Source of the DNA: Escherichia coli
Lineage (GTDB): Bacteria > Pseudomonadota > Gammaproteobacteria > Enterobacterales > Enterobacteriaceae
Assembly: GCF_030013205.1 (NCBI RefSeq)
Contig: NZ_CP122648.1
Length of the DNA stretch: 64,000 nt
Reading direction: 5' to 3' (one strand)
Shown here: positions 1 to 64,000 of the stretch, one piece after another
How positions within the stretch are numbered: the first letter of the stretch is position 1
How the letters are laid out: the number at the start of each line of letters is the position of its first letter
Program-made: the position numbers and the translations under genes
The notes under the pieces: model-generated
Told to the model about the DNA's origin: nothing
The model's database searches: none
Seen by the model: only the letters and a program-made list of their open reading frames with translations

Positions 1-13672: not shown

Positions 13673-13920
13673 ATCGTATTCCCATTTGTAATAGACAAAA
13701 AAAAGAGAAAAGTAAGCCGCCCTTTCAGGTGGATTACTTTTCTCAGGTCTCTAGTAATTGCAATAAGAAATAACATGGAAAGTAGTGGTGTTGTGTGAGA
13801 GTAATCACGCTTCTGCTTTTTAAAATTATTTGACAATTCGAATATCACACTGTGATTACGATCACATTAGCGATTATGCCCTTATGATAAAAATTATCTC
13901 CAGTTACCAGAGATAATGAG

Positions 13921-13966
13921 AAAGGTAACTTCCCTCTCGCGGGGGAAGTTACCTTTCTTTTTTTTG
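13921..13966 (+). terminator. strong intrinsic terminator hairpin in the ygcW 5' leader
   Basis: perfect 14-bp stem aaaggtaacttccc / gggaagttaccttt with 8-nt loop, followed by cttttttttg; sits 24 nt upstream of the ygcW ATG. Confidence 0.6.
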
Positions 13967-13989
13967 CCTTACGGAAATTGGAGCTAACT

Positions 13990-14775
13990 ATGTCAATCGA
14001 ATCTCTCAATGCGTTCTCAATGGATTTTTTCTCCCTGAAAGGTAAAACCGCAATTGTTACCGGCGGGAATAGCGGTTTAGGCCAGGCATTTGCCATGGCG
14101 CTGGCCAAAGCAGGCGCAAATATCTTTATTCCAAGCTTCGTTAAAGATAACGGCGAAACAAAGGAAATGATTGAAAAACAGGGTGTTGAGGTGGACTTCA
14201 TGCAGGTGGATATCACCGCAGAAGGCGCGCCGCAGAAGATAATCGCCGCCTGTTGCGAACGTTTCGGTACCGTCGATATTCTGATTAACAATGCCGGTAT
14301 TTGTAAGCTGAATAAGGTGCTGGACTTCGGTCGTGCCGACTGGGACCCGATGATTGATGTGAACCTGACCGCCGCATTCGAGTTAAGCTATGAAGCTGCA
14401 AAAATTATGATCCCGCAGAAAAGCGGTAAAATCATTAATATCTGTTCATTATTCTCTTACTTAGGTGGACAATGGTCACCTGCATATTCTGCCACTAAAC
14501 ATGCTCTTGCCGGGTTCACCAAAGCTTATTGTGATGAACTAGGTCAATATAATATTCAGGTAAATGGTATTGCTCCGGGATATTACGCTACCGATATCAC
14601 TCTGGCGACCCGTAGTAATCCAGAAACTAACCAGCGCGTTCTTGATCATATTCCGGCAAACCGTTGGGGCGATACTCAGGATTTAATGGGCGCAGCCGTA
14701 TTCCTCGCAAGTCCGGCATCGAATTATGTCAACGGACATTTATTAGTGGTTGATGGCGGTTATTTAGTGCGCTAA
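13990..14775 (+). CDS. ygcW: short-chain dehydrogenase/reductase
   Basis: track ORF starts at a TTG at 13978; ATG at 13990 has RBS ggag 6 nt upstream; TGGNSGLG Rossmann motif and YxxxK catalytic pair. Confidence 0.8.
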   Translation: MSIESLNAFSMDFFSLKGKTAIVTGGNSGLGQAFAMALAKAGANIFIPSFVKDNGETKEMIEKQGVEVDFMQVDITAEGAPQKIIAACCERFGTVDILINNAGICKLNKVLDFGRADWDPMIDVNLTAAFELSYEAAKIMIPQKSGKIINICSLFSYLGGQWSPAYSATKHALAGFTKAYCDELGQYNIQVNGIAPGYYATDITLATRSNPETNQRVLDHIPANRWGDTQDLMGAAVFLASPASNYVNGHLLVVDGGYLVR

Positions 14776-14844
14776 TCCATAACGGTGGTTTCTGTTTTCT
14801 CTTATTAATGATTATTCCATTTTTATTATCAGGAAGGAATTACT

Positions 14845-16299
14845 ATGTCTTTATCTCGCGCAGCGATTGTCGACCAGCTAAAGGAAATTGTTGGTGCAGA
14901 TCGCGTAATTACCGATGAAACAGTATTAAAGAAGAACAGTATTGACCGTTTTCGCAAATTTCCGGATATTCATGGCATTTATACTTTGCCGATTCCGGCA
15001 GCGGTCGTAAAACTCGGTTCCACAGAACAAGTATCCCGTGTGCTGAATTTTATGAATGCGCACAAAATTAACGGTGTGCCTCGTACCGGTGCTTCCGCTA
15101 CCGAAGGTGGGCTGGAAACCGTTGTGGAAAACTCGGTGGTGCTCGACGGCTCTGCCATGAATCAAATCATTAATATTGATATTGAGAATATGCAGGCCAC
15201 GGCGCAATGCGGAGTTCCGCTGGAAGTGCTGGAAAACGCGTTGCGTGAAAAAGGTTACACCACGGGGCATTCTCCGCAGTCAAAGCCGCTGGCGCAGATG
15301 GGCGGCCTGGTAGCAACCCGCAGTATCGGGCAGTTCTCCACACTCTACGGCGCAATCGAAGATATGGTCGTTGGTCTGGAAGCAGTATTGGCTGATGGCA
15401 CCGTAACACGCATTAAAAACGTACCACGCCGCGCGGCAGGCCCGGACATTCGTCACATCATCATCGGCAACGAAGGTGCATTGTGCTATATCACTGAAGT
15501 AACAGTGAAAATCTTTAAGTTCACCCCGGAAAACAACCTCTTCTACGGCTATATCCTGGAAGACATGAAAACCGGCTTCAACATCCTGCGTGAAATCATG
15601 GTGGAAGGGTATCGTCCGTCGATCGCTCGTTTGTATGACGCTGAAGATGGCACCCAACACTTCACCCATTTTGCTGACGGAAAATGCGTGCTGATCTTTA
15701 TGGCTGAAGGTAACCCTCGCATTGCGAAGGCGACGGGCGAAGGGATTGCTGAAATCGTGGCACGTTACCCGCAATGCCAGCGAGTGGACAGCAAGCTGAT
15801 CGAAACCTGGTTTAACAACCTGAACTGGGGACCGGATAAAGTAGCTGCCGAACGTGTGCAGATCCTCAAAACCGGCAACATGGGCTTTACCACCGAAGTG
15901 TCCGGCTGCTGGAGCTGCATTCACGAAATCTACGAAAGCGTTATTAACCGTATTCGTACCGAGTTCCCGCACGCCGACGACATCACCATGCTGGGCGGTC
16001 ACTCCTCTCACAGCTACCAGAACGGCACCAACATGTACTTCGTTTACGACTACAACGTTGTTGACTGTAAGCCGGAAGAGGAAATCGACAAGTACCACAA
16101 TCCGCTCAACAAAATCATCTGCGAAGAAACCATTCGCCTCGGCGGTTCGATGGTGCACCACCACGGTATTGGTAAACATCGCGTTCACTGGAGCAAACTG
16201 GAACACGGCAGCGCGTGGACGTTGCTGGAAGGTCTGAAAAAACAGTTCGATCCTAACGGCATTATGAATACGGGTACTATCTATCCGATTGAAAAATAA
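14845..16299 (+). CDS. ygcU: FAD-linked oxidase
   Basis: 484-aa ORF with FAD-binding PCMH-type domain features. Confidence 0.8.
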   Translation: MSLSRAAIVDQLKEIVGADRVITDETVLKKNSIDRFRKFPDIHGIYTLPIPAAVVKLGSTEQVSRVLNFMNAHKINGVPRTGASATEGGLETVVENSVVLDGSAMNQIINIDIENMQATAQCGVPLEVLENALREKGYTTGHSPQSKPLAQMGGLVATRSIGQFSTLYGAIEDMVVGLEAVLADGTVTRIKNVPRRAAGPDIRHIIIGNEGALCYITEVTVKIFKFTPENNLFYGYILEDMKTGFNILREIMVEGYRPSIARLYDAEDGTQHFTHFADGKCVLIFMAEGNPRIAKATGEGIAEIVARYPQCQRVDSKLIETWFNNLNWGPDKVAAERVQILKTGNMGFTTEVSGCWSCIHEIYESVINRIRTEFPHADDITMLGGHSSHSYQNGTNMYFVYDYNVVDCKPEEEIDKYHNPLNKIICEETIRLGGSMVHHHGIGKHRVHWSKLEHGSAWTLLEGLKKQFDPNGIMNTGTIYPIEK

Positions 16300-16391
16300 T
16301 ATGTCAGGCAGCGTTCCGCTATGAGGGGCGTTGCCTTTTCGGCTTCTCAGGCGAGAAGCCGTTCTTATTACCGGACAATGAAGGGGTAAAG

Positions 16392-17729
16392 ATGAACACT
16401 TCACCGGTGCGAATGGATGATTTACCGCTTAACCGTTTTCACTGTCGAATTGCTGCGCTCACTTTCGGGGCGCACCTGACCGACGGTTATGTTCTCGGCG
16501 TCATTGGTTACGCCATTATTCAGCTTACACCCGCCATGCAACTGACGCCGTTTATGGCGGGAATGATTGGCGGCTCGGCGCTACTTGGCCTGTTTATCGG
16601 TAGCCTGGTTTTGGGGTGGATCTCCGACCATATTGGTCGGCAAAAAATCTTCACCTTCAGCTTTTTGCTGATTACGCTCGCTTCGTTCTTACAATTTTTT
16701 GCCACCACGCCAGAGCATCTTATTGGACTGCGCATTTTGATCGGCATTGGTCTGGGAGGCGATTACTCAGTAGGCCACACCTTGCTGGCTGAATTTTCTC
16801 CGCGCCGCCATCGCGGTATTTTGCTGGGCGCATTCAGCGTGGTGTGGACCGTAGGCTATGTGCTGGCAAGTATTGCCGGACATCACTTTATTAGCGAAAG
16901 CCCGGAGGCCTGGCGCTGGCTGCTGGCATCGGCAGCTCTGCCCGCATTGTTGATTACGTTATTACGCTGGGGAACGCCAGAATCGCCACGCTGGCTACTG
17001 CGCCAGGGGCGTTTTGCAGAAGCTCACGCTATCGTGCATCGCTATTTTGGTCCCCATGTTTTACTGGGCGATGAAGTGGCAACGGCGACCCATAAACACA
17101 TCAAAACCTTGTTCTCTTCGCGCTACTGGCGGCGCACGGCGTTTAACAGCGTCTTCTTTGTCTGCCTCGTAATCCCATGGTTTGTGATTTATACCTGGCT
17201 GCCAACTATCGCCCAGACTATTGGTCTGGAAGATGCGTTGACCGCTAGCCTGATGCTTAATGCGTTGTTAATTGTGGGTGCGCTGCTGGGATTAGTTCTG
17301 ACGCACCTGCTGGCACATCGCAAATTTTTGCTGGGAAGTTTTTTGCTGCTGGCGGCAACGCTGGTAGTGATGGCTTGTTTGCCTTCCGGCAGTTCATTAA
17401 CGCTGCTGCTTTTTGTTCTCTTCAGCACCACCATTTCGGCAGTCAGTAATCTGGTGGGCATTTTGCCTGCGGAAAGTTTTCCTACTGACATTCGCTCGCT
17501 GGGCGTCGGTTTTGCCACCGCCATGAGTCGGTTGGGCGCGGCAGTAAGTACTGGCCTGCTGCCGTGGGTGCTGGCGCAGTGGGGAATGCAAGTCACCTTA
17601 TTGCTCCTGGCGGCTGTGTTGTTGGTTGGTTTTGTCGTGACCTGGCTATGGGCACCAGAAACCAAAGCACTCCCGCTGGTGGCGGCGGGAAATGTTGGAG
17701 GTGCGAATGAACATTCTGTTAGCGTTTAA
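16392..17729 (+). CDS. ygcS: MFS transporter
   Basis: 445-aa hydrophobic ORF with sugar-porter-like motifs (GRQKIF). Confidence 0.75.
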   Translation: MNTSPVRMDDLPLNRFHCRIAALTFGAHLTDGYVLGVIGYAIIQLTPAMQLTPFMAGMIGGSALLGLFIGSLVLGWISDHIGRQKIFTFSFLLITLASFLQFFATTPEHLIGLRILIGIGLGGDYSVGHTLLAEFSPRRHRGILLGAFSVVWTVGYVLASIAGHHFISESPEAWRWLLASAALPALLITLLRWGTPESPRWLLRQGRFAEAHAIVHRYFGPHVLLGDEVATATHKHIKTLFSSRYWRRTAFNSVFFVCLVIPWFVIYTWLPTIAQTIGLEDALTASLMLNALLIVGALLGLVLTHLLAHRKFLLGSFLLLAATLVVMACLPSGSSLTLLLFVLFSTTISAVSNLVGILPAESFPTDIRSLGVGFATAMSRLGAAVSTGLLPWVLAQWGMQVTLLLLAAVLLVGFVVTWLWAPETKALPLVAAGNVGGANEHSVSV

Positions 17730-18486
17730 AGCCGAACCGGATGCCGGAATGCTGGCGGAAAAAGAGTGGCAGGCGGCGGCTCAGGGTAATAGCGGACCGG
17801 ATGTTTCGCTTCTGCGAAGTTTACTCGGTGCTGATGAACAGGCTGCCGCCGCGCTGCTGTTGACGCAGAGAAAAAACGGTACGTCGATGTCTTTAACCGC
17901 GTTGAGCATGGGGGATGAACGGGCGTTGCACTGGCTGCGCTATCTCATGGCTCATGGGTTTGAGGAAGCTGTATTGCTGGAGACGGCGGCAGATCTGCGC
18001 TTTGCGCCGGAATTTGTCGCTCGCCATATTGCCGAATGGCAGTACCAGAATCCGCTGGATCTGATAATTACCGGCTGCCAAAGCAGCGAAGGGCAGAATG
18101 GGCAAACGCCATTTTTGCTGGCGGAAATGCTGGGCTGGCCCTGCTTCACCCAGGTGGAGCGTTTTACTCTCGACGCGCCGTTTATCACCCTTGAACAGCG
18201 TACTGAAAACGGGCTGCGCTGTTGCCGGGTTCGCTTGCCTGCGGTGATTGCCGTGCGTCAGTGCGGTGAAGTGGCCTTGCCAGTACCGGGAATGCGTCAG
18301 CGAATGGCGGCGGGGAAAGCAGAAATTATCCGTAAAACTGTTGCTGCCGAATCGCCAGCGATGCAGTGTCGGCAACTGGCAAGAGCAGAGCAACAACGCG
18401 GAGCGACGCTGATTGATGGGCAAACGGTAGCAGAAAAAGCGCAAAAGCTATGGCAGGACTATTTACGCCAAAGGATGCAGCCATGA
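17707..18486 (+). CDS. ygcR: electron-transfer-flavoprotein beta-subunit-like protein
   Basis: internal ATG at 17707 gives 259 aa; ETF-beta/FixA-like sequence. Confidence 0.7.
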   Translation: MNILLAFKAEPDAGMLAEKEWQAAAQGNSGPDVSLLRSLLGADEQAAAALLLTQRKNGTSMSLTALSMGDERALHWLRYLMAHGFEEAVLLETAADLRFAPEFVARHIAEWQYQNPLDLIITGCQSSEGQNGQTPFLLAEMLGWPCFTQVERFTLDAPFITLEQRTENGLRCCRVRLPAVIAVRQCGEVALPVPGMRQRMAAGKAEIIRKTVAAESPAMQCRQLARAEQQRGATLIDGQTVAEKAQKLWQDYLRQRMQP

Positions 18487-19343
18487 ATCTCGCAATTGTG
18501 ACAATAAATCAGGAGAATGCCGCAATAGCGAGCTGGCTGGCAGAACAGGATTTCAGCGGTTGTACCCTGGCACACTGGCAGATTGAACCTCAGCCCGTAG
18601 TGGCGGAACAGGTGCTGGATGCGCTGGTGGAACAGTGGCAGCGAACGCCAGCGGACGTTGTTCTCTTTCCGCCGGGAACGTTTGGTGATGAACTGTCGAC
18701 CCGGCTGGCCTGGCGTTTACATGGTGCAAGCATCTGCCAGGTGACTTCGTTAGATATTTCAACCGTAAGCGTGCGCAAATCCCACTGGGGAAATGCGCTA
18801 ACGGCGACGCTGCAAACAGAAAAACGCCCGCTATGCCTTTCCCTGGCGCGTCAGGCGGGAGCAGCGAAAAACGCCACGTTGCCCTCTGGTATGCAGCAAC
18901 TGAAAATTGTCCCAGGTGCGCTTCCCGACTGGCTGGTTAGCATAGAGAATCTGAAAAATGTTAGCCGCGACCCATTAGCTGAAGCCAGACGGGTGCTGGT
19001 GGTGGGGCAGGGCGGAGAGGCAGATAACCAGGAAATCGCTATGCTGGCAGAAAAGCTGGGAGCCGAAGTGGGCTACAGTCGGGCACGAGTGATGAACGGT
19101 GGCGTTGATGCCGAAAAAGTGATTGGTATTTCCGGACATCTGCTGGCACCTGAGGTGTGTATTGTTGTTGGCGCTTCCGGCGCAGCAGCGTTAATGGCGG
19201 GCGTCCGCAATAGCAAGTTTGTGGTGGCGATTAATCATGACGCCAGCGCGGCGGTATTTTCACAGGCAGATGTTGGCGTGGTTGATGACTGGAAAGCGGT
19301 GCTGGAGGCACTGGTGACAAACATTCACGCAGATTGCCAATAA
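18483..19343 (+). CDS. ygcQ: electron-transfer-flavoprotein alpha-subunit-like protein
   Basis: internal ATG at 18483 gives 286 aa and overlaps the ygcR stop; ETF-alpha/FixB-like FAD-binding C-terminus. Confidence 0.7.
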   Translation: MNLAIVTINQENAAIASWLAEQDFSGCTLAHWQIEPQPVVAEQVLDALVEQWQRTPADVVLFPPGTFGDELSTRLAWRLHGASICQVTSLDISTVSVRKSHWGNALTATLQTEKRPLCLSLARQAGAAKNATLPSGMQQLKIVPGALPDWLVSIENLKNVSRDPLAEARRVLVVGQGGEADNQEIAMLAEKLGAEVGYSRARVMNGGVDAEKVIGISGHLLAPEVCIVVGASGAAALMAGVRNSKFVVAINHDASAAVFSQADVGVVDDWKAVLEALVTNIHADCQ

Positions 19344-19344
19344 C

Positions 19345-19460
19345 GTGCAGCCGGATGATCCTGCCTACGGTTCTGGGCTGGGGACTTGTAAGCCTGATAA
19401 GACGCGTCAAGCGTCGCATCAGGCGCTGAATGTCGGATGTGGCGTGCAGCCTACAAATCA
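19345..19460. repeat. REP/BIME palindromic elements
   Basis: gcctgataagacgcgtcaagcgtcgcatcaggc and flanking ggatg/catcc palindromes, typical enterobacterial REP sequence. Confidence 0.6.
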
Positions 19461-19489
19461 CACAAATTCAATTCGTTACGATTATCCCG

Positions 19490-20065
19490 TCAAAGCAATT
19501 TTTTCGCTAGCGTCCAGACCCCGGTATTCGTGGTGGAAAGCGCCACAACACCCGCGTTAATCGCATTACGCGCATCTTCTTCATCGCACACCAGCCCGCC
19601 GGCAATCAGCGGTTGGCGGATTTTCTCCGTCACCCAGCCCAGCACTTTGGGCATACAGCCTGGCAGGATCTCAATACAATCCGGATTCGATTGCGCAACT
19701 TGCTTATCAATGTTGTGAAACGAAATTGAATCAACAATAAACAGGCGATGAATACAGAAAAAACCTTCCGCTCTTGCCGCTTTCAACATTGAGGCTTTGG
19801 TACTGATAATGCCGTCCGCCTCAGTCACCAGTTTCAAAAACTGAATCACCACTTCTTTATTTGACGCGCCTTCCAGCAAATCAACATGAATAAAAGCATA
19901 TTTTCCGGCGTTCTTAATCTTTTTAACGATATTACTGATGGTGCAGATATTGCCGTACAACACGGAAATAAACTGGCATTCAGAGTCGATTGCCAGTTGC
20001 AGGCTGGCATTATCTTTAACGGCAGCAATCACCGGATTCTGGCGGAGCAGGTGTAAGAGGGGCAT
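19490..20065 (-). CDS. ygcP: GlpP-family glycerol-3-phosphate-responsive antiterminator-like protein
   Basis: 191-aa ORF with GlpP-like sequence. Confidence 0.7.
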   Translation of the reverse strand: MPLLHLLRQNPVIAAVKDNASLQLAIDSECQFISVLYGNICTISNIVKKIKNAGKYAFIHVDLLEGASNKEVVIQFLKLVTEADGIISTKASMLKAARAEGFFCIHRLFIVDSISFHNIDKQVAQSNPDCIEILPGCMPKVLGWVTEKIRQPLIAGGLVCDEEDARNAINAGVVALSTTNTGVWTLAKKLL

Positions 20066-20081
20066 AAATTATCCTTATTAT

Positions 20082-20342
20082 TTATCCAAAACGGTAGGTG
20101 ATGCCGAATCCGGAAGGCGGATAGCGCCACTGTTGTAGTGTTGATTCGTCGCACAGCAAACGGCAGGTGCCACACTCCAGGCAGCCGCGATAATCAACGC
20201 GTAAGTCACCTTCCGGTGTGAGCGAAAAAAGACCAGCCGGACAAGCGTTAATCAACCGTTGTACCGTCTGACGCTCAACGGAGTCAGCCGGAACAATGTG
20301 CGGCGCATCGGCAACGCGCCAGAGATTACGGGCTACAGACAT
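20082..20342 (-). CDS. ygcO: ferredoxin-like protein (FixX-like)
   Basis: internal ATG gives 86 aa; Cys motif CLECGTCRLLC. Confidence 0.65.
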   Translation of the reverse strand: MSVARNLWRVADAPHIVPADSVERQTVQRLINACPAGLFSLTPEGDLRVDYRGCLECGTCRLLCDESTLQQWRYPPSGFGITYRFG

Positions 20343-21604
20343 CGCAGACTCCTGATAACATCGCCCGCCAGATGCCACAGGCCGTGACGACGTAAATGAC
20401 GCCAGAATAACTGGCGCAGCGGTGGAACAGGTTTATCACCCTGATCCCATAAATCGCGGGAAATATCCTGCATTAACGCAGGCCACGCACGGTACCATCC
20501 AGGGCGTTGCAAAAGCGCCGGAACATGCTGATAACGTTGTAGAACATCCCATAGCAGGCTGCGCTCGACGTTGTGATGATAAAGCGCAAACAGATTTTGC
20601 GGCTCGCGGTGCTGGCAGGCGCTTATCAGCGTTTGTGCCGCCGCCTGCGCGCCAGTTAGCGCCATATCCATGCCGCGCACGGAAATTCCGGTATTGACGC
20701 AACTGCGCAACGTATCGCCCACCAGCAGCCAGCCGTTACCGGCGTATTGCACCGGCATACTGTGCAAGCCACCTTCTGGCACCAGATGCGCACCATACTC
20801 CAGTGATTCCGTGTTTTTGATAAGCGGGCGCACTGCCGGATGCGTTTTAAAGCGAGCCAGCAGCTCGCATGCCGGAGCACGACTTTGCGTAAGGGAGGAG
20901 AGCGGGCAAACAATCCCTAACGAGAGCGTTTGTTGATTAGTATAAAGAAATGCGCCGCCGGGTAAGTCATCACAGATCCCGCCGCTGAACAGCAACGCTG
21001 CGCCTTCGTTATTCTCCAGATGAAAACGTTCTTCAATAGCGGATGTTTCCAGCGACAGCACTTCTTTGATTCCTAACGCCATTGATTCGCCAGCAGGACG
21101 AGTCACTAACCCGTGACGTTCAGCCAGGACGCTGTTGGCACCTTCTGCCAGCACCACATAACGGGCGCGGAGAATATCGTCACCACAAATGACACCACAC
21201 ACCCTGCCGTTTTCTTCATACAGCGCATCCACCGTCGCACCAGGGATGCATTCGACACCTTCTTTTTCGGCTTCGGCAACCAGCCACGGATCGAACCGTG
21301 CACGTAATACACTCCAGGATTCACCGCCGGGCTGTAAGCTGGAAAACGTCGTTGCGCCATCCGGCGTTAGCAGAGAAAGGCTTTCGTGAGTGATGCGTCG
21401 TTCAAGAGGCGCGGTCAGATGAAATTGTGGGAGGAGTTCCGCGAGCGCCTGGGTATATAAACGCCCGCCGGAAAGATTTTTGCTGCCGGGGATTTCAGCG
21501 CGTTCCAGTAACAAAACGGATAAACCCGCTCGCGCGCAGCGTAACGCGCAAGCGGTGCCTGCAATACCGGCACCAATAATAATAATGTCGCAGTCGTCTT
21601 CCAT
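20333..21604 (-). CDS. ygcN: FAD-dependent oxidoreductase (FixC-like)
   Basis: internal ATG gives 423 aa; N-terminal dinucleotide-binding motif IIIGAGIAG. Confidence 0.75.
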   Translation of the reverse strand: MEDDCDIIIIGAGIAGTACALRCARAGLSVLLLERAEIPGSKNLSGGRLYTQALAELLPQFHLTAPLERRITHESLSLLTPDGATTFSSLQPGGESWSVLRARFDPWLVAEAEKEGVECIPGATVDALYEENGRVCGVICGDDILRARYVVLAEGANSVLAERHGLVTRPAGESMALGIKEVLSLETSAIEERFHLENNEGAALLFSGGICDDLPGGAFLYTNQQTLSLGIVCPLSSLTQSRAPACELLARFKTHPAVRPLIKNTESLEYGAHLVPEGGLHSMPVQYAGNGWLLVGDTLRSCVNTGISVRGMDMALTGAQAAAQTLISACQHREPQNLFALYHHNVERSLLWDVLQRYQHVPALLQRPGWYRAWPALMQDISRDLWDQGDKPVPPLRQLFWRHLRRHGLWHLAGDVIRSLRCL

Positions 21605-21681
21605 GTCATGCCCCAGATATCCAGAACACAACACCCTAACATAGCGTTACTTAAGGGAAATTGACCGCCGACACACTCTTA

Positions 21682-22047
21682 TCATTCGCCGCGATAGATG
21701 CAACCTGCGGTGCAGGTTTCTTTCACCATAACCGCACTTAACAGCGGAACAACCGGTTTAACCTGATCCCAAATCCATTTTGCTAAAACCTCGCTGGTCG
21801 GGTTTTCCAGGCCAGGAATATCATTGAGATAATAGTGATCGAGGCGCTCGTAGGTTGGCTTAAACGCCGCTTTTAGTTCAGCGAAATCGATAATCCAGCC
21901 CGTATGCGGATCGACTTCCCCGGTAATTTCCAGTCGCACCATAAAGGAATGCCCGTGCAGGCGACCACATTTATGCCCTTCCGGGACGTGTGGTAAGCGG
22001 TGAGCGGCTTCGAAGGTGAAATCTTTAAATAACGTGGTGGACATCAT
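21682..22047 (-). CDS. queD: 6-carboxy-5,6,7,8-tetrahydropterin synthase
   Basis: 121 aa from MMSTTLFKD; CxxxHGH motif (CGRLHGHSF); divergent from cysJ. Confidence 0.85.
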
Positions 22048-22362
22048 AATTTCTCTACATGACGATAAAACCGCCGTAGAGTACCGGAAAGGCTGTTTTT
22101 TCGCATTATCTAAAACGACTTTGTTGCGCAAAATCGCTGATTTATCTTAATGATTGGCTAAATTCATTTGTTTTTCATTGGGTTGGTTAATCTGTTTTGT
22201 TGTTAAAGACTATTGCTAAAACAGGTTAGTCGATTTGGTTATTAGTTATCGCTATCCCGTCTTTAATCCACACCGTTCACCCCGTTAACCTTACCTTCTC
22301 TTCTGTTTTATGGGCGCTGACAGGGCGCAGAAACAGCTTTGCTTACTGGAACATAACGACGC

Positions 22363-24162
22363 ATGACGACACAGGTCCCACCTTCCGCGTTGCTTCCGTT
22401 GAACCCGGAGCAACTGGCACGCCTTCAGGCGGCCACGACCGATTTAACTCCCACCCAGCTTGCCTGGGTTTCTGGCTATTTCTGGGGCGTGCTCAACCAG
22501 CAGCCTGCTGCGCTTGCAGCGACGCCAGCGCCCGCCGCAGAAATGCCGGGTATAACTATTATCTCTGCTTCGCAAACCGGCAATGCGCGCCGGATTGCTG
22601 AAGCATTACGCGATGATTTATTGACGGCAAAACTGAACGTTAAGCTGGTGAACGCGGGCGACTATAAATTCAAACAAATCGCCAGCGAAAAACTGCTTAT
22701 CGTGGTGACGTCAACGCAAGGGGAAGGGGAACCGCCGGAAGAAGCCGTCGCGCTGCATAAGTTCCTGTTCTCCAAAAAAGCGCCGAAGCTGGAAAACACC
22801 GCGTTTGCCGTGTTTAGCCTCGGCGATAGTTCTTATGAATTTTTCTGCCAGTCCGGGAAAGATTTTGACAGTAAGCTGGCGGAACTGGGCGGTGAACGCC
22901 TGCTCGACCGTGTCGATGCCGACGTTGAATACCAGGCTGCTGCCAGCGAGTGGCGCGCCCGCGTGGTTGATGCGCTTAAATCGCGTGCGCCTGTCGCGGC
23001 ACCTTCGCAATCCGTCGCTACTGGCGCGGTAAATGAAATCCACACCAGCCCGTACAGCAAAGACGCGCCGCTGGTGGCGAGCCTCTCTGTTAACCAGAAA
23101 ATTACCGGGCGTAACTCTGAAAAAGACGTTCGCCATATCGAAATTGACTTAGGTGACTCGGGCCTGCGTTACCAGCCGGGTGACGCGCTGGGTGTCTGGT
23201 ATCAGAACGATCCGGCACTGGTGAAAGAACTTGTCGAACTGCTGTGGCTGAAAGGTGATGAACCTGTCACCGTTGAGGGCAAAACCCTGCCGCTGAACGA
23301 AGCGCTACAGTGGCACTTCGAACTGACCGTCAACACCGCCAACATTGTTGAGAACTATGCCACGCTTACCCGCAGCGAAACGCTGCTGCCGCTGGTGGGC
23401 GATAAAGCGAAGTTACAGCATTACGCCGCGACGACGCCGATTGTCGACATGGTGCGTTTCTCTCCGGCGCAACTGGATGCCGAAGCGCTGATTAACCTGC
23501 TGCGCCCGCTGACCCCGCGCCTGTATTCCATCGCCTCCTCGCAGGCGGAAGTCGAGAACGAAGTACACGTCACCGTTGGCGTGGTGCGTTACGACGTGGA
23601 AGGCCGCGCCCGTGCCGGTGGTGCCTCCAGCTTCCTCGCGGACCGCGTGGAAGAAGAGGGCGAAGTCCGCGTCTTTATCGAACATAACGATAACTTCCGC
23701 CTGCCAGCCAATCCGGAAACCCCGGTGATTATGATTGGCCCAGGCACCGGCATCGCGCCGTTCCGCGCCTTTATGCAGCAGCGCGCTGCTGACGAAGCGC
23801 CGGGTAAAAACTGGTTGTTCTTTGGCAACCCGCACTTTACGGAAGATTTCCTCTACCAGGTGGAGTGGCAGCGCTACGTGAAAGAAGGCGTATTGAGCCG
23901 CATCGATCTTGCCTGGTCGCGCGACCAAAAAGAAAAAGTTTATGTACAAGACAAACTGCGCGAACAGGGCGCGGAGCTGTGGCGCTGGATCAATGACGGT
24001 GCCCGCATTTATGTCTGCGGCGACGCTAATCGCATGGCGAAAGACGTTGAGCAGGCACTTCTGGAAGTGATTGCCGAATTTGGTGGCATGGACACCGAAG
24101 CGGCGGATGAATTTTTAAGTGAGCTGCGCGTAGAGCGCCGTTATCAGCGAGATGTCTACTAA
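22363..24162 (+). CDS. cysJ: sulfite reductase (NADPH) flavoprotein alpha subunit
   Basis: 599-aa ORF with flavodoxin-like, FAD and NADPH domains. Confidence 0.95.
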
Positions 24163-25874
24163 TGAGCGAAAAACATCCAGGGCCTTTAGTGGTCGAAGGA
24201 AAACTGACAGACGCCGAGCGCATGAAGCTTGAAAGCAACTACCTGCGCGGCACCATTGCGGAAGATTTAAACGACGGTCTGACCGGCGGCTTTAAGGGCG
24301 ACAACTTCCTGCTGATCCGCTTCCACGGCATGTATCAGCAGGATGACCGCGACATCCGCGCCGAACGTGCTGAACAGAAGCTGGAGCCACGTCATGCAAT
24401 GCTGTTGCGCTGTCGTCTGCCGGGTGGGGTGATTACCACCAAACAGTGGCAGGCGATCGATAAATTTGCCGGTGAAAACACCATCTATGGCAGCATTCGC
24501 CTGACCAACCGCCAGACGTTTCAGTTCCACGGCATTCTGAAAAAGAACGTCAAACCGGTGCACCAGATGCTGCACTCGGTCGGTCTTGATGCGCTGGCGA
24601 CTGCTAACGACATGAACCGTAACGTACTCTGCACCTCGAACCCTTACGAGTCGCAGCTACACGCGGAAGCGTATGAATGGGCGAAGAAAATCTCTGAACA
24701 TCTGCTGCCGCGTACCCGCGCGTATGCGGAGATCTGGCTCGATCAGGAAAAAGTCGCCACCACCGATGAAGAACCGATCCTCGGTCAGACTTATTTGCCG
24801 CGTAAATTCAAAACCACGGTAGTGATCCCGCCGCAGAACGATATCGATCTGCATGCCAACGACATGAACTTCGTGGCAATCGCCGAAAACGGCAAGCTGG
24901 TGGGCTTTAACCTGTTGGTGGGCGGTGGGCTTTCTATCGAACACGGCAACAAGAAAACCTACGCCCGCACGGCGAGTGAGTTTGGCTATCTGCCGCTGGA
25001 GCATACGCTGGCGGTGGCAGAAGCCGTCGTGACGACTCAGCGCGACTGGGGTAACCGTACCGATCGTAAAAATGCCAAAACCAAATACACGCTGGAGCGC
25101 GTGGGGGTTGAGACGTTTAAAGCGGAAGTGGAGCGTCGCGCGGGGATCAAATTTGAACCGATCCGTCCATATGAGTTCACCGGACGCGGCGATCGTATTG
25201 GCTGGGTTAAAGGCATTGATGATAACTGGCACCTGACGCTGTTTATCGAAAATGGTCGCATCCTTGATTATCCTGGGCGTCCGCTGAAAACCGGCCTGCT
25301 GGAGATCGCGAAGATCCACAAAGGCGATTTCCGCATTACGGCGAACCAGAATCTGATCATCGCCGGTGTGCCGGAAAGCGAGAAAGCGAAGATCGAGAAG
25401 ATCGCCAAAGAGAGCGGGTTAATGAATGCCGTCACGCCGCAGCGTGAAAACTCAATGGCCTGCGTGTCATTCCCGACTTGCCCGCTGGCGATGGCGGAAG
25501 CGGAGCGTTTCCTGCCGTCTTTTATCGACAACATCGATAATTTAATGGCGAAACATGGTGTCAGCGATGAGCATATCGTGATGCGTGTAACAGGCTGCCC
25601 GAACGGTTGTGGTCGCGCGATGCTGGCGGAAGTGGGCCTGGTGGGTAAAGCGCCGGGTCGCTACAACCTGCATCTTGGCGGCAACCGCATTGGGACACGT
25701 ATCCCACGGATGTATAAAGAAAACATCACCGAGCCGGAAATCCTGGCGTCGCTTGATGAACTGATAGGGCGCTGGGCGAAAGAGCGCGAAGCGGGTGAAG
25801 GCTTCGGCGACTTTACGGTGCGTGCGGGCATCATTCGCCCGGTGCTCGATCCGGCGCGCGATTTGTGGGATTAA
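24162..25874 (+). CDS. cysI: sulfite reductase (NADPH) hemoprotein beta subunit
   Basis: 570-aa ORF with siroheme/4Fe-4S Cys ligands (TGCPNGCGR). Confidence 0.95.
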
Positions 25875-25879
25875 CCATC

Positions 25880-25930
25880 AGCCCGGTCTTGTAGGCCTGA
25901 TAAGACGCGTGAGCGTCGCATCAGGCAAGG
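25880..25930. repeat. REP palindromic element
   Basis: gtaggcctgataagacgcgtgagcgtcgcatcaggc between cysI and cysH. Confidence 0.55.
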
Positions 25931-25947
25931 CAAACTGTGAGGAACTT

Positions 25948-26682
25948 ATGTCCAAACTCGATCTAAACGCCCTGAACGAACTGCCGAAGGTAGATCGCAT
26001 TCTGGCGCTGGCGGAAACTAACGCCGAACTGGAAAAACTGGACGCTGAAGGCCGCGTTGCCTGGGCGCTGGATAATCTGCCCGGTGAATATGTACTTTCT
26101 TCCAGCTTTGGCATTCAGGCGGCGGTGAGCCTGCATCTGGTGAATCAGATTCGCCCGGATATTCCAGTGATCCTCACCGATACGGGTTACTTGTTCCCGG
26201 AAACCTACCGCTTTATTGACGAGTTAACGGACAAACTCAAGCTCAACCTGAAAGTGTACCGCGCTACCGAAAGCGCCGCCTGGCAGGAAGCACGTTACGG
26301 AAAACTATGGGAGCAGGGCGTTGAAGGCATTGAAAAGTACAATGACATCAACAAAGTCGAACCGATGAACCGGGCGCTGAAAGAACTGAATGCGCAAACG
26401 TGGTTTGCTGGCCTGCGCCGCGAACAATCCGGCAGTCGCGCCAATTTACCGGTGCTGGCAATTCAGCGTGGCGTATTTAAAGTGCTGCCGATTATCGACT
26501 GGGATAACCGAACGATATATCAGTATCTGCAAAAACATGGCCTGAAATATCATCCATTATGGGACAAAGGATATTTATCCGTCGGTGATACCCATACAAC
26601 CCGTAAATGGGAACCCGGCATGGCGGAAGAAGAAACGCGTTTCTTTGGCTTAAAAAGGGAATGTGGGCTGCACGAAGGGTAA
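25948..26682 (+). CDS. cysH: phosphoadenosine phosphosulfate reductase
   Basis: 244 aa from the ATG at 25948 ([12 protein letters not shown]); C-terminal ECGLH motif. Confidence 0.9.
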
Positions 26683-26947
26683 AATATCGTACCGCTTAAT
26701 AAACGTCTCTGTCTGAAAAGATGGGGGCGTTTTTATTTTGCGAGCAGCATTCCTGATTTTAAACGTGAACGCCGCTGGAAGAATTATCAGGTATAGAATG
26801 GCGTTGGGTGCTTGAGGCTGTCTGGCGTTAAGCATTCGCGAGGTTCCAGATGGACAAAAGCCCCAGGCGATATTTCTATCAACCTGAGGCCAGCGTTCGA
26901 ACCCAAACAACTCGAATGTTAGTCTCTTCTTTGCAGGGAGGCAAGAC

Positions 26948-27100
26948 ATGCTGACAAAATATGCCCTTGTGGCAATCATAGTGCTGTGTTTTACAGTACT
27001 GGGATTCACGCTGATGGTAGGCGACTCGTTGTGTGAGTTGAGTATCAGAGAACGTGGTATGGAGTTTAAGGCAGTTCTCGCTTACGAATCGAAGAAGTAG
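26948..27100 (+). CDS. Hok/Gef-family type I toxin (small membrane peptide)
   Basis: 50-aa [54 protein letters not shown]-terminal TM helix and conserved Hok C-terminal DSLCE and AYES motifs; below the length cutoff of the ORF track. Confidence 0.7.
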
Positions 27101-27105
27101 CCACC

Positions 27106-27127
27106 ACGCGGGGGTAAAACCCCGCGT
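27106..27127 (+). terminator. GC-rich hairpin immediately after the hok stop
   Basis: acgcggggg-taaaa-ccccgcgt; may be the 3' stem of the hok mRNA or a terminator. Confidence 0.4.
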
Positions 27128-27294
27128 ATTGAATTGTGATGGTTTGGTCTCCTGCACCCTTTTTTAATTTATATTGTTTATGTGAATATTATGCCTATGT
27201 TTATTATTCATATATATTACGGATGAAAATTATTTGATTATTCATAATGTAAATATTTTATTGAACGATATATGTCACAGATAATTTTTAATAT

Positions 27295-29994
27295 ATGCGT
27301 AAATATCCTTTAAGTTTACTGAAGGATAAAAATATTGTGACTTTTTTTGATTTCTGGGGAAAAACCCGACGCGGCGAGAAAGACGGGGGCGACGACTATC
27401 ACCTTCTTTGCTGGCATTCGCTGGATGTAGCCGCGATGGGCTATTTAATGGTTAAAAGCAATTGCTTCGGGCTGGTTGACTATTTTCGTCAACTAGGTTT
27501 CGCTGATACGGAGCAGGCAGCACAATTTTTCGCCTGGCTATTGTGCTGGCACGATACTGGAAAATTTGCCCGCTCTTTTCAGCAACTTTACCTGCACCCA
27601 CAACTCAAGGTTCCGGAAGGCGCAAGAAAGAATTACGAAAAGATCTCTCATTCAACGCTGGGCTACTGGCTGTGGCATCATTATTTAAGTGAATACGAAG
27701 AATTGCTTCCTTCATCTTCACTCTCTCCGCGCAAACTTAAACGGGTGATGGAGATGTGGATGCCCATGACTACCGGGCATCATGGTCGGCCCCCTGACCG
27801 TATTGATGAACTGGATAATTTTCTGCCTGAAGACAAAGCTGCCGCACGAGATTTTCTCCTTGAAATCAAGGTACTGTTTCCGCTCATCGAGATCCCCGCA
27901 TTCTGGGATGATGACGAGGGCATTGAACTTTTAAAACAACTTTCCTGGTATATCTCTGCAACCGTCGTACTCGCAGACTGGACGGGATCGTCAACGCGGT
28001 TTTTTCCACGCGTTGCACAGGCAATGGATATTAAAGATTACTGGCAGAAGGCTTTAGTTCAGGCTCAAAACGCCTTAACCGTCTTTCCTCCAAAAGCACA
28101 AACCGCGCCTTTCACCGGAATTAATACACTGTTTCCTTTTATTGAGCACCCGACACCGTTACAGCAAAAGGTGCTGGATCTGGATATCAGCCAGCCAGGA
28201 CCGCAGTTATTTATTCTGGAAGATGTGACTGGCGCAGGTAAAACAGAAGCGGCGCTTATCCTGGCGCACAGGTTGATGGCTGCGAGGAAAGCACAGGGTT
28301 TGTTTTTTGGCCTGCCAACAATGGCAACGGCCAATGCCATGTACGATCGGTTGGTCAAAACCTGGCTTGCTTTCTATTCTCCAGAATCTCGCCCCAGCCT
28401 GGTGCTGGCACACAGTGCCCGCACATTAATGGATCGCTTTAATGAATCACTCTGGTCCGGTGATTTAGTCGGGTCAGAAGAACCGGATGAACAAACGTTC
28501 AGTCAGGGATGTGCGGCCTGGTTTGCCGACAGTAACAAGAAGGCGTTGCTGGCTGAAATTGGCGTCGGCACTTTGGATCAGGCGATGATGGCGGTGATGC
28601 CGTTCAAACATAATAATCTGCGGCTTCTGGGGCTGAGTAATAAAATCCTGCTGGCTGATGAGATCCACGCCTGTGACGCTTACATGTCATGCATTCTTGA
28701 AGGGCTGATCGAGCGGCAGGCGCGTGGCGGAAACAGCGTCATTTTGCTTTCTGCCACGTTATCTCAACAGCAGCGCGACAAACTCGTTGCTGCCTTTGCG
28801 CGTGGTACAGAGGGCCAGCAAGAAGCTCCGTTCCTGGAAAAGGATGATTACCCCTGGCTGACGCACGTTACGAAATCCGATGTGCATTCACACCGGGTAG
28901 CGACGCGCAAAGACGTTGAGCGTAGCGTGAGCGTGGGTTGGCTTCATAGCGAACAAGAATGTATTGCGCGTATCGAATCGGCAGTAAGTCAGGGGAAATG
29001 CATCGCCTGGATCCGGAATTCTGTCGATGACGCTATTAAGGTTTATCGTCAGTTGCTTGCCCGCGGCGTCATTCCTGCTTCCAGCCTTTCTCTGTTTCAT
29101 AGCCGCTTTGCTTTTAGCGATCGCCAGCGAATTGAAACGGAAACGCTGGCACGCTTCGGTAAAAGTTGTAGTTTACAGAGATCATCGCAACTCATTGTTT
29201 TTACACAAGTAATTGAACAAAGTGTGGATATTGACCTGGACGAAATGATATCCGACCTGGCCCCTGTTGATTTGCTGATCCAACGGGCGGGGCGATTACA
29301 GCGGCATATCCGCGATATTAATGGTCAGTTAAAGCGTGACGGAAAAGACGAGCGTTCCCCTCCTGAATTGCTGATTCTGGCCCCCGTCTGGGACGACGCT
29401 CCAGGTGACGAATGGTTCGGCAGTGCCATGCGTAACAGTGCATATGTCTATCCCGATCATGGACGAATCTGGCTGACGCAGCGTGTACTGCGTGAGCAAG
29501 GCGCGATTCAAATGCCACACGCAGCCCGCCTTCTTATTGAATCAGTCTACGGTGAGGACGTGGTAATGCCGGAAGGATTTGCCCGCAGCGAGCAGGAACA
29601 AGTGGGCAAATATTACTGCGATCGCGCAATGGCTAAAAAGTTTGTGCTGAACTTCAGGCCCGGCTATGCCGCCAATATCAACGATTACCTCCCGGAAAAA
29701 CTGTCGACACGTCTGGCTGAGGAGTCTGTTTCCCTGTGGCTGTCTACCTGTATTGCCGGTGTGGTGAAGCCTTATGCCAACGGTGCTCACGCATGGGAAA
29801 TGAGCGTTGTCAGAGTGCGTCGAAGCTGGTGGAAAAAACATCGGGATGAGTTTTCTTTACTGGAAGGGGATGCGTTCAGGCAGTGGTGCATTGAACAGCG
29901 GCAAGAGCCGGAGATGGCAAACGTGATTTTAGTCACCGATGACGAAAGTTGCGGGTATTCGGCTATGGAAGGATTGACTGGCAAGGTTGGTTGA
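27295..29994 (+). CDS. cas3: CRISPR-associated nuclease/helicase Cas3 (type I-E)
   Basis: 899-aa ORF; HD nuclease motifs (HLLCWHSLD, WHDTGKF), helicase Walker A (VTGAGKTEAA) and DExH-like box (LADEIHACD). Confidence 0.9.
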   Translation: MRKYPLSLLKDKNIVTFFDFWGKTRRGEKDGGDDYHLLCWHSLDVAAMGYLMVKSNCFGLVDYFRQLGFADTEQAAQFFAWLLCWHDTGKFARSFQQLYLHPQLKVPEGARKNYEKISHSTLGYWLWHHYLSEYEELLPSSSLSPRKLKRVMEMWMPMTTGHHGRPPDRIDELDNFLPEDKAAARDFLLEIKVLFPLIEIPAFWDDDEGIELLKQLSWYISATVVLADWTGSSTRFFPRVAQAMDIKDYWQKALVQAQNALTVFPPKAQTAPFTGINTLFPFIEHPTPLQQKVLDLDISQPGPQLFILEDVTGAGKTEAALILAHRLMAARKAQGLFFGLPTMATANAMYDRLVKTWLAFYSPESRPSLVLAHSARTLMDRFNESLWSGDLVGSEEPDEQTFSQGCAAWFADSNKKALLAEIGVGTLDQAMMAVMPFKHNNLRLLGLSNKILLADEIHACDAYMSCILEGLIERQARGGNSVILLSATLSQQQRDKLVAAFARGTEGQQEAPFLEKDDYPWLTHVTKSDVHSHRVATRKDVERSVSVGWLHSEQECIARIESAVSQGKCIAWIRNSVDDAIKVYRQLLARGVIPASSLSLFHSRFAFSDRQRIETETLARFGKSCSLQRSSQLIVFTQVIEQSVDIDLDEMISDLAPVDLLIQRAGRLQRHIRDINGQLKRDGKDERSPPELLILAPVWDDAPGDEWFGSAMRNSAYVYPDHGRIWLTQRVLREQGAIQMPHAARLLIESVYGEDVVMPEGFARSEQEQVGKYYCDRAMAKKFVLNFRPGYAANINDYLPEKLSTRLAEESVSLWLSTCIAGVVKPYANGAHAWEMSVVRVRRSWWKKHRDEFSLLEGDAFRQWCIEQRQEPEMANVILVTDDESCGYSAMEGLTGKVG

Positions 29995-30091
29995 GATGCC
30001 TGCGACAGGGCTCTCTGAATAGTTGATACACCGAAAAGGATGGAATGATGGACAACCGACCAGGGATGGTCTTTTTTACGAGAGGATGCGT

Positions 30092-31654
30092 ATGAACTCG
30101 TTTTCACTTCTGACAACCCCGTGGTTGCCCGTTCGTTATAAAGACGGAACGACAGGCAAACTGGCGCCAGTCGATCTGGCGGATGAAAATGTTGTCGATA
30201 TCGCTGCGCCGCGGGCAGATCTCCAGGGGGCGGCATGGCAGTTTTTGCTGGGACTATTACAAACCAGCTTCGCGCCAAAAGATCAACGTCGTTGGGATGA
30301 TATCTGGGAAGACGGACTGGAAGCTGAAAAGCTACGGGAAGCATTGCTGTCATTAGACCATGCTTTCCAGTTCGGGCCAGATTCACCTTCATTTATGCAG
30401 GATTTTGAGGCGCTCACGGGAGATAAAGTTCCGGTCGCTTCGCTACTGCCTGAGATTCCCGGCGTTCAAACAACAAAGTTTAATAAAGACCACTTTATCA
30501 AGCGTGGTGTAACGGAATACCTGTGCCCACATTGTTCTGCGTTAGCTCTGTTCTCCCTACAGTTAAATGCGCCGGCAGGCGGCAAAGGCTATCGCACCGG
30601 TTTACGCGGCGGTGGGCCGATGACCACGCTGATTGAATTACAGGAATATCAGGGCAATCAACAAACTCCCTTGTGGCGCAAACTATGGCTCAACGTGATG
30701 CCGCAGGATGAAGCCGACTTACCGCTACCCAAAAAATTTGACGATCTGATTTTCCCCTGGCTAGGCCCGACGCGTACCAGCGAACTGGCCGGTGCGGTGG
30801 TAACCCATGATCAGGTCAATAAACTCCAGGCGTACTGGGGAATGCCGCGGCGTATACGTATTGATTTTAATACCACGACAGTCGGCAACTGCGATATTTG
30901 CGACGAGCAGAACGACGCGCTCCTGAGCCTGATGACGACCAAAAATTATGGTGCCAATTATGCCATGTGGCAGCATCCCTTAACGCCTTACCGTGTACCA
31001 CTTAAAGAGGGGGGCGAGTTTTACTCCGTTAAACCACAACCGGGCGGTTTAATCTGGCGCGACTGGTTAGGCCTTATCGAAACGGGTAAATCAGAAAACA
31101 ATACGGAACTTCCCGCGCTGGTGGTGAAACTCTTTAATGCCAGCAGTCTGAAACAGGCAAAAGTGGGCCTATGGGGATTTGGTTATGATTTTGACAACAT
31201 GAAAGCGCGCTGTTGGTACGAACACCATTTCCCGCTACTGCTCAATAAAAAAGAAGGCCAGATACCGAAGCTGCGGCTGGCTGCGCAAACGGCTTCACGG
31301 ATTCTGAGTCTGTTACGGAGTGCATTGAAAGAAGCATGGTTCTCCGATCCAAAAGGTGCAAGGGGTGATTTCAGTTTTGTGGATATCGACTTCTGGAACA
31401 AAACTCAGCATCGCTTCCTGAGGTTAGTGCGCCAAATTGAAGAAGGTCAGGATGCGGATGAATTACTCGGCAAATGGCAAAAGGAAATTTGGTTATTCGC
31501 GCGTCAGGATTTTGACGAGCGTGTATTCACTAATCCTTATGAGCCCGTTGATTTGAAACGCGTCATGACCGCGCGCAAGAAATATTTTACAACATCGGCG
31601 GAGAAGCAAAGTGCTAAAGCCGCCTGGGAGAAAAAGCAGGAGGCTGCTGAATGA
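30092..31654 (+). CDS. cse1: Cascade large subunit Cse1 (CasA)
   Basis: start chosen at MNSFSLLTTPWLPVRY (RBS gagagg 6 nt upstream); track ORF begins at 30023; about 520 aa, first gene after cas3. Confidence 0.8.
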   Translation: MNSFSLLTTPWLPVRYKDGTTGKLAPVDLADENVVDIAAPRADLQGAAWQFLLGLLQTSFAPKDQRRWDDIWEDGLEAEKLREALLSLDHAFQFGPDSPSFMQDFEALTGDKVPVASLLPEIPGVQTTKFNKDHFIKRGVTEYLCPHCSALALFSLQLNAPAGGKGYRTGLRGGGPMTTLIELQEYQGNQQTPLWRKLWLNVMPQDEADLPLPKKFDDLIFPWLGPTRTSELAGAVVTHDQVNKLQAYWGMPRRIRIDFNTTTVGNCDICDEQNDALLSLMTTKNYGANYAMWQHPLTPYRVPLKEGGEFYSVKPQPGGLIWRDWLGLIETGKSENNTELPALVVKLFNASSLKQAKVGLWGFGYDFDNMKARCWYEHHFPLLLNKKEGQIPKLRLAAQTASRILSLLRSALKEAWFSDPKGARGDFSFVDIDFWNKTQHRFLRLVRQIEEGQDADELLGKWQKEIWLFARQDFDERVFTNPYEPVDLKRVMTARKKYFTTSAEKQSAKAAWEKKQEAAE

Positions 31655-32187
31655 GTATTGTAAAAGAGGAGCACAAAGCCACGCTGCGTAAATGGCACGA
31701 AGAGTTGCAGGAAAAACGCGGCAATCGTGCCAGTCTGCGGCGTAGCACAACGGTTAATGATGTTTGTCTGTCAGAAGGGTTTCGTTCTCTGCTGATGCAG
31801 ACCCACACGTTGTGGAAAATTGAATCACAGGAGTGGCGTTTTACCGCACTGGCGCTGGTTGCCGCCGTTGCCGCCAATGTAAAAGCCATTGATGAACGGC
31901 AGCCTTTTGCCGCGCAGTTGGCGGCGGTAATGTCTGAGGGGCGTTTTACTCGCCTGTCGGCAGTCAAAACGCCGGATGAATTACTGCGCCAGTTACGTCG
32001 CGCGGTCAAATTATTAAATGGTTCCGTCAATCTTATCTCTTTGGCAGACGATATTTTCCGCTGGTGCCAGGAGAGCGACGATCTGCTCAATCATCACCGC
32101 CGCCAGCAGCGGCCAACAGAATTTATCCGTATCCGCTGGGCGCTGGAATATTACCAGGCTGGCGACGCCGATAACGAACAAAATTAA
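31651..32187 (+). CDS. cse2: Cascade small subunit Cse2 (CasB)
   Basis: 178-aa ORF, start overlaps the cse1 stop; position in the I-E operon. Confidence 0.8.
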   Translation: MSIVKEEHKATLRKWHEELQEKRGNRASLRRSTTVNDVCLSEGFRSLLMQTHTLWKIESQEWRFTALALVAAVAANVKAIDERQPFAAQLAAVMSEGRFTRLSAVKTPDELLRQLRRAVKLLNGSVNLISLADDIFRWCQESDDLLNHHRRQQRPTEFIRIRWALEYYQAGDADNEQN

Positions 32188-32201
32188 TAAAGGACTATCT
32201 C

Positions 32202-33257
32202 ATGACGACATTTATTCAGCTTCATTTGTTAACCGCTTACCCTGCTGCCAACCTTAACCGTGATGACACCGGTGCGCCAAAAACTGTGGTACTGGGTGGA
32301 GCAACGCGTCTGCGCGTTTCCTCACAAAGTCTGAAACGTGCGTGGCGCACTTCTGCACTTTTTGAACAGGCACTGGCGGGCCATATTGGTATTCGCAGTG
32401 GGCGTATTGCGCGTGAGGCGGCAACTATCCTGATTGAGAAAGGCATCGAAGAGAAAAAAGCCATCGAATGGGCGGCAAAAATTGCGGATTATCTTGGGAA
32501 AGCTAAAAACGACAAAAAACCAAAAGATCCGCTCACTAACGCCGAAACTGAACAGCTAGTCCATATCAGCCCGGCAGAATTTGACGCCGTAAAAGCGCTG
32601 GCCCATCAACTGGCCGAAGAAAAGCGCGCGCCAAAAGAGGAAGATCTCGCTTTGTTACGTAAAGATCGCATGGCGGTAGATATCGCTATGTTTGGTCGTA
32701 TGCTGGCGAATAAACCCGAATTTAATGTTGAAGCCGCCTGCCAGGTCGCGCATGCATTTGGTGTCAGTGAAACGATTGTCGAAGATGATTTTTTCACCGC
32801 CGTTGATGATTTGCGCCAGGCTTCTGAAGATGCCGGTGCCGGGCATCTTGGTGAAACCGGATTCGGTTCTGCGCTGTTCTACACCTATATCTGCATCGAT
32901 AAAGATCTGCTGGTCGAAAACCTCGGCGGTGACGAAGCGTTAGCTAATCAGACCTTGCGCGCCTTTACGGAAGCCGCACTTAAAGTCTCCCCAACCGGCA
33001 AACAGAACAGCTTTGCCAGCCGTGCCTACGCCTCCTGGGCGCTGGCAGAAAAAGGCACTGAACAACCACGCTCTCTGGCGGCGGCTTTCTATGAACCCAT
33101 TAATGGCACCCGGCAGTTAGATGTGGCGGTGCAGCGTATTACAACGCTTCGCGAAAATATGAATACGGTCTATGAACAGAAGACCGAATGCGCAAGCTTT
33201 GACGTGATGAACAAACAGGGAAGCATGAAGGACGTGCTGGACTTTATCTGCGCGTAA
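32202..33257 (+). CDS. cas7: Cascade backbone subunit Cas7 (CasC)
   Basis: 351-aa ORF in the third Cascade position. Confidence 0.85.
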   Translation: MTTFIQLHLLTAYPAANLNRDDTGAPKTVVLGGATRLRVSSQSLKRAWRTSALFEQALAGHIGIRSGRIAREAATILIEKGIEEKKAIEWAAKIADYLGKAKNDKKPKDPLTNAETEQLVHISPAEFDAVKALAHQLAEEKRAPKEEDLALLRKDRMAVDIAMFGRMLANKPEFNVEAACQVAHAFGVSETIVEDDFFTAVDDLRQASEDAGAGHLGETGFGSALFYTYICIDKDLLVENLGGDEALANQTLRAFTEAALKVSPTGKQNSFASRAYASWALAEKGTEQPRSLAAAFYEPINGTRQLDVAVQRITTLRENMNTVYEQKTECASFDVMNKQGSMKDVLDFICA

Positions 33258-33267
33258 GGGGCGGCTA

Positions 33268-34014
33268 ATGAGCCAATATTTGATTTTTCAGCTTCATGGG
33301 CCAATGGCATCCTGGGGCGTCGATGCCCCCGGCGAAGTGCGTCATACCCATGAACTGCCTTCGCGCTCAGCATTGCTGGGGCTGCTGGCTGCCGGGGTAG
33401 GGATTCGGCGTGATGATACCGAACGATTAAACGCGTTTAACCGCCACTATTCACTGGTGGTTTGCGCCAGCCGTAACCCGCGCTGGGCACGGGATTATCA
33501 CACGGTCCAGATGCCAAAAGAGGTGCGTAAAGCGCGTTATTTCAGCCGTCGCGAAGAGTTGAGCGCCCCTGATCTTCTGAGCGCGATTATCTCCCGGCGC
33601 GACTACTACACCGATGCCTGGTGGATGGTGGCGGTGGCAACAACCCCCGATGCGCCTTACAGGCTTGAACAGTTGCAGGACGGTTTACGTCATCCGGTTT
33701 TTCCGCTTTATCTGGGGCGAAAAAGTCATCCGCTGGCGTTACCACTTGCGCCGTTACTGCTCGAAGGCAACGCGTCTGATGTCTTACGTAACGCATACCA
33801 ACAGTATCAGGATAGTTTCCGCGAACTGAAAGTCTCACTCCCGAAACTTCAGGATGAATGCTGGTGGGAAGGGGAACACGACGGCCTGGTCGCGAGCAAA
33901 ATATTACGTCGCCGGGATGTTCCTTTAAATCGTCAGCAGTGGCTGTTTGGGGAACGCACCATCAATCAGGGGCCGTGGCTCAGCAAGGAGGAACCATGTA
34001 CCTCTCAAGAATAA
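33268..34014 (+). CDS. cas5: Cascade subunit Cas5 (CasD)
   Basis: 248-aa ORF; operon position. Confidence 0.8.
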   Translation: MSQYLIFQLHGPMASWGVDAPGEVRHTHELPSRSALLGLLAAGVGIRRDDTERLNAFNRHYSLVVCASRNPRWARDYHTVQMPKEVRKARYFSRREELSAPDLLSAIISRRDYYTDAWWMVAVATTPDAPYRLEQLQDGLRHPVFPLYLGRKSHPLALPLAPLLLEGNASDVLRNAYQQYQDSFRELKVSLPKLQDECWWEGEHDGLVASKILRRRDVPLNRQQWLFGERTINQGPWLSKEEPCTSQE

Positions 34015-34642
34015 CCTTACATACCGGCCAGCTTTCGCCTGCGCAGTTGCTGCATCTGGTGGATCGCGGTGAATATGTAATGCATCAGTGGCTGTGGGAT
34101 CTTTTTCCTGGCGGCAAAGAAAGGCAATTTCTTTATCGTCGGGAAGAACTCCAGGGGGCGTTTCGCTTTTTTGTCCTGTCGCAGGAACGCCCGGCGGAAA
34201 GTGATATTTTCACCATCGAATGCCGACCATTTGCGCCAGAGTTGCGTACCGGACAATCCCTTTGTTTCAACCTGCGGGCGAATCCAACAATTTGTAAAGC
34301 GGGCAAACGCCACGACTTGCTGATGGAGGCGAAACGGCAGGTGAGGGGGCAGGTGGAAGGAAGTGATGTCTGGTTGCATCAACAACAGGCTGCGCTGGAC
34401 TGGCTGGCAGCGCAGGGGGAGAGAAGCGGTTTTACACTGCTGGATACTTCGGTTGATGCCTACCGACAACAGCAACTGCGGCGGGAAAACTCCCGGCAAC
34501 TGATCCAGTTCAGTAGCGTGGATTATACGGGGATGCTTACGGTCACCGATCCTGGGTTATTTCTGCAACGTCTCAGTCAGGGGTATGGCAAAAGCCGGGC
34601 GTTCGGTTGTGGTCTGATGCTGATCAAACCCGGAGCAGAGGC

Positions 34643-34646
<4 letters not shown>
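33996..34646 (+). CDS. cas6e: CRISPR repeat endoribonuclease Cas6e (CasE)
   Basis: internal ATG at 33996 with RBS aggagg gives 216 aa (MYLSRITLHTGQ); C-terminal glycine-rich loop GCGLMLIKPG. Confidence 0.8.
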
Positions 34647-35856
<1,210 letters not shown>

Positions 35857-35952
35857 GTTATCTGTTCTTTAAAAATAAGGAAATGTTTTAATTTAGTTGG
35901 TAGATTGTTGATGCGGAATAAATTTGTTTAAAAACAGTTATGTATGCTTAGT
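35857..35952 (+). promoter_or_regulatory. AT-rich CRISPR leader, cas2-proximal
   Basis: AT-rich 96 bp between cas2 and the first repeat; contains tttagttggtagattgttg, conserved with the queE-side leader. Confidence 0.6.
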
Positions 35953-36408
35953 GTGTTCCCCGCGCCAGCGGGGATAAACCGCATAATCCCGGCTGGAAAC
36001 ATTGCGGGGGTAAGTGTTCCCCGCGCCAGCGGGGATAAACCGCGACCGATCCCGCTGTTGCAACTTTTATTGAGGTGTTCCCCGCGCCAGCGGGGATAAA
36101 CCGGTGATGAGGAAAAGCTAATAGAATGGCGACGCGTGTTCCCCGCGCCAGCGGGGATAAACCGGTCCACGGTTCGACGCCTACCGCCGCAGCTATGTGT
36201 TCCCCGCGCCAGCGGGGATAAACCGTTGTCGGGCTTGTTCGGCGCGGGTTGTTAACTGTGTTCCCCGCGCCAGCGGGGATAAACCGCCAGTCGAAGATCT
36301 GGACGCGTGGGGAAAAGCGTGTTCCCCGCGTCAGCGGGGATAAACCGGACGCACTGGATGCGATGATGGATATCACTTAGAATTCCCCGCCCCTGCGGTA
36401 GAACTCCC
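35953..36408 (+). CRISPR. type I-E CRISPR array, 7 repeats plus a degenerate terminal repeat, 7 spacers
   Basis: 29-bp repeats GTGTTCCCCGCGCCAGCGGGGATAAACCG at 35953, 36014, 36075, 36136, 36197, 36258, 36319 (the last with gcgTcag); 32-bp spacers between them; degenerate final unit gaattccccgcccctgcggtagaactccc at 36380. Confidence 0.95.
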
Positions 36409-36428
36409 AGCTCTCATTTTCAAACCCA

Positions 36429-37466
36429 TCAAGACGCCTTCGCCAACTCCTTCACCAGAGGTAGCATTATCCGCATAACGTCACGGCAGCGACGTTCTAT
36501 TCTTCCAGGAAGTGCCTTATCAATATGTTGTTGATTATCCAGTCTTACGTCATGCCAGCTATTTCCCGCAGGGAATGCAGCTGTTTTTGCGCGTTGCTGA
36601 TAACCATCCTTATTCCCAAGATTCCAATTTGTTGCTTCTACCGAAAGTACGGCAATACCGGCTTTGTCGAAAACTTCGGCGTCATTACAACAGCCAGTAC
36701 CCTTCGGATAATTTTTATTCAAACCCGGATTGGTCGTTGCGGCAATTCCATGACTACGCGCAATTGCCAGCGCCCTGTCGCGCGTTAATTTCCTTACTGC
36801 TTCAGGGGTTTTTACACCGCTGTTGAAATACAATTTATCGCCAACAATTAAGTTATCGAGATTAATCACCAGCAGCGTATTTTTCTTTTCGGTGTCACTC
36901 ATCCGCTTGAGTAAATTCTCAGCACCTAATTTCCCTTCCTCTTCACCACTGGTCGCCACAAATCGAATACCATACTCGGTAGGCGTATTTTTCAGGCGTT
37001 CTGCCAGTTCCAGCATGACACCTAAACCTGCGGCGTTATCATCCATTCCTTGTAACGTCAGCCCGCCGAGATTGGCATCGGCGTCAGCATCGCTCAGCGG
37101 GGCGTATGTATCCAGATGCGCCATAATGATGATCTGCTGCGGCGCTTTGCCTTCATGAGCGGCAATCACCGTACTTCCCGTCACGTTATGCCAGCTCTTG
37201 CGATTATCGCGGGCGGTATAAATATACCGACTATTAAATGTCCGAATATCACTGCGATAACCCATTTGCTGAAACTGTTGGCGAATATAATCGGCAGATA
37301 ACATTTCTGCAGGAGTTCCGGTCATGCGTCCCGGAAAGAAAGTAGCAATATGTCGTGCCTGAGTATTAGCAAAATCGCCAGGTTTAGGTGACGAGGCGTG
37401 TACGGGGAGAATAAAGCATACGCCGAGCGCCAGGGCAGCGGTACGGTGGCGCAATGCGGAAAACAT
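36429..37466 (-). CDS. iap: alkaline phosphatase isozyme conversion aminopeptidase
   Basis: 345-aa ORF with signal peptide and M28-type peptidase features; convergent with the CRISPR array. Confidence 0.85.
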   Translation of the reverse strand: MFSALRHRTAALALGVCFILPVHASSPKPGDFANTQARHIATFFPGRMTGTPAEMLSADYIRQQFQQMGYRSDIRTFNSRYIYTARDNRKSWHNVTGSTVIAAHEGKAPQQIIIMAHLDTYAPLSDADADANLGGLTLQGMDDNAAGLGVMLELAERLKNTPTEYGIRFVATSGEEEGKLGAENLLKRMSDTEKKNTLLVINLDNLIVGDKLYFNSGVKTPEAVRKLTRDRALAIARSHGIAATTNPGLNKNYPKGTGCCNDAEVFDKAGIAVLSVEATNWNLGNKDGYQQRAKTAAFPAGNSWHDVRLDNQQHIDKALPGRIERRCRDVMRIMLPLVKELAKAS

Positions 37467-37717
37467 AGTGAGTCCTTAAATACCATGCAAATTTTTTTAC
37501 CGCCATAGTATGAAACTGCCGCTGCGCTAAAACAATTTCAAATCTTCCTAAACGCCCGAAATCCGGTGCCTTAAGCACTTTTTGATATTAGCTTTGCCAA
37601 ATCGTTATTCCGTTAAGGAACTACTCATTCTAATTGGTAATTTCATTCGTTCTCTTACGCTCCCTATAGTCGAAACATCTGATGGCAAGAAAATAGCGGT
37701 ATTGCAAAGGAACGGTT

Positions 37718-38626
37718 ATGGATCAAATACGACTTACTCACCTGCGGCAACTGGAGGCGGAAAGCATCCACATTATTCGCGAGGTGGCGGCAGAATTCTC
37801 AAATCCGGTGATGCTCTACTCTATCGGTAAAGATTCCAGCGTCATGCTGCATCTGGCGCGCAAGGCGTTTTATCCAGGTACGCTGCCTTTCCCGTTGCTG
37901 CATGTCGATACCGGCTGGAAATTCCGCGAGATGTATGAGTTCCGCGATCGTACGGCTAAAGCCTACGGCTGCGAGCTGCTGGTGCATAAAAACCCGGAAG
38001 GCGTGGCGATGGGGATTAATCCATTCGTTCATGGCAGCGCGAAACATACCGATATTATGAAAACTGAAGGCCTGAAACAGGCGCTGAATAAATACGGTTT
38101 TGATGCCGCCTTCGGTGGTGCACGCCGCGACGAAGAGAAATCCCGCGCTAAAGAGCGAATCTACTCTTTCCGTGACCGCTTCCATCGCTGGGATCCGAAA
38201 AATCAGCGCCCGGAGCTGTGGCACAACTACAACGGGCAAATTAACAAAGGCGAAAGCATTCGCGTCTTCCCACTCTCTAACTGGACCGAGCAGGATATCT
38301 GGCAATACATCTGGCTAGAAAATATTGACATTGTTCCACTGTATCTCGCTGCGGAACGTCCGGTTCTGGAACGCGACGGTATGTTGATGATGATTGATGA
38401 CAACCGTATCGACCTGCAACCGGGCGAAGTGATTAAAAAACGGATGGTGCGTTTCCGTACGCTGGGCTGCTGGCCGCTGACCGGTGCGGTGGAGTCAAAT
38501 GCACAAACACTGCCGGAAATCATCGAAGAGATGCTGGTTTCCACCACCAGTGAACGTCAGGGCCGCGTGATTGACCGCGACCAGGCGGGGTCTATGGAGC
38601 TGAAAAAACGTCAGGGGTATTTTTAA
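37718..38626 (+). CDS. cysD: sulfate adenylyltransferase subunit 2
   Basis: 302-aa ORF with PAPS-reductase-like fold motif (SIGKDSSV). Confidence 0.95.
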
Positions 38627-38627
38627 G

Positions 38628-40055
38628 ATGAACACCGCACTTGCACAACAAATCGCCAATGAAGGCGGCGTCGAAGCCTGGATGATTGCGCAACAACATA
38701 AAAGCCTGCTGCGTTTTCTGACCTGTGGTAGCGTCGATGACGGCAAAAGTACCCTGATTGGTCGCCTGCTGCACGATACCCGCCAAATCTACGAAGATCA
38801 GCTCTCATCGCTGCATAACGACAGTAAACGTCACGGCACCCAGGGCGAAAAACTGGATCTGGCACTGCTGGTGGACGGCCTGCAAGCTGAGCGCGAACAG
38901 GGCATCACCATTGACGTGGCTTACCGTTATTTCTCTACCGAGAAGCGTAAATTTATTATCGCCGACACCCCAGGGCACGAGCAGTACACCCGCAATATGG
39001 CGACTGGCGCATCGACATGTGAACTGGCGATCTTACTGATCGATGCCCGTAAAGGCGTGCTCGATCAAACCCGTCGTCACAGTTTTATCTCCACACTGTT
39101 GGGGATCAAACATCTGGTCGTGGCGATCAACAAAATGGATCTGGTGGATTACAGTGAAGAGACGTTCACCCGTATTCGTGAAGATTATTTGACCTTTGCC
39201 GGGCAGCTGCCGGGTAATCTGGATATCCGCTTTGTGCCGCTCTCCGCACTGGAAGGTGACAACGTGGCTTCGCAAAGTGAAAGTATGCCGTGGTACAGCG
39301 GTCCAACATTGCTCGAAGTGCTGGAAACCGTGGAGATCCAGCGAGTGGTGGATGCCCAGCCAATGCGCTTCCCGGTGCAGTATGTTAACCGCCCGAATCT
39401 CGATTTTCGTGGTTACGCCGGAACGCTGGCATCCGGTCGCGTGGAAGTCGGGCAACGTGTAAAAGTGCTGCCCTCTGGTGTGGAATCAAACGTCGCGCGG
39501 ATCGTGACTTTTGATGGCGATCGCGAAGAAGCCTTTGCCGGAGAAGCGATCACCCTGGTGCTGACGGATGAGATCGACATCAGCCGTGGCGATCTGCTGC
39601 TGGCGGCAGACGAAGCGTTACCGGCTGTGCAGAGCGCGTCGGTGGATGTGGTATGGATGGCGGAACAGCCGCTTTCCCCAGGCCAGAGTTACGACATCAA
39701 AATTGCCGGTAAGAAGACGCGTGCTCGTGTTGATGGCATTCGTTATCAGGTTGATATTAATAACCTTACCCAACGCGAAGTTGAAAACCTGCCGCTGAAC
39801 GGCATCGGCCTGGTGGATCTCACTTTTGACGAGCCACTGGTGTTAGATCGTTATCAGCAAAACCCGGTTACCGGTGGGCTGATTTTTATCGATCGCCTGA
39901 GTAATGTGACCGTAGGTGCCGGTATGGTGCACGAGCCAGTTAGCCAGGCAACTACTGCGCCATCTGAATTCAGTGCATTCGAACTGGAATTGAATGCCCT
40001 GGTTCGCCGCCACTTTCCACACTGGGGCGCGCGCGATTTACTGGGGGATAAATAA
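38628..40055 (+). CDS. cysN: sulfate adenylyltransferase subunit 1 (GTPase)
   Basis: 475-aa ORF with GTP-binding motifs [18 protein letters not shown]. Confidence 0.95.
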
Positions 40056-40660
40056 TGGCGCTGCATGACGAAAACGTCGTCTGGCATAGCCATCCAGTCA
40101 CTGTACAACAACGCGAGCTACACCACGGTCATCGTGGTGTAGTGCTGTGGTTTACCGGCCTCTCCGGGTCCGGTAAATCAACGGTCGCCGGGGCGCTGGA
40201 GGAGGCGTTACATAAACTCGGCGTCAGTACGTATCTGCTGGATGGCGACAATGTTCGCCACGGATTATGCAGCGATCTCGGTTTTAGCGATGCCGATCGT
40301 AAAGAGAATATCCGTCGCGTCGGTGAAGTGGCGAATTTGATGGTTGAAGCCGGACTGGTGGTGCTGACCGCATTTATCTCGCCACACCGCGCCGAACGCC
40401 AGATGGTTCGTGAACGCGTAGGAGAAGGGCGCTTTATCGAAGTGTTTGTCGATACGCCGCTGGCGATTTGCGAAGCCCGCGATCCAAAAGGCTTATATAA
40501 GAAAGCGCGTGCCGGTGAACTGCGCAACTTTACGGGAATAGATTCCGTTTACGAAGCGCCTGAATCGGCAGAAATTCATCTCAATGGTGAACAATTAGTA
40601 ACAAATTTGGTACAGCAATTATTAGATCTGTTGAGACAGAACGATATTATCAGATCCTGA
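40055..40660 (+). CDS. cysC: adenylylsulfate kinase
   Basis: 201-aa ORF with P-loop GLSGSGKST. Confidence 0.95.
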
Positions 40661-40709
40661 GACACCACCGGGTTTCCAGGCCCGGTTCGTCAAAGTAACA
40701 GGATCAAAT

Positions 40710-41033
40710 ATGCGTAATAGCCATAACATTACACTAACAAATAACGACAGCCTTACTGAGGATGAAGAAACCACATGGTCACTGCCTGGTGCCGTGGTCG
40801 GTTTTATCTCCTGGTTATTTGCGCTGGCGATGCCGATGTTGATTTATGGCTCTAACACGCTGTTCTTCTTTATCTACACCTGGCCTTTCTTTCTGGCACT
40901 GATGCCTGTCGCGGTAGTGGTGGGGATTGCGCTGCATTCATTGATGGACGGAAAGCTACGCTACAGTATTGTTTTCACCCTGATGACAGTAGGCATTATG
41001 TTTGGCGCACTGTTTATGTGGCTACTGGGCTAA
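40710..41033 (+). CDS. ygbE: small inner-membrane protein
   Basis: 107-aa hydrophobic ORF; synteny between cysC and ftsB. Confidence 0.7.
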   Translation: MRNSHNITLTNNDSLTEDEETTWSLPGAVVGFISWLFALAMPMLIYGSNTLFFFIYTWPFFLALMPVAVVVGIALHSLMDGKLRYSIVFTLMTVGIMFGALFMWLLG

Positions 41034-41226
41034 TTTGTACTTTCTTGTCTCCTCTGTTCATAATTCAAACCGTAACTAATAATGAGATTATGTTCTGCAC
41101 GCCCTGGGTATACGTAACAATGGACAAATGTGGTACATTTGCCCGCGTTGTCGCGGTATCCCCAACAGAGGATGTAGAGTCGTCTTCGGATGCATGGGAT
41201 GAAGATGCCGTTTTTCAGGGGGCAGG

Positions 41227-41538
41227 ATGGGTAAACTAACGCTGCTGTTGCTGGCTATTCTGGTCTGGCTACAGTATTCGCTGTGGTTCGGTAAGAACGG
41301 TATACATGACTATACCCGCGTCAATGATGATGTGGCGGCACAGCAAGCTACAAACGCGAAACTTAAAGCGCGAAACGATCAACTTTTTGCCGAAATTGAC
41401 GATCTCAATGGCGGCCAGGAGGCGCTCGAAGAGCGTGCGCGTAATGAACTCAGCATGACCAGGCCGGGCGAAACTTTTTATCGTCTGGTGCCTGACGCGT
41501 CGAAGCGCGCACAGTCTGCGGGGCAAAACAATCGATAA
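41227..41538 (+). CDS. ftsB: cell division protein FtsB
   Basis: 103-aa ORF with N-terminal TM segment and coiled-coil region. Confidence 0.85.
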
Positions 41539-41556
41539 ATCAGCCCAGGAATTAAC

Positions 41557-42267
41557 ATGGCAACCACTCATTTGGATGTTTGCGCCGTGGTTCCGGCGGC
41601 CGGATTTGGCCGTCGAATGCAAACGGAATGTCCTAAGCAATATCTCTCAATCGGTAATCAAACCATTCTTGAACACTCGGTGCATGCGCTGCTGGCGCAC
41701 CCCCGGGTGAAACATGTCGTCATTGCCATAAGTCCTGGCGATAGCCGTTTTGCACAACTTCCTCTGGCGAATCATCCGCAAATCACCGTTGTAGATGGCG
41801 GTGATGAGCGTGCCGATTCGGTGCTGGCAGGTCTGAAAGCCGCTGGCGACGCGCAGTGGGTATTGGTGCATGACGCCGCTCGTCCTTGTCTGCATCAGGA
41901 TGACCTCGCGCGATTGTTGGCGTTGAGCGAAACCAGCCGCACGGGGGGGATCCTCGCCGCACCAGTGCGCGATACGATGAAACGTGCCGAACCGGGCAAA
42001 AATGCCATTGCTCATACCGTTGATCGCAACGGCTTATGGCACGCGCTGACGCCGCAATTTTTCCCTCGTGAGCTGTTACATGACTGCCTGATGCGCGCTC
42101 TAAATGAAGGCGCTACCATTACCGACGAAGCCTCGGCGCTGGAATATTGCGGATTTCATCCGCAGTTGGTCGAAGGCCGCGCGGATAACATTAAAGTCAC
42201 GCGCCCGGAAGATTTGGCACTGGCCGAGTTTTACCTCACCCGAACCATCCATCAGGAGAATACATAA
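41557..42267 (+). CDS. ispD: 2-C-methyl-D-erythritol 4-phosphate cytidylyltransferase
   Basis: 236-aa ORF ([10 protein letters not shown] nucleotide-binding motif). Confidence 0.9.
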
Positions 42268-42746
42268 TGCGAATTGGACACGGTTTTGACGTACACGCCT
42301 TTGGCGGTGAAGGCCCAATTATCATTGGTGGCGTACGCATTCCTTACGAAAAAGGATTGCTGGCGCATTCTGATGGCGACGTGGCGCTCCATGCGTTGAC
42401 CGATGCATTGCTTGGCGCGGCGGCGCTGGGGGATATCGGCAAACTGTTCCCGGATACCGATCCGGCATTTAAAGGTGCTGACAGCCGCGAGCTGCTACGC
42501 GAAGCCTGGCGTCGTATTCAGGCGAAGGGTTATACCCTGGGCAACGTCGATGTCACTATCATCGCTCAGGCACCGAAGATGTTGCCGCACATTCCACAAA
42601 TGCGCGTGTTTATTGCCGAAGATCTCGGCTGCCATATGGATGATGTTAACGTGAAAGCCACTACTACGGAAAAACTTGGATTTACCGGACGTGGGGAAGG
42701 GATTGCCTGTGAAGCGGTGGCGCTACTCATTAAGGCAACAAAATGA
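42267..42746 (+). CDS. ispF: 2-C-methyl-D-erythritol 2,4-cyclodiphosphate synthase
   Basis: 159-aa ORF ([12 protein letters not shown]), start overlaps the ispD stop. Confidence 0.9.
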
Positions 42747-43772
42747 TTGAGTTTGATAATCTCACTTACCTCCACGGTAAACCGCAAGGCACCGGGCTGC
42801 TGAAAGCCAATCCGGAAGACTTTGTGGTGGTGGAAGATTTGGGCTTTGAGCCTGATGGTGAAGGTGAGCATATTCTGGTTAGAATCCTCAAAAACGGCTG
42901 CAATACCCGTTTTGTGGCGGATGCACTGGCGAAATTCCTGAAAATTCATTCCCGTGAAGTCAGCTTCGCTGGGCAAAAAGACAAACATGCTGTTACGGAA
43001 CAGTGGTTATGCGCTCGCGTGCCGGGCAAGGAAATGCCCGATCTGAGCGCCTTTCAACTGGAAGGCTGCCAGGTGCTGGAGTATGCGCGGCACAAGCGCA
43101 AGCTGCGTTTAGGCGCGCTGAAAGGTAACGCCTTTACCCTGGTTCTGCGCGAAGTGAGCAATCGCGATGACGTTGAACAACGTCTGATCGATATTTGCGT
43201 AAAAGGCGTGCCTAACTATTTTGGTGCCCAACGTTTTGGGATTGGCGGTAGCAACTTGCAGGGCGCGCTGCGCTGGGCGCAAACCAATACTCCGGTGCGC
43301 GATCGCAATAAACGGAGTTTTTGGTTGTCGGCAGCCCGCAGTGCGTTGTTTAATCAGATTGTTGCTGAGCGCCTCAAAAAAGCAGACGTTAATCAAGTTG
43401 TTGACGGCGATGCGCTACAATTAGCCGGACGTGGTAGCTGGTTTGTCGCAACCACCGAAGAACTGGCGGAATTACAGCGTCGCGTCAACGATAAAGAGCT
43501 GATGATAACCGCCGCATTGCCGGGCAGTGGCGAATGGGGAACTCAGCGTGAAGCGTTGGCATTCGAACAAGCAGCTGTCGCCGCAGAAACTGAATTACAA
43601 ACCTTACTGGTGCGCGAAAAAGTTGAAGCCGCGCGCAGAGCGATGCTGCTGTATCCGCAACAATTAAGCTGGAACTGGTGGGATGACGTCACCGTAGAAA
43701 TCCGTTTCTGGCTTCCGGCGGGTAGTTTTGCAACCAGCGTTGTCAGGGAACTTATCAACACAACAGGTGATT

Positions 43773-43792
<20 letters not shown>
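42743..43792 (+). CDS. truD: tRNA pseudouridine(13) synthase
   Basis: 349-aa ORF downstream of ispF. Confidence 0.9.
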
Positions 43793-45154
<1,362 letters not shown>

Positions 45155-45293
45155 AACGTGAGGAAATACCTGGATTTTTCCTGGTTATTTTGCCGCAGGT
45201 CAGCGTATCGTGAACATCTTTTCCAGTGTTCAGTATGGTGCCTTGCACGGTAATTATGTCACTGGTTATTAACCAATTTTTCCTGGGGGATAA

Positions 45294-46433
45294 ATGAGCG
45301 CGGGAAGCCCAAAATTCACCGTTCGCCGCATTGCGGCTTTGTCACTGGTTTCGCTATGGCTGGCAGGCTGTTCTGACACTTCAAATCCACCGGCCCCGGT
45401 CAGCTCCGTTAATGGCAATGCGCCTGCAAATACCAATTCTGGTATGTTGATTACGCCGCCGCCGAAAATGGGGACGACGTCTACAGCTCAGCAACCGCAA
45501 ATTCAGCCGGTACAGCAGCCACAAATTCAGGCAACTCAACAACCGCAAATCCAGCCGGTGCAGCCAGTAGCTCAGCAGCCGGTACAGATGGAAAACGGAC
45601 GCATCGTCTACAACCGTCAGTATGGGAACATTCCGAAAGGCAGTTATAGCGGCAGTACCTATACCGTGAAAAAAGGCGACACACTTTTCTATATCGCCTG
45701 GATTACTGGCAACGATTTCCGTGACCTTGCTCAGCGCAACAATATTCAGGCACCATACGCGCTGAACGTCGGTCAGACCTTACAGGTGGGTAATGCTTCC
45801 GGTACGCCAATCACTGGCGGAAATGCCATTACCCAGGCCGATGCAGCAGAGCAAGGAGTTGTGATCAAGCCTGCACAAAATTCCACCGTTGCTGTTGCGT
45901 CGCAACCGACAATTACGTATTCTGAGTCTTCGGGTGAACAGAGTGCTAACAAAATGTTGCCGAACAACAAGCCAACTGCGACCACGGTCACAGCGCCTGT
46001 AACGGTGCCAACAGCAAGCACAACCGAGCCGACTGTCAGCAGTACATCAACCAGTACGCCTATCTCCACCTGGCGCTGGCCGACTGAGGGCAAAGTGATC
46101 GAAACCTTTGGCGCTTCTGAGGGGGGCAACAAGGGGATTGATATCGCAGGCAGCAAAGGACAGGCAATTATCGCGACCGCAGATGGCCGCGTTGTTTATG
46201 CCGGTAACGCGCTGCGCGGCTACGGTAATCTGATTATCATCAAACATAATGATGATTACCTGAGTGCCTACGCCCATAACGACACAATGCTGGTCCGGGA
46301 ACAACAAGAAGTGAAGGCGGGGCAAAAAATAGCAACCATGGGTAGCACCGGAACCAGTTCAACACGCTTGCATTTTGAAATTCGTTACAAGGGGAAATCC
46401 GTAAACCCGCTGCGTTATTTGCCGCAGCGATAA
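45294..46433 (+). CDS. nlpD: murein hydrolase activator lipoprotein NlpD
   Basis: 379-aa ORF: lipoprotein signal (LAGCS), Q/P-rich repeats, LysM and C-terminal LytM/M23 domain. Confidence 0.9.
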
Positions 46434-46495
46434 ATCGGCGGAACCAGGCTTTTGCTTGAATGTTCCGTCAAGGGATCACGGGTAGGAGCCACCTT

Positions 46496-47488
46496 ATGAG
46501 TCAGAATACGCTGAAAGTTCATGATTTAAATGAAGATGCGGAATTTGATGAGAACGGAGTTGAGGTTTTTGACGAAAAGGCCTTAGTAGAAGAGGAACCC
46601 AGTGATAACGATTTGGCCGAAGAGGAACTGTTATCGCAGGGAGCCACACAGCGTGTGTTGGACGCGACTCAGCTTTACCTTGGTGAGATTGGTTATTCAC
46701 CACTGTTAACGGCCGAAGAAGAAGTTTATTTTGCGCGTCGCGCACTGCGTGGAGATGTTGCCTCCCGCCGCCGGATGATCGAGAGTAACTTGCGTCTGGT
46801 GGTAAAAATTGCCCGCCGTTATGGCAATCGTGGTCTGGCGTTGCTGGACCTGATCGAAGAGGGCAACCTGGGGCTGATCCGCGCGGTAGAGAAGTTTGAC
46901 CCGGAACGTGGTTTCCGCTTCTCAACATACGCAACCTGGTGGATTCGCCAGACGATCGAACGGGCGATTATGAACCAAACCCGTACTATTCGTTTGCCGA
47001 TTCACATCGTAAAGGAGCTGAACGTTTACCTGCGAACCGCACGCGAGTTGTCCCATAAACTGGACCACGAACCAAGTGCGGAAGAGATCGCAGAGCAACT
47101 GGATAAGCCAGTTGATGACGTCAGCCGTATGCTTCGTCTTAACGAGCGCATTACCTCGGTAGACACCCCGCTGGGTGGTGATTCCGAAAAAGCGTTGCTG
47201 GACATCCTGGTCGATGAAAAAGAGAACGGTCCGGAAGATACCACGCAAGATGACGATATGAAGCAGAGCATCGTCAAATGGCTGTTCGAGCTGAACGCCA
47301 AACAGCGTGAAGTACTGGCACGTCGATTCGGTTTGCTGGGGTACGAAGCGGCAACACTGGAAGATGTAGGTCGTGAAATTGGCCTCACCCGTGAACGTGT
47401 TCGCCAGATTCAGGTTGAAGGCCTGCGCCGTTTGCGCGAAATCCTGCAAACGCAGGGGCTGAATATCGAAGCGCTGTTCCGCGAGTAA
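46496..47488 (+). CDS. rpoS: RNA polymerase sigma factor RpoS (sigma-38)
   Basis: 330 aa from the ATG at 46496 ([14 protein letters not shown]); sigma-70-family regions 2 to 4; no premature stop. Confidence 0.95.
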
Positions 47489-47503
47489 GTAAGCATCTGT
47501 CAG

Positions 47504-47540
47504 AAAGGCCAGTCTCAAGCGAGGCTGGCCTTTTTCTTTT
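47504..47540 (+). terminator. rpoS intrinsic terminator
   Basis: aaaggccagtctc-aagc-gaggctggccttt followed by ttctttt. Confidence 0.7.
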
Positions 47541-47607
47541 GGTTGGGGAGCCGGTGTGTTTGTGGGCTGGATAAGCCGCAATAGCGTCTCATCCGGCAAT
47601 TTGCACC

Positions 47608-48015
47608 CTATGTGTTCATCATCTTGCGCACTAGCTGCATAAACAGCTCCTGCTCTTCTCCACTCAAACGCCCCAAAAATTCCTCATCCACGCTGTCACC
47701 TATCGGTATCGCCGCAGCAAGTATCTTTTCGCCTTCGGCAGTCAGCCAGACAAAGCGTCGCCGCTTGTCAGCGGCGTCATGTTCACGTCTGACTAAGCCA
47801 CGATTTTCCATTCTTGCCAACATTTCTGCCAGCGTTGCTTTGGTGCTGACGGCTGCTTCCATCAGTGCCACCTGTTCGATACCAGGTTTATCAGCAATGG
47901 CGCGCATCACCGCGTACTGTGGTTTGGTCAGATCAGGTAACTCGTGCTGCCAGCGGGCCGTGTGTTGCTGAAAAAGCTGTCGTAACTGATGGAACGCTTT
48001 ATTTCGTAACGCCAT
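47608..48015 (-). CDS. MarR-family transcriptional regulator (SlyA-like)
   Basis: 135-aa ORF with winged-helix MarR region; divergent from the decarboxylase operon. Confidence 0.75.
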   Translation of the reverse strand: MALRNKAFHQLRQLFQQHTARWQHELPDLTKPQYAVMRAIADKPGIEQVALMEAAVSTKATLAEMLARMENRGLVRREHDAADKRRRFVWLTAEGEKILAAAIPIGDSVDEEFLGRLSGEEQELFMQLVRKMMNT

Positions 48016-48110
48016 GTAAACTCCGGGCTAATTCTCTGTCGCTATCATAGCGGTTTTTCAGTGACGAAGAAGATGTTGTTACTTTTCAATCCTTGCCGCT
48101 GTGGAAATGA

Positions 48111-48124
48111 AGGAGTATGTTAAT
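48111..48124. promoter_or_regulatory. perfect 14-bp palindrome, candidate operator
   Basis: gttcgtatacgaac is its own reverse complement; lies in the 146-bp divergent intergenic region, 38 bp upstream of the ecdB ATG. Confidence 0.45.
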
Positions 48125-48161
48125 AATAACGTTCGTATACGAACAATTAAGAGAGTAAGCA

Positions 48162-48755
48162 ATGAAACTGATCGTCGGGATGACAGGGGCTACCGGTGCG
48201 CCTCTTGGTGTGGCATTACTGCAAGCGCTGCGGGAGATGCCGAATGTCGAGACTCATCTGGTGATGTCGAAGTGGGCGAAAACCACTATTGAACTGGAAA
48301 CGCCTTACAGCGCTCGCGATGTTGCCGCCCTCGCAGACTTCAGCCATAACCCGGCGGATCAGGCGGCGACTATCTCTTCCGGCTCCTTTCGTACCGACGG
48401 CATGATCGTTATTCCATGCAGTATGAAAACGCTCGCCGGTATCCGCGCTGGTTACGCCGATGGCCTGGTGGGGCGCGCGGCGGACGTCGTGCTCAAAGAA
48501 GGCCGCAAACTGGTGCTGGTGCCGCGTGAAATGCCGCTTAGCACAATCCATCTCGAAAATATGCTCGCACTTTCGCGCATGGGCGTGGCGATGGTGCCGC
48601 CGATGCCTGCCTTTTATAACCATCCCGAAACGGTAGATGACATTGTCCACCACGTGGTAGCCCGCGTGCTGGATCAATTTGGCCTCGAACATCCTCACGC
48701 CAGGCGCTGGCAAGGATTGCCGCAGGCCCGGAATTTTTCTCAGGAGAATGAATAA
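48162..48755 (+). CDS. ecdB: UbiX-family flavin prenyltransferase, decarboxylase subunit B
   Basis: 197-aa ORF MKLIVGMTGATGAP, UbiX/Pad1 fold. Confidence 0.85.
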   Translation: MKLIVGMTGATGAPLGVALLQALREMPNVETHLVMSKWAKTTIELETPYSARDVAALADFSHNPADQAATISSGSFRTDGMIVIPCSMKTLAGIRAGYADGLVGRAADVVLKEGRKLVLVPREMPLSTIHLENMLALSRMGVAMVPPMPAFYNHPETVDDIVHHVVARVLDQFGLEHPHARRWQGLPQARNFSQENE

Positions 48756-50182
48756 TGGCATTTGATGATTTACGCAGCTTTTTACAGGCGCTTGATGACC
48801 ACGGCCAGTTACTGAAAATCAGCGAAGAGGTGAACGCGGAACCGGATCTGGCAGCCGCAGCCAACGCCACCGGGCGTATCGGCGACGGCGCGCCCGCGCT
48901 TTGGTTTGATAATATTCGCGGCTTTATCGATGCCCGCGTGGCAATGAACACCATCGGTTCCTGGCAGAACCACGCGATTTCCCTCGGCCTGCCGCCAAAC
49001 ACCCCGGTTAAAAAACAGATTGATGAGTTTATCCGCCGCTGGGATAACTTCCCCATTACCCCGGAGCGCCGCGCCAATCCAGCCTGGGCGCAGAACACCG
49101 TCGATGGCGACGAGATCAACCTGTTCGATATTCTGCCGCTGTTTCGTTTAAACGACGGTGATGGCGGTTTCTATCTCGATAAAGCGTGCGTGGTTTCCCG
49201 CGATCCGCTCGACCCGGATAACTTCGGCAAGCAGAACGTCGGCATCTACCGCATGGAAGTGAAGGGCAAACGTAAGCTCGGCCTGCAACCGGTGCCGATG
49301 CACGATATCGCTCTGCATCTGCATAAAGCGGAAGAACGCGGTGAAGATCTGCCGATTGCCATCACCCTGGGTAACGATCCGATCATCACCCTGATGGGCG
49401 CCACGCCGCTGAAATACGATCAGTCTGAGTACGAAATGGCGGGCGCGCTGCGCGAAAGCCCGTACCCGATCGCCACCGCCCCGCTGACCGGTTTTGATGT
49501 GCCGTGGGGCTCGGAAGTGATCCTCGAAGGGGTTATCGAAAGTCGTAAACGTGAGATTGAAGGGCCGTTCGGTGAGTTTACCGGCCACTACTCCGGCGGG
49601 CGTAACATGACCGTGGTGCGTATCGATAAAGTCTCTTACCGTACCAAACCGATTTTCGAATCGCTCTATCTTGGTATGCCGTGGACCGAAATCGACTACC
49701 TGATGGGGCCTGCCACCTGCGTGCCGCTGTATCAGCAACTGAAAGCCGAGTTCCCGGAAGTGCAGGCGGTAAACGCCATGTACACCCACGGCCTGTTGGC
49801 GATTATCTCCACCAAAAAACGCTACGGCGGCTTTGCCCGCGCGGTGGGCCTGCGTGCAATGACCACGCCGCACGGTCTGGGCTACGTGAAGATGGTGATT
49901 ATGGTCGATGAAGACGTTGATCCGTTCAACCTGCCGCAGGTGATGTGGGCGCTCTCCTCGAAAGTGAACCCGGCAGGCGACCTGGTGCAGTTGCCAAATA
50001 TGTCCGTGCTGGAACTCGACCCTGGCTCAAGCCCGGCGGGGATCACCGACAAGCTGATTATCGACGCCACCACGCCTGTCGCCCCGGACAACCGTGGTCA
50101 CTACAGCCAGCCGGTGGTGGATTTACCGGAAACCAAAGCCTGGGCTGAAAAACTGACCGCTATGCTGGCCGCACGTAAATAA
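48755..50182 (+). CDS. ecdC: UbiD-family aromatic acid decarboxylase, subunit C
   Basis: 475-aa UbiD-like ORF, start overlaps the ecdB stop. Confidence 0.85.
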   Translation: MAFDDLRSFLQALDDHGQLLKISEEVNAEPDLAAAANATGRIGDGAPALWFDNIRGFIDARVAMNTIGSWQNHAISLGLPPNTPVKKQIDEFIRRWDNFPITPERRANPAWAQNTVDGDEINLFDILPLFRLNDGDGGFYLDKACVVSRDPLDPDNFGKQNVGIYRMEVKGKRKLGLQPVPMHDIALHLHKAEERGEDLPIAITLGNDPIITLMGATPLKYDQSEYEMAGALRESPYPIATAPLTGFDVPWGSEVILEGVIESRKREIEGPFGEFTGHYSGGRNMTVVRIDKVSYRTKPIFESLYLGMPWTEIDYLMGPATCVPLYQQLKAEFPEVQAVNAMYTHGLLAIISTKKRYGGFARAVGLRAMTTPHGLGYVKMVIMVDEDVDPFNLPQVMWALSSKVNPAGDLVQLPNMSVLELDPGSSPAGITDKLIIDATTPVAPDNRGHYSQPVVDLPETKAWAEKLTAMLAARK

Positions 50183-50192
50183 GGAGAACAAG

Positions 50193-50429
50193 ATGATTTG
50201 TCCACGTTGTGCTGATGAACAGATTGAAGTGATGGCGAAATCGCCGGTAAAAGATGTCTGGACAGTCTATCAGTGCCAGCATTGCCTCTATACCTGGCGC
50301 GATACCGAACCGCTTCGCCGCACCAGCCGCGAACATTACCCGGAAGCGTTTCGTATGACGCAGAAAGACATTGATGACGCGCCAATGGTGCCGAGCATTC
50401 CGCCGCTGCTGGCGGAAGGTAAGCGTTAA
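50193..50429 (+). CDS. ecdD: small zinc-ribbon subunit D of the phenolic acid decarboxylase
   Basis: 78-aa ORF with CPRC ... CQHC motif; third gene of the UbiX/UbiD cluster. Confidence 0.7.
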   Translation: MICPRCADEQIEVMAKSPVKDVWTVYQCQHCLYTWRDTEPLRRTSREHYPEAFRMTQKDIDDAPMVPSIPPLLAEGKR

Positions 50430-50437
50430 TAAAAAGT

Positions 50438-50465
50438 GCCGGGTAGTGGCTTTGCTTTACCCGGC
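50438..50465. terminator. hairpin between convergent ecdD and pphB
   Basis: gccgggta / tacccggc 8-bp stem with 12-nt loop. Confidence 0.4.
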
Positions 50466-50718
50466 CTCATTACTTTATTTTATAAAATGACAGCCGCCCG
50501 CTTTTCGGCGATCCGGTATCAATATAAATCTGGTTTGCGAACGTCTGAATGTTATCAAACATCATATGTCCAAATATAAAATAATCAGCGCCGTTTATTT
50601 GTTGTAACTCGCCATTAAGCGATTTCTGCACACGATCAACAGGCCAGAGTAATTCTCTCTCCGCTATTTCTTTGCCAAAGAGATATTCACTCCCCGGATA
50701 ATCGGTAATGACTCCAAC

Positions 50719-51222
50719 TTACTGATAGTGTTTTATGTTCAGATAATGCCCGATGACCTTGTCATGCAGCTCCACCGATTTTGAGAACGACAGTGACTTC
50801 CGTCCCAGCCTTGCCAGATGTTGTCTCAGATTCAGGTTATGCCGCTCAATGCGCTGAGTATAACGCTTGCTGATAACGTGCAGCTTTCCCTTCAGGCGTG
50901 ATTCATACAGCGGCCAGCCATCCGTCATCCATACCACGACCTCAAAGGCCGACAGCAGGCTCAGAAGACGCTCCAGTGTGGCCAGAGTGCGTTCACCGAA
51001 GACGTGCGCCACAACCGTCCTCCGCATCCTGTCATACGCGTAAAACAGCCAGCGCTGACGTGATTTAGCACCGACGTAGCCCCACTGTTCGTCCATTTCA
51101 GCGCAGACAATCACATCACTGCCCGGTTGTATGCGCGAGGTTACCGACTGCGGCCTGAGTTTTTTAAGTGGCGGAAAATCGTGTTGAGGCCAACGCCAAT
51201 AATGCGTGCACTGGCGCGACAT
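50719..51222 (-). CDS. insB: IS1 transposase InsB reading frame
   Basis: 167-aa ORF overlapping insA; the InsAB' transposase is made by -1 frameshifting. Confidence 0.9.
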
Positions 51223-51416
51223 CCGACGCCATTCATGGCCATATCAATGATTTTCTGGTGCGTACCGGGCTGAGAGGCGGCGTAAGTGAACTGTAGTTGC
51301 CATGTTTTACGGCAGTGAGAGCAGAGATAGCGCTGATGTCCGGCGGTGCTTTTGCCGTTACGCACCACCCCGTCAGTAGCTGAACAGGAGGGACAGCTGA
51401 TAGAAACAGAAGCCAC
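51141..51416 (-). CDS. insA: IS1 protein InsA
   Basis: 91-aa [45 protein letters not shown]. Confidence 0.95.
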
Positions 51417-51708
51417 TGGAGCACCTCAAAAACACCATCATACACTAAATCAGTAAGTTGGCAGCATCACCGTCGGCTTCAGGGCAAAAAGAGAGTTGAT
51501 GTAAGCGGGATTGTAATAATTGATAGTCACCATGAATATCACCAACGGCCCATATATGGCGATAGTGATGGGCATTGATTTTTTGATAGCGTGTAGATGG
51601 CATGGTTTTACCCTGTAAAATAAGCTTTCCTATTATACAGGGTATTTTTATTTGATTCGTCAGTTGTCGTTAATATTCCCGATAGCAAAAGACTATCGGG
51701 AATTGTTA

Positions 51709-54270
51709 TTACACCAGACTCTTCAAGCGATAAATCCATTCCAGCGCCTGACGCGGGGTGAGTGAATCCGGGTCCAGGTTTTCCAGTGCCTCGACCGCAG
51801 GCGACGTTTCTTCTGGCACTGACAGCAAAGACATTTGCGTACCATCCACTTGCGTAGCGGCGGCGTTCGGCGAAATGCTTTCCAGCTCACGCAGTTTTTG
51901 CCGTGCGCGCTTAATAACCTCTTTTGGCACGCCCGCCAGAGCAGCAACCGCCAGGCCGTAGCTTTTGCTCGCCGCGCCATCCTGCACGCTGTGCATAAAG
52001 GCAATGGTGTCGCCGTGCTCCAGTGCATCAAGATGCACGTTGGCGACGCCTTCCATTTTCTCCGGTAACTGGGTTAGCTCGAAATAGTGGGTGGCAAACA
52101 ACGTCAACGCTTTAATCTTATTCGCCAGATTTTCCGCGCACGCCCACGCCAGCGACAGACCATCGTAAGTGGAGGTTCCGCGCCCAATCTCATCCATCAG
52201 CACCAGACTGTACTCGGTGGCGTTATGTAAAATATTGGCGGTTTCGGTCATCTCCACCATAAAGGTTGAACGCCCGGATGCCAGATCATCCGCTGCCCCT
52301 ACGCGGGTAAAGATGCGATCGATAGGTCCAATCTCGACTTTTTGTGCCGGTACATAGCTGCCGATGTAGGCCATCAGCGCAATCAGTGCGGTCTGGCGCA
52401 TATAGGTACTTTTACCGCCCATATTCGGACCGGTAATGATCAACATGCGACGCTGCGGCGACAGGTTCAGCGGGTTGGCGATAAATGGCTCGTTCAGTAC
52501 CTGTTCAACCACCGGATGGCGGCCTTCGGTGATGCGAATACCCGGTTTATCAATGAAGGTCGGGCAGGTGTAGTTCAGGGTATAGGCCCGCTCCGCCAGG
52601 TTAACCAGCACATCAAGTTCTGCCAGTGCGCTTGCGCTCTGTTGCAACGCTTCCAGATGCGGCAACAGCAGGTCGAACAGCTCTTCATAAAGCTGTTTTT
52701 CCAGTGCCAGTGCTTTGCCTTTTGAGGTGAGAACTTTATCTTCGTACTCTTTTAGCTCTGGAATAATGTAGCGTTCGGCGTTTTTCAGCGTCTGGCGGCG
52801 CATGTAGTTAATCGGTGCCAGATGGCTTTGTCCACGGCTGATCTGAATGTAATAACCATGCACCGCGTTAAATCCGACTTTCAGCGTGTCCAGGCCGGTA
52901 CGTTCACGCTCGCGGACTTCCAGACGCTCCAGATAATCGGTCGCGCCGTCAGCCAGCGCGCGCCACTCATCCAGCTCTTCGTTATAGCCCGATGCGATAA
53001 CACCACCGTCGCGCACCAGTACCGGCGGTGTGTCGATAATGGCCCGCTCCAGCAGATCGCGCAGTTCGGCAAACTCACCCATCTTCTCACGCAGCGCCTG
53101 TACCGGTGCACTATTGACAGTTTCTAACTGCGCGCGCAGCTCCGGCAGTTGCTGGAAAGCGTGACGCATACGGGCCAGATCGCGTGGGCGAGCAGTTCGT
53201 AAAGCCAGACGCGCCAGAATACGTTCCAGGTCGCCGACCTGACGCAGTACCGGCTGCAGCTCGGCGGTGAAATCCTGCAATGCGCCAATAGTTTGCTGGC
53301 GCTCAAGCAAGACGCGGGTATCGCGCACTGGCATATGCAGCCAGCGTTTCAGCATACGGCTGCCCATCGGCGTGACGGTGCAGTCGAGCACAGAAGCCAG
53401 CGTATTTTCCGCACCACCCGCCAGGTTCTGGGTGATTTCCAGATTACGACGCGTCGCGGCATCCATAATGATGCTGTCCTGCTCACGTTCCATGGTGATG
53501 GAACGAATATGCGGCAGAGTCGTACGTTGGGTATCTTTCGCATACTGCAACAGACAACCGGCAGCACAAAGTCCGCGCGGCGCGTTCTCGACGCCAAAAC
53601 CGACCAGATCGCGGGTCCCAAATTGCAGATTCAACTGCTGGCGCGCGGTGTCGATTTCAAACTCCCACAGCGGGCGACGGCGCAGGCCGCGACGGCCTTC
53701 AATTAACGACATTTCAGCAAAATCTTCTGCATACAGCAGTTCCGCAGGATTAGTGCGTTGCAGTTCTGCCGCCATCGTTTCCCGGTCAGCCGGTTCGCTC
53801 AGGCGAAAACGACCGGAACTGATATCCAGCGTCGCGTAGCCGAAACCTTTACTGTCCTGCCAGATAGCCGCCAGCAGGTTATCCTGACGCTCCTGCAACA
53901 GCGCTTCATCGCTGATGGTGCCCGGCGTAACGATACGCACAACTTTGCGCTCAACCGGACCTTTGCTGGTCGCTGGATCGCCAATTTGTTCGCAGATGGC
54001 AACGGACTCGCCCTGATTCACCAGTTTGGCGAGGTAGTTTTCCACCGCATGGTAGGGGATCCCCGCCATTGGGATCGGCTCTCCCGCCGAAGCACCGCGT
54101 TTGGTCAGTGAAATATCCAGCAGTTGCGACGCGCGTTTTGCGTCGTCATAAAACAGTTCATAAAAATCACCCATCCGGTAAAACAGCAGGATCTCGGGAT
54201 GCTGGGCTTTCAGCTTGAGATATTGCTGCATCATGGGCGTATGGGCATCGAAATTTTCTATTGCACTCAT
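51709..54270 (-). CDS. mutS: DNA mismatch repair protein MutS
   Basis: 853-aa ORF with Walker [10 protein letters not shown] and canonical MutS domains. Confidence 0.95.
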
Positions 54271-54516
54271 GGGGTTATGTCCGGTTCCCTGATATTAAAT
54301 GGGGTGTGATGGTTTTTATTTTCGTTGTAATCACATAAGGCGCACATGATACCGGAGTTAATCATTTCAGGGGAAGAAGCGAACGGCGAGTTCTTGATGG
54401 TGATTCCGGGAAAGATGCTGTTTTGCAGCTTTTGCGTGATGCTTATGAAGCAGGTACGCAAAATTGCGTCGGTTGAATAAACCTCCTCCTTCAGAGCCAT
54501 AGTCCCCTTTCAAATT

Positions 54517-54539
54517 AAGTTGTAATATAAATACACCTT
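54517..54539 (+). promoter_or_regulatory. possible NsrR-type operator upstream of ygbA
   Basis: aagttgtaatataaatacacctt resembles the 11-1-11 NsrR palindrome (AAGATGCATTT-N-AAATGCATCTT); centred about 30 bp upstream of the ygbA ATG. Confidence 0.35.
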
Positions 54540-54556
54540 AAGAGTATGGAGGCAGC

Positions 54557-54901
54557 ATGTCCGGCAAGCGTATCTCTCGTGAAAAACTGACGATTAAAAA
54601 AATGATCGATCTTTATCAAGCGAAATGCCCGCAGGCGTCAGCGGAGCCGGAGCATTACGACGCGCTGTTTGCCTACGCGCAAAAGCGGCTGGATAAATGT
54701 GTGTTCGGCGAAGAGAAACCAGCCTGTAAGCAGTGTCCGGTGCACTGTTACCAGCCTGCAAAGCGTGAAGAGATGAAACAGATTATGCGTTGGGCCGGGC
54801 CGAGAATGCTGTGGCGTCATCCGATCTTAACCGTGCGTCATCTCATCGATGACAAGCGTCCGGTGCCGGAGTTGCCAGAAAAATATCGTCCAAAGAAATA
54901 A
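54557..54901 (+). CDS. ygbA: nitrosative-stress-inducible protein YgbA
   Basis: 114-aa ORF with Cys-rich motif CKQCPVHCYQ; divergent from mutS. Confidence 0.8.
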   Translation: MSGKRISREKLTIKKMIDLYQAKCPQASAEPEHYDALFAYAQKRLDKCVFGEEKPACKQCPVHCYQPAKREEMKQIMRWAGPRMLWRHPILTVRHLIDDKRPVPELPEKYRPKK

Positions 54902-54905
54902 ATCT

Positions 54906-54930
54906 GCCGGAGAGCCATACTCTCCGGCAA
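54906..54930. terminator. hairpin between convergent ygbA and the Mop gene
   Basis: gccggagag-ccatact-ctctccggc. Confidence 0.5.
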
Positions 54931-54939
54931 ATAAGGCGT

Positions 54940-55368
54940 TTACGCTTTGGTGGCAATCAGGATGGCTGATGCTTTGATCAATGCAATAACGCGCGAGCCA
55001 GTGGTGAGTTTCATTTCATCCTGACTTTCATTTGTTACCACTGCCACAATTTCAAAACCCGCATCCGTTTTGATATGGACAGTGGCGTTCACTGCGCCTT
55101 CGGTGATTGTCGACACGCTGCCAGCAAACTGGTTGCGAGCAGAGAATTTCAGTCCACAGTCTTCCGTTGCCAGCGTTACCCACGGGGCTTTAATCAGGGC
55201 AATCGCTTCTTTCCCTTTCGCCAGACCCAGCGCTTGCTGGCTGCTGTGAGTCACAATTGCCACCAGCTTTGCACCACCTGCCAGCGTCAGTTCTACTTCA
55301 TCATTCACAGCGCCCATTGCTACTGCGCTAACTGTTCCGGTTAATTGATTTCTTGCTGAAACTGCCAT
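54940..55368 (-). CDS. tandem Mop/TOBE-domain molybdate-binding protein (molbindin)
   Basis: 142 aa from the ATG at 55368 with RBS aaaggagg 5 nt upstream; two about 70-aa repeats each starting SARNQ and ending IKA; 45 bp downstream of the fhlA stop. Confidence 0.7.
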   Translation of the reverse strand: MAVSARNQLTGTVSAVAMGAVNDEVELTLAGGAKLVAIVTHSSQQALGLAKGKEAIALIKAPWVTLATEDCGLKFSARNQFAGSVSTITEGAVNATVHIKTDAGFEIVAVVTNESQDEMKLTTGSRVIALIKASAILIATKA

Positions 55369-55412
55369 ACTGCCTCCTTTCATTGAATGTTGATCGAGTA
55401 TAACCACATCTG

Positions 55413-57491
55413 TTAAATCAATGCCGATTTATCAATTCCAAGCCGCTTCATCCGTGACAGCAGGGTCGTGCGTTTCAGCCCCAGACGTTGCGCAGCGCCT
55501 TTAGGCCCGGCAACCACGCCGTTGGTTTCTTTCAGCACGCGAACAATCAACTGATATTCATCTTCGCCCTCCTGGGCGACAACCGTTGCGGCGGGCGGCG
55601 TTTCTGGTTCCGGTAAAACAATATCTGGCAGTGACAGCTGCAGCACGTTGCCGCGTGTTAGCAATACCGCGCGCTCAATGACGTTTTCCAGTTCGCGTAC
55701 GTTACCCGGCCACTCCATGTTGCTCAGGATGCGCAGCGTCTCGGCAGGAATGCTGTCGATATTGCGCCCCAGACGACGGGCAATTTTGAAGGTAAAGGCT
55801 TTCGCCAGCAGCGGAATATCTTCCGGACGCTCGCGTAGTGGCGGCAGGTGAATCGGGAATACGTTCAGGCGGTAATAGAGATCGCTACGGAACTCACGGT
55901 CGGCGACCATTTTTTTCAGATCGCGGTTAGTTGCGGCGATTAGACGCACGTCCGTCTGAATGATTTTGTTGCTGCCGAGACGTTCAAACTCCTGTTCCTG
56001 TAATACACGCAGCAACTTCGGCTGTAACTCCAGTGGCATATCGCCCACTTCGTCGAGGAACAGGGAGCTTTTATCCGCCAGTTCAAAACGACCAATGCGC
56101 TGGGCGCTGGCACCGGTAAAAGCCCCACGCTCATGACCAAACAGATCGCTCTCCAGCAATCCGGCAGGCATCGCCGCGCAGTTCATTTTGACCATGCGGC
56201 GATTATTACGCCCACTGAGATTATGGATCGCGCGGGCAATCAGCTCTTTACCTGTACCAGTTTCACCGAGAATCAGCACGGTACTGTCGCTTTGCGCCAC
56301 CATTTCAACTTGTTTAAGTACGCTGTACATGGCTTCGCTGCGGCCAATAATCTCGCCAAATTCACTATCAACATTGTTGAGCTGCTCGGTCAGGGCGAGG
56401 TTTTCATCAACCAGCCGTTCTTTCAGACGATGGATTTCCTGATAGGCGAGGGCGTTATCGACAGCGATTGCCACACGTTCGGCAATCTGGCGCAGTAAAT
56501 TCAGATTGGTAGTGGTAAACACTTTCTCTTCGCATTGCGCCAGTTTCAGCACGCCCAGCATGGTGTCGCCAGACATCAGCGGTAACAGGCACAAGGTTTG
56601 AATCTGGTTGCCCCAGGTGTCGAACAACATACGTTCATAGGGGGCTAAATCGTCCCGCTCGTGGAGATTAATCAACAGCATCTCTTTACTTTTGAAGACG
56701 CGTTCGGTGAGGGTTCCGGCTTCATCGACTTCGCTCTGTTCGTGGGCGGGATGCTGTTTATCAAGATAGTGAGTGGAGTAGATGTTGAGTTTGTTTTTAC
56801 GGTGGCTGCGTAAGACGATGCTGATATCGTCAATGTCGAAGTAGTAATGGATTTCTTTGGCGACTTCGCTGACCAGTTCGTCCATATCCAGGCGGGAAAG
56901 CACCGCGTTGGTAATGGCAACCAGGATGCGGAAGTTATCGCGTTCCCGGCATAACAACTCATAGTCGACATTGTTAACGACGCGACTCTGGATTTGTTCG
57001 GTGACGACAGAAACGATCTGCGTAAATGTTTGCAGACGATTGAACTCTTTTTCGCTCCAGGGGCGATCGTCATAACGAATAAATTCACAGCCACCAAAAA
57101 TATGCCCTTCCGCCGCCAGTGGCATCAGGCAATAGTGACCAAATTTTGGGTATAGCCCACCTGCGGCCAGCTGCGGCCAGGTTTCACAAAATTCTTCGTA
57201 ACTGCAATGCAGCGTATCAGGGCGCGACAAAATGCTGCGTACCGGACCGTGTGCCAGAACAGTTTCGTCTTCATATTTAATGGGGGTGTCTTTTTCACGC
57301 GATGCGTAATAAGACGCACGTTGAGTCTGCGCTTGCCACAACACAATAGCCGCGTTGTCGGCGAGCGCAGAACGCTTTACCAGTTGCGAAAGAGCCTCAC
57401 ACAGCGAGGCCAGATCGGGCTGCTGCAATAGTGTCCGAGTGATGTCGAACAACCCTTGCTGTCCGAGATCACTCATCGGTGTATATGACAT
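55413..57491 (-). CDS. fhlA: formate hydrogenlyase transcriptional activator (sigma-54 enhancer-binding protein)
   Basis: 692 aa from the internal ATG (MSYTPMSDLGQQG); GAF domains, AAA+ sigma-54 interaction module (GETGTGKE, GAFTGA) and C-terminal HTH. Confidence 0.9.
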   Translation of the reverse strand: MSYTPMSDLGQQGLFDITRTLLQQPDLASLCEALSQLVKRSALADNAAIVLWQAQTQRASYYASREKDTPIKYEDETVLAHGPVRSILSRPDTLHCSYEEFCETWPQLAAGGLYPKFGHYCLMPLAAEGHIFGGCEFIRYDDRPWSEKEFNRLQTFTQIVSVVTEQIQSRVVNNVDYELLCRERDNFRILVAITNAVLSRLDMDELVSEVAKEIHYYFDIDDISIVLRSHRKNKLNIYSTHYLDKQHPAHEQSEVDEAGTLTERVFKSKEMLLINLHERDDLAPYERMLFDTWGNQIQTLCLLPLMSGDTMLGVLKLAQCEEKVFTTTNLNLLRQIAERVAIAVDNALAYQEIHRLKERLVDENLALTEQLNNVDSEFGEIIGRSEAMYSVLKQVEMVAQSDSTVLILGETGTGKELIARAIHNLSGRNNRRMVKMNCAAMPAGLLESDLFGHERGAFTGASAQRIGRFELADKSSLFLDEVGDMPLELQPKLLRVLQEQEFERLGSNKIIQTDVRLIAATNRDLKKMVADREFRSDLYYRLNVFPIHLPPLRERPEDIPLLAKAFTFKIARRLGRNIDSIPAETLRILSNMEWPGNVRELENVIERAVLLTRGNVLQLSLPDIVLPEPETPPAATVVAQEGEDEYQLIVRVLKETNGVVAGPKGAAQRLGLKRTTLLSRMKRLGIDKSALI

Positions 57492-57564
57492 TTTGTTCTT
57501 CCAGGAAAGCACCGCAAAGCGGTGCAAAAGGTCATTGACTAACTATAGGAGATTTAGAATTTTA

Positions 57565-58575
57565 TTAGCATATACGCGGAAGCGGTTCGGCGTGTGGTAA
57601 ATCGAGGGTTCGTTTCACGCCATACAGACCGGCAAGACGAACACCTTTACGTTCCACCACTTCACCAATCAGCGCCGCGTCTTTCCCCAGTGGATGGGAA
57701 TGTAACGCTGCCAGCACTTGCTCTGCCGCGTTGCGTTCAACGGCGATCACCAGTTTGCCTTCGTTGGCAAAGTTAAGGGCGTCCAGTCCCAGCAGTTCGC
57801 AAACGCCGCGCACAGCAGGTTTAACCGGCAGTGCCGCTTCTGAAATTTCAATACCGCAACCGCAGGCTGCCGCGAACTCATGAACTACCGCGTTCACACC
57901 ACCACGGGTGGCATCACGCAGCGCTTTCACGCCGGGAATGTCACGCAGCGTCTGAATAAGCGGCGTTAGTACCGCACAGTCGCTGACCAGTTCGCCATCC
58001 AGCCCCAGCTGCTCACGCAGGTTAAGGATAGTCGCCCCGTGATCGCCGAGCGTGCCGCTCACCAGCAATACATCGCCTGCGGTTAGCGTCTGTGCGCCCC
58101 AGTGAATATTCGCCGGAATTGCGCCCATGCCAGCGGTGTTGATAAACAGTTTATCTGCCGCGCCGCGCTGCACCACTTTAGTATCGCCAGTAACGATGGC
58201 AATGCCTGCCGCGCGGGCGGTTTCTGCCATGCTGGTCACTACGGCTTTCAGTGTCTCCATCGGCAATCCTTCTTCGAGGATAAAGCCACAGGAGAGATAG
58301 CGCGGAATAGCGCCACTGACCGCAACGTCATTCGCGGTGCCGCAAATCGCCAGCTTGCCGATGTTACCGCCAGGAAAGAACAGCGGGTCAATGACGTAAC
58401 TGTCGGTGGAGAACGCCAGACGGTCGCCTTCCGCTACCAGCTGCGCCAGATCAAGACGGGCCTGATCTTCCTGCTCTGCCAACCACGGGTTGGCAAAGGC
58501 TTCCATAAACAGGCTGTTGATTAATTGCTGCATCGCCTGGCCGCCGCTGCCGTGGGCGAGTTGGATATTATTCAC
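57565..58575 (-). CDS. hypE: hydrogenase maturation protein HypE
   Basis: 336-aa ORF, AIR-synthase-like fold, C-terminal PRIC. Confidence 0.9.
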   Translation of the reverse strand: MNNIQLAHGSGGQAMQQLINSLFMEAFANPWLAEQEDQARLDLAQLVAEGDRLAFSTDSYVIDPLFFPGGNIGKLAICGTANDVAVSGAIPRYLSCGFILEEGLPMETLKAVVTSMAETARAAGIAIVTGDTKVVQRGAADKLFINTAGMGAIPANIHWGAQTLTAGDVLLVSGTLGDHGATILNLREQLGLDGELVSDCAVLTPLIQTLRDIPGVKALRDATRGGVNAVVHEFAAACGCGIEISEAALPVKPAVRGVCELLGLDALNFANEGKLVIAVERNAAEQVLAALHSHPLGKDAALIGEVVERKGVRLAGLYGVKRTLDLPHAEPLPRIC

Positions 58576-59693
58576 GCTTCACTCTCCTGCTGACGATACT
58601 GATACCACGCGGCGCACGCTCCTTCGGAGGAGACCATCAGTGCACCAAACGCGGTTTGAGGATTACAGGTGTTACCAAACAGCGGGCATTGATGCGGCTT
58701 ACATTTGCCCGTTAATACTTCGCCACAACGCGCACGCGGGTCATCGCAGACCTGCTGCGGTGCCGGGCGGAAATGCGCTTCGGCATCGAATCGTTGATAA
58801 TCCGGCGTCAGGTGCACACCAGAAGATTCAATCACGCCTAAGCCGCGCCATTCGCTGTCGCCGTTGACACAGAACACATCGGCAATCGCCTGTTGCGCCA
58901 GCAGGTTACCGGCATCCGGCACCACCCGACGATACTGATTCTCCACCTTGCTGTGGGCCGCTATTTTCTGCTCCACCAGCATGACCACGCCTTGCAGTAG
59001 ATCAAGCGGTTCGAAACCAGCCACCACCAGCGGACGATGAAAATCGCTGGCGATAAAATTATAGGCATCAGTGCCGATCACCATACTGACGTGGCCGGGC
59101 GCGAGGAACGCGTCGATACCGTTATCCGGCTGTTCCAGCAAACTGCGCAGTGTTGGGATGAGCGTAATGTGCTGGCAGAAGAAGTAAAAATTCTGCACAT
59201 CGCGGGCTTTTGCCTGTTGCAGAGTGATGGCCGTCGTCGGCATGGTGGTTTCAAAACCTAAGCCGAAGAATACCACTTTACGGGTTGGATTCTCCTGCGC
59301 CAGTTTCAACGCATCCATTGGCGAGTAAACGATGCGCACATCGGCACCGCGTGCTTTTGCCTGCAACAGCGATCCCTGTTTCCCCGGCACGCGCATGGCG
59401 TCGCCAAAGGTACAGAAGATGACTTCCGGATGGCTGGCAATCTCCACGCAGGTGTCGATTCTACCCATCGGCAGTACACACACCGGGCAACCGGGACCGT
59501 GGATAAACTCAACGTTTTCCGGCAGCAACTGATCGAGGCCGAATTTAAAAATGGCGTGGGTATGACCGCCACACACTTCCATAATCCGCAGAGGGCGTTC
59601 GGCGGTGTAAGAGAGATATGAAGCACGTTCGCGCAGATGCTCAATTAACTGCATCACCTGTTCCGGCGCGCGATATTCATCAACAAAACGCAT
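58572..59693 (-). CDS. hypD: hydrogenase maturation protein HypD
   Basis: 373-aa ORF with CGxH and GPGCPVC motifs. Confidence 0.9.
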   Translation of the reverse strand: MRFVDEYRAPEQVMQLIEHLRERASYLSYTAERPLRIMEVCGGHTHAIFKFGLDQLLPENVEFIHGPGCPVCVLPMGRIDTCVEIASHPEVIFCTFGDAMRVPGKQGSLLQAKARGADVRIVYSPMDALKLAQENPTRKVVFFGLGFETTMPTTAITLQQAKARDVQNFYFFCQHITLIPTLRSLLEQPDNGIDAFLAPGHVSMVIGTDAYNFIASDFHRPLVVAGFEPLDLLQGVVMLVEQKIAAHSKVENQYRRVVPDAGNLLAQQAIADVFCVNGDSEWRGLGVIESSGVHLTPDYQRFDAEAHFRPAPQQVCDDPRARCGEVLTGKCKPHQCPLFGNTCNPQTAFGALMVSSEGACAAWYQYRQQESEA

Positions 59694-59965
59694 TATTTTT
59701 CCTCGCCATACAACAGCGCGCCGACATCTGGCTCAACGTCAAACATGTTTTGTAAGGCGTCGAGAGTGTCGCGTGCTTCGGCTTCATTAATTACGCTCAT
59801 GGCAAAGCCAACGTGAACCAGTACCCACTGGCCTACGCGTGGCTGACCGTTTTCATCGCAGCTGCCGACTAACGTTAAATCGACATCGCGCTGAATGCCG
59901 CAGACGTCGACTTTCGCCTGGTTGCCGTCAATGGTGCGGATCTGGCCGGGAACGCCTATGCACAT
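59693..59965 (-). CDS. hypC: hydrogenase maturation chaperone HypC
   Basis: 90 aa from [10 protein letters not shown] (N-terminal Cys2). Confidence 0.85.
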
Positions 59966-60828
59966 CGCTGTGTCTCCAGCCAGTTCAGCCACTGGTCCAT
60001 CCCTTCGCCGCTGGTGGCGGAAATAAGGATGATTTCAATTTCTGGATTGACTTCGCGGGCGCAGGCGATGCACTTCTCAACGTCAAAGTTGAGATACGGC
60101 AGCAGGTCAACTTTGTTGAGCAGCATCAGTGAGGCGGCGGCAAACATATGCGGATATTTCAGCGGTTTGTCTTCACCTTCGGTAACGGAAAGCACCGCCA
60201 CTTTGTGTTTTTCACCGAGATCGAAGCTGGCCGGGCACACGAGGTTGCCGACGTTTTCGATAAACAGAATACCGTTATCGTCCAGTGGCAGGCGCGGTGC
60301 GGCGTCGGCAATCATCTGTGCGTCAAGATGGCAGCCTTTACCGGTATTCACCTGAATCGCTGGTGTGCCGGTAGCGCGAATGCGTGCGGCATCGTTCACG
60401 GTTTGCTGATCGCCTTCAATAACCGCGCACGGAACGCTGTCTTTCAGGCGCATTAAGGTTTCCGTCAGCAGGGTGGTTTTACCGGAACCAGGGCTGGAAA
60501 CCAGGTTGAGCACCAGTTGCTTGCGGGCAGCAAAGCGCGCGCGGTTGCGTTCAGCCAGACGGTTATTTTTGTCCAGCACGTCAATTTCGACTTCCAGCAT
60601 CCGACGCTGGCTCATGCCCGGCGCGTGAGTACCCGCTTCGCCATGACCGTAATGCAGGTCGCCTTCTTCAGTCTGGCTGGGGGTAAATTCAGGCGCTTTA
60701 ATGCCGGTGATTTTCATCTTCGGGCGTGCCGCCGGGGCAAATGGCGCGCTACGAAACGCGGAATGAGGGTTATGTTCATCACCCTCGATATACAGGTTGC
60801 CTTCACCGCAACCGCATGTTGTACACAT
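59956..60828 (-). CDS. hypB: hydrogenase nickel incorporation GTPase HypB
   Basis: 290-aa ORF: N-terminal CxxCGC metal site, GTPase P-loop GSPGSGKTT. Confidence 0.9.
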
Positions 60829-60831
60829 CGC

Positions 60832-61182
60832 TCACTCCTGGTCTATTTCTATCCGCCGAATCTGTAAACCGTCGTCTGCCACAATCTGTAGCATGTCACC
60901 ATGACACTGTGGACAGCGGCGGACGCGCTGGGTCAGTAGCGTCACATACTGTTGGCATGTTTCACACCAGCATTCGGCCTCTTGTTCTTCGAGGTGCAGT
61001 TTACAACCTTCCGCCACGCTGCCGCGGCAAACCAGATCAAAACAAAAGGCAAGAGAGCGGGTTTCGACACAAGAAAATGCGCCAATTTTGAGCCAGACCC
61101 CAGTTACGCGTTTTGCGCCGTGTTTTGCGGCCTGCTGTTCGATCAATTCCAGTGCCCGTTGGCAGAGGGTTATTTCGTGCAT
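60832..61182 (-). CDS. hypA: hydrogenase nickel insertion protein HypA
   Basis: 116 aa from MHEITLCQ; zinc motif CxxC ... CPQC. Confidence 0.9.
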   Translation of the reverse strand: MHEITLCQRALELIEQQAAKHGAKRVTGVWLKIGAFSCVETRSLAFCFDLVCRGSVAEGCKLHLEEQEAECWCETCQQYVTLLTQRVRRCPQCHGDMLQIVADDGLQIRRIEIDQE

Positions 61183-61212
61183 ATCGCCTCCCATTAACTA
61201 TTGCCAGCTACA

Positions 61213-61228
61213 AGCAATAATTGTGCCA
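61213..61228 (-). promoter_or_regulatory. sigma-54 -24/-12 promoter element for the hyp operon
   Basis: reverse complement reads TGGCACaattaTTGCT, about 30 bp upstream of the hypA start. Confidence 0.7.
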
Positions 61229-61341
61229 GTGTTGATTATCCCTGCAGTGAATAATGTCGATGATGTCGAAATGACACGTCGACACGGCGACGAAATTCAT
61301 CTTTAGCTTAAAAATCGCCTTAATAACAATGAATTAAAAGT

Positions 61342-61357
61342 TGGCACAGAAAATGCT
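61342..61357 (+). promoter_or_regulatory. sigma-54 -24/-12 promoter element for the hyc operon
   Basis: TGGCACagaaaaTGCT with GG and GC at canonical spacing, 37 bp upstream of the hycA ATG. Confidence 0.65.
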
Positions 61358-61393
61358 TAAAGCTGGCGTCTCTGTTAAACGGGTAACCTGACA

Positions 61394-61855
61394 ATGACTA
61401 TTTGGGAAATAAGCGAGAAAGCCGATTACATCGCACAGCGGCATCGTCGCCTACAGGACCAGTGGCACATCTACTGCAATTCGCTGGTTCAGGGGATCAC
61501 GTTATCGAAAGCGCGCCTGCATCACGCCATGAGCTGCGCGCCGGACAAAGAACTCTGTTTCGTCCTTTTTGAACATTTTCGTATTTACGTCACCCTGGCG
61601 GATGGCTTTAACAGCCACACCATCGAGTATTACGTCGAAACAAAAGATGGTGAAGACAAACAGCGGATTGCGCAGGCGCAACTGAGCATTGACGGCATGA
61701 TTGATGGCAAGGTCAACATCCGCGATCGCGAACAGGTTCTGGAACACTATCTCGAAAAAATCGCGGGCGTTTACGACAGCTTATACACCGCTATTGAAAA
61801 CAATGTGCCGGTGAATTTAAGCCAACTGGTAAAGGGACAAAGCCCGGCAGCATGA
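61394..61855 (+). CDS. hycA: formate hydrogenlyase regulatory protein HycA
   Basis: 153-aa ORF, first gene of the hyc operon, divergent from hypA. Confidence 0.85.
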   Translation: MTIWEISEKADYIAQRHRRLQDQWHIYCNSLVQGITLSKARLHHAMSCAPDKELCFVLFEHFRIYVTLADGFNSHTIEYYVETKDGEDKQRIAQAQLSIDGMIDGKVNIRDREQVLEHYLEKIAGVYDSLYTAIENNVPVNLSQLVKGQSPAA

Positions 61856-61979
61856 GCTGAGGCTTTGCCCGTTTTGCAGGCGTTACGCCTGTTTGGGGAT
61901 GGGCGTGTCGATGAGTGTCGAAAATGACATTTCATCGGCATGTTTTCGTCAAAAATGACAATCACCTGAGGAATGCCTG

Positions 61980-62591
61980 GTGAATCGTTTTGTAATTGCT
62001 GACTCCACGCTCTGTATCGGCTGCCACACCTGTGAGGCCGCCTGTTCAGAGACGCATCGCCAGCACGGCCTGCAATCAATGCCGCGCCTGCGAGTGATGC
62101 TCAATGAAAAAGAATCTGCGCCGCAGCTCTGTCACCACTGTGAAGATGCGCCCTGTGCGGTGGTTTGCCCGGTTAACGCCATCACCCGCGTTGATGGGGC
62201 CGTGCAGTTGAATGAAAGTCTGTGCGTAAGCTGCAAACTGTGCGGCATCGCCTGCCCGTTTGGCGCAATTGAATTTTCCGGCAGCCGTCCGCTGGATATT
62301 CCGGCAAACGCCAATACCCCGAAAGCGCCACCGGCACCGCCTGCTCCGGCGCGTGTCAGCACATTGCTTGACTGGGTGCCAGGTATTCGCGCGATTGCCG
62401 TCAAATGTGACCTTTGTAGTTTTGATGAACAAGGTCCGGCCTGCGTGCGGATGTGCCCGACTAAAGCCCTGCATCTGGTGGATAACACCGATATCGCCCG
62501 CGTTAGCAAACGTAAGCGTGAGCTGACCTTTAACACGGACTTTGGCGATCTCACCTTGTTTCAGCAGGCTCAAAGTGGAGAGGCTAAATGA
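61980..62591 (+). CDS. hycB: formate hydrogenlyase 4Fe-4S ferredoxin subunit HycB
   Basis: 203-aa ORF with four CxxCxxCxxxCP clusters. Confidence 0.9.
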   Translation: MNRFVIADSTLCIGCHTCEAACSETHRQHGLQSMPRLRVMLNEKESAPQLCHHCEDAPCAVVCPVNAITRVDGAVQLNESLCVSCKLCGIACPFGAIEFSGSRPLDIPANANTPKAPPAPPAPARVSTLLDWVPGIRAIAVKCDLCSFDEQGPACVRMCPTKALHLVDNTDIARVSKRKRELTFNTDFGDLTLFQQAQSGEAK

Positions 62592-64000
62592 GCGCAATTT
62601 CCCTGATCAATAGCGGCGTGGCGTGGTTTGTCGCCGCCGCTGTTCTGGCATTTCTCTTTTCTTTTCAAAAGGCGCTAAGCGGCTGGATAGCCGGAATTGG
62701 CGGCGCGGTGGGTAGTCTGTATACGGCAGCCGCGGGCTTCACTGTACTGACTGGCGCGGTTGGCGTGAGCGGTGCGCTGTCGCTGGTAAGCTACGATGTG
62801 CAAATCTCTCCGCTTAACGCGATTTGGCTGATTACGCTCGGCCTGTGCGGTCTGTTTGTCAGCCTCTACAACATTGACTGGCATCGCCACGCGCAGGTGA
62901 AATGCAACGGCTTGCAGATCAATATGTTGATGGCTGCCGCCGTCTGTGCCGTCATCGCCAGCAACCTCGGCATGTTCGTGGTAATGGCTGAAGTCATGGC
63001 CTTGTGTGCGGTGTTCCTTACCAGCAACAGCAAAGAGGGCAAACTGTGGTTTGCGCTGGGGCGTCTTGGCACTCTGCTGCTGGCGATTGCTTGCTGGCTG
63101 CTGTGGCAGCGTTACGGCACGCTGGATCTGCGCCTGCTGGATATGCGTATGCAACAGCTGCCGCTCGGTTCCGATATCTGGCTGCTCGGTGTGATTGGCT
63201 TTGGCCTGCTGGCCGGGATTATTCCGCTGCACGGCTGGGTGCCGCAGGCACATGCTAACGCCTCTGCGCCAGCTGCCGCGTTGTTTTCTACGGTGGTGAT
63301 GAAAATCGGCCTGCTGGGCATTTTAACCCTGTCGCTGCTGGGCGGTAATGCACCGCTGTGGTGGGGGATCGCGCTGCTGGTGCTCGGTATGATCACCGCG
63401 TTCGTCGGCGGTCTGTATGCGCTGATGGAGCACAACATCCAGCGCCTGCTGGCTTACCACACCCTGGAAAATATCGGCATTATCCTGCTGGGGCTGGGCG
63501 CTGGCGTAACGGGTATCGCGCTCGAACAACCGGCGCTGATTGCCCTTGGTCTGGTCGGTGGTCTGTACCATCTGCTTAACCATAGCCTGTTCAAAAGCGT
63601 ACTGTTCCTCGGGGCGGGGAGCGTCTGGTTCCGTACCGGTCATCGCGATATCGAAAAACTCGGTGGTATAGGCAAGAAAATGCCGGTTATCTCCATCGCC
63701 ATGTTGGTCGGGTTGATGGCAATGGCTGCGCTGCCGCCGCTGAACGGGTTTGCCGGGGAATGGGTTATCTATCAATCCTTCTTCAAACTGAGCAATAGTG
63801 GCGCGTTTGTTGCCCGTCTGCTGGGGCCGCTGCTCGCAGTGGGTCTGGCAATTACCGGTGCGCTGGCGGTGATGTGTATGGCGAAAGTCTATGGTGTCAC
63901 GTTCCTCGGCGCGCCGCGTACCAAAGAAGCCGAAAACGCCACCTGTGCGCCGCTCCTGATGAGCGTAAGCGTAGTGGCACTGGCGATTTGCTGCGTAATT
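62588..64000 (+). CDS. hycC: formate hydrogenlyase membrane subunit HycC (NuoL/ND5-like), 3' end outside the window
   Basis: ATG at 62588 overlaps the hycB stop (ATGA); open hydrophobic frame runs to the window end; not in the ORF track because no stop is reached. Confidence 0.85.
   Translation, partial: MSAISLINSGVAWFVAAAVLAFLFSFQKALSGWIAGIGGAVGSLYTAAAGFTVLTGAVGVSGALSLVSYDVQISPLNAIWLITLGLCGLFVSLYNIDWHRHAQVKCNGLQINMLMAAAVCAVIASNLGMFVVMAEVMALCAVFLTSNSKEGKLWFALGRLGTLLLAIACWLLWQRYGTLDLRLLDMRMQQLPLGSDIWLLGVIGFGLLAGIIPLHGWVPQAHANASAPAAALFSTVVMKIGLLGILTLSLLGGNAPLWWGIALLVLGMITAFVGGLYALMEHNIQRLLAYHTLENIGIILLGLGAGVTGIALEQPALIALGLVGGLYHLLNHSLFKSVLFLGAGSVWFRTGHRDIEKLGGIGKKMPVISIAMLVGLMAMAALPPLNGFAGEWVIYQSFFKLSNSGAFVARLLGPLLAVGLAITGALAVMCMAKVYGVTFLGAPRTKEAENATCAPLLMSVSVVALAICCVI

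Follow-up and report, generated by a model that had tools for sequence, protein, structure and literature searches.

Twin CRP-driven leaders of the Escherichia coli ygc cluster are probable GlpP-type attenuators controlled by YgcP

Results

The ygc cluster and its GlpP-family protein

The stretch of Escherichia coli DNA analysed here (GCF_030013205.1, NZ_CP122648.1; 64,000 nucleotides in total, hereafter the window) contains the ygc cluster, whose gene order in K-12 (RefSeq) is ygcE-yqcE on the minus strand, ygcW-ygcU-ygcS-ygcR-ygcQ on the plus strand, and ygcP-ygcO-ygcN on the minus strand. According to the open reading frames and the K-12 RefSeq annotation, the genes from ygcW to ygcQ occupy positions 13990-19343 of the plus strand (ygcW 13990-14775, ygcU 14845-16299, ygcQ up to 19343). 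They are separated by short gaps or overlap, and from this spacing they are predicted to form one operon, the first candidate for control. The second is the minus-strand pair yqcE-ygcE (10890-13672), comprising an MFS transporter gene (yqcE, 12395-13672) and an FGGY kinase gene (ygcE, 10890-12368). Of 5426 complete E. coli genomes, 5066 carry the divergent yqcE/ygcW intergenic region, at an identity of 95-100%.

The ygcP gene (19490-20065, minus strand), which encodes the proposed trans-acting antiterminator, is the last gene of ygcN-ygcO-ygcP and lies in the same cluster, 5.5 kb from both of the leaders described below. Its product had been assigned to the GlpP family in a preliminary description of the region, and this assignment is borne out by a full-length match to Pfam PF04309 (G3P_antiterm; E = 1.6e-62, model positions 1-173 of 173) and by a match to PDB entry 3kts (1.2e-27). 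The fold of the family, represented by the PDB relatives 3kts and 1vkf, is TIM-barrel-like and resembles that of enzymes.

With regard to the other proteins of the cluster, no ygc protein reaches an NCBIfam equivalog cutoff, glycerol ones included. YgcE reaches 101.8 bits, the GlpK cutoff being 590, the GlcD-like YgcU scores 144 bits against a cutoff of 568, and the KduD-like YgcW scores 350 bits against a cutoff of 369. As the ygc proteins remain below the glycerol equivalog cutoffs, the cluster is probably a regulon paralogous to the glycerol regulon, with an effector other than glycerol-3-phosphate.

A terminator in the ygcW leader

An intrinsic terminator (13918-13965, plus strand) precedes ygcW. 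It comprises a stem of 19 pairs (13918-13936 with 13941-13959; 17 Watson-Crick and two G-U pairs), a loop of four nucleotides (UCGC) and a run of eight T residues (13958-13965), with 24 nt between this run and the ygcW ATG at 13990. The hairpin, the T run and the spacing had been recognised correctly in the preliminary description; the stem, given there as a perfect 14 bp, is longer. The region 13880-13995 folds with -45.4 kcal/mol (z = -6.4, none of 200 shuffles being as low), and the 66-nt leader RNA (13900-13965) with -31.0 kcal/mol (z = -6.1). The minus strand has no T run past the hairpin, and the terminator is therefore unidirectional. Its upper stem exhibits compensatory changes in the consensus structure. 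No plus-strand gene lies upstream for it to terminate, as was previously pointed out, the sole upstream gene being yqcE (12395-13672) on the minus strand.

Published data show that this terminator is used. In the Term-seq data of Adams 2021, an "orphan" 3' end is listed upstream of ygcW (K-12 2900311, minus strand; not Rho-dependent, intrinsic score 15.8), and a further 3' end upstream of yqcE (K-12 2900556, plus strand; not Rho-dependent, intrinsic score 11.4). The sequence column of that data set covers -50 to +10 around each 3' end, as checked on the sokX row, and the two ends map to positions 13953 (ygcW side) and 13708 (yqcE side) of the window, in agreement with the distances to the start codons given there (-38 and -36) and with the spacing of 245 nt between the two ends. 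Both dominant ends are located in the descending strand of the stem, a few bases before the T runs and outside the U tract, and presumably reflect trimming after termination. In addition, Romero 2014 (Table S5) reported two "potential novel sRNAs", ecr2774 (73 nt, ygcW strand) and ecr2775 (63 nt, yqcE strand), the latter detected by northern blot. The ygcW leader RNA (13900-13965, plus strand), with its start near 13899-13900, its end in the T run and its dominant Term-seq 3' end at 13953, corresponds to ecr2774. The 3' end and the 73-nt RNA, which starts inside the divergent intergenic region, confirm the earlier expectation that transcripts are stopped before ygcW: the hairpin is a leader terminator working in vivo.

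A twin leader in front of yqcE

A second leader of the same design, corresponding to the 63-nt ecr2775, is present on the opposite strand (13697-13761, minus strand). Its minus-strand sequence reads GAGAAAAGUAA...UUACUUUUCUC followed by U8, and it comprises a terminator hairpin (13744-13705), a T8 run (13704-13697) and the Term-seq 3' end at 13708. This RNA folds with -30.7 kcal/mol (z = -4.2). The local alignment of the ygcW and yqcE leaders scores 36, against 16.3 +/- 2.5 in shuffles (0/500), and the pattern TGAGAAARGTAAY occurs at only two sites in the 64 kb, one in each leader. The yqcE attenuator and the second CRP-like site described below had been overlooked in the preliminary description.

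CRP sites and putative start sites

CRP site 1, TGTGATTACGATCACA (13851-13866), has its centre at 13858.5, which, from the geometry, would be at -41.5 from the start of the ygcW leader. This site is occupied in vivo according to ChIP-seq in ETEC (PMC4287617), and an estimated Kd of 1.7 nM was obtained in vitro (PMC12871828). CRP-like site 2, TGTGAGAGTAATCACG (13794-13809, centre 13801.5), is equally placed at -41.5 from the putative start of the yqcE leader and is kept in 32 of 32 intergenic regions. The published CRP tables examined contain no binding at this specific site; yqcE-ygcE is entered as Crp-activated (PMC8085971), and CRP presumably acts at site 2.

Extended -10 elements are predicted from consensus geometry for the ygcW leader (TGaTAAAAA, 13885-13893, plus strand) and from the sequence for the yqcE leader (TGtTATTTC, 13767-13775, minus strand). 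The TGnTA core is conserved at both promoters, for the ygcW leader in all Enterobacterales intergenic regions. A simple promoter scan of the ygcW leader chose the overlapping TATGAT. When the hexamers are placed at -12 to -7, the starts come to lie at 13900 (ygcW leader) and 13760 (yqcE leader). The spacing of 140 nt between these predicted starts compares with one of 139 nt between the 5' ends reported for ecr2774 and ecr2775, and the reported lengths agree with RNAs running from the start to the T run. In five Escherichia sequences, variation ends with positions 13898 and 13899, and 13900-13956 is invariant. The supplements of the Cappable-seq and SMRT-Cappable-seq studies list no entry for the yqcE/ygcW genes or coordinates; the exact starts given here are putative, based on a single RNA-seq study and on promoter geometry.

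An antiterminator helix overlapping the terminator

In the ygcW leader, the segment AGUUACC (13902-13908), which begins two bases past the predicted start, pairs with GGUAACU (13924-13930). The helix closes a loop, AGAGAUAAUGAGAAA (13909-13923), with the purine motif (A)GAG(A)-N3-4-GAGAAA, the presumed contact site of a protein. The 3' strand of this helix corresponds to positions 7-13 of the 5' arm of the terminator and, as 13924-13930 belongs to both helices, antiterminator and terminator exclude each other. Mutually exclusive structures had been anticipated in the preliminary description; folding reveals them, the competitor being the covarying pairing of 13902-13908 with 13924-13930. In the yqcE leader, sequence and folding point to an equivalent antiterminator, in which AUUACU (13758-13753) pairs with AGUAAU (13738-13733) around a loop at 13752-13739 (minus strand).

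The 5' hairpins are weak. Folded alone, they reach -6.7 kcal/mol (ygcW) and -1.4 kcal/mol (yqcE), compared with -31.0 and -20.7 kcal/mol for the terminators, and conformers forced to hold the antiterminator lie 14-15 kcal/mol above the terminator folds. When forced into the antiterminator, the ygcW leader has -15.6 instead of -31.0 kcal/mol, and what is left of the terminator is a 6-bp upper hairpin more than 12 nt away from the U tract. As the antiterminator is weak relative to the terminator, a helper is needed, which is the signature of a protein-requiring antiterminator.

The helix is supported by covariation. Among 50 distinct hairpins, 96% of the cells are paired and four of the seven pairs have changed on both sides; pairs were counted after realignment with an artificial constant 5' anchor, MAFFT having misplaced the helix in 12 hairpins with longer loops. 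There are 22 double-change cells, against 3.5 +/- 1.6 in shuffles (0/500), and slid registers of the helix are only 4-57% paired. Within one genome the two helices differ and yet are complementary (AGUUACC/GGUAACU in ygcW, AUUACU/AGUAAU in yqcE), which argues for base pairing and against a protein reading those bases. Other lineages exhibit further sequences that are still complementary (GGUUGCU/AGCAACC, AAUUACU/AGUAAUU, UGUUACU/AGUAACA). With an alternative helix that shares bases with the terminator stem and is backed by covariation, the leader belongs to the general class of attenuators.

Two other elements of the ygcW leader were considered. The palindrome TTATCTC (13894-13900)/GAGATAA (13910-13916), for which a role as an alternative structure had been suggested, is indeed present in this strain, but the palindrome is not conserved even within Escherichia. 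Its 5' arm reads TTATTCC and TTATCCC in two Escherichia loci (L004 and L005, respectively) and lies at or upstream of the start near 13899-13900, and the palindrome was rejected as an antiterminator. Likewise, termination could in principle be controlled by translation of a leader peptide, as an in-frame ORF of 23 codons that starts at the ATG at 13916 (MRKVTSLSRGKLPFFFLPYGNWS, stop at 13985-13987) extends across the hairpin to within 2 nt of the start codon of ygcW. However, this ORF has no convincing Shine-Dalgarno sequence, and the conserved features of the leader are RNA pairings. Its ATG is missing in Pantoea, Erwinia, Izhakiella, Vibrio and Photobacterium (GAAGAG, CAGGAG) as well as in all leaders on the yqcE side (CCUGAG), which makes leader-peptide attenuation hardly conceivable here.

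Conservation of the two leaders

The comparative set comprised 80 loci around YgcP homologues, with one genome per species. Both leaders are found in 32 of the 32 divergent yqcE(ygcE)/ygcW intergenic regions examined, which come from Escherichia, Citrobacter, Klebsiella, Raoultella, Enterobacter, Pluralibacter, Cedecea, Serratia, Rahnella, Limnobaculum, Budvicia, Pantoea, Erwinia, Izhakiella, Vibrio and Photobacterium. Conservation extends to the lower terminator stem, its loop and the heptamer located upstream, and the purine motif of the antiterminator loop is kept in 63 of 63 leader sequences as well as in the Bacillaceae, Sporomusa, Listeria and Spirochaete versions. In 11 enterobacterial sequences (Escherichia, Citrobacter, Superficieibacter and Raoultella), 10 of the 67 columns of the ygcW leader are variable compared with 82 of the 138 columns of the promoter core, that is, fourfold less.

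A covariance model trained on enterobacterial leaders gives only two matches in the window, at 13888-13971 (78.1 bits, ygcW) and at 13693-13773 on the minus strand (85.3 bits, yqcE). A search for a similar motif upstream of ygcS or ygcN had been suggested; the model detects no copy there. Outside the Enterobacterales, matches beside ygcP homologues are found in Gracilibacillus, Halobacillus, Thalassobacillus and Salibacterium (59-69 bits), in Sporomusa (46 bits) and in five Actinobacteria (33-40 bits), with marginal ones in Listeria and Spirochaetes. Each of them is in the leader of a ygcW or ygcU homologue, and ygcP, ygcW, ygcU and ygcE form a conserved four-gene module. In Serratia microhaemolytica, ygcP is present, and the motif and the other ygc genes are absent nearby. 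Positions 13000-15000 of the window gave nothing significant in Rfam 15 at E <= 10 (best score 25 bits, against gathering thresholds of 60-100), and seven motif-bearing loci had no match at the gathering level. The leader element is conserved across phyla and has no curated Rfam family.

This distribution bears on the possibility that the hairpins are not regulatory and are merely REP-like palindromes or constitutive dampers. Only two copies exist in the 64 kb, both in leaders, and the median E. coli genome has one intergenic copy of the yqcE/ygcW region. Moreover, sequence and structure are kept, with covariation, from Proteobacteria to Actinobacteria, and the leaders vary fourfold less than the promoter DNA. 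Inert hairpins are thus highly improbable.

The same distribution is relevant to the nature of the short RNAs. It could be argued that ecr2774 and ecr2775 are stand-alone, CRP-induced, trans-acting sRNAs, with ygcW and yqcE being transcribed from other starts or by incidental read-through. Both RNAs end in long U tails and carry A/G-rich ARN-like stretches, which are of a type bound by Hfq. Romero 2014 classed both as potential novel sRNAs and detected one of them on a northern blot. Against this, the element always immediately precedes, and is co-oriented with, genes of the ygcW, ygcU, ygcE or glpK type in at least four phyla. In addition, the 24 nt before the ygcW ATG leave no conserved room for another promoter, and the conserved part is a helix overlapping a terminator arm rather than a single-stranded seed. 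We therefore find purely stand-alone sRNAs rather unlikely. The sRNA reading is compatible with a dual role of the leaders.

Association with GlpP-family genes

Outside the ygc context, the same architecture is present in Clostridial loci whose GlpP homologue is encoded beside genuine glycerol genes. It comprises a helix of 5-9 bp of unrelated sequence and a loop aGAGa-N3-4-GAG-N3-4, running into a terminator. It is located directly upstream of glpK in two loci (L073 and L082; TIGR01311, 744 bits against a cutoff of 590) and directly upstream of genes for G3P-oxidase-like proteins in four others (L060, L061, L069 and L071). Shuffled controls of the Clostridial motif gave no match in the strict scan and three in the relaxed scan; many Clostridial glpP loci have no motif within 10 kb. 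The GlpP side of the comparison consists of these Clostridial loci; the targets of GlpP that have been proven experimentally are confined to the leaders of glpD, glpFK and glpTQ in B. subtilis. A B. subtilis glpD leader sequence taken from a primer had no exact match in metagenome contigs.

As nearly all loci were collected via YgcP, they give a biased estimate of the association between the element and this protein. A reverse test was made with five metagenome contigs picked by the RNA motif alone, and all four of those with enough DNA encode a YgcP homologue. The preliminary description had proposed a GlpP/glpD-style switch, and the co-occurrence of the element with GlpP-family genes, together with its position before glpK and G3P-oxidase-like genes, is what such a switch predicts. 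The ygc leaders seem to represent a branch of a general operator of the GlpP family, and the leader switch may well depend on YgcP. The same description knew of no experimental account of this switch. This holds for YgcP, since a literature search on ygcP, ygcU and a comparative GlpP RNA motif returned no paper tying the protein to these leaders, but not for the leaders themselves, for which short RNAs, 3' ends and CRP binding are on record.

Two further explanations have to be weighed against this association. The first accepts the attenuators and attributes the stabilisation to a factor other than YgcP, either another RNA-binding protein or a global factor. The link between YgcP and the RNA comes from co-occurrence, and the GlpP fold is enzyme-like, which would be consistent with such a factor. 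Nevertheless, the GlpP homologue stays beside the motif as the cargo shifts from ygcW, ygcU and ygcE to glpK or G3P oxidase, and PMC10573289 and PMC9604022 cite the B. subtilis protein as an established antiterminator dependent on leader RNA; a different factor therefore seems quite unlikely. The second explanation dispenses with a protein and considers the 5' hairpin as a small riboswitch that binds the inducing metabolite, as its loop is conserved across phyla and overlaps the terminator, as in transcriptional riboswitches. However, the hairpin comprises just a helix of 6-7 bp and a loop of 14-18 nt, is very weak and is accompanied by no further conserved structure. It is also strictly associated with a protein family on which antitermination in B. 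subtilis is known to depend. Moreover, one loop motif serves different substrates (glycerol-3-phosphate and those of the ygc pathway), which suits a protein adaptor better. A protein-free riboswitch is thus very unlikely.

Discussion

What is on record or was computed here comprises the terminators with their 3' ends in vivo, both short RNAs, the binding of CRP to site 1, the antiterminator helix with its covariation and the co-occurrence with GlpP-family genes. Based on these observations, we consider it likely that the twin CRP-driven leaders are YgcP-controlled attenuators of the ygc cluster. In this model, CRP-cAMP would fire both back-to-back promoters, and each leader of about 65 nt would end at its strong intrinsic terminator, with ecr2774 and ecr2775 being the default output. 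The weak 5' hairpin (6-7 bp, loop AGAGA-N3-4-GAGAAA) would form first on the nascent RNA and would be displaced by the terminator unless it is clamped. YgcP loaded with a metabolite would bind and stabilise this 5'-terminal hairpin. By analogy with glycerol-3-phosphate and GlpK, the ligand may be the phosphorylated product of the YgcE kinase. A clamped hairpin would keep the lower terminator stem from forming beside the U tract, and transcription would read through into ygcW-ygcU-ygcS-ygcR-ygcQ on one side and into yqcE-ygcE on the other. We infer YgcP as the binding factor, the nature of its ligand and the read-through from the arrangement of these parts. More speculatively, a protein bound at the 5' end might also protect the mRNA, as was reported for GlpP on the B. 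subtilis glpD mRNA (Glatz 1996, as cited in the literature).

The abundant terminated RNAs of about 65 nt may have a dual function and also act in trans, e.g. via Hfq, as stable CRP-induced sRNAs, which we regard as unlikely. If so, other genes would receive from the cluster a signal meaning "carbon-poor but inducer absent", and the Term-seq ends within the stems could represent a processed, protein-bound form.

The attenuator model gives a testable switch to ygcN-ygcE of E. coli K-12, an uncharacterised, sugar-like catabolic cluster of ten genes, and the conserved ygcP-ygcW-ygcU-ygcE module can serve as a guide to substrate and effector. The consensus of a GlpP-family RNA operator, in which a short, variable helix closes a loop with GAG...GAG and merges into a terminator, extends over Proteobacteria, Firmicutes, Actinobacteria and Spirochaetes and is usable for predicting GlpP and YgcP regulons. 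GlpP/leader pairs serve as portable inducible switches in B. subtilis (PMC9604022).

With regard to the RNAs reported in Romero 2014, the strands, the intergenic region and the lengths of 73 and 63 nt indicate that ecr2774 and ecr2775 are the same molecules as the terminated leaders. They were presented there as stand-alone stem-loop RNAs, perhaps REP-related, with no link to attenuation, CRP geometry, YgcP or conservation across species, whereas here the two published "novel sRNAs" are recast as attenuator products.

Among known antitermination systems, the multimeric proteins HutP and TRAP recognise spaced NAG triplets in leader RNAs, and triplet-repeat sites are described for HutP in PMC2425495. 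The ygc loop resembles these sites in its sequence, as it has two GAG triplets 3-6 nt apart. It differs in having two triplets only, located in a hairpin loop, and the protein folds are unrelated. The RAT hairpins of E. coli bgl and B. subtilis sac and lic, on which BglG, SacY and LicT act, follow the same logic as the ygc leaders: a weak 5' hairpin overlaps the 5' arm of the terminator and needs a sugar-responsive protein. In contrast, YgcP comprises PF04309 only, with neither a CAT nor a PRD domain, and the protein families are unrelated. Furthermore, the ygc leader is without the RAT consensus, and a small ligand would probably exert the control instead of PTS phosphorylation.

The closest parallel is GlpP. 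The ygc leaders share with GlpP-type systems a PF04309 protein in the cluster, a leader terminator active in vivo, and an element common to several operons and to other glpP-linked leaders, while the regulated genes are not glycerol or glycerol-3-phosphate genes. In the Gram-negative E. coli, the glycerol genes use the GlpR repressor. We conclude that the feature is probably a GlpP-type antitermination system, twinned and CRP-driven, that controls an orphan cluster of E. coli. For this species it would be the first proposal of such a system, one whose RNA parts, starts and CRP input are defined. In B. subtilis, GlpP mediates glycerol-3-phosphate-dependent antitermination at the glpD, glpFK and glpTQ leaders (Holmberg & Rutberg 1991/1992 and Glatz 1996, as cited in PMC10573289 and PMC9604022). 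Compared with that system, the ygc cargo is not the glycerol regulon, the host is Gram-negative and the targets are a divergent mirror pair. In both cases, nevertheless, a GlpP-family protein is associated with leaders that have an intrinsic terminator just past the promoter and similar inverted repeats in several operons. Catabolite control is added on top, by CRP in ygc and by CcpA in B. subtilis, and the ygc regulon has a kinase and an FAD oxidase that parallel GlpK and GlpD.

Promoters and RNA 3' ends of the twin leaders

The divergent intergenic region gives rise to the ygcW leader RNA (13900-13965, + strand) and the yqcE leader RNA (13697-13761, - strand), each of which carries a terminator. 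On the side of the yqcE-leader promoter, a second CRP-type site, TGTGAGAGTAATCACG, is predicted at 13794-13809, at 57 bp from the published CRP site on the ygcW side (13851-13866); it would lie at position -41.5 for this promoter. This predicted site is kept across all the Enterobacterales intergenic regions, and it is absent from the ChIP-seq and footprint tables that were consulted.

The present strain has an A at position 13887, the spacer base of a TGn extended -10 element, which reads TATGAT instead of the TATGCT of K-12 and O157. The A gives a closer match in a simple -10 scan and leaves the TGnTA core unaltered.

The dominant 3' ends obtained by Term-seq are located at 13953 (+ strand) for the ygcW leader and at 13708 (- strand) for the yqcE leader, both within the descending strand of the terminator stem and outside the U tract. 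Either trimming into the A/U-rich lower part of the stem or a failure of this part to form in vivo could account for these positions.

CRISPR array near ygcE

The window also comprises a CRISPR array near ygcE (9974-10252 and 10706-10845). Its repeat, GTTCCCCGCGCCAGCGGGGATAAACCG, is present in five regular copies with a spacing of 61 nt, besides degenerate remnants nearer ygcE. The K-12 record exhibits a CRISPR annotation at the equivalent place, and Term-seq 3' ends fall within the K-12 CRISPR repeats (Adams et al., 2021).

Gene context and motif variants in other genomes

Among the loci fetched around YgcP/GlpP homologues, two IS1A copies replace the segment from the yqcE 5' end through the 3' part of ygcP in E. 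coli PK8277 (L003, 2286-3798), where both leaders and the entire ygcW-ygcQ operon are gone. Serratia microhaemolytica (L029) encodes a YgcP homologue with 70% identity (7431-7988); the 17 kb around it contain neither a further ygc gene nor the leader motif. In Citrobacter youngae (L009) and Klebsiella spallanzanii (L010), the intergenic stretch that separates the terminator of the yqcE leader from the start codon (ATG) of yqcE has gained about 128 nt. This insertion contains an imperfect palindrome, resembles an ERIC/IRU repeat and lies downstream of the attenuator, which is left intact.

In five actinobacterial loci (L053, L055, L059, L064 and L066), a hairpin is found at about 10630-11050, with the helix GGUUGCU/AGCRRCC and a loop devoid of the first GAG, for instance AAAACCUAGAGAAC. 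Only the second GAG and the overlap between helix and terminator are universal across the versions of the motif.

The ygcN-ygcO-ygcP genes of E. coli are not preceded by the motif. In contrast, the motif is found upstream of the operon holding the ygcP/glpP homologue itself in Budvicia aquatica (L037, 6914-6994) and in loci L063 (9871-9943) and L077 (299-377), which suggests that the homologue is autoregulated in these three genomes.

Follow-up and report, generated by a model that had tools for sequence, protein, structure and literature searches.

The hok/sok (mok) locus of plasmid R1 is the founding type I toxin-antitoxin system, and its Hok/Gef peptide of about 50 amino acids is shared with the chromosomal locus described here. 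The mRNA of R1 hok is characterised by tac/fbi pairing, by complementary boxes that sequester the ribosome-binding sites, by a metastable 5′ structure and by 3′ processing, and toxicity is lost when mok carries a premature stop ahead of the hok start (PMC9841398). In E. coli, a locus that flanks cysH has been called hokX/sokX or the 'hok sok system' (PMC7232551, PMC12736100, PMC11598369, PMC3903273). In a set of 237 urinary isolates, hok and sokX were present beside cysH in 90%, while the rest carried sokX alone, 'similar to K-12' (PMC12736100). The name hokX is in use for E. coli B and for the AIEC strain NRG857c, and sokX of K-12 is annotated as b4701. The locus is thus already named, mapped to the cysH flank and surveyed across E. 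coli, and it is an ordinary feature of the species.

A second system to be compared is CreTA of the type I-B CRISPR-Cas of Haloarcula, an RNA toxin-antitoxin that, according to work by Li et al. in 2021, reportedly makes cells addicted to CRISPR-Cas. CreTA is part of the cas operon, and its antitoxin works only with Cascade. The likeness to hokX/sokX is limited to a small toxin/antitoxin module beside cas genes. Unlike CreTA, hokX/sokX is self-contained and is present in strains without cas genes.

Identity of the locus between cysH and cas3

We analysed a stretch of 64,000 nucleotides of E. coli DNA (hereafter the window), in which the intergenic space between cysH and cas3 covers exactly positions 26683-27294, with the cysH stop at 26682 and the cas3 ATG at 27295. 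The original prediction had placed a Hok-family toxin gene with a leader open reading frame (ORF) in this space, and all of these elements were found at their predicted positions. Over 26683-27294 the window matches the E. coli K_EC180 chromosome at 100% identity; for that region RefSeq gives the order cysJ-cysI-cysH, Hok/Gef family protein (WP_000956460.1), Cas3, CasA. The position directly downstream of cysH is the same as that of the described hokX/sokX of E. coli (PMC7232551, PMC12736100, PMC3903273). We are highly confident that these genes form the hokX/sokX type I toxin-antitoxin locus of the E. coli chromosome, a member of the hok/sok family. It is a textbook-type hok/sok module, and its significance beyond correct annotation is slight. 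In RefSeq only the peptide is listed; the minus-strand sokX and the structured hokX mRNA of about 360 nt merit annotation as well.

The upstream border of the module is marked by the intrinsic terminator of cysH (26701..26742, plus strand), which was detected in a terminator scan as a 14-pair stem followed by a T-run and which itself lies outside the module. A match to the Rfam family ctRNA_p42d at 26699-26741 (26.4 bits against a gathering score of 50) is this same terminator hairpin and not a plasmid-type countertranscript.

The toxin gene hokX (26948..27100, plus strand) encodes a Hok/Gef membrane toxin of 50 amino acids, the F15 variant WP_000956460.1, and was assigned by Pfam HOK_GEF, RefSeq annotation and dN/dS. 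When the peptide was compared with Pfam PF01848 (HOK_GEF), residues 5-46 matched the full model (1-42 of 42) with an E-value of 3.5e-11 and a score of 43.0. The NCBIfam models for HokA and for the Hok family also matched, with E-values of 9e-16 and 1.3e-10, but as their scores were under the curated cut-offs (57.7 versus 89 and 41 versus 73, respectively) they were left out of the decision on family membership. The family assignment was judged unambiguous. The predicted architecture, an N-terminal transmembrane helix followed by the DSLCE and AYES motifs, was confirmed by sequence and hydrophobicity: residues 6-24 are the most hydrophobic 19-residue stretch (mean Kyte-Doolittle value 2.78), and the motifs are found at residues 26-30 and 45-48. 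A Shine-Dalgarno sequence (GGGAGG, 26936-41) is spaced 6 nt from the start codon. Residue 15 is a cysteine in most strains and a phenylalanine in the window, and the HokX protein of BL21 is identical to that of the window. Most sampled E. coli have an identical peptide despite a DNA divergence of 2-4%. A dN/dS of 0.05-0.17 against 13 relatives across genera indicates that the hok reading frame is under strong purifying selection.

The SokX antisense RNA and the hokX mRNA

The K-12 sokX gene (NC_000913.3 2887353-2887411), annotated with a length of 59 nt, aligns to the minus strand of the window from 26908 to 26850 with zero mismatches over 59 nt. As predicted for a Hok-family toxin with a cis-antisense Sok RNA, the antitoxin gene therefore maps base for base to the leader region, here as a feature at 26850..26908. 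The orientation of K-12 sokX is opposite to that of cysH and cas3. The SokX RNA has a predicted folding energy of -23.8 kcal/mol (z = -3.29) and consists of a short 5′ hairpin (bases 1-14), followed by a long terminator-like hairpin and a U-run; the terminator stem is GGCCUCAGGU.UGAU/AUCGCCUGGGGC, followed by UUUUGU. In the EHEC sokX region the RNA-seq signal is modest.

By reading the sequence, we assigned a Sok promoter to 26916..26944 on the minus strand, with a -35 hexamer TTGCCT (complement of 26939-26944), a 17-nt spacer and a -10 hexamer TAACAT (complement of 26916-26921) that is 7 nt from the annotated SokX 5′ end at 26908. The -35 overlaps the Shine-Dalgarno region of hok. In an alignment across 8 genera, positions 26916-26947 were nearly invariant, and K-12 retains the Sok promoter up to its deletion breakpoint at 26950. 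The expectation of a minus-strand promoter with a short Sok-like RNA was thus borne out for the 59-nt RNA and for the presence of plausible hexamers, but these fit only 8 of 12 consensus positions and remained under the threshold of the consensus scan (9/12). On the plus strand, a putative -10 of the hokX promoter (TAGAAT, 26794..26799) could be read, separated by 7 nt from the 5′ end of the mRNA; no good -35 was recognised for it in the sequence. A hok promoter of low strength would be in line with R1. A consensus promoter and terminator scan of 26600-27400 flagged no hok promoter, Sok promoter or hok mRNA terminator; its only calls were the terminator of cysH and, within hok, a single promoter at chance level. 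As neither promoter was flagged, the promoter assignments rest on position and conservation.

When the window was searched for RNA families, the Rfam family RF01794 ('sok') matched positions 26806-26963 over its full model (1-157), scoring 107.5 bits where the gathering score is 59, at an E-value of 5.8e-25. This was the sole gathering-level RNA family match in the 64-kb window. The match is on the hok-sense strand, so that the model in effect describes the leader of the hok mRNA. Based on the start of this match at model position 1 and on the predicted fold, we placed the full-length hokX mRNA of about 360 nt at 26806..27166 (plus strand), from GGGUGCUUGAGG to the U-run after fbi. The minimum-free-energy fold of 26806-27170 was better than 100 of 100 shuffles (z = -3.57) and paired the first with the last bases. 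The Pfam and Rfam matches, the dN/dS of hok and this folding score indicate that the features of the locus did not arise by chance. In E. coli strains that have no cas genes, the sequence shared with the window extends to about 27166 (query positions 18-484).

To obtain related loci, species-representative genomes were scanned with a 16-base pattern, which gave at least 120 loci with many chance matches in unrelated phyla; only loci confirmed by blastn or tblastn were used, and E. fergusonii and Salmonella were left out. Loci of the hokX type with 79-86% DNA identity over the whole mRNA were found in Citrobacter, Klebsiella, Kluyvera, Pseudocitrobacter, Atlantibacter and Yokenella. When 15 loci from 8 genera, including these six and Escherichia, were folded jointly with RNAalifold, the consensus contained 12 pairs with compensatory changes.

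In the predicted fold, the tac element (GGGUGCUUGAGG, 26806..26817) pairs with the fbi element (UCUCCUGCACCC, 27148..27159), which is followed by six U residues (27160-27165). The pairs 26806-11 with 27154-59 and 26814-17 with 27148-51 are kept in 13-15 of 15 loci. Changes in this helix across loci are one-sided (G-C to G-U), with zero true double compensations, because tac itself is invariant in 15 of 15 aligned loci. Directly downstream of tac, the consensus fold contains a 5′ hairpin (26818..26853; 26818-26825 with 26846-26853), whose stem includes the leader ATG and whose loop includes the Shine-Dalgarno sequence of the leader, GAGG (26840-26843). One of its column pairs, 15/47, is compensatory (GU in 7 loci, UA in 4, AU in 3 and GC in 1). 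Further downstream, a ucb-like box (26922-26933) and the hok Shine-Dalgarno region (26936-26941), together spanning 26922..26946, are predicted to pair with the end of the hok reading frame (27076-27101); the consensus pairs 26922-33 with 27090-101 and 26937-46 with 27076-85 are present in 14-15 of 15 loci. A stable G+C-rich hairpin directly after the hok stop codon (27106..27127) appeared in all three folds, and its pairs are kept in 13-15 of 15 loci. By the R1 model (PMC9841398), this hairpin is likely the point at which 3′ exonucleolytic trimming would stop, giving a truncated active mRNA. In the predicted fold of the truncated hokX RNA, the 5′ end refolds into a local hairpin. According to these fold predictions, related loci of seven other genera share the features of a hok-type mRNA (tac/fbi, a stable 3′ hairpin and a sequestered Shine-Dalgarno sequence).

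By analogy with R1, the module would work as follows. From the plus strand an mRNA of about 360 nt would be transcribed starting at 26806, and in its full-length form it would be locked in three ways: by the tac–fbi pairing, by inclusion of the leader start codon in the 5′ hairpin and by pairing of the hok Shine-Dalgarno sequence with the last hok codons. Slow trimming of the 3′ end to the hairpin at 27106-27127 would remove fbi, upon which the mRNA could refold into a translatable form. The short SokX RNA, produced from the minus strand (26908 to 26850) by a promoter that overlaps the ribosome-binding region of hok, would pair with the leader and thereby block translation, and probably also trigger cleavage by RNase III. 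If HokX is made, it would insert in the inner membrane and kill or arrest the cell. In this scheme the sequence elements, the family matches, their conservation and the predicted pairings come from the present analysis, and the 3′ processing, the refolding, the coupling through the leader and the toxicity are all carried over from R1.

The two systems have several features in common. In each, a Sok RNA is encoded in cis, antisense to the mRNA, with a separate promoter located in the leader; tac and fbi pair 5′-3′ and the hok Shine-Dalgarno sequence is sequestered (both predicted on the hokX side); a 5′ hairpin can accommodate tac; and a leader ORF extends as far as the start of hok. On the other hand, hokX is chromosomal and single-copy, whereas R1 hok resides on a plasmid. 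The leader ORF of hokX ends 4 nt after the hok ATG, while mok of R1, with 70 codons, extends over most of hok, and unlike in R1 the leader ORF of hokX appears to have been dispensable in evolution. Moreover, hokX has no separate terminator hairpin after fbi, again unlike R1. Post-segregational killing by chromosomal hokX is not expected. Pedersen and Gerdes are said to have found in 1999 that chromosomal hok loci gave no plasmid stabilisation by post-segregational killing.

The leader open reading frame

A mokX-like ORF of 34 codons precedes hokX on the plus strand (26850..26954). Its stop codon TGA (26952-26954) overlaps the hok ATG (26948-26950) as ATGCTGA, its GAGG Shine-Dalgarno sequence lies 6 nt upstream of the start codon, and its first 19 codons are covered by SokX. 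The original prediction had considered it a mok-like, translationally coupled leader. In the window the ORF is indeed uninterrupted and ends on the hok start, but it did not prove to be a conserved equivalent of mok.

The ORF is open in the window, K-12, BL21 and O26-type strains, and is stopped at codon 19 in about half of the hokX-bearing E. coli. Two alleles account for this stop: TAA, found in 616 genomes as an exact 40-nt haplotype, and TAG combined with a 1-nt deletion, found in up to 1585 genomes, for instance in O157:H7 and ST131. The proportions of leader alleles were taken from a sample of 60 evenly spaced rows. [quoted passage not shown] The exact haplotype that the window has in the leader (C at 26911) occurs rarely, with only 23 records at least 99% identical over the whole intergenic region.

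Among six other Escherichia-type representatives examined, four have the leader stop at codon 19, one has it at codon 7, and in one the leader is frameshifted and ends at codon 24. The ORF runs for 22 codons in the E. albertii copy, which breaks off at the edge of a contig beyond the leader and, like K-12, appears to be without the hok CDS. Outside Escherichia, in the six genera named above, the leader ATG is absent and ATA, AAA, AAG, ACA or AGA is found in its place. A shorter ORF of 12 codons (ATG 26916 to TGA 26954), likewise ended by ATGCTGA, is the only upstream ORF that extends to the hok start in as many as 25 of 29 loci. Since the 34-codon ORF is interrupted or without an ATG in many loci, a mok-like role in coupling is uncertain, and the ORF may not work as mok does in R1.

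A tentative but serious reading of these data is that the 34-codon ORF is no functional mok equivalent, that hokX would be translated directly or via the 12-codon ORF, and that the long ORF is a by-product of a change of the codon-19 stop to CAA. The existence of two different stop alleles, the similar numbers of sampled genomes with stopped and with open leaders beside a hok CDS, and the early stops in all six other Escherichia-type representatives are consistent with it, as is the loss of the ATG in other genera, where the Hok peptide is nevertheless under strong purifying selection. The conservation of the ATGCTGA-ended short ORF would fit a route through its 12 codons. However, this short ORF has no recognisable Shine-Dalgarno sequence, and its ATG lies opposite the Sok -10, to which it is complementary, in a stretch constrained by the Sok promoter, the hok Shine-Dalgarno sequence and ucb; because the stretch is invariant for these other reasons, conservation of the 12-codon ORF says little. 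In addition, the truncated leader alleles could be merely silenced copies, given the effect of mok stops in R1 (PMC9841398), and the 34-codon ORF of the window does have a well-spaced GAGG and SokX complementarity over its first 19 codons. Either about half of the natural hokX loci would be translationally silent, or hokX would be independent of the 34-codon ORF. We tentatively favour such independence, because the peptide is strictly conserved in genera without a leader ATG.

It is rather doubtful, although worth stating, that the leader polymorphism acts as a natural on/off switch or points to an undescribed coupling route via the 12-codon ORF. If the R1 rule applied and the leader were a switch, only lineages with CAA at codon 19 (the window, O26, O103 and the BL21 type) would make HokX, whereas E. 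coli with TAA or TAG (O157:H7, ST131 and other B2 strains) and other Escherichia would carry a translationally silent, conserved toxin gene. Either outcome, the switch or the 12-codon route, would revise the generality of the mok requirement in the hok family.

Distribution of hokX and its relation to the cas genes

We surveyed 5426 complete E. coli genomes. The leader/sokX segment was present in 5292 and the hok CDS in 4218 of them, the latter always single-copy and always chromosomal. In an evenly spaced sample, 39 of 40 rows had a hok CDS of exactly 153 nt with at least 96% identity. The cas3 variant of the window was found in 2721 genomes. The K-12-type cas3 was found in 1140 genomes, and these were without the hok CDS; in strains of this type the similarity to the window continues as far as the hok ATG (window position 26950) and is lost beyond it. 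In K-12 everything after this ATG is missing. In BL21-type copies the 3′ end is lost beyond 27122, and fbi is therefore gone. An intact hokX is the norm, and the K-12 state, with sokX alone, is a minority exception. The intact copy of the window, which had been regarded as notable, is thus the common form, and comparison of the intergenic region across genomes did not reveal a disabling of the hok ORF in most strains.

Two further explanations were weighed. The copy of the window could be a silent relic, intact in sequence but unexpressed or harmless like the inactivated hok loci of K-12, which a passage of PMC7232551, citing Pedersen and Gerdes 1999, describes as non-functional. Insertion sequences have disrupted the locus in some strains (at the hok start in E2348/69, and by an IS1 that truncates hok in PSJ-42), the BL21-type break removes fbi, and the modest RNA-seq signal of the EHEC sokX region would also agree with a locus of little activity. 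The window copy, however, contains neither an IS nor the breakpoint, and all regulatory elements are present and conserved across 8 genera. The low dN/dS of hok and the identical peptide in most sampled E. coli argue against decay as well. We therefore consider a silent relic unlikely. Far less probable is the suggestion of the original prediction that hokX/sokX lends stability to the CRISPR-Cas locus beside it or shares its regulation; in the first case it would act as an addiction module, and in the second it would be co-regulated with cas3, for example through transcriptional read-through from hokX. It is true that hokX is on the same strand and only about 128 nt upstream of the cas3 ATG, that no canonical terminator was called at the 3′ end of the hok mRNA, which makes some read-through conceivable, and that hok sok belongs to the variable 'CRISPR-I' region (PMC3903273). 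Nevertheless, in ST131, E2348/69, D8, TUM13066 and 82.0312 hokX lies between cysH and iap with zero cas genes, and in O26 RM10386 and strain 64.1 an intact hokX stands beside a cas3 pseudogene. The genome counts of the hok CDS and of the window-type cas3 differ, and the 1140 genomes with a K-12-type cas operon are without the hok CDS. The same distribution of hok versus cas type was published by Almendros et al. 2014 (PMC3903273). As co-occurrence fails in both directions, with hokX present without cas genes and K-12-type cas genes present without hokX, we rejected a CRISPR-stabilising role; only read-through from hokX into cas3 remains conceivable, as a weak possibility.

The comparison of genomes indicates instead that the loss of hokX accompanied the exchange for the K-12-type cas operon, and that hokX does not act as a CRISPR-Cas partner. 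The hokX/sokX module is an old resident and a marker of the ancestral cysH flank. In Atlantibacter the hokX-type loci also adjoin cysH, while no cysH match was found near the loci of the other genera, which likewise speaks against a tie to the cas genes. Reading of the sequence revealed no crRNA-like repeat beside hokX/sokX. Tandem Repeats Finder found no CRISPR array, and a direct-repeat search found one.

Upstream reading frames and the SokX strand

The leader ORF that precedes hokX in a mok-like arrangement (26850-26954, + strand) is polymorphic in E. coli at codon 19 (26904-26906), as seen when the window was compared with loci L005, L008, L009, L011, L012 and L135 from other genomes. In the window, K-12, BL21 and O26 this codon is CAA, which leaves the 34-codon leader ORF open. 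In O157:H7, ST131 and others, codon 19 is a stop, either TAA or TAG together with a deletion of 1 nt. Among the hokX-bearing E. coli genomes, open and stopped leader ORFs are found in roughly equal numbers.

A shorter ORF of 12 codons (26916-26954), which ends on the hok start as ATGCTGA, is kept in 25 of the 29 hokX-type loci from 8 genera. The -10 box of Sok, TAACAT, is the complement of the ATG of this ORF, and the conservation of the 12-codon ORF may therefore stem from the promoter rather than from coding.

The Rfam model RF01794 ('sok antitoxin') matches 26806-26963 on the + strand, which is the hok-sense strand, starting at the 5′ end of the mRNA. The annotated SokX RNA, on the other hand, lies on the opposite strand (26850-26908, - strand). 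Annotation pipelines that rely on RF01794 would give 'sok' the wrong strand and an excessive length (157 nt versus ~59 nt).

Variation and disruption of hokX

Residue 15 of HokX (26990-26992), within the membrane helix, is F15 in the window and in BL21 (WP_000956460.1), whereas nearly all remaining sampled E. coli carry C15 (WP_000956458.1). In other genera, this position is occupied by I, A or F.

BL21-RIPL (L006, 3249-3740), along with a further class of strains, is similar to the window only up to 27122, just within the 3′ hairpin (27106-27127), so that the fbi element (27148-27159), the 3′ part of the mRNA predicted to pair with the 5′ tac, is lost. Past the break, the BL21-RIPL annotation continues with tRNA-Lys, cpoB and pal, implying that the DNA has been rearranged here. 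IS elements strike the locus in E2348/69 (L004, 2905-3939) and PSJ-42 (L007, 2248-3074). In the former, a partial IS (an integrase core domain pseudogene) splits the leader from the hok coding sequence at the hok start, and the latter has lost the leader, along with the first half of hok, to an IS1.

The adjoining cas3 gene and the CRISPR array

In O26 RM10386 (L010, 747-953) and in strain 64.1 (L011, 748-953), the cas3 gene that neighbours hokX carries a pseudogene annotation, with an internal stop in one and a frameshift in the other; both strains encode an intact HokX peptide. In the window, a type I-E CRISPR array (35938-36347) of 7 repeats (GTGTTCCCCGCGCCAGCGGGGATAAACCG) with a spacing of 61 nt, the final repeat having one mismatch, lies downstream of the cas operon. 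Tandem Repeats Finder did not detect the array at this position.

hokX-type loci in other species

In E. albertii NBRC 107761 (L017, 1322-1473), the hokX leader/sokX region adjoins cysH, and divergence sets in exactly where the hok ATG would stand (GACATTGTATGGGG), resembling K-12; the contig ends at this point. Some contigs in assemblies labelled as Pseudocitrobacter faecalis and P. vendiensis (L031, QNRL01000003.1; L120, CALSBS010000035.1) have a cysH-hokX region that is 90-96% identical to E. coli, and the same assemblies hold their own, more divergent hokX-type copies (L032 and L115). The E. coli-like contigs could reflect contamination or a recent transfer. Klebsiella spallanzanii (L098) carries tandem hokX-type loci on one contig (492-814 and 1694-2016), ~1.2 kb apart and each with an intact 50-aa ORF.

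Follow-up and report, generated by a model that had tools for sequence, protein, structure and literature searches.

RESULTS

Organization of the CRISPR1 locus

The stretch of Escherichia coli DNA analyzed here (64,000 nucleotides of contig NZ_CP122648.1, referred to as the window) contains a type I-E CRISPR-Cas locus. The genes run in the order cysH, hok/sok, cas3 through cas2, a CRISPR array, iap, and cysD, as they do in annotated E. coli genomes, and the locus is the canonical iap-cysH CRISPR1 of E. coli (Table 1).

TABLE 1 Features of the CRISPR1 locus and of the second array in the window
Feature	Position	Strand	Genomes with spacer (of 5426)	Description
CRISPR2	9979-10251	+		beside queE; 5 repeats, 4 spacers, same repeat family
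cas operon	27295-35856	+		type I-E, eight genes
cas3	27295-29994	+
casA	30092-31654	+
casB	31651-32187	+
cas7	32202-33257	+
cas5	33268-34014	+
cas6e	33996-34646	+
cas1	34643-35566	+
cas2	35563-35856	+
CRISPR1 leader	35857-35952	+		96 nt, cas2 stop to first repeat, AT-rich
R1-R7 and S1-S6	35953-36347	+		conserved repeats; exactly this span is marked CRISPR by PGAP in K_EC180
R1-R6	starts 35953, 36014, 36075, 36136, 36197, 36258	+		identical, GTGTTCCCCGCGCCAGCGGGGATAAACCG
R7	36319-36347	+		28/29 versus consensus; C>T at 36331, hairpin loop
R8	36380-36408	+		terminal repeat, degenerate, 18/29 versus consensus, GAATTCCCCGCCCCTGCGGTAGAACTCCC
S1	35982-36013	+	15	leader-proximal, newest; all swine, always inside array; CATAATCCCGGCTGGAAACATTGCGGGGGTAA
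S2	36043-36074	+	17	all swine, array only; CGACCGATCCCGCTGTTGCAACTTTTATTGAG
S3	36104-36135	+	20	targets prophage tail-fibre-assembly gene; array only; GTGATGAGGAAAAGCTAATAGAATGGCGACGC
S4	36165-36196	+	15	array only; also in longer human and gull arrays; GTCCACGGTTCGACGCCTACCGCCGCAGCTAT
S5	36226-36257	+	148	TTGTCGGGCTTGTTCGGCGCGGGTTGTTAACT
S6	36287-36318	+	19	array only; CCAGTCGAAGATCTGGACGCGTGGGGAAAAGC
S7	36348-36379	+	3742	ancestral anchor spacer; one place in each genome, including K-12 and O157:H7; GACGCACTGGATGCGATGATGGATATCACTTA
iap	36429-37466	-		downstream of array; then cysDNC

The array (35953-36408, plus strand) has eight 29-nt repeats with a period of 61 nt, starting at 35953 + 61i (i = 0 to 7). 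Between them are seven spacers, each 32 nt long and all unique. An initial annotation, made from the sequence alone, had described 29-bp repeats, seven regular 32-bp spacers, and a degenerate leader-distal repeat in this interval, and it was correct to the base. It had also called the array cas2 proximal, and indeed the leader fills the space between the cas2 stop codon and the first repeat. A search of the window with up to three mismatches found 12 copies of the repeat, whereas 0.00 were expected from 100 shuffles. Seven of the copies are in CRISPR1, and the other five are in a second array.

The consensus repeat folds into a hairpin with a 7-bp stem and a 4-nt loop (-15.2 kcal/mol, z = -3.2). 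The substitution in R7 is in the loop and leaves the fold unaffected. R8 cannot form the consensus hairpin and has a weak, different fold (-6.4 kcal/mol), and its sequence is conserved among related arrays. Functionally, the units are a 28-nt repeat and a 33-nt spacer, because each repeat takes its final G from the protospacer-adjacent motif (PAM) of the protospacer being acquired (PMC10011333).

We also considered a non-CRISPR interspersed repeat (REP/BIME or a coding tandem repeat), but despite minus-strand ORFs at 35948-36376 (142 aa) and 35928-36170, which arise because the G+C-rich repeat reads through, and a PGAP "hypothetical protein" called inside the shortened array of strain ETEC6333, this was refuted by the exact 61-nt period, the unique spacers, the E. 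coli I-E repeat family, and the location between cas2 and iap. The ETEC6333 ORF (positions 618-740 of the retrieved segment) is spurious, and the CRISPR feature is not annotated in that genome. An Rfam scan of the whole window at gathering thresholds returned sok only, and a permissive scan of 35800-36500 returned only sub-threshold chance matches. Neither says anything against CRISPR. Nothing argues against the CRISPR identity of 35953-36408, and its assignment as a type I-E CRISPR1 array is close to certain.

The sok match is part of a hok/sok toxin-antitoxin module between cysH and cas3 (26806-26963, plus strand; Hok ORF at about 26948-27100). It scored 107.5 bits, compared with a gathering score of 59, and PGAP assigns a Hok/Gef family protein here. 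In contrast to the window, the same cysH-cas3 gap of K-12 has no annotated Hok CDS.

The leader and cas genes are intact

The leader is about 24% G+C, compared with 52% for the window. At 35896-35908, between -57 and -45 relative to the repeat, it has the conserved block GTTGGTAGATTGT. In an alignment with the leaders of K-12 CRISPR1 and of the second array in the window, mean column identity was 75%, first repeat included, and the alignment included the block GTTGGTnGnTTGT at about -50. An upstream element at -50 to -55 in the K-12 leader contacts Cas1-Cas2 after bending by IHF (PMC10011333), and the conserved block covers this position. A simple sigma-70 consensus scan of the leader found no site. 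Since the K-12 promoter is described as weak, this was not taken to mean that the array is untranscribed. We infer that the leader has a promoter and binds IHF.

The eight cas genes are all of full length, and none has an internal stop codon. Every product exceeded the curated cut-off of an NCBIfam type I-E family (TIGR02547, TIGR02548, TIGR01869, TIGR01868, TIGR01907, TIGR03638, and TIGR01873), Cas3 doing so through its models for the core and the HD domain. The assignments agree with those made by PGAP for the near-identical locus in strain K_EC180.

The cas operon resembles the non-K-12 variant

E. coli K-12 CRISPR1 (also known as CRISPR-I, CRISPR2.1, or the iap array) occupies the same slot between cysH and iap, with the same cas3 through cas2 and array arrangement. 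The repeats are identical at 28 of 29 positions, position 2 being T in the window and A in K-12. Spacer length (32 nt) and period (61 nt) are the same, and the leaders are homologous. S7 matches the K-12 anchor spacer over positions 3-31. However, the window array has 7 spacers and that of K-12 has about 12-13, and the anchor alone is common to both.

The Cas proteins are more divergent. Identity to K-12 is 29% for Cas3, 22% for CasA, 21% for CasB, 29% for Cas7, 31% for Cas5, and 28% for Cas6e, whereas it is 84% for Cas1 and 81% for Cas2. The K-12-specific models NF007248 and NF007247 scored below cut-off in the window operon. The K-12-type (MG1655) cas variant was ruled out by the 21-31% identity of Cas3 and the Cascade proteins. 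A second, commoner E. coli type I-E cas variant, "var. B-8552," has tabulated lengths of 2700 bp for cas3, 1563 for casA, 537 for casB, 1056 for cas7, 747 for cas5, 651 for cas6, 924 for cas1, and 294 for cas2, and all equal those in the window (PMC12736100). Its reported identity to K-12 is approximately 29-32% for Cas3, Cas7, Cas5, and Cas6 and 84-86% for Cas1 and Cas2 (PMC12736100). The window operon shows this pattern too, and we found no difference between the two in a comparison made through published lengths and identities. By these measures, the window cas operon belongs to the second, non-K-12 variant.

A second array and its relationship to CRISPR1

The second array, CRISPR2, has the repeat GAGTTCCCCGCGCCAGCGGGGATAAACCG, and its last copy has a C>T change in the loop and ends in A. 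PGAP annotates CRISPR2 in K_EC180, where it is approximately 122 nt (two units) longer than in the window. The cas operon beside CRISPR1 presumably serves CRISPR2 as well. The last spacers of CRISPR1 and CRISPR2 are related, with 16 of 18 bases shared between GCGATGATGGATATCACT (36348-36379) and GCAATGCTGGATATCACT (10191-10222), and 1 of 20000 shuffles was as good. Therefore, CRISPR1 and CRISPR2 may have arisen by duplication of one ancestral array.

Some differences between the window and K_EC180 were found outside the arrays. The surroundings of CRISPR2 (about 7.8-13.8 kb of the window) contain genes flagged as pseudogenes in K_EC180, namely, ygcG with an internal stop and ygcE and yqcE with frameshifts. 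There are also many small indels between the two sequences near CRISPR2 (14 and 6 gap openings), which may be assembly errors in the window or in K_EC180. At about 50.7-51.5 kb in the window, pphB is interrupted by a copy of IS1, and about 298 nt of the adjoining pphB remnant, present in K_EC180, are missing from the window.

Spacer distribution follows the polarity of the array

We searched 5426 complete RefSeq E. coli genomes for the leader, array, and individual spacers. The leader and array together were 100% identical in 10 genomes, all from swine, and the array is annotated as CRISPR there. Examples are K_EC180 (NZ_CP062203.1), EC556, and ETEC4067. K_EC180 differs from the window by 2 SNPs over 24.5 kb around the locus, and its annotated CRISPR feature ends at R7, leaving out S7 and the degenerate repeat. 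The differences at CRISPR2 and beside IS1 show that the window does not come from K_EC180.

The spread of the spacers follows array polarity, from 15 genomes with S1 to 3742 with S7 (Table 1). For the spacers found in 20 genomes or fewer, every listed place was the CRISPR1 locus. Each spacer had one place per genome, apart from one extra place for S5 in one genome, and no protospacer or self-target was identified in the 5426 genomes. Within the window, none of the spacers matched elsewhere with up to 9 mismatches. The initial annotation had placed S1 exactly, with its sequence, and had named it the most recent acquisition, which fits these counts. Its description of the spacer content as strain specific holds in part. 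S1 and S2 are restricted, but they mark a lineage rather than a strain, whereas S3 through S6 also occur in unrelated human and gull isolates, and S7 is nearly species wide.

Of the 15-20 related arrays, we examined only a few from end to end. In the pig lineage, O139:H1 strain W13-16 has S1, S2, S3, S6, and S7 (lacking S4 and S5), ETEC4068 has S1, S2, S4, S5, S6, and S7 (lacking S3), and ETEC6333 has S2, S3, S6, and S7 (lacking S1, S4, and S5). None of the pig-lineage arrays that we retrieved had a new spacer at the leader end, and the variants were losses only. Isolates from South Korea and other countries had the same seven spacers without change, and relatives from France, Belgium, and the Netherlands differed by deletions only.

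Unrelated isolates from humans and gulls have arrays of 14-22 spacers that contain S3 through S7 in the same order, with other spacers interspersed. Therefore, the window array is a shortened remnant of a longer ancestral array. S1 and S2 are two lineage-specific additions at the leader end. Their confinement to one lineage indicates at least two acquisitions after the split from the lineages with longer arrays.

S6 lies next to the anchor, and in different lineages the same slot is held by another spacer, CCAGCGAAGGACTTGCTCGTGTGGTTAAAGCC, which we found in four of the retrieved loci. An ungapped comparison of S6 and CCAGCGAAGGACTTGCTCGTGTGGTTAAAGCC gave 19 identities over 32 positions; 17 of 200000 shuffles were as good, and the next-best unrelated pair among 53 spacers gave 16/32. 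In one frame, the two read PVEDLDAWGK and PAKDLLVWLK, with three synonymous differences. The same protospacer site may have been sampled independently from two diverged mobile elements.

CRISPR-Cas DNA is also found on a plasmid. pIOMTU792 (NZ_LC542972.1, 240815-252967), a 293-kb conjugative IncHI2A plasmid of E. coli, has casB through cas2, a CRISPR1 array of 10 spacers, and iap. This copy is approximately 2 kb from ISEcp1-blaCTX-M-15, which suggests a transfer of chromosomal CRISPR-Cas DNA to a resistance plasmid.

S3 matches a prophage tail-fibre-assembly gene

The initial annotation had noted that spacer content can reveal past phage or plasmid encounters. This was borne out for S3, which has a perfect 32/32 protospacer in the IMG/VR contig IMGVR_UViG_2529293142_000021 (L008, 4274-4305). 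The match is in a non-repeat context, with ATG directly 5' of it. Six further contigs, which we retrieved through the neighboring tail-sheath protein as indexed in 179 blocks of an assembly collection, all have the identical protospacer and ATG, making seven contigs in total. The E. coli I-E system accepts ATG as a PAM, along with AAG, AGG, and GAG. Therefore, S3, the sole spacer with a protospacer, has the AAG-type PAM that the initial annotation had suggested looking for. The PAM is on the side predicted by transcription from the leader to the right, which independently supports the orientation of the array.

The protospacer falls within the 3' part of a tail-fibre-assembly gene (phrog_136; Pfam Caudo_TAP), which is in a P2-like tail module with genes for baseplate J, tail protein I, tail fibre, fibre assembly, sheath, tube, and tape measure. 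The nearest deposited phages are 76.5% identical, and the complete E. coli genomes contain only relatives at 76-83% identity. No complete E. coli genome that has S3 also has its protospacer. The targeted gene is split by a frameshift near position 4200 in the first contig (L008, 3806-4383), which may be a sequencing error or a pseudogene, and it is intact, encoding 192 aa, in four of the other contigs.

Searches for sources of the remaining spacers

We also searched several collections for the other spacers. INPHARED was searched by blastn with the seven spacers joined by N linkers and E values up to 10. No credible protospacer for any spacer was found among INPHARED phages or PLSDB plasmids at this limit. 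A 22/23-nt match of S7 in Pseudomonas phage DNA polymerase genes (INPHARED, E = 3) was treated as chance, as was a 21-nt Nocardia match in PLSDB (E = 3). The other PLSDB matches were chromosomes filed as plasmids and one real plasmid bearing a copy of the array and, therefore, were not protospacers.

The IMG/VR, metagenome, and GTDB searches were exact-pattern scans. For IMG/VR, positions 1-23 of the spacer were used, and the bases flipped out within Cascade (positions 6, 12, and 18) were set to N. This pattern returned nothing for S1, S2, S4, S5, or S7, and a second IMG/VR pattern for S1 (positions 8-32) also returned nothing. The metagenome and GTDB scans covered S1 and S2, and neither spacer was found in metagenome contigs (JGI) or in GTDB species-representative genomes. 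S6 matched three homologous G+C-rich IMG/VR contigs at 25 of 32 positions, with GTC at the PAM position. This was rejected as a source and judged to be chance because only 5 of the 12 bases outside the 20 fixed by the pattern matched, as expected at random, the PAM was GTC, and the phage DNA is G+C rich.

In the collections searched, the six spacers other than S3 matched only E. coli CRISPR arrays. The initial annotation had cautioned that the array would be less significant if all of its spacers matched only other E. coli arrays. By this criterion, the result for the six lowers the significance of the array, but S3 is an exception. S1 and S2 may record a mobile element of the pig gut that is absent from all of the collections searched. 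This origin of S1 and S2, the sampling of one site by S6 and CCAGCGAAGGACTTGCTCGTGTGGTTAAAGCC, and the duplication relating CRISPR1 to CRISPR2 are readings that we consider, as a group, to be rather unlikely.

DISCUSSION

How the system could operate can be outlined from the biochemistry of K-12, which is the source of the model for crRNA, Cascade, Cas3, and acquisition (PMC10011333). By this analogy, a weak promoter within the AT-rich leader would drive rightward transcription of the array. Cleavage by Cas6e at the base of every hairpin would release 61-nt crRNAs, each with an 8-nt 5' handle (AUAAACCG), the 32-nt spacer, and a 3' hairpin of 21 nt. Cascade (CasA-E) would hold the crRNA, bind a matching protospacer beside an AAG-type PAM, and recruit Cas3 for degradation. 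New spacers would be inserted by Cas1-Cas2 with IHF at the junction between the leader and R1, which would make S1 the youngest spacer and S7 the oldest. Because the repeat 3' of S7 cannot form the Cas6e hairpin, S7 probably yields no mature crRNA. Transcription, processing, interference, and silencing are all predicted here by analogy with K-12.

All of the parts are intact, and so the system looks competent. It is probably also repressed by H-NS, as in K-12. The E. coli system is silenced by H-NS (PMC10011333), and E. coli arrays are stable, with targets that are mostly prophages or unknown (PMC10910852). Together with variation by loss only over several countries and spacers without matches, the H-NS literature leads us to favor a competent but largely quiescent system. 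Our conclusion that this is a type I-E CRISPR1 array serving as a competent but slowly changing, quiescent record is one that we hold with good confidence. The evidence on activity is indirect, and some of it weighs against this reading. The demonstration of H-NS silencing was made in K-12, and identity between its Cas3 and Cascade proteins and those encoded in the window is only 21-31%. Also, S1 and S2 represent at least two acquisitions after the lineages split.

A different view is that the immune system is active in nature and the array is its memory. On this view, S1 and S2 were acquired recently from unsequenced phages or plasmids of the pig gut, and the lineage is protected now. The intact cas genes, leader, and repeats are compatible with this, as are the restriction of S1 and S2 to 15-17 swine isolates, the perfect match of S3 to a real prophage with a functional type of PAM, and the absence of that protospacer from the genomes that carry S3. 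However, the same seven spacers are kept across South Korea and other countries, and the European relatives differ only by deletion. Furthermore, sources of S1 and S2 are absent from INPHARED, PLSDB, IMG/VR, the JGI metagenomes, GTDB, and the 5426 E. coli genomes, and surveys have found E. coli arrays to be static and unmatched to coresident phages (PMC10910852). We consider current immunity to be unlikely.

It is less probable still that the array is a nonfunctional, decaying neutral relic, like the orphan arrays of E. coli strains without cas genes. The degenerate terminal repeat, the species-wide fossil S7, the shortening from arrays of 20 or more spacers, and the fact that the observed changes are all losses might be read in this way. 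However, neutral decay would be expected to damage at least one of the repeats, cas genes, and leader. Instead, six repeats are identical and a seventh differs in its loop only, the eight full-length cas genes are well above the family cut-offs, and the leader is conserved.

The array is a known structure that is already annotated, and it raises nothing new about mechanism or open questions. It can be used as a lineage marker, because S1 and S2 are found in 15-17 swine isolates that include ETEC-named strains and O139:H1, and its deletion variants separate sub-lineages. The array is also one more case of the stable type I-E arrays of E. coli, in which change is mostly the loss of spacers and the identifiable targets are prophages.

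Follow-up and report, generated by a model that had tools for sequence, protein, structure and literature searches.

Is the short tandem repeat in the N-terminal linker of the Escherichia coli lipoprotein NlpD a slippage-prone array that commonly varies in copy number between strains, or is it an old feature that is held in place by what the linker does? We examined the repeat in a 64,000-nucleotide stretch of E. coli DNA (the window; NCBI RefSeq assembly GCF_030013205.1, contig NZ_CP122648.1), in which an earlier note, made from the letters alone, had pointed out tandem QQPQIQ-type repeats in the proline/glutamine-rich linker and suggested that they are prone to slippage. The likely answer, in our reading, is that this previously described Q/P-rich repeat is a flexible, disordered spacer composed of old units, in which slippage is rare and length is under stabilizing selection.

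The repeat and its place in NlpD

The identity of the gene is secure. Its product scores 679 bits against the NCBIfam NlpD equivalog NF008123 (PRK10871; cutoff 311) over residues 4-379, nlpD is the annotation at this locus in every matching RefSeq genome, and the gene order surE-pcm-nlpD-rpoS in the window is the usual one, also seen in annotated RefSeq loci. The protein is 100% identical to NlpD of K-12, and the two genes differ at 14 synonymous nucleotides, 4 of which lie inside the repeat region. Half of the 14 are found within 217 nt surrounding the repeat (45395-45611), where synonymous diversity looks higher than elsewhere in nlpD. Annotations differ as to where the gene begins: in several inspected genomes RefSeq PGAP places the start at a TTG at 45339, 15 codons after the ATG at 45294, yielding a protein of 364 instead of 379 aa (e.g., WP_224692580.1) that would have its signal peptide cut, while the curated K-12 record uses the ATG. 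This discrepancy is an annotation inconsistency, not biology.

The lipidated Cys26 is invariant in an alignment of 61 orthologs. Among PDB entries, the C-terminal domain is related to the LytM domains of DipM and EnvC; the active site of the NlpD domain is degenerate, its translation reading NKGID and RLHFE, without the metal-ligand His, at positions that we assign, from general features of the M23 family, to the metal-ligand motifs HxxxD and HxH. Activation of AmiC at the septum by NlpD is described in the literature (PMC5533458; bioRxiv 10.1101/2021.01.05.425367).

Between the lipidated Cys and the LysM domain lies the linker that carries the repeat (Table 1). Residues 27-122 searched alone match no Pfam family at E<=10. 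AlphaFold2, run on the 61-ortholog alignment, gives pLDDT <50 and hardly any secondary structure over residues 23-114; block means are 28-36 over the repeat and 72-82 over LysM. None of the solved structures includes residues before ~235. A folded or catalytic role of the repeat is unlikely. The second linker, between LysM and the degenerate LytM domain, is Ser/Thr/Pro-rich and also predicted to be disordered (pLDDT <50 for residues 174-263); two linkers predicted to be disordered had been described by Tsang et al. (2017; PMC5533458). Published DISOPRED and linker analyses (PMC5533458; bioRxiv 10.1101/2021.01.05.425367) likewise assign disorder to the N-terminal linker.

Table 1. Coordinates in the window of nlpD, its domains and repeat, and neighboring genes
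Feature	Position	Strand	Description
nlpD CDS	45294-46433	+	379 aa + stop; murein hydrolase (AmiC) activator lipoprotein; from the open reading frame list
Signal peptide with lipobox LAGC	45294-45371	+	Read from sequence; lipidated Cys26 codon 45369-45371
N-terminal linker, residues 27-122	45372-45659	+	Domain-free, predicted disordered
Repeat unit 1, QQPQIQPV (aa 66-73)	45489-45512	+	CAG CAA CCG CAA ATT CAG CCG GTA
Repeat unit 2, QQPQIQAT (aa 74-81)	45513-45536	+	CAG CAG CCA CAA ATT CAG GCA ACT
Repeat unit 3, QQPQIQPV (aa 82-89)	45537-45560	+	CAA CAA CCG CAA ATC CAG CCG GTG
Degenerate tail QPV-AQQPVQ (aa 90-98)	45561-45587	+	In-frame reading
Imperfect 2 x 9-nt tandem (QPV QPV)	45552-45569	+	CAGCCGGTG CAGCCAGTA; site of the commonest indels (+9/-9) in other strains
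12-nt direct repeat, copy 1	45504-45515	+	CAGCCGGTACAG; end of unit 1
12-nt direct repeat, copy 2	45576-45587	+	CAGCCGGTACAG; end of tail
Antisense ORF over the repeat	45481-45684	-	67 aa
LysM peptidoglycan-binding domain (aa 123-165)	45660-45788	+	Pfam PF01476, E 2.7e-12
Second linker (residues 167-260)	45792-46073	+	LysM to degenerate LytM
Degenerate LytM / Peptidase_M23 (aa 279-372)	46128-46409	+	Pfam PF01551, E 4.6e-33
rpoS	46496-47488	+	
MarR-family regulator	47608-48015	-	
UbiX-like flavoprotein	48162-48755	+	
UbiD-like decarboxylase	48755-50182	+	
IS1 transposase fragment	50719-51222	-	
mutS	51709-54270	-	

Three in-frame 24-nt units and a degenerate tail make up the repeat (Tandem Repeats Finder: period 24, 2.9 copies, 69% matches, score 77; a second repeat search recovered the same three copies). 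The span proposed for it in the earlier note, 45481-45570, does cover the array, although it starts 8 nt early and ends inside the tail. The description of the units as near-identical holds for the peptides, pairs of which share 8/8, 6/8, and 6/8 residues, and fails for the DNA, where they share 21/24, 17/24, and 15/24 nt (63-88% identity), with no exact in-register run longer than 9 nt at offset 24 or 11 nt at offset 48.

Could such a pattern be the chance product of low complexity, that is, a Q/P-rich stretch that seems periodic without true duplication? The linker does have a biased composition: Q makes up 16 and P 14 of the 72 residues from 27 to 98. However, its best self-match, 12/16 residues, was reached by 0/20,000 shuffles of the whole linker and by 3/20,000 when the Q/P-rich part was shuffled by itself; the self-match of the DNA, 33/48 nt, was reached by 0/2,000 codon shuffles; and natural alleles gain or lose exact units. 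We regard the probability of a chance origin as negligible, and the tandem arrangement that had been noticed in the Q/P-rich linker is genuine.

How old are the units? In every Escherichia array the differences between QQPQIQ cores are all synonymous: in the E. albertii cores variation touches 6/6 third codon positions and 0/12 first and second positions. By contrast, codons 7-8 of the unit change freely across alleles and species (PV, AT, SA, TA, QV, PI, and PA). Because the count used a QQPQIQ regular expression, which is circular where degenerate units are skipped (such as RQPQAQPV in Cedecea), the synonymous pattern is claimed for Escherichia arrays, in which the matched units are consecutive and equal the whole array. 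Together, the diverged DNA and the synonymous-only core differences indicate that the units are old copies held at the peptide level and not recent products of slippage.

Length alleles among E. coli genomes

How often does the array change length? With a 300-nt query, the region was recovered from 5,420/5,426 complete E. coli genomes. Among evenly spaced matches, the native full length was recovered in 59/59 with this query and in 57/59 with a 160-nt query, the remaining 2/59 being end-trimmed alignments of unchanged length. With the 160-nt query taken from K-12, identity was >=95% in 5,398/5,419 genomes and 90-95% in 21, with none lower, and coverage fell below 80% in only two genomes. The 21 records at 90-95% were sorted with bait queries into four that carry an extra 9 nt, seven that lack 9 nt, nine SNP-rich alleles of native length, and one unclassified. 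Roughly 10 of these records had been candidates for further indels, of which 9 proved to be the SNP-rich, native-length alleles (the EC42405 type at 93.8% identity; 2013C-4282 and WL297 at 93.1%). Only 86/5,420 genomes reach >=99% identity with the window across 300 nt. When the divergent allele of Escherichia SCPM-O-B-8794 was used as query, no close relative appeared among complete E. coli genomes.

In total, 13 of ~5,420 genomes (0.24%; a sampling-biased count of genomes and not of independent events) carry a length variant of >=9 nt: four of +9, seven of -9, one of +48, and one of -72. The canonical length is thus found in 99.76% of the 5,420 complete genomes, and whole units change in just two (0.04%). 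Megablast searches with synthetic allele baits found no 2-unit and no 4-unit alleles in the 5,426 complete genomes; the baits picked up the +48 and +9 alleles instead. The comparison across E. coli genomes that had been proposed as a check on copy number therefore returns a double answer, since variants do exist and the array is nearly fixed at three units.

The variants look like products of slippage or unequal exchange at their junctions, and all observed length changes are multiples of 3 that keep the reading frame. In Z142-6, a 72-nt in-frame deletion between the two CAGCCGGTACAG 12-mers leaves one unit; in PapRG-04-4, units 2 and 3 are duplicated (48 nt), which makes five. The commonest indels, +9 nt (an extra QPV; four complete genomes, two haplotypes) and -9 nt (loss of a QPV; seven complete genomes), fall in the QPV tail and not in the QQPQIQ units. 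In 13P460A (+9) and 2014C-3061 (-9) every QPV copy is CAGCCAGTA, which points to a parent whose 18-nt tandem was perfect, whereas the two 9-nt QPV copies of the window allele differ at 2/9 positions. In Rb-50 (+9), it is the CAGCCAGTG copy that was duplicated, on a K-12-like haplotype and with one mismatch between the two copies. Indels thus track local repeat perfection. Z142-6 and 2014C-3061 share a backbone (NNKPAATT, not NNKPTATT) and the same GCC...GTA repeat haplotype, and this haplotype family may be more prone to indels. The possibility that Z142-6 is a recent derivative of its sibling Z142-1 was ruled out, as 10/1,559 nt upstream differ.

Do these alleles recur beyond complete genomes? 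We looked up exact protein sequences in a collection of ~15 billion proteins and counted contigs for each allele. The native allele was found on at least 1,000 contigs, the -9 nt allele on 633, the +9 nt allele on 234, the one-unit (-72) allele on 38, and the five-unit (+48) allele on 6. Predicted alleles turned up as well: a 2-unit allele AT-PV (25 contigs), a 2-unit allele PV-PV (1 contig, a Shigella flexneri record), and a 4-unit allele PV-PV-AT-PV (3-6 contigs); two other predicted alleles were absent from the ~15 billion proteins. The 2-unit allele lost 24 nt at a CAGCA microhomology and is carried by two haplotypes or more, with 8 differences in 1,516 nt; in the 4-unit allele, the added unit joins the start of unit 2 to the end of unit 1 as a hybrid. 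The length variants are therefore genuine and turn up repeatedly in separate assemblies; copy number does differ between some strains, with alleles of one, two, three, four, and five units and with an added or lost QPV. Scaling from the +/-9 alleles suggests that the collection holds several hundred thousand E. coli contigs, which would put whole-unit variants very roughly at 1e-5 to 1e-4, the native count itself being known only as at least 1,000.

These numbers bear directly on the idea of a hypervariable slippage locus, contingency- or VNTR-like, whose copy number would commonly differ between strains. Length variants of several sizes with slippage-type junctions, and an array of four units in E. 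albertii against three in E. coli, are what such a locus would show. On the other side stand the near-uniform canonical length, the two lone whole-unit changes, the lack of 2-unit and 4-unit alleles in complete genomes, and DNA units too diverged to share exact runs longer than 11 nt; furthermore, a unit length that is a multiple of 3 makes switching by frameshift impossible. We consider a hypervariable locus very unlikely. Synonymous divergence has removed the long perfect repeats, and the array is consequently a poor substrate for slippage today, so the suggestion that it is slippage-prone is overstated.

The linker across Enterobacterales and its probable role

Is the repeat conserved outside E. 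coli? A degenerate nucleotide pattern coding for the motif GDTLFYIAW of LysM brought up nlpD in the genomes of 120 species of Enterobacterales. Four units are present in E. albertii, against three in a divergent lineage of Escherichia; two copies of QQPQIQPV occur alongside RQPQAQPV in Cedecea and Enterobacter sp. Ag1; degenerate versions (PQIQPVQ...QPTQIQPV) occur in Salmonella, Citrobacter, and Enterobacter; and Kosakonia has QPV four times. In 25 Enterobacteriaceae sequences, PQIQPVQ of unit 1 (aa 68-74) is 70-90% conserved, as is the QPVQ tail within the family, whereas conservation of units 2-3 is poor beyond Escherichia. In Yersiniaceae and Hafniaceae the Q/P region is missing and the linker is ~59 aa, in agreement with Tidhar et al. 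(2009; PMC2736372), and the region is absent from Morganellaceae too. Where Enterobacteriaceae carry the Q/P repeat, Rouxiella (Rouxiella aceris) has ~4 tandem GGGGMLQGN-like units, and Pantoea and Erwinia (Erwiniaceae) have repeated GGM(L/I)S-type units; different tandem repeats have been acquired independently at one linker site in different families. In spite of this sequence turnover, the linker from Cys to LysM measures 96-109 aa in 32/32 Enterobacteriaceae species, compared with ~79 aa in Morganellaceae and 77-114 aa in Erwiniaceae. This clustering of linker length by family may reflect family-specific geometry of the envelope.

From these patterns we infer a spacer function. The repeat would form the last third of a disordered tether that runs from the outer-membrane anchor at Cys26 to LysM, and the length of the tether and its Q/P-rich, structure-free character would let anchored NlpD reach septal peptidoglycan and AmiC; the tether may also help Lol-dependent sorting. 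The array would have arisen by duplication of a unit within Enterobacteriaceae, after which its units diverged at synonymous sites until only perfect repeats of 9-12 nt were left. Slippage or unequal exchange still yields the occasional in-frame variant (+/-QPV; 1, 2, 4, or 5 units), and these remain rare. Such rarity is consistent with stabilizing selection on linker length, which we hold to be probable, although a low mutation rate combined with drift could also account for it. The -9 and one-unit lineages persist, which indicates that changes in length are tolerated, and the NlpD of Yersinia and Serratia works with a ~59-aa linker and no Q/P region, which also counts against this reading.

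El Rayes et al. [quoted passage not shown] This deletion stops just before the repeat and leaves residues 66-98 in place (bioRxiv 10.1101/2021.01.05.425367). The published requirement of the linker for efficient Lol-dependent outer-membrane targeting thus applies to residues 29-64 and not to 66-98 (bioRxiv 10.1101/2021.01.05.425367).

Conservation of the QQPQIQ core at the peptide level is stricter than a model in which any disordered spacer would do predicts. Is QQPQIQ, then, a sequence-specific short linear motif, present three times for avidity, with the sequence and not length alone under selection? The synonymous-only core differences beside free codons 7-8 fit this view, as do the conservation of unit 1 and the tail across Enterobacteriaceae, the doubled QQPQIQPV of Cedecea and Enterobacter sp. 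Ag1, and the weak enrichment at midcell of a fusion containing only the N-terminal linker, reported by Tsang et al. (2017; PMC5533458). Against it are the absence of the Q/P region from Yersiniaceae, Hafniaceae, and Morganellaceae, the unrelated low-complexity repeats in Erwiniaceae and Rouxiella, the poor conservation of units 2-3 outside Escherichia, the persistence of one-unit and two-unit alleles in nature, and the lack of any structure in the AlphaFold2 prediction. We know of no binding partner for QQPQIQ. A motif of this kind, for which the candidate partners would be septal peptidoglycan, LolA, or a factor of the Tol-Pal or YraP pathway, seems to us unlikely. We are slightly more open, if still tentatively, to a broader form of the idea, in which QQPQIQ is either a selected motif or a polyproline-II-type ruler whose unit number sets the reach of NlpD from the outer membrane to septal peptidoglycan. 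If so, the natural alleles of 1-5 units and +/-QPV would be a ready test of tether length against amidase activation and sorting.

Might the repeat act instead at the nucleic-acid level, as a promoter, an RNA element, or an antisense gene affecting rpoS downstream? nlpD and rpoS are co-transcribed, with rpoS promoters in and before nlpD, and an antisense ORF overlaps the repeat (Table 1); this ORF probably arises mechanically from the CAG/CTG-rich stretch. However, no Rfam family was found in 44500-47700, and a scan of the locus for promoters and terminators found no sigma-70-like site in 45100-46600 and nothing in the repeat. The known main promoter of rpoS is ~570 nt upstream of the rpoS start, which is ~340 nt downstream of the repeat. 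Moreover, alleles differ freely at the synonymous positions of the repeat, which argues against constraint on the DNA or RNA. A role of this kind is extremely improbable, and the disordered spacer remains the reading that we favor.

Beyond nlpD, rpoS of the window differs from that of K-12 MG1655 at 10/993 nt, giving RpoS Q33E and A239V; E33 is the usual wild-type residue and Q33 a peculiarity of K-12. In K-12, ygbN adjoins rpoS, unlike in the window, where 47608-54270 is thus the rpoS-mutS region, known to be variable, in an arrangement other than that of K-12.

Comparison with known systems

How does the repeat relate to what has been described before? It is already known: repeats are named in the title of the 1994 paper that reported nlpD (J Bacteriol 176:1630), as cited in PMC2736372; the P/Q-rich region of enteric NlpD was discussed by Tidhar et al. 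(2009; PMC2736372); and work on the linker followed in 2017 and 2021. No difference separates the 1994 protein from that of the window, in the three QQPQIQ units, the tail, or elsewhere, and the DNA differs at the 14 synonymous sites given above for K-12. Relative to the account of 2009, we add the anatomy of the units, the population census, and the differing or absent repeats of other families. The census and the catalogue of alleles are an incremental advance, and on its own the repeat matters little. It is neither a variable-number marker for strain typing nor a phase-variation switch. The catalogue of natural in-frame alleles of linker length (1-5 units) could, however, serve to probe residues 66-98, and a linker held at 96-109 residues across Enterobacteriaceae amid sequence turnover bears on how envelope-spanning tethers are sized.

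The repeat sits in one of the disordered linkers described for the outer-membrane lipoproteins RcsF, Pal, and NlpD (bioRxiv 10.1101/2021.01.05.425367), and disorder is predicted here too. With the phase-variable simple-sequence-repeat (contingency) loci of bacterial pathogens it has in common a tandem repeat within a gene of the surface or envelope, and units that are gained and lost in slippage-type events. Near-perfect DNA units, common variation in copy number, and switching of expression by length are missing here, however; the units of NlpD are imperfect and a multiple of 3 nt long, their variation amounts to ~0.2%, and there is no on/off switching. The (Glu-Pro)n/(Lys-Pro)n spacer of TonB is another likeness—proline-rich, non-globular, and built of repeats that give an anchored protein its reach across the periplasm—although its sequence is unrelated, its anchor lies in the opposite membrane, and homology is not implied.

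Follow-up and report, generated by a model that had tools for sequence, protein, structure and literature searches.

Known HosA and related MarR-family systems

In the E. coli archetype of the family, MarR acting at marO, a winged-helix dimer binds a (pseudo)palindromic operator, is autorepressed, and is derepressed by phenolic ligands, for example salicylate. In marO two sites overlap the -35/-10 elements and the RBS of marRAB; MarR itself is encoded inside the operon that it regulates. HosA, the regulator of the locus described here, differs in having a single site downstream of the predicted transcription start and in being encoded divergently from its operon. PcaV of Streptomyces coelicolor is a protocatechuate-responsive MarR dimer whose palindromic operator lies in a divergent spacer and which is released by a hydroxybenzoate-type ligand. 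PcaV is distant from HosA in sequence, uses another operator, and serves beta-ketoadipate genes instead of a UbiD/UbiX decarboxylase. Among solved structures, PcaV (PDB 4FHT/4G9Y) was the closest non-HosA homologue, with E=5.8e-16. In the bagremycin and ferroverdin clusters of Streptomyces, the MarR regulators BagL/FevM adjoin BagM/FevK (UbiX) and BagN/FevL (UbiD). BagL/FevM and BagM/FevK were the best NCBIfam matches of HosA and of decarboxylase subunit B, at 88 bits (cut-off 230) and 342 bits (cut-off 420), respectively; both scores were below the curated cut-offs, and the two proteins are therefore not members of these families. These neighbourhoods suggest that an association of MarR, UbiX and UbiD genes recurs outside Enterobacterales.

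The closest described system is the hosA-HAD locus of E. coli UMN026. As summarised in two preprints, Roy & Ranjan (2016, Biochemistry, PMID 26818787) reported that HosA of this strain represses the HAD (hydroxyarylic acid decarboxylase) operon and itself, and that 4-hydroxybenzoate (4-HBA) binds HosA, breaks its DNA binding and induces the operon. The same summaries place the palindromic site downstream of the transcription start site, which suggested a steric block to RNA polymerase. A link of HosA to fliC has also been reported. EPEC HosA was described as 'predominantly monomeric' in solution in one preprint, and the rpoS-mutS island carrying hosA, pad1 and yclC has also been described in the literature. 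Cao et al. (2018, Sci Adv, PMC6261655) used synthetic DNA with the '14-bp TFBS of HosA', which they called palindromic. Binding of HosA to this TFBS was demonstrated by EMSA and BLI, 4-HBA released it, and the KD of HosA (UMN026) for 4-HBA was 4.74 uM by ITC. The site has been reused in biosensors (Cao et al. 2018, PMC6261655; Liang et al., Nat Commun 2019, PMC6694116), and 4-HBA sensors based on Cas12a and Argonaute reuse it as well.

The oligos in table S1 of PMC6261655 read ...TAATAATAAC-GTT(T)CGTATACGAAC-AATTAAGAGAATAAACA..., with the flanks ...CAGAGGCGTATTTTAATAATAAC-(site)-AATTAAGAGAATAAACA.... Oligo T_H of this table contains the exact 14-mer GTTCGTATACGAAC, and the oligo flanks are those of the natural AR0372/WCHEC040047 allele class, whose site is this 14-mer. 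In several other places the table prints the HosA site as the 15-letter GTTTCGTATACGAAC, including on both strands of a complementary pair. The same string on both complementary strands needs a palindrome and the text says 14 bp, so the 15-letter form is a typing error; oligos copied from this table should have GTTTCGTATACGAAC checked against the natural 14-mer GTTCGTATACGAAC.

The hosA-decarboxylase locus and its palindrome

The window, the whole stretch of E. coli DNA that was analysed, is 64,000 nucleotides long. The locus lies in the variable rpoS-mutS island; for a strain that is identical over the query, RefSeq annotation gives the gene order nlpD, rpoS, hosA, B, C, D, pphB, mutS. Of 5426 complete E. 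coli genomes, 2404 carried the island, in each case on the chromosome. The regulator, the operon and the palindrome are as follows.

47608..48015, minus strand: hosA, MarR-family winged-helix repressor of 135 aa (identity to PDB 8AGA, NCBIfam MarR-type models, RefSeq MarR family annotation)
48131..48144, no strand: HosA operator as assigned from sequence, identity to the published TFBS and conservation; perfect 14-bp palindrome GTTCGTATACGAAC with arms GTTCG/CGAAC and a variable centre YRYR
48162..48755, plus strand: subunit B, EcdB/VdcB, UbiX-type flavin prenyltransferase, first gene of the operon (NCBIfam VdcB NF041206, 312 bits, cut-off 290; RefSeq)
48755..50182, plus strand: subunit C, EcdC/VdcC, UbiD-type decarboxylase (NCBIfam VdcC NF041204, 789 bits, cut-off 650; RefSeq)
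50193..50429, plus strand: subunit D, EcdD/VdcD (NCBIfam VdcD NF041205, 121 bits, cut-off 30; RefSeq)

In a full-length alignment with PDB 8AGA, 'Transcriptional regulator HosA', 132 of 135 residues of the regulator were identical (E=6.9e-84), and three residues of the window's protein, M52, I98 and G119, differed from the crystallised EPEC protein. The regulator also matched several MarR-family NCBIfam models (E=2.5e-6 for the MarR model) and many solved MarR-family chains. By these matches the divergent MarR gene is identified as hosA, and the family models identify the operon product as the B, C and D subunits of a non-oxidative hydroxyarylic acid decarboxylase. Compared with the UMN026 system, the locus has the same regulator, the same 14-bp palindrome with its flanks, the same position before the first decarboxylase gene and the same rpoS-mutS island. 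Nothing essential differs: the spacer of the window is a different allele, and its HosA is three residues off the EPEC crystal protein.

Two further elements were observed around the genes. A 768-bp copy of IS1 at 50704-51471, with the insA/insB ORFs on the minus strand and imperfect terminal inverted repeats at 50703-50726 and 51449-51472, splits pphB. Of this 657-nt gene, a 5' part of ~132 nt (51472-51603) and a 3' part of ~234 nt (50470-50703) are left, and ~291 nt are gone beside the insertion; in the otherwise identical strain CFSAN018748 pphB is intact. Between the convergent genes rpoS (ending at 47488) and hosA (ending at 47608) there is a strong terminator-like hairpin with a 15-bp stem and plus-strand T-runs (47502-47535), which is probably the rpoS terminator and possibly bidirectional.

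The initial annotation had reported a perfect 14-bp palindrome at 48111-48124, 38 bp upstream of the ecdB ATG. The palindrome itself is real: GTTCGTATACGAAC is exactly self-complementary and occurs once in the window, at 48131-48144, and positions 48111-48124 read AGGAGTATGTTAAT. The reported coordinates were 20 nt too low, and the gap to the ATG at 48162 is therefore 17 nt (48145-48161, AATTAAGAGAGTAAGCA), within which lies a Shine-Dalgarno-like AAGAGAG. The palindrome does lie, as had been described, between the divergent genes, in the 146-bp spacer that separates the minus-strand MarR gene (ATG at 48015) from the plus-strand three-gene decarboxylase operon. The perfect dyad and the MarR-family regulator fit together, the two-fold symmetry being that expected for a dimeric winged-helix protein.

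Palindromy alone is unexceptional at the scale of the window, where 7 perfect palindromes of at least 14 bp were observed against 5.5 expected from first-order Markov shuffles. The chance of one such palindrome within the 146-bp spacer was ~0.0125. A search across the window for further copies of the 14-mer with at most 2 mismatches found none, and a search for half-site-rich regions or extra copies returned a single 3-mismatch match at 43555, which is at chance level. The site is taken to be more than chance because of its conservation and the published binding data.

Conservation and placement of the site

Within E. coli, the 14-mer was invariant in 8 of 8 alleles whose spacers diverge to 87% identity. 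The block GTTCGTATACGAACAATTAAGAG was unchanged in these eight representative alleles, and the 40 nt upstream carried many substitutions; position 48130, directly 5' of the palindrome, was C or T. Against the allele class that the published oligos match, the spacer allele of the window showed ~89% identity. With a 34-nt probe that has the site at its centre, each of 2380 E. coli genomes gave exactly one copy, with an identity of at least 99% in 1696, 95-99% in 641 and 90-95% in 43. The sampled probe variants carried C-to-T at 48130, and strain 2013C-3264 also had GTTCGTATGCGAAC, a change at a central position. In E. coli 15.TR.026_OXA (L007, NZ_CP032145.1 3126891-3127274), a copy of IS26 has taken the place of hosA and of the spacer as far as a point just before the -35 region, and promoter, operator and vdcB are intact. 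Without hosA at another site, this operon copy would escape repression; two places in the record match.

A scan of one genome per species yielded 80 loci with HosA relatives (58-98% identity) from ~25 genera of Enterobacterales. The hosA gene was divergent from vdcB in 71 of these, and in 8 vdcC came first, vdcB being absent there. In 79 of the 80 loci, the first decarboxylase gene was preceded by the palindrome with no more than 2 mismatches. In loci with adjacent vdcB, the end of the site lay 15-24 nt from the vdcB ATG, or 35-36 nt in Rahnella. The arms GTTCG/CGAAC were intact in 74 of the 79 sites: positions 2-5 and 10-14 were invariant in all 79, position 1 was G in 74 and A in 5, and other substitutions occurred only at the central positions 6-9. 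The centres were TATA (32), TACA (23), TATG (10), TGTA (8), CATA (4) and TGTG (2), giving the cross-genus consensus GTTCG-YRYR-CGAAC. Only 27 of the 79 sites were perfect palindromes, so it is the arms, not the overall symmetry, that are constrained. The mean majority-base frequency was 0.95 over the site, 0.49 in the 100 nt upstream and 0.65 in the next best 14-nt window.

Rahnella perminowiae (L084, 2240-2500) has the only hosA homologue locus that no decarboxylase operon adjoins, which makes it a natural loss control; its site had decayed to GTTCTTATGAGAAT. A transporter gene takes the place of the operon there, with an MFS-type transporter further upstream.

A generic sigma-70 scan of 47480-48300 at a threshold of 9/12 called no promoter. 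Across species, the motif TTGnnn-N17-TAnnnT was found in 78 of the 80 sequences, with a 17-bp spacer in 77, and it ended 7-10 nt before the palindrome. Its hexamers in the window are as follows.

48093..48098, plus strand: predicted -35 hexamer TTGCCG of the decarboxylase operon, from cross-species conservation
48116..48121, plus strand: predicted -10 hexamer TATGTT of the decarboxylase operon, from conservation, 9 nt before the palindrome

These hexamers match the promoter consensus at 8 of 12 positions, which is weak. They predict a transcription start near 48128 and would place the operator at about +4 to +17, in agreement with the literature summary of a site downstream of the transcription start site. 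As far as secondary descriptions and oligo tables go, the site is consistent with the published footprint and start. The palindrome had been described as sitting where an operator is expected; this held for its location in the spacer, and the site would lie downstream of the predicted start, not between the -35 and -10 hexamers.

We consider it highly probable that the palindrome is the HosA operator that represses ecdBCD/vdcBCD until 4-hydroxybenzoate is present. By sequence, the palindrome at 48131-48144 is identified as the published 14-bp HosA binding site. A HosA dimer would place one winged-helix domain on each of the arms GTTCG/CGAAC and, bound at about +4 to +17, would sterically stop RNA polymerase from initiating at or leaving the promoter, so that the operon would be off. 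The predicted geometry fits a model in which bound HosA keeps RNA polymerase out of the initiation region by steric hindrance. 4-Hydroxybenzoate, which is a substrate of the encoded UbiX/UbiD-type decarboxylase, would bind HosA, DNA affinity would be lost and the operon would be transcribed. What the present analysis shows is the identity of the protein and of the site with the published one, its strict conservation, and its fixed position by a promoter-like motif. Binding and release by 4-hydroxybenzoate were published by others, for the same 14-mer and UMN026 HosA. The exact transcription start, and the choice between a block of initiation and one of escape, are what we infer.

Since the site, the repression and the release by 4-HBA have been published, the element, the protein and the ligand are already known. 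The proposal that the palindrome is an operator of the adjacent MarR repressor was thus supported, the protein being HosA and the site its published and conserved 14-bp palindrome, and release by a phenolic acid is borne out by the published release of HosA from DNA by 4-hydroxybenzoate. The experiments suggested in the initial annotation have essentially been done already in the published HosA work, and its proposed check, conservation in orthologous spacers, gave a strongly positive outcome in the 8 E. coli alleles and in 79 of 80 Enterobacterales loci.

Alternative readings and hosA autorepression

The same operator could instead mainly control hosA, or both divergent promoters, with ecdBCD repressed by occlusion of an opposite-strand promoter overlapping the palindrome. 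The preprints do report autorepression of hosA, and the E. coli spacer has only this one site. Against this stands the position of the best conserved candidate for the hosA -10 hexamer.

48040..48052, minus strand: conserved inverted repeat CGCTATcATAGCG containing TATGAT, the probable hosA -10 hexamer (conservation; predicted function)

The repeat lies 25 nt upstream of the hosA ATG, and TAT[CG]AT, the core of GCTAT[C/G]ATAGC, was found 33-37 nt before the hosA ATG in 69 of 72 loci. TATGAT (48049-48044, minus strand) is therefore described here as the probable -10 hexamer of hosA. Its distance from the palindrome is ~90 bp, and relative to the putative start of hosA the E. coli operator is ~100 bp upstream. 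Furthermore, the site keeps its 15-24 nt to the first decarboxylase ATG (35-36 in Rahnella), and its distance to hosA varies with the length of the spacer, which is 145-211 bp and in one case 598 bp. With these observations, control directed mainly at hosA is very unlikely. A hosA promoter overlapping the palindrome was also sought by eye and was rejected; its hexamers matched poorly (3/6), and the conserved TATSAT near hosA was the better -10 candidate. How the operator position would serve the reported autorepression is not obvious; this could reflect either another hosA promoter or an indirect effect.

The palindrome could also act as an RNA hairpin in the ecdB 5' leader, with a 5-bp stem and a UAUA loop, affecting stability or translation in place of binding a protein as DNA. 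With a start near 48128 the palindrome would be transcribed, a hairpin GUUCG-UAUA-CGAAC is predicted at -4.9 kcal/mol, and on the minus strand a T-rich run comes after the palindrome, which a scan marked as resembling a terminator. However, the fold was no better than that of shuffled sequences (z=0.14; 98 of 200 shuffles folded as well), and it leaves the Shine-Dalgarno sequence and the ATG free. In five Rahnella sequences (three with adjacent vdcB, two with vdcC first) position 1 changed from G to A and position 14 had no compensating change. The RNA role was rejected because of this z-score, the free ribosome-binding site and the uncompensated Rahnella change; the published direct binding of HosA to this DNA (PMC6261655) also counts against it, and we give it little probability.

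That the palindrome arose by chance and has no function of its own, as the near-expected number of palindromes in the window would allow, has next to no probability and is effectively refuted by conservation and the published EMSA/BLI binding (PMC6261655): the arms are kept across ~25 genera in spacers otherwise ~49% conserved, the position is fixed with respect to the start codon and promoter motif, and the site decays only where the operon is lost.

A second copy in the Klebsiella/Enterobacter group and significance

A second, imperfect copy of the HosA operator, mostly GATCGTRTRCGAAC, was found in 34 of the 79 loci (L014, L018, L023, L025-L027, L030, L031, L035, L037-L040, L042-L045, L047, L049-L057, L059-L061, L066-L068, L070). 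Its right arm CGAAC was invariant and its left arm degenerate. Among the carriers are Klebsiella, Enterobacter, Kluyvera, Leclercia, Lelliottia, Pluralibacter, Pseudocitrobacter and Phytobacter diazotrophicus. Relative to the proximal site, the copy is offset upstream by a constant 56-57 bp; its end is 4 nt short of the TTG of the -35 hexamer, and it spans about -53 to -40. By our own calculation, a match with at most 3 mismatches is expected by chance in ~0.4% of 100-nt spacers. The second copy was absent from the orthologous hosA spacers of Escherichia (145-147 bp long), of Salmonella (169 bp) and of most Citrobacter (157-172 bp); spacers with it were mostly 169-174 bp, and those of the three groups that lack it were up to ~25 bp shorter. 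In E. coli, GTTGTTACTTTTCA at 48075-48088 was considered as a remnant of the distal site; it matched at 5 of 14 positions overall and 5 of 7 in the left half, was indistinguishable from chance and was rejected. We lean slightly towards the distal copy being a second HosA operator, in which case two operators would bracket the decarboxylase promoter in these genera. No description of such a two-operator arrangement was found in the literature searched. The second copy lies outside the window, and the verdict on the palindrome is unchanged.

The palindrome of the window is thus a correct but ordinary and already characterised HosA operator. As a discovery it matters little: the HosA/4-hydroxybenzoate switch is published and is used in several in-vitro biosensors. 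The present analysis adds the corrected coordinates, the cross-genus consensus, the predicted geometry of the decarboxylase promoter and the evidence for the two-operator variant in Klebsiella and Enterobacter. The consensus GTTCG-YRYR-CGAAC shows which positions are constrained, a help in designing sensors and in searching for the regulon (search string GTTCGYRYRCGAAC). If HosA binds the distal copy, the genera that carry it would possibly gain tighter repression or autoregulation of hosA, and Escherichia, Salmonella and most Citrobacter would use only one operator.

Follow-up and report, generated by a model that had tools for sequence, protein, structure and literature searches.

Probable two-step decay of the phosphatase gene pphB by a single IS1 element in an Escherichia coli lineage: insertion followed by adjacent deletion

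The stretch of Escherichia coli DNA considered here (64,000 nucleotides, hereafter referred to as the window) matches the genome of ETEC4079 (NZ_CP122643.1, 1087999-1151998; pig faeces, Belgium) at all positions bar 1 base. The sole differing base, at window position 28362, lies in cas3 and is C in the window vs T in NZ_CP122643.1; the cas3 protein accessions of ETEC4079 and ETEC1748, another genome used for comparison, are not the same. The mutS-rpoS region of E. coli is polymorphic, and the interval in the window is of the short MarR/ecdBCD type, with the gene order rpoS, a MarR-family regulator, ecdB, ecdC and ecdD (hydroxyarylic acid decarboxylase), pphB', IS1, 'pphB and mutS. Both mutS, located upstream on the same strand (51709..54270), and the convergent ecdD are untouched. 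A 14-nt inverted repeat, 93% complementary and with an 8-nt loop, is present between the mutS stop and the pphB start (51609-51644) and may be the terminator of mutS.

Several features in other parts of the window were noted on comparison with the related genomes. The CRISPR array at 9979-10251 has a length of 273 bp vs 396 bp in ETEC1748, and the difference of ~122 bp probably represents two repeat-spacer units; a second CRISPR array, at 35953-36347, has equal annotated coordinates and length in ETEC4079 and ETEC1748. The stretch 122-10250 shows 38 mismatches and 14 gap openings to ETEC1748 in ~10 kb vs only 15 mismatches in the next 40 kb, a divergence that could stem from a recombined patch or from sequencing errors. 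In the region of 7803-8830, the annotations of ETEC4079 and ETEC1748 alike show ygcG as a pseudogene interrupted by a stop, next to a hypothetical gene that carries a frameshift.

Elements of the IS1 type are recognised by a length of ~768 bp, imperfect terminal inverted repeats of ~23 bp (GGTRATG...CCAACTTAYTGAT) and a transposase formed from insA and insB' joined at an A6C motif by a -1 frameshift. The window carries one complete element of exactly 768 bp with all these characters (Table 1). The IS1 terminus consensus has only two matches in the entire 64-kb window, with 0 mismatches each and 0 matches expected by chance; these are the two ends of the element, IRL being on the 51471 side and IRR on the 50704 side. 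The A6C motif of IS1 is the site of the programmed -1 frameshift between insA and insB' that gives the fused transposase, and the transposase CDS is annotated in RefSeq as the corresponding joined feature, 50719..51416. The terminal repeats of this copy, its insA and insB' frames and its A6C motif are all intact, and it looks functional as far as its sequence can be judged. The number of IS1-matching places per chromosome ranges from 19 to 22 among the sibling genomes, a variation which suggests that IS1 has recently been active in them.

The element is flanked by two pieces of pphB. The 44 residues translated from the 5' piece (MPSTRY...GDIHG...CPEAD) adjoin IRL, and the 77 residues of the 3' piece (DYPGSEY...FGHMMF...YKIK, followed by the stop) adjoin IRR. 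An earlier note on this DNA, made from the sequence alone, had placed IS1 between exactly abutting pieces of 44 and 77 codons, which is borne out by the translations and the terminus matches; the IS1 end that it called the left one, beside the first 44 codons, is left in the orientation of the gene, corresponding to IRL on the high-coordinate side of the window. The internal loss that it described is real, but its count of about 98 codons has to be corrected to exactly 97 (codons 45-141, 291 bp) together with one copy of the target-site duplication. The GDxxDRG and GNHE motifs that it had found missing are indeed absent, as GDNIDRG (residue 50) and GNHE (residue 76) fall within the lost codons.

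Full-length members of the PphB/PrpB protein-serine/threonine phosphatases have ~218 aa with the GDxHG, GDxxDRG, GNHE and GH motifs, and are identified by the NCBIfam equivalog NF007425 at a cut-off of 332 bits and by Pfam Metallophos (PF00149). The scores of the two window fragments, 85.1 and 151.5 bits, place them outside this family. Judged by these translations, pphB in the window is a pseudogene and is predicted to provide no functional phosphatase member. Two partial phosphatase pseudogene pieces around the IS1 transposase are already annotated in RefSeq, and they serve as a reminder for annotation, since the two 'partial phosphatase' features form a single pseudogene.

Table 1. Features of the IS1-interrupted pphB locus (coordinates are those of the window)
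Feature	Coordinates	Strand	Basis
pphB 3' fragment, codons 142-218 + stop, 77 aa, GH motif; pseudogene remnant	50470..50703	-	translation; NF007425 positions 142-218, 151.5 bits; RefSeq 'incomplete; missing N-terminus'
CGGATAATC, 9 bp adjoining the IRR tip at the deletion junction; putative second strand-transfer target	50695..50703	.	sequence; junction in one piece only in ETEC4079
IS1, complete, 768 bp, transposase genes on minus strand	50704..51471	-	RefSeq 'IS1 family transposase, programmed frameshift'
IRR, right terminal inverted repeat GGTAATGACTCCAACTTACTGAT; deletion extends from IRR end	50704..50726	+	terminus match
insB' frame, 167 aa as listed	50719..51222	-	ORF list; NF033558 positions 76-199, 148 bits
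insA, 91 aa	51141..51416	-	ORF list; NF033558 IS1 transposase positions 1-81; NF050000 zinc-binding domain
A6C slippery motif TTAAAAAACTC, intact	51157..51167	-	read from sequence
IRL, left terminal inverted repeat GGTGATGCTGCCAACTTACTGAT; original junction kept at IRL	51449..51471	-	terminus match
pphB 5' fragment, codons 1-44, GDIHG motif; pseudogene remnant	51472..51603	-	translation; NF007425 positions 1-44, 85.1 bits; RefSeq 'incomplete; missing C-terminus'
GTCGGCTTC, surviving copy of the original 9-bp target-site duplication	51472..51480	.	both IS1 sides in ETEC1748; once in ETEC4068 empty site

The distribution of this arrangement was examined by a megablast search of the window positions 50300..51800 against 5,426 complete E. 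coli genomes. A match in one piece at 100% was obtained only with ETEC4079. Six close relatives (ETEC1748, 4067, 4069, 4070, 4071 and K_EC180) were matched in two pieces over a span of 1,801 vs 1,501 bases, and these siblings carry the identical IS1 at the identical site as a simple insertion with a perfect 9-bp duplication of GTCGGCTTC. In ETEC1748, where all of pphB is kept, the element is bounded by GTCGGCTTC at positions 2196-2204 and 2973-2981 of its locus sequence (L001). In ETEC4068 the locus is uninterrupted: pphB is intact and encodes its full 218 aa, and GTCGGCTTC is present in one copy. The ancestral allele was rebuilt from ETEC1748 by removal of the IS1 and one copy of the duplication, and was found to be identical to ETEC4068 over 1,023 bp. 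It comprises an ORF of 657 bp coding for 218 aa, with GDIHG at residue 21, GDNIDRG at 50, GNHE at 76, DYPGSEY at 142 and GH at 186; the product scores 463 bits against NF007425 over positions 1-218, with the Pfam Metallophos domain at residues 16-188. Alignment of the window to this intact allele (ETEC4068 or rebuilt), a check that the earlier note had proposed, gives codons 45-141 as the deleted interval.

Three states of the locus, and the bounds of the deletion, can thus be read in public genomes. The window has 0 differences from ETEC1748 over 4.5 kb outside the deleted stretch and is ~99.9% identical to it across the full 64 kb; the IS1 copies of the two at this site show 0/768 differences. 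The order of the states would be empty site, simple insertion and deletion, because the duplication is made only by insertion and a deletion is irreversible. The element in the window has CGGATAATC as its left and GTCGGCTTC as its right flank, which form no direct repeat, as the earlier note had observed, and the 9-bp target duplication of IS1 that is absent here is found around the same copy in ETEC1748. Because that copy has GTCGGCTTC on both sides in ETEC1748, the missing duplication is secondary and is no evidence against assignment of the element to IS1.

Compared to ETEC1748, the window lacks locus positions 1905-2204 (L001), a stretch of 300 bp that consists of 291 bp of pphB and the IRR-side copy of the duplication and directly abuts the IRR tip. 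In the simple-insertion precursor, CGGATAATC continues into TGCATGTGCG... at the point where it meets the element in the window. TC is the last dinucleotide both of the left flank that was kept and of the stretch that was lost, which makes the end point of the deletion ambiguous by 2 nt. The right (IRL) junction is unchanged in the window and was matched in one piece in all seven genomes of the lineage. A look-up of the product of the 44 pphB codons read into IRL gave 13 further public contigs; of the loci read, that of the complete K_EC180 chromosome spans the IS1 and those of two draft contigs end at it, and none of them adds evidence for the deletion. The left junction, formed by the deletion itself, was found in one piece in 1/5,426 complete genomes, that of ETEC4079, and because it is unique to this genome the deletion appears to be recent and derived.

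Two simpler accounts of the missing segment were considered and rejected. The deleted 300-bp segment was detected in 5,393/5,426 genomes, nearly always once; matches covering 80% or more of it were obtained in 5,381. A naturally short pphB allele of ~121 aa, which the earlier note had named as an observation that would overturn its reading, was not seen among these genomes; the central segment is present in nearly all of them, and close relatives possess the intact gene of the identical allele. Relocation of the segment within the strain, the other such observation, was also rejected, as the full-length matches to the segment with identities of 96% and above included none elsewhere in the ETEC4079 assembly, short partial copies being outside the matches listed.

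The 300-bp difference rests on one assembly, and the window, at 1 base in 64,000 from it, is possibly not an independent confirmation. An assembly artefact or a minority variant, with the strain truly having the simple insertion and the 300 bp being lost in assembly or polishing, would be in keeping with the occurrence of the deletion in only one complete assembly, and with the look-up of the 53-aa ORF product specific to the deleted state (50470..50631), which gave no record in the other public assemblies. It is nevertheless considered highly improbable: the missing stretch is unique sequence with no repeat to collapse, the break falls precisely at the IS1 tip with both flanks free of errors over the 4.5 kb compared, and a like IRR-side deletion has arisen independently from the same site in two other genomes read, with five more sharing its right junction and match length, as described below.

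The pphB region has received IS1 elements in several other genomes. In 2015-01-466, an IS1 is located at another position in the pphB region with its own duplication, CAAACATCA, and in Eco_70239 just downstream of pphB with the duplication TGGTTACTC. PRO_A-1443-6M-A and fS25a have an IS1A-type copy that agrees with the window element in site, junction and orientation; in PRO_A-1443-6M-A, the one read of the pair, it is bounded by a GTCGGTTTC duplication (L006, 2025-2033 and 2802-2810). A third IS1 variant has the same junction in seven genomes (HMDUC-17, O25:H16 F5505-C1, ATCC 43886, E2528-C1, 203740, NCCP 13717 and LR883012), two of which, HMDUC-17 and F5505-C1, were read (IS1 at 2503-3270 of L004 and L007, shared junction from 3271). 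In these two, an IRR-side deletion of 4,236 bp, as measured against the reference locus L017, runs from the same IS1 site into otnC and takes the rest of pphB, ygbI, ltnD, otnK and most of otnC; the remaining five share the right junction and the match length. In strain 1506, an IS1A-type copy within pphB (L008, 2503-3270) has unmatched flanks and no duplication, with 216 bp of the gene missing, and represents another independent IS1-associated deletion in pphB.

Three lineages therefore have an identically oriented IS1 at the same pphB site (GTCGGCTTC or GTCGGTTTC; window 51472-51480). Because the three IS1 variants differ from each other by 23-51/768 nt and the flanks by ~3%, independent insertions are the simplest reading of these sequences. 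It is conceivable, if rather doubtful at present, that GTCGGYTTC at pphB codons 42-44 is a true orientation-specific IS1 hotspot that has been struck by three variants, with the subsequent deletions extending on the IRR side, in the direction that leads away from mutS. Such a hotspot could arise from a local resemblance to an IS1 end or from selection against damage to mutS. The empty target AATAAGTAAGTCGGCTTC (L011, 1483-1500, ancestral sequence) matches the inner IS1 end AATCAGTAAGTTGGCAGC at 14/18 positions, the 18-mer having been chosen after the fact; this score was reached at only 2 positions in ~127 kb scanned on both strands, a weak indication with a post hoc probe, and when 27-nt probes of both IS1 ends were used on both strands, the pphB site was not among the top matches in the region. 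A literature search retrieved nothing specific to this locus. Both pphA and pphB are named among the genes near hotspots in a published survey of where mobile elements insert (bioRxiv 10.1101/527788).

The observations on the window are probably best accounted for by a two-step decay of pphB by one IS1, in which an insertion was followed by an adjacent deletion through intramolecular transposition. In the first step, an IS1 would have inserted into pphB codons 42-44 in the ancestor of the pig ETEC lineage, duplicating the 9-bp target GTCGGCTTC and inactivating the gene. In the second, on the branch leading to ETEC4079, the transposase (InsAB') would have joined the resident IRR end to CGGATAATC, 291 bp away on the same molecule. 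Such intramolecular replicative transposition in the deletion orientation would leave the IS1 in place and the IRL junction untouched, and would remove everything from the IRR tip up to the new target, namely pphB codons 45-141 and the IRR-side copy of the duplication. The involvement of the transposase and a single deletion step are presumed here from the form of the junctions. An adjacent deletion is favoured because the IS is kept, one junction is kept, the deletion starts at the other tip (with the ambiguity of 2 nt) and the duplication copy of that side is lost; the six siblings supply the precursor, in which this IS occupies that very position with both flanks intact and the one junction conserved.

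The earlier note had proposed either an adjacent deletion or recombination between two IS1 copies in place of a simple insertion. The siblings have the precursor thus predicted, from which the window differs only by the 300-bp loss at the IRR tip, and the sequence alone is accommodated by both mechanisms. In the second of these, another IS1 would have inserted in direct orientation at CGGATAATC, 291 bp away, and RecA-dependent recombination would have removed one IS1 and the intervening segment. This route yields exactly the sequence observed, with one IS1 and one copy of each duplication; moreover, several IS1 copies are present per genome, in numbers that differ from sibling to sibling, and pphB is repeatedly struck by IS1 and is listed near insertion hotspots (bioRxiv 10.1101/527788). 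It is, however, regarded as unlikely, as it needs two events where one is sufficient, and its intermediate, an IS1 at the CGGATAATC junction with the segment retained, was found in none of the 5,426 genomes. Of the two routes, intramolecular transposition leading to an adjacent deletion is the more parsimonious, but IS1-IS1 recombination would give the identical sequence.

Two further alternatives, taken together, are given only a very small probability. The first is a deletion independent of the IS, by slipped mispairing or illegitimate recombination, which would need an end point within 0-2 nt of the IS1 tip by chance. The 2-nt microhomology (TC) at the two deletion ends agrees with such an origin, but it is no more than chance would give; that the end point should fall at the IS tip by coincidence is very unlikely, and an end point exactly at the tip recurs in the O25:H16 group. 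The second is the reverse history, with IS1 first at CGGATAATC followed by an IRL-side deletion up to GTCGGCTTC, to which the repeated use of GTCGGYTTC as an IS1 target lends some weight. Its required intermediate was not seen, and it would have to recreate by chance the exact junction of the siblings, which have an IS1 identical at 768/768 positions in a genome 99.9% identical.

Adjacent deletion by IS1 has been known since the 1970s, and the phenomenon and its basis in intramolecular transposition were reportedly treated by Reif and Saedler in 1975 and by Turlan and Chandler in 1995. The classical adjacent deletions in gal and lac share with the event proposed here the retention of the IS, one unchanged junction, the start at the IS1 tip, the loss of the duplication copy on the deleted side and the mismatched flanks. 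Nothing material separates the two, the present event being small (300 bp), natural and not laboratory-selected, and located in an inactive gene. In the E. coli long-term evolution experiment (LTEE), the two-step course of IS insertion and later adjacent deletion explains 14/14 of the examined IS-associated deletions without duplications (PMC11708052). The order and the diagnostic are the same, with an IS present earlier (here in the siblings) and a later flanking deletion without a duplication; however, the LTEE events involve IS150 (IS3 family) and large deletions, and the present one IS1 and 300 bp. Recombination between two direct IS copies has the same end product, a single IS with mismatched flanks, and differs in needing a second insertion. 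Reports on the variable mutS-rpoS interval and the pphA-pphB hotspots (bioRxiv 10.1101/527788) cover the locus of the window, pphB being disrupted by IS1 in many lineages, but deal with the presence or absence of gene blocks and with hotspot statistics and not with this particular deletion.

The type of event is thus already known, of the textbook kind and well understood, and it lies in a public genome that is already annotated. The event itself is probably inconsequential: because the non-essential pphB was already split at codon 44 and mutS is untouched, no phenotypic consequence of the second step is expected, and this step is an instance of pseudogene erosion. The locus is useful as a clean natural example, with all three states in public genomes, of an insertion sequence that kills a gene and then erodes it, and it explains how an IS copy can come to be without a target-site duplication. 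The deletion also provides a lineage marker that distinguishes ETEC4079 from its siblings. The repeated use of one 9-bp site by different IS1 variants may be of interest to those studying the target choice of insertion sequences or the mutS-rpoS region and, if the hotspot is true, this is the spot at which erosion of the mutS-rpoS interval could be predicted to begin.

Follow-up and report, generated by a model that had tools for sequence, protein, structure and literature searches.

A common natural allele of the probable NsrR operator upstream of ygbA in Escherichia coli

The imperfect inverted repeat that precedes ygbA in the window (the whole stretch of 64,000 nucleotides of Escherichia coli chromosomal DNA that was analysed) can with high confidence be regarded as the NsrR operator controlling this gene. 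The feature itself is already known: it is the ygbA NsrR site of K-12, encountered here as a common natural allele. The value of the result therefore lies mainly in a correct annotation, the ygbA site being a textbook member of the NsrR regulon. To this we add a proposed second role of the left half as the predicted -10 hexamer, which may account for its degeneracy and gives a simple occlusion model, and a set of natural operator alleles that are open to experimental comparison. The features concerned are listed below (coordinates are those of the window).

51709-54270, minus strand: mutS, separated from ygbA by an intergenic region of 286 bp
54500-54505, plus strand: putative weak -35-like hexamer TAGTCC, 17 bp upstream of the -10 hexamer
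54517-54539: very probable NsrR operator, an 11-1-11 imperfect inverted repeat AAGTTGTAATA-T-AAATACACCTT (whole site AAGTTGTAATATAAATACACCTT)
54517-54527: left half-site AAGTTGTAATA, the weaker one by half-site matrix score, embedded in the putative promoter
54523-54528, plus strand: predicted sigma-70 -10 hexamer TAATAT (site positions 7-12), proposed from conservation
54529-54539: right half-site AAATACACCTT (reverse complement AAGGTGTATTT), the stronger one by half-site matrix score, proximal to ygbA
54535, plus strand: predicted transcription start, about 7 nt after the -10 hexamer, placed by geometry only
54548-54552, plus strand: Shine-Dalgarno sequence GGAGG of ygbA, read from the sequence and partly conserved across species
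54557-54901, plus strand: ygbA coding sequence, 114 aa (Pfam PF11756 YgbA_NO, E 4e-41; annotated as ygbA in RefSeq)

A preliminary description of this DNA had placed an imperfect 11-1-11 palindrome just upstream of ygbA, and both parts of that statement are borne out: eight of the 11 pairs are symmetric by direct reading of the sequence, and 17 nt separate the 3' end of the site (54539) from the ATG (54557) of an ORF that Pfam confirms as YgbA. The likeness to NsrR sites exceeds what chance would give, whereas the palindromy by itself does not. A scan for 11-1-11 palindromes finds at least 8/11 symmetric pairs at 95 positions of the 64-kb window, and palindromy as a sole criterion was dropped given that these positions are equally or more symmetric. 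Compared with the strict consensus AAGATGCATTT-N-AAATGCATCTT, the site is identical at 16 of the 22 positions. The two halves contribute unequally: the right half-site, close to consensus, reaches 13.1 bits on the half-site matrix, the left one 6.7 bits (the training set has a median of 10.0). The left half loses score at positions 9 and 11, both within the predicted -10 hexamer, and would be partial owing to this double role.

Scoring was performed with two matrices, both of which rest partly on predicted rather than footprinted sites. Matrix 1 is symmetrised and derives from 25 published CFT073 11-1-11 NsrR sites (Table 4 of PMC5320621), with the ygbA row and one duplicate left out. Matrix 2, independent of the first, covers 19 bp and draws on the supplement of Rodionov et al. 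2005 (PMC1274295), from which 29 enterobacterial sites (hmp, ytfE/dnrN, hcp, tehB and narK) were taken; it was built without the ygbA rows. The likeness to the NsrR consensus that had been described earlier is confirmed on both of these ygbA-free matrices, as the site is the top match of the window on each of them. On matrix 1 it obtains 20.0-20.7 bits (depending on the background), which ranks it 1 of 63,978 window positions and puts it in the middle of the range of the published sites (12.5-31.7 bits). When the whole window is shuffled with its dinucleotides preserved, one of 200 trials reaches this score anywhere; when the mutS-ygbA intergenic region is shuffled, none of 5000 does. On matrix 2 the site obtains 16.0 bits, a score that mononucleotide shuffles reach somewhere in the window in 7 of 200 cases and that falls short of the lowest value in the training set (17.7 bits); to call the match partial was thus fair.

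The second-best match in the window is another NsrR-type 11-1-11 site, AAATGACATTTCATCGGCATGTT, located at 61922-61944 between hycA and hycB and 35 nt before the hycB start. Its score of 16.6 bits is circular, since this site is in the training set of matrix 1. The sequence is identical to the CFT073 'hycB' site with an NsrR ChIP-seq peak (PMC5320621), and a near-repeat AAAATGACA is found about 30 nt downstream of it.

The cross-species set consists of one genome per species and comprises 80 ygbA loci of about 3.3 kb each, from Escherichia, Citrobacter, Salmonella, Enterobacter, Klebsiella, Kluyvera, Raoultella, Hafnia and other genera. For 79 of the 80 loci the best locus-wide matrix match precedes the ygbA ATG by 0-45 nt, and for all but one of these 79 by 12-22 nt. 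It reaches at least 15 bits in 70 of those loci, a level that is attained nowhere else in any locus (best scores elsewhere have a median of 6.6 bits). When 82 distinct upstream regions are aligned, the information jumps at 54517 and collapses after 54540, which delimits an island of 23 bp. Among the 82 sequences A1, A2, G6, T7, A8, A11, T12, T16, C18, A19, T22 and T23 are 95-100% conserved, followed by A15 (91%), G17 (84%) and C21 (80%). Several symmetric pairs are near invariant (the outer AA...TT, G6/C18 and A8/T16), and positions 4 and 20 rank among the least conserved of the site (0.63 and 0.42 bits).

Positions 7-12 of this island fit a -10 hexamer, which suggests that a promoter element lies within the operator. 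T7, A8, A11 and T12 are invariant in 81 promoters and positions 9-10 are variable, the variants being TATTAT (53 promoters), TAATAT (8), TAGAAT (7) and TAAAAT (7). The NsrR consensus, with T at position 11 and any base at position 12, leaves the conservation of these two positions unaccounted for. The sole other conserved patch upstream is a G at 54502, present in 91% of the sequences (majority TTG at 54500-54502); in 18 species the hexamer at 17-bp spacing reads CTGAAA. In the window, TAGTCC agrees with TTGACA at 3 of 6 positions, and the putative -10 and -35 hexamers together agree with consensus at 7 of 12, as might be expected of a weak promoter. A generic sigma-70 scan of 54200-55000 called no promoter; the -10 is missed because the -35 is too weak, and the promoter model therefore draws on conservation only. 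In the accessible literature we found neither a mapped ygbA start site nor a ygbA promoter reporter.

Given this overlap, it might be argued that the conserved block is the ygbA core promoter only, and that its likeness to NsrR sites is a coincidence in an AT-rich promoter. A -10 hexamer, and not NsrR, does account for T7, A8, A11 and T12, and bare 8/11 palindromes are common in the window. Nonetheless, A1 A2, A15 T16 G17 C18 A19 and C21 T22 T23 are conserved even though sigma-70 does not constrain them, and the conserved positions beyond the -10 mirror each other and fit the NsrR consensus. Moreover, matrices built without ygbA rank the site first in 79 of the 80 loci, and NsrR dependence is reported in the literature (PMC2884951, and the work cited in PMC5320621). 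We consider such a coincidence very improbable.

With an NsrR operator that overlaps a promoter, repression could be achieved by simple occlusion. NsrR belongs to the Rrf2 family. It is an Fe-S protein that acts as an NO-sensitive repressor (PMC5320621). A start near 54535 would give a leader of about 22 nt and would place the operator at about -18 to +5, such that bound NsrR would exclude RNA polymerase. Under this model a holo-NsrR dimer would bind the 11-1-11 inverted repeat and occlude the polymerase at the -10 hexamer and the start site. NO would then nitrosylate the Fe-S cluster, upon which NsrR would leave the DNA and ygbA would be transcribed. We infer this mechanism from the assigned -10 and -35 hexamers and start site, and expect the window allele to behave like that of K-12.

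Published data on ygbA agree with the assignment. The supplement of Rodionov et al. 2005 gives a candidate NsrR site for E. coli ('ygbA -37 GATGtAaTaTAAATaCATC') and also one for ygbA of Erwinia carotovora (PMC1274295). As cited in PMC5320621, ygbA is NsrR-regulated in K-12 according to Bodenmiller & Spiro 2006 and NsrR-bound in K-12 ChIP-chip according to Partridge et al. 2009. In a Salmonella nsrR mutant the ygbA mRNA is 31.8-fold up (PMC2884951). The proposal in the preliminary description that ygbA responds to nitric oxide is therefore supported by the NsrR regulation published for K-12 and Salmonella. When CFT073 is supplied with nitrate, ygbA is among the strongly upregulated genes, alongside ytfE and hcp, and the nitrate response of NsrR-regulon genes is attributed to NO from nitrate respiration (PMC5320621). 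NsrR ChIP-seq in the same strain left the ygbA promoter undetected, which its authors consider a probable false negative (PMC5320621); the CFT073 site carries T4 and C20, as does the window allele. The nsrR gene lies outside the window. Of 5426 complete E. coli genomes, 5425 carry it with no less than 95% identity, a species-level frequency that makes its presence in the window's own genome very likely.

The heptamer consensus of NarL/NarP is TACYYMT, and TACACCT at 54532-54538, within the right half-site, fits it at 6 of 7 positions. Together with the response of ygbA to nitrate-grown conditions (PMC5320621), this could point to binding of the palindrome by another nitrate, nitrite or anaerobic regulator, namely NarL/NarP, FNR or the Rrf2 paralogue IscR. 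However, the best intergenic matches to the NarL 7-2-7, FNR and IscR type-1 motifs are located off the site (with 3/14, 2/10 and 9/25 mismatches, respectively), and the region downstream of 54540 where a partner heptamer would be situated is unconserved and different in K-12. As the nitrate response of the regulon is moreover ascribed to NO (PMC5320621), we find binding by one of these regulators scarcely credible and retain NsrR as the protein that recognises the site. An FNR-like sequence, GTGATGCTTATGAA, occurs at 54436-54449, some 90 nt ahead of the predicted ygbA start. It matches at 8 of 10 specified positions, which is roughly chance level in 286 bp (by our own estimate about 0.1 expected).

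Comparison with the K-12 promoter shows that the site of that strain, AAGATGTAATATAAATACATCTT, is identical to the window at 21 of 23 positions, with an equal distance of 17 nt to the ATG and TAATAT embedded in both. The window has T4 for A and C20 for T, and the number of symmetric pairs is reduced from 9/11 in K-12 to 8/11 because positions 4 and 20 are symmetric partners. The window allele scores 1.6 bits less than that of K-12 on matrix 1 (ChIP-seq-derived) and 5.5 bits less on the Rodionov matrix. The CFT073 site AAGTTGTAATATAAATGCACCTT (in ygbA orientation; Table 4 of PMC5320621) is identical to the window at 22 of 23 positions and has T4 and C20 in common with it; the one difference is A17 in the window, shared with K-12, for G in CFT073. 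Position 17 is G in 84% of the aligned species, and the CFT073-type allele is also found in strain uk_P46212.

A 34-bp query around the site was used to survey 5426 complete E. coli genomes, of which 5415 contain the site; three classes are given below.

Exact window allele: 1300 genomes (24%)
One-mismatch class: 1158 genomes (21%)
K-12-like band: 2913 genomes (54%)

The two examples of the one-mismatch class that were examined are the CFT073-type G17 allele and a G6-to-T variant. Scores of the variants on matrix 1 are as follows.

A4/G17/T20 variant: 22.5 bits
K-12 allele: 21.6 bits
CFT073 allele: 20.9 bits
Window allele: 20.0 bits (below both other main E. coli alleles)

At all three polymorphic positions (4, 17 and 20) the window allele has the lower-scoring base. 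E. coli carries at least three common ygbA operator alleles, of which the window type could conceivably, though we doubt it, alter the repression strength or NO threshold in its lineage. In molecular terms, the operator would be genuine, but its T4/A17/C20 form would bind NsrR measurably weaker than the K-12 allele. The lowest matrix 1 score of the three, the 5.5 bits lost on the Rodionov matrix and the reduced symmetry all tend in this direction, as does the lack of a ygbA ChIP-seq peak in CFT073, which shares T4 and C20, against the positive ChIP-chip result cited for K-12. If true, carrier strains would show raised basal expression of ygbA or a reduced NO threshold, and the failure of ChIP-seq to detect ygbA in CFT073 would be explained as well. 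Nonetheless, positions 4 and 20 are among the least conserved across the 82 sequences, position 4 is most often T in the CFT073 site list (PMC5320621) and A17 is present in K-12 too. Furthermore, ygbA of CFT073 is still strongly nitrate/NO-induced (PMC5320621), and an allele found in 24% of the complete genomes is no rare lesion. A measurably weaker operator is consequently unlikely in our view, and we favour an NsrR operator that functions as in K-12.

The differences between K-12 and the window are distributed very unevenly over the region.

50 bp upstream of the site: 26%
Site: 2/23
17-bp leader: 29%
ygbA coding sequence: 2.9%
Distal intergenic region: 1.5%

The promoter flanks (54467-54516 and 54540-54556) are hypervariable within E. 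coli, and both haplotypes have counterparts in other Escherichia lineages: flanks are window-like in L003-L005 and L007 and K-12-like in L006. These sequence patterns suggest either an old polymorphism or recombination at a mutS-flanking spot. The segment 54200-54950 (751 bp) shows 100% identity with strain CFSAN018748 and occurs in 5419 of the 5426 complete E. coli genomes, and over 51472-64000 the identity to CFSAN018748 is 99.94%.

The gene order at the locus is mutS, ygbA (plus strand), a TOBE-domain gene (minus strand) and fhlA, followed by the hyp and hyc operons. The function of YgbA is described as unknown (PMC2884951), and is the more interesting question at this locus. Residues 48-63 (54698-54745) hold a cysteine cluster C-x8-C-x2-C-x3-C, CVFGEEKPACKQCPVHC, a pattern suggestive of metal or Fe-S binding. 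The match to K-12 stops at the ygbA stop, and the protein has 114 aa in the window against 117 aa in K-12. The TOBE-domain gene between ygbA and fhlA (54940-55407, minus strand; molybdate-binding type, PF03459, E 1e-34, two repeats) is absent from K-12; 1892 of 5426 complete E. coli genomes carry it. A terminator-like hairpin with a 14-bp stem (54902-54932) lies between the convergent ygbA and TOBE genes.

The mutS-ygbA intergenic region also contains a 44-aa ORF (54346-54480, plus strand), annotated in RefSeq as 'hypothetical protein', for which a Pfam search gave no match. It occurs only in Escherichia, its C-terminal half is eroded in E. albertii and E. whittamii, and a small terminator-like hairpin (54417-54429) is present inside it. 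The ORF may represent conserved mutS/ygbA regulatory DNA rather than a gene.

Elsewhere in the window, the sole perfect 11-1-11 palindrome, AACGCGTACCCTGGGTACGCGTT, is located at 6377-6399 in the pyrG-eno interval (placed by offset from an annotated relative). It is GC-rich and unrelated to NsrR, and might form a hairpin in RNA or act as a terminator. A type I-E CRISPR array at 35953-36347, downstream of the cas cluster, consists of seven copies of GTGTTCCCCGCGCCAGCGGGGATAAACCG at 61-bp spacing; Tandem Repeats Finder missed this array, which a separate repeat search found. Compared with the closest annotated relative, the array aligns poorly (78.7% identity), and the IS200 of that relative is absent from the window.

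Among known systems, the ytfE operator AAGATGCATTTAAAATGCATCTT is a near-perfect reference palindrome for NsrR. It has the same 11-1-11 geometry as the ygbA site and is identical to it at 16 of the 22 specified positions. Both belong to one regulon, and ytfE is, like ygbA, an NO-induced gene of poorly understood function. The difference is one of symmetry: the ytfE operator is almost fully symmetric and scores 31.7 bits, against about 20 for the ygbA site of the window, where the left half is degenerate and doubles as the predicted -10 hexamer. IscR operators are likewise palindromic and are bound by a homologous dimeric Fe-S repressor of the same Rrf2 family as NsrR, but the IscR motif differs, the best type-1 match in the region having 9 mismatches out of 25.

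Follow-up and report, generated by a model that had tools for sequence, protein, structure and literature searches.

The window analyzed here, a stretch of 64,000 nucleotides of Escherichia coli contig NZ_CP122648.1, carries a small gene between fhlA and ygbA that we refer to as mop (Table 1). Translation starts at an ATG at 55368 and stops at a TAA at 54940-54942. The 142-amino-acid product is RefSeq WP_000301062.1, annotated as a "TOBE domain-containing protein." The list of open reading frames also contains a longer mop frame that starts with GTG (155 amino acids); RefSeq and all 46 enterobacterial orthologues take the 142-amino-acid start, and an (A/T)GGAGG motif is aligned at the position of the window's Shine-Dalgarno sequence in nearly all of the orthologues. 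The first-pass annotation had described an open reading frame of this length with a strong ribosome binding site, and its coordinates, length, strand, and ribosome binding site were all correct. The neighbors it named, fhlA and ygbA, were borne out by open reading frames, NCBIfam, and RefSeq. It was also right to put mop directly downstream of fhlA on the same strand, but 44 nt rather than 45 separate the fhlA stop codon (55413-55415) from the mop ATG. On the other side, ygbA is convergent with mop, with 38 nt between the two stop codons, and mutS follows at 51709-54270. In a RefSeq genome with 100% identity across this region, the annotated order is hycA / hypABCDE-fhlA-"TOBE domain-containing protein" / ygbA / mutS. 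The GC content of mop is 0.506, versus 0.518 for the window, and no mobility genes or repeats border mop at the locus.

Table 1. Features in and around mop, in window coordinates
Feature	Position	Strand	Basis or remark
mop CDS, ModG-type di-Mop molbindin (predicted)	54940-55368	minus	ORF, Pfam, NCBIfam, RefSeq
Shine-Dalgarno AGGAGG	55373-55378	minus	Read from sequence; 4 nt before mop ATG
fhlA-mop spacer, 44 nt	55369-55412	minus	No terminator in scan; fold no better than shuffles
TATACT within GGYTATAMW element	55397-55402	minus	Spacer alignment across genera; ~30 nt before mop ATG
fhlA, formate hydrogenlyase transcriptional activator, 692 aa	55413-57491	minus	RefSeq annotation of identical record, ORF
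Bidirectional hairpin terminator common to mop and ygbA	54902-54932	both	Scan; 14-bp stem
ygbA, nitrous oxide-stimulated promoter family protein, 114 aa	54557-54901	plus	NCBIfam NF007713 (268 bits), RefSeq
Segment absent from K-12-type E. coli, ~473 bp	54940-55412		mop stop codon to just before fhlA stop

Profile searches found two tandem Mop/TOBE domains of ~70 amino acids in the mop product and no other domain, in agreement with the tandem molbindin proposed in the first-pass annotation. Pfam TOBE (PF03459) matched at residues 4-66 (E value, 1.6e-17) and 76-137 (6.2e-16), and the NCBIfam "Mop" model TIGR00638 gave two matches and 142 bits against a cutoff of 55. The two halves of the protein are 43% identical to one another. 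Among known structures, the closest relative was ModG of Azotobacter vinelandii. A phmmer comparison with ModG 1h9j gave an E value of 5e-33 over residues 1-140, and BLASTP aligned the two proteins at 49% identity over their full length with 0 gaps. The next-best PDB matches were the di-Mop domain of ModE (E value, about 1e-15) and then single-domain Mop/Tub proteins. An AF2 monomer model built on 23 homologues had a mean pLDDT of 96.3, and its best Foldseek matches were again ModG (1h9j, 1h9k, and 1h9m; TM, 0.94-0.95), with a TM of 0.95 and an rmsd of 1.3 Å to 1h9j. The mop product is therefore predicted by this model to adopt the di-Mop beta-barrel fold.

In Tub/Mop proteins, the residues that bind the oxyanion are Ser4, Arg6, Ala20-Val21-Asn22, Ser40, Lys60, and Ala61; the type-2 site consists of Ser4, Arg6, Ser40, Lys60, and Ala61, and the type-1 site consists of the Ala20-Val21-Asn22 backbone (PMC11980592). 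The corresponding positions of the mop product are S4, R6, A20-V21-N22, T40, K60, and A61 in domain 1 and S76, R78, A92-V93-N94, T112, K132, and A133 in domain 2. Each of the ten type-2 residues is invariant or reaches at least 90% conservation in the alignments of 46 orthologues and of 23 sequences, and the type-1 motif is found in both domains (G19-A20-V21-N22 and G91-A92-V93-N94). Across the 46 orthologues, 59 of the 142 residues are invariant, all of the ligand residues included. Single-domain Mop/Tub proteins (Clostridium pasteurianum MopII, 1GUG; S. ovata Mop, 1FR3; E. limosum Tub, 9BEB) match each half of the mop product, with E values from 2e-9 to 3e-5 and 40% identity to Tub, and their ligand residues fall at identically numbered positions. 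These proteins have ~70 amino acids and form homohexamers, whereas the mop product is two fused domains, so that three of its chains would equal that assembly. By homology, such a trimer would take up as many as eight molybdate or tungstate ions, two in type-1 sites on the threefold axis and six in type-2 sites at the domain interfaces.

The likeness to ModG extends to overall architecture. ModG, a cytoplasmic protein (PDB 1H9J, 1H9K, and 1H9M), has the same length and consists only of two fused Mop domains, and both domains of each protein carry the SARN, GAVN, T-x-x-S, and KA ligand motifs. The genomic setting differs: mop lies behind fhlA in the hyp-fhlA hydrogenase/formate hydrogenlyase cluster of nondiazotrophic enterobacteria, whereas A. 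vinelandii modG is, we assume, in the mod locus. ModG is a trimer with eight bound molybdates that acts in molybdenum homeostasis and contributes to synthesis of the nitrogenase FeMo cofactor (PMC11980592).

The C-terminal di-Mop part of E. coli ModE (PDB 1H9R/1H9S, 1O7L, and 1B9M) has the same fold (TM, 0.88-0.89) at 34-36% identity, and the SARNQ, T-x-x-S, and KAPW molybdate-binding motifs of its first Mop domain recur in that of the mop product. However, the second Mop domain of ModE is degenerate (NADNQ), and neither ModE domain has the GAVN type-1 motif that the mop product carries. The N-terminal winged-helix DNA-binding domain of ModE is missing altogether from the mop product, and the PDB match to ModE covers only residues 125-260. 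The profile models agree with this. The ModE model (263 positions) aligned only at positions 124-261, with 88 bits against a cutoff of 369, and the ModC/WtpC models matched at their C-terminal end alone, over ~65 positions and far under their cutoffs. Pfam and NCBIfam profile searches found no DNA-binding or ATPase domain. Thus, the mop product is neither a ModE transcription factor nor a transporter subunit of the ModC/TupC type. The absence of those domains, together with ModE and ModC models that match in their TOBE parts only, clearly places it among predicted ModG-type molbindins, and every feature of that family open to sequence and modelling was found. The name "modE" (PMC7232297) and the database labels "molybdate transport system regulatory protein" and "transporter" are misnomers for this gene. 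A fragment derived from ModE was also considered and ruled out: identity is 49% to ModG versus about 35% to the ModE C terminus, and the second domain is intact.

How mop would be transcribed may be judged in part from the signals around it. The fhlA-mop spacer has a predicted RNA fold of only -8.6 kcal/mol (z score against shuffles, +0.58). The hairpin beyond the mop stop codon is much stronger, at -25.2 kcal/mol (z, -6.4) in the minus-strand RNA, where it is followed by the U-rich AUUUAUUUC, and -20.7 kcal/mol (z, -5.1) in the plus-strand RNA of ygbA. In K-12, the homologous hairpin stands directly 3' of fhlA. Because the spacer is free of terminators, the strong hairpin comes only after mop, and the K-12 hairpin comes after fhlA, read-through from fhlA into mop is the simplest model, and cotranscription of the two genes is plausible. 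Within the spacer, GGYTATA(C/A)(T/A) is kept in Escherichia, Citrobacter, Pseudocitrobacter, Kluyvera, and Pluralibacter, and the remaining spacer is variable. A consensus promoter scan found no full sigma-70 promoter in the spacer. When we compared GGYTATACT by eye with an extended -10 element, the sigma-54 -24/-12 elements, and the ModE operator (TATAT-N7-TAYAT), we saw only partial, phase-shifted matches, and we found neither a -35 partner nor a complete ModE operator for the TATACT. This element may be the -10 box of an internal mop promoter or a regulatory half-site. For structured RNAs, including a Moco riboswitch, Rfam gave no match of note near mop.

In E. coli, the gene is variable. 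The 473-bp segment made up of mop and its spacer was found in 1,892 of 5,426 complete genomes (35%), always as a single chromosomal copy, and in 1,889 of these 1,892 genomes the match is of high identity and covers 80% or more of the segment. We counted the alternative allele with a 121-bp probe across the fhlA/ygbA junction, requiring a match over at least 80% of its length; 3,505 genomes (65%), the MG1655 records included, carry this K-12-type junction. Since the two alleles sum to 5,394 of the 5,426 genomes, there are essentially two states at this site. Relative to the window allele, the K-12 allele lacks the stretch reaching from the fhlA stop to the mop stop, and in the alignment with the K-12-like strain JCL301 the two ends share only TAA microhomology. 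Carriers among the matches listed were strains 536, APEC O18, IMT5155, and ST131, all of which we take to be phylogroup B2, together with an O78:H4 APEC and the porcine ETEC/O139:H1 lineage that includes the window. Noncarriers among the matches listed were K-12 strains, DH5alpha, JM83, O157:H7, O55:H7, and O157:H16. Strain IAI39 presumably belongs to phylogroup F. It was reported as mop positive (Lerminiaux 2020, PMC7232297). The amplicon between fhlA and mutS was 1,673 bp in CFT073 versus 1,208 bp in MG1655 and EDL933, and the CFT073 gene c3292, the mop homologue, was given as a "putative molybdenum-pterin-binding protein" (Ewers 2014, PMC4209514); the larger amplicon and c3292 together mark CFT073 as mop positive. 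The larger amplicon occurred only in pattern III strains, whose main restriction fragment length polymorphism (RFLP) type was exclusively phylogroup B2 (PMC4209514).

One E. coli strain has a third arrangement. In FDAARGOS_1285 (NZ_CP070152.1, locus L053, 788-1626), an IS1A element truncates mop, which is annotated as a partial pseudogene, and joins it to nlpD. The genes ygbA and mutS, the mutS-rpoS variable region, and rpoS are apparently deleted, and the strain would be a natural mutS/rpoS deletion strain.

Outside E. coli, the arrangement seen in the window is widespread. A scan with one genome per species returned 49 mop loci, a minimum because E. coli and E. fergusonii were not returned; we checked the loci of E. 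fergusonii and Salmonella through the protein index instead. At 36 of the 49 loci, which span more than ten genera, fhlA lies directly upstream of the mop homologue: E. albertii, the cryptic Escherichia clade, Citrobacter, Pseudocitrobacter, Klebsiella, Raoultella, Kluyvera, Enterobacter, Pluralibacter, Yokenella, Lelliottia, and Kosakonia. Many of the 36 also have a convergent ygbA 3' of mop, and the order in E. fergusonii is hypD-hypE-fhlA-mop-ygbA. The gene has 142 codons at 46 of 47 enterobacterial loci, the fhlA-mop spacer is 44-60 nt across many genera, and the divergence of the protein tracks that of FhlA. Against the window copy, dN/dS ranges from 0.03 to 0.09 (median, 0.08; 585 pairs), and mop is thus under strong purifying selection where it is kept. 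The outgroup synteny, the purifying selection, the native GC content, and borders without a mobile element show that mop is ancestral between fhlA and ygbA and that it was removed from K-12/O157-type E. coli by a ~473-bp deletion reaching from one stop codon to the other.

These data change how the variation is to be read. The first-pass annotation had stated that K-12 runs directly from fhlA to ygbA, and both the MG1655 records and JCL301 confirmed this. It had taken mop for accessory content on that ground, a label that is misleading in view of the conserved fhlA-mop-ygbA order in outgroups, the native GC content, and the lack of a mobile element. With mop missing from K-12 and both TOBE domains detected, neither of the two findings that would have undone its account was made. 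The presence/absence comparison that it called for confirmed variability within E. coli, as counted above, and absence of mop from the fhlA locus in Salmonella. There, on two contigs, ygbA abuts fhlA across a 61-bp gap whose junction sequence is unlike that of K-12, with sitABCD beyond. Salmonella thus lost mop at the fhlA locus separately from K-12 and by a different deletion.

Pairing of mop with fhlA is not universal. Some Salmonella serovars have mop homologues, 86-89% identical, that are sited away from fhlA. In Phytobacter diazotrophicus (L035, 605-4429), hypB, hypD, and hypE are followed by mop and ygbA; fhlA has been lost and mop kept, the reverse of the K-12 situation, and loci L040 and L047 probably have the same fhlA-less hyp-mop layout. 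One Raoultella has the order 6-phospho-beta-glucosidase-mop-sitA. In Serratia, Cedecea, and Edwardsiella, mop stands among unrelated neighbors, away from the hyp and fhlA genes.

Several of these loci had further features of their own. On Salmonella enterica contigs L054 to L056 and L059 to L061, mop neighbors fimbrial chaperone/usher genes, IS66/IS21 fragments, and a CaiF/GrlA-like regulator. It also occurs in Salmonella near an MsrPQ-like molybdoenzyme pair (Oxidored_molyb plus cytochrome b), and these settings are island-like. On a Salmonella diarizonae contig, mop comes after a sigma-54-dependent PTS regulator. In Enterobacter sp. EA-1 (L045, 2977-4340), a frameshift leaves mop with a 113-amino-acid product, and no more than the C-terminal half of FhlA could be detected upstream of it, which suggests that the whole fhlA-mop unit is decaying there.

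One alternative, implied by the first-pass annotation, is that mop entered the fhlA-ygbA interval of some E. coli lineages by horizontal acquisition. In its favor are the presence of mop in just 35% of complete E. coli genomes and the IS elements that adjoin the Salmonella copies; the fhlA-mutS interval is moreover a known hotspot for islands, SPI-1 included (PMC7232297). However, the gene occupies the same place in the same orientation in E. albertii, E. fergusonii, the cryptic Escherichia clade, Citrobacter, Klebsiella, Kluyvera, Enterobacter, and others, and its protein has diverged in parallel with FhlA. Its GC content is native, it lacks flanking repeats and mobility genes, and a single K-12-type junction is seen, whose ends are the two stop codons. 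We consider acquisition extremely unlikely. A recent insertion is ruled out by the outgroup synteny, and mop does not qualify as a genomic islet, given its occurrence at the same site in outgroups, its native GC content, and borders formed by two stop codons. A second alternative is that mop is a functionless relic drifting toward loss in E. coli. The gene is gone from most E. coli genomes and from the fhlA locus of Salmonella, and damaged copies occur, with a frameshift in Enterobacter sp. EA-1 and an IS1 truncation in one E. coli strain. However, the low dN/dS, the 59 invariant residues with the ligand residues among them, the coverage of 80% or more of the segment in all but three of the E. 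coli genomes that match it, and the conserved ribosome binding site make a relic very unlikely.

Expression of hyc and fdhF requires molybdate, ModE, and FhlA (PMC3149613), and the mop product could be a regulatory partner of FhlA that senses molybdate and modulates FhlA or that titrates ModE-molybdate. In that case it would do more than store metal and would account for the portion of molybdate control of hyc and fdhF that does not depend on ModE. The tight conservation of the fhlA adjacency over many genera is consistent with such a role, as is the report that the molybdate dependence of hyc and fdhF is only partly through ModE (PMC3149613), and a protein with eight sites would alter the free molybdate available to ModE. 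However, the mop product has no DNA-binding or other effector domain, the molybdate response is present in K-12 without mop, and mop outlasts fhlA in Phytobacter and is far from fhlA in Serratia, Cedecea, and Edwardsiella. A regulatory partnership with FhlA is therefore unlikely. The proposal that the mop product is more than a passive store and sets the molybdate or tungstate threshold of the FhlA/ModE formate regulon, through contact with FhlA or titration of the oxyanion from ModE and MoeA, is in our judgment distinctly unlikely.

We favor instead, with a probability of roughly 0.65, the reading that mop encodes a cytoplasmic ModG-type store or buffer, that it is the ancestral last gene of the hypABCDE-fhlA cluster of enterobacteria, that it is expressed by read-through from fhlA, and that it has been deleted in K-12/O157-type strains. 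The lack of a DNA-binding or ATPase domain argues that the product would be a binder, store, or buffer rather than a regulator or a transporter subunit. Its transcription would come most likely from fhlA read-through, possibly with an internal promoter in addition, and would end at the hairpin shared with ygbA. The protein would then be made under anaerobic, formate-inducing conditions, alongside the molybdo-selenoenzyme FdhH and the molybdate-dependent hyc and fdhF, where it may hold a local pool of molybdate or sequester tungstate. A molybdate (or tungstate) store or buffer for the FHL regulon is thus the role that we infer to be best supported by sequence and gene order. Direct regulation through FhlA is the weaker proposal because K-12 responds to molybdate without mop and mop survives without fhlA elsewhere. 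The loss of mop from K-12/O157-type E. coli and, separately, from Salmonella means that it is dispensable for FHL itself. The first-pass annotation had suggested that mop could buffer or sense molybdate for this regulon. The link between mop and FHL is not obligatory, however: taken as a strict requirement, that idea is weakened by regulation in K-12 without mop, by the Phytobacter mop without fhlA, and by the placement of the gene in Serratia, Cedecea, and Edwardsiella.

A literature search found no functional study of the fhlA-linked mop, c3292, or STM2860 protein. The annotation of mop (RefSeq and CFT073 c3292) and its presence/absence polymorphism were already known, the latter from passing mentions by Ewers 2014 (PMC4209514) and Lerminiaux 2020 (PMC7232297, as "modE"); the supplement of the SPI-1 paper holds nothing on mop. 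What we add is that mop is ancestral and syntenic with fhlA across the Enterobacteriaceae, that K-12-type E. coli and Salmonella lost it by different deletions, and that it is strongly constrained where it is kept. On present evidence, mop is a routine molbindin gene that already has an annotation and whose location is mildly interesting; its loss is tolerated by K-12 and Salmonella. We regard the result as a useful correction and a reasonable lead for research on formate hydrogenlyase or Mo/W homeostasis, not as a surprise.

Most enterobacteria keep mop directly behind fhlA, but K-12 does not, and the classical work on molybdate control of FHL (ModE, MoeA, and FhlA) was all done in K-12, which is a natural mop deletion mutant. 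If the product serves as a molybdate or tungstate buffer in fermenting cells, differences between strains in FdhH/FHL activity at trace molybdenum could be due to it, and it could alter the response to tungstate of extraintestinal-pathogenic B2 strains (mop positive) versus commensal or laboratory A/B1 strains. The polymorphism has mop present in known B2 strains and one reported F strain and absent from K-12/O157-type strains. Should the product set the threshold of the formate regulon after all, this polymorphism would lead to heritable differences between lineages in H2/formate metabolism at low molybdenum and in tungstate sensitivity, and the K-12 studies of molybdate and FHL would have used a strain without one ancestral component.

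The region 3' of mop also differs between the two E. coli alleles. The terminator and the ygbA 3' end of the K-12-type allele (window 54895-54945 compared with L001 1900-1950 and L010 4430-4480) are much more diverged from the window allele than the flanking sequence is. The K-12-type hairpin has a compensatory G/C swap in its stem and a different loop, and its YgbA has 117 amino acids versus 114 in the window allele. The K-12 hairpin allele shares "AATTGCCGGAxAG...CTGTCCGGCATACT" with Citrobacter amalonaticus, in which mop is still present, which points to two old alleles of the hairpin. Either the mop deletion arose on a C. amalonaticus-like hairpin allele or it entered by recombination.

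The remaining observations concern the surroundings of the locus. The intergenic region between mutS and ygbA holds a RefSeq "hypothetical protein" of 44 amino acids (WP_000611937.1; 54346-54480, plus strand) in mop-positive and K-12-type genomes alike. Past mutS, on its far side from ygbA, pphB and the hydroxyarylic acid decarboxylase BCD genes lie at about 48500-51700; this is the known mutS-rpoS polymorphic region. A 4.4-kb part of the window matches porcine ETEC and O139:H1 edema disease strains at 100% identity.
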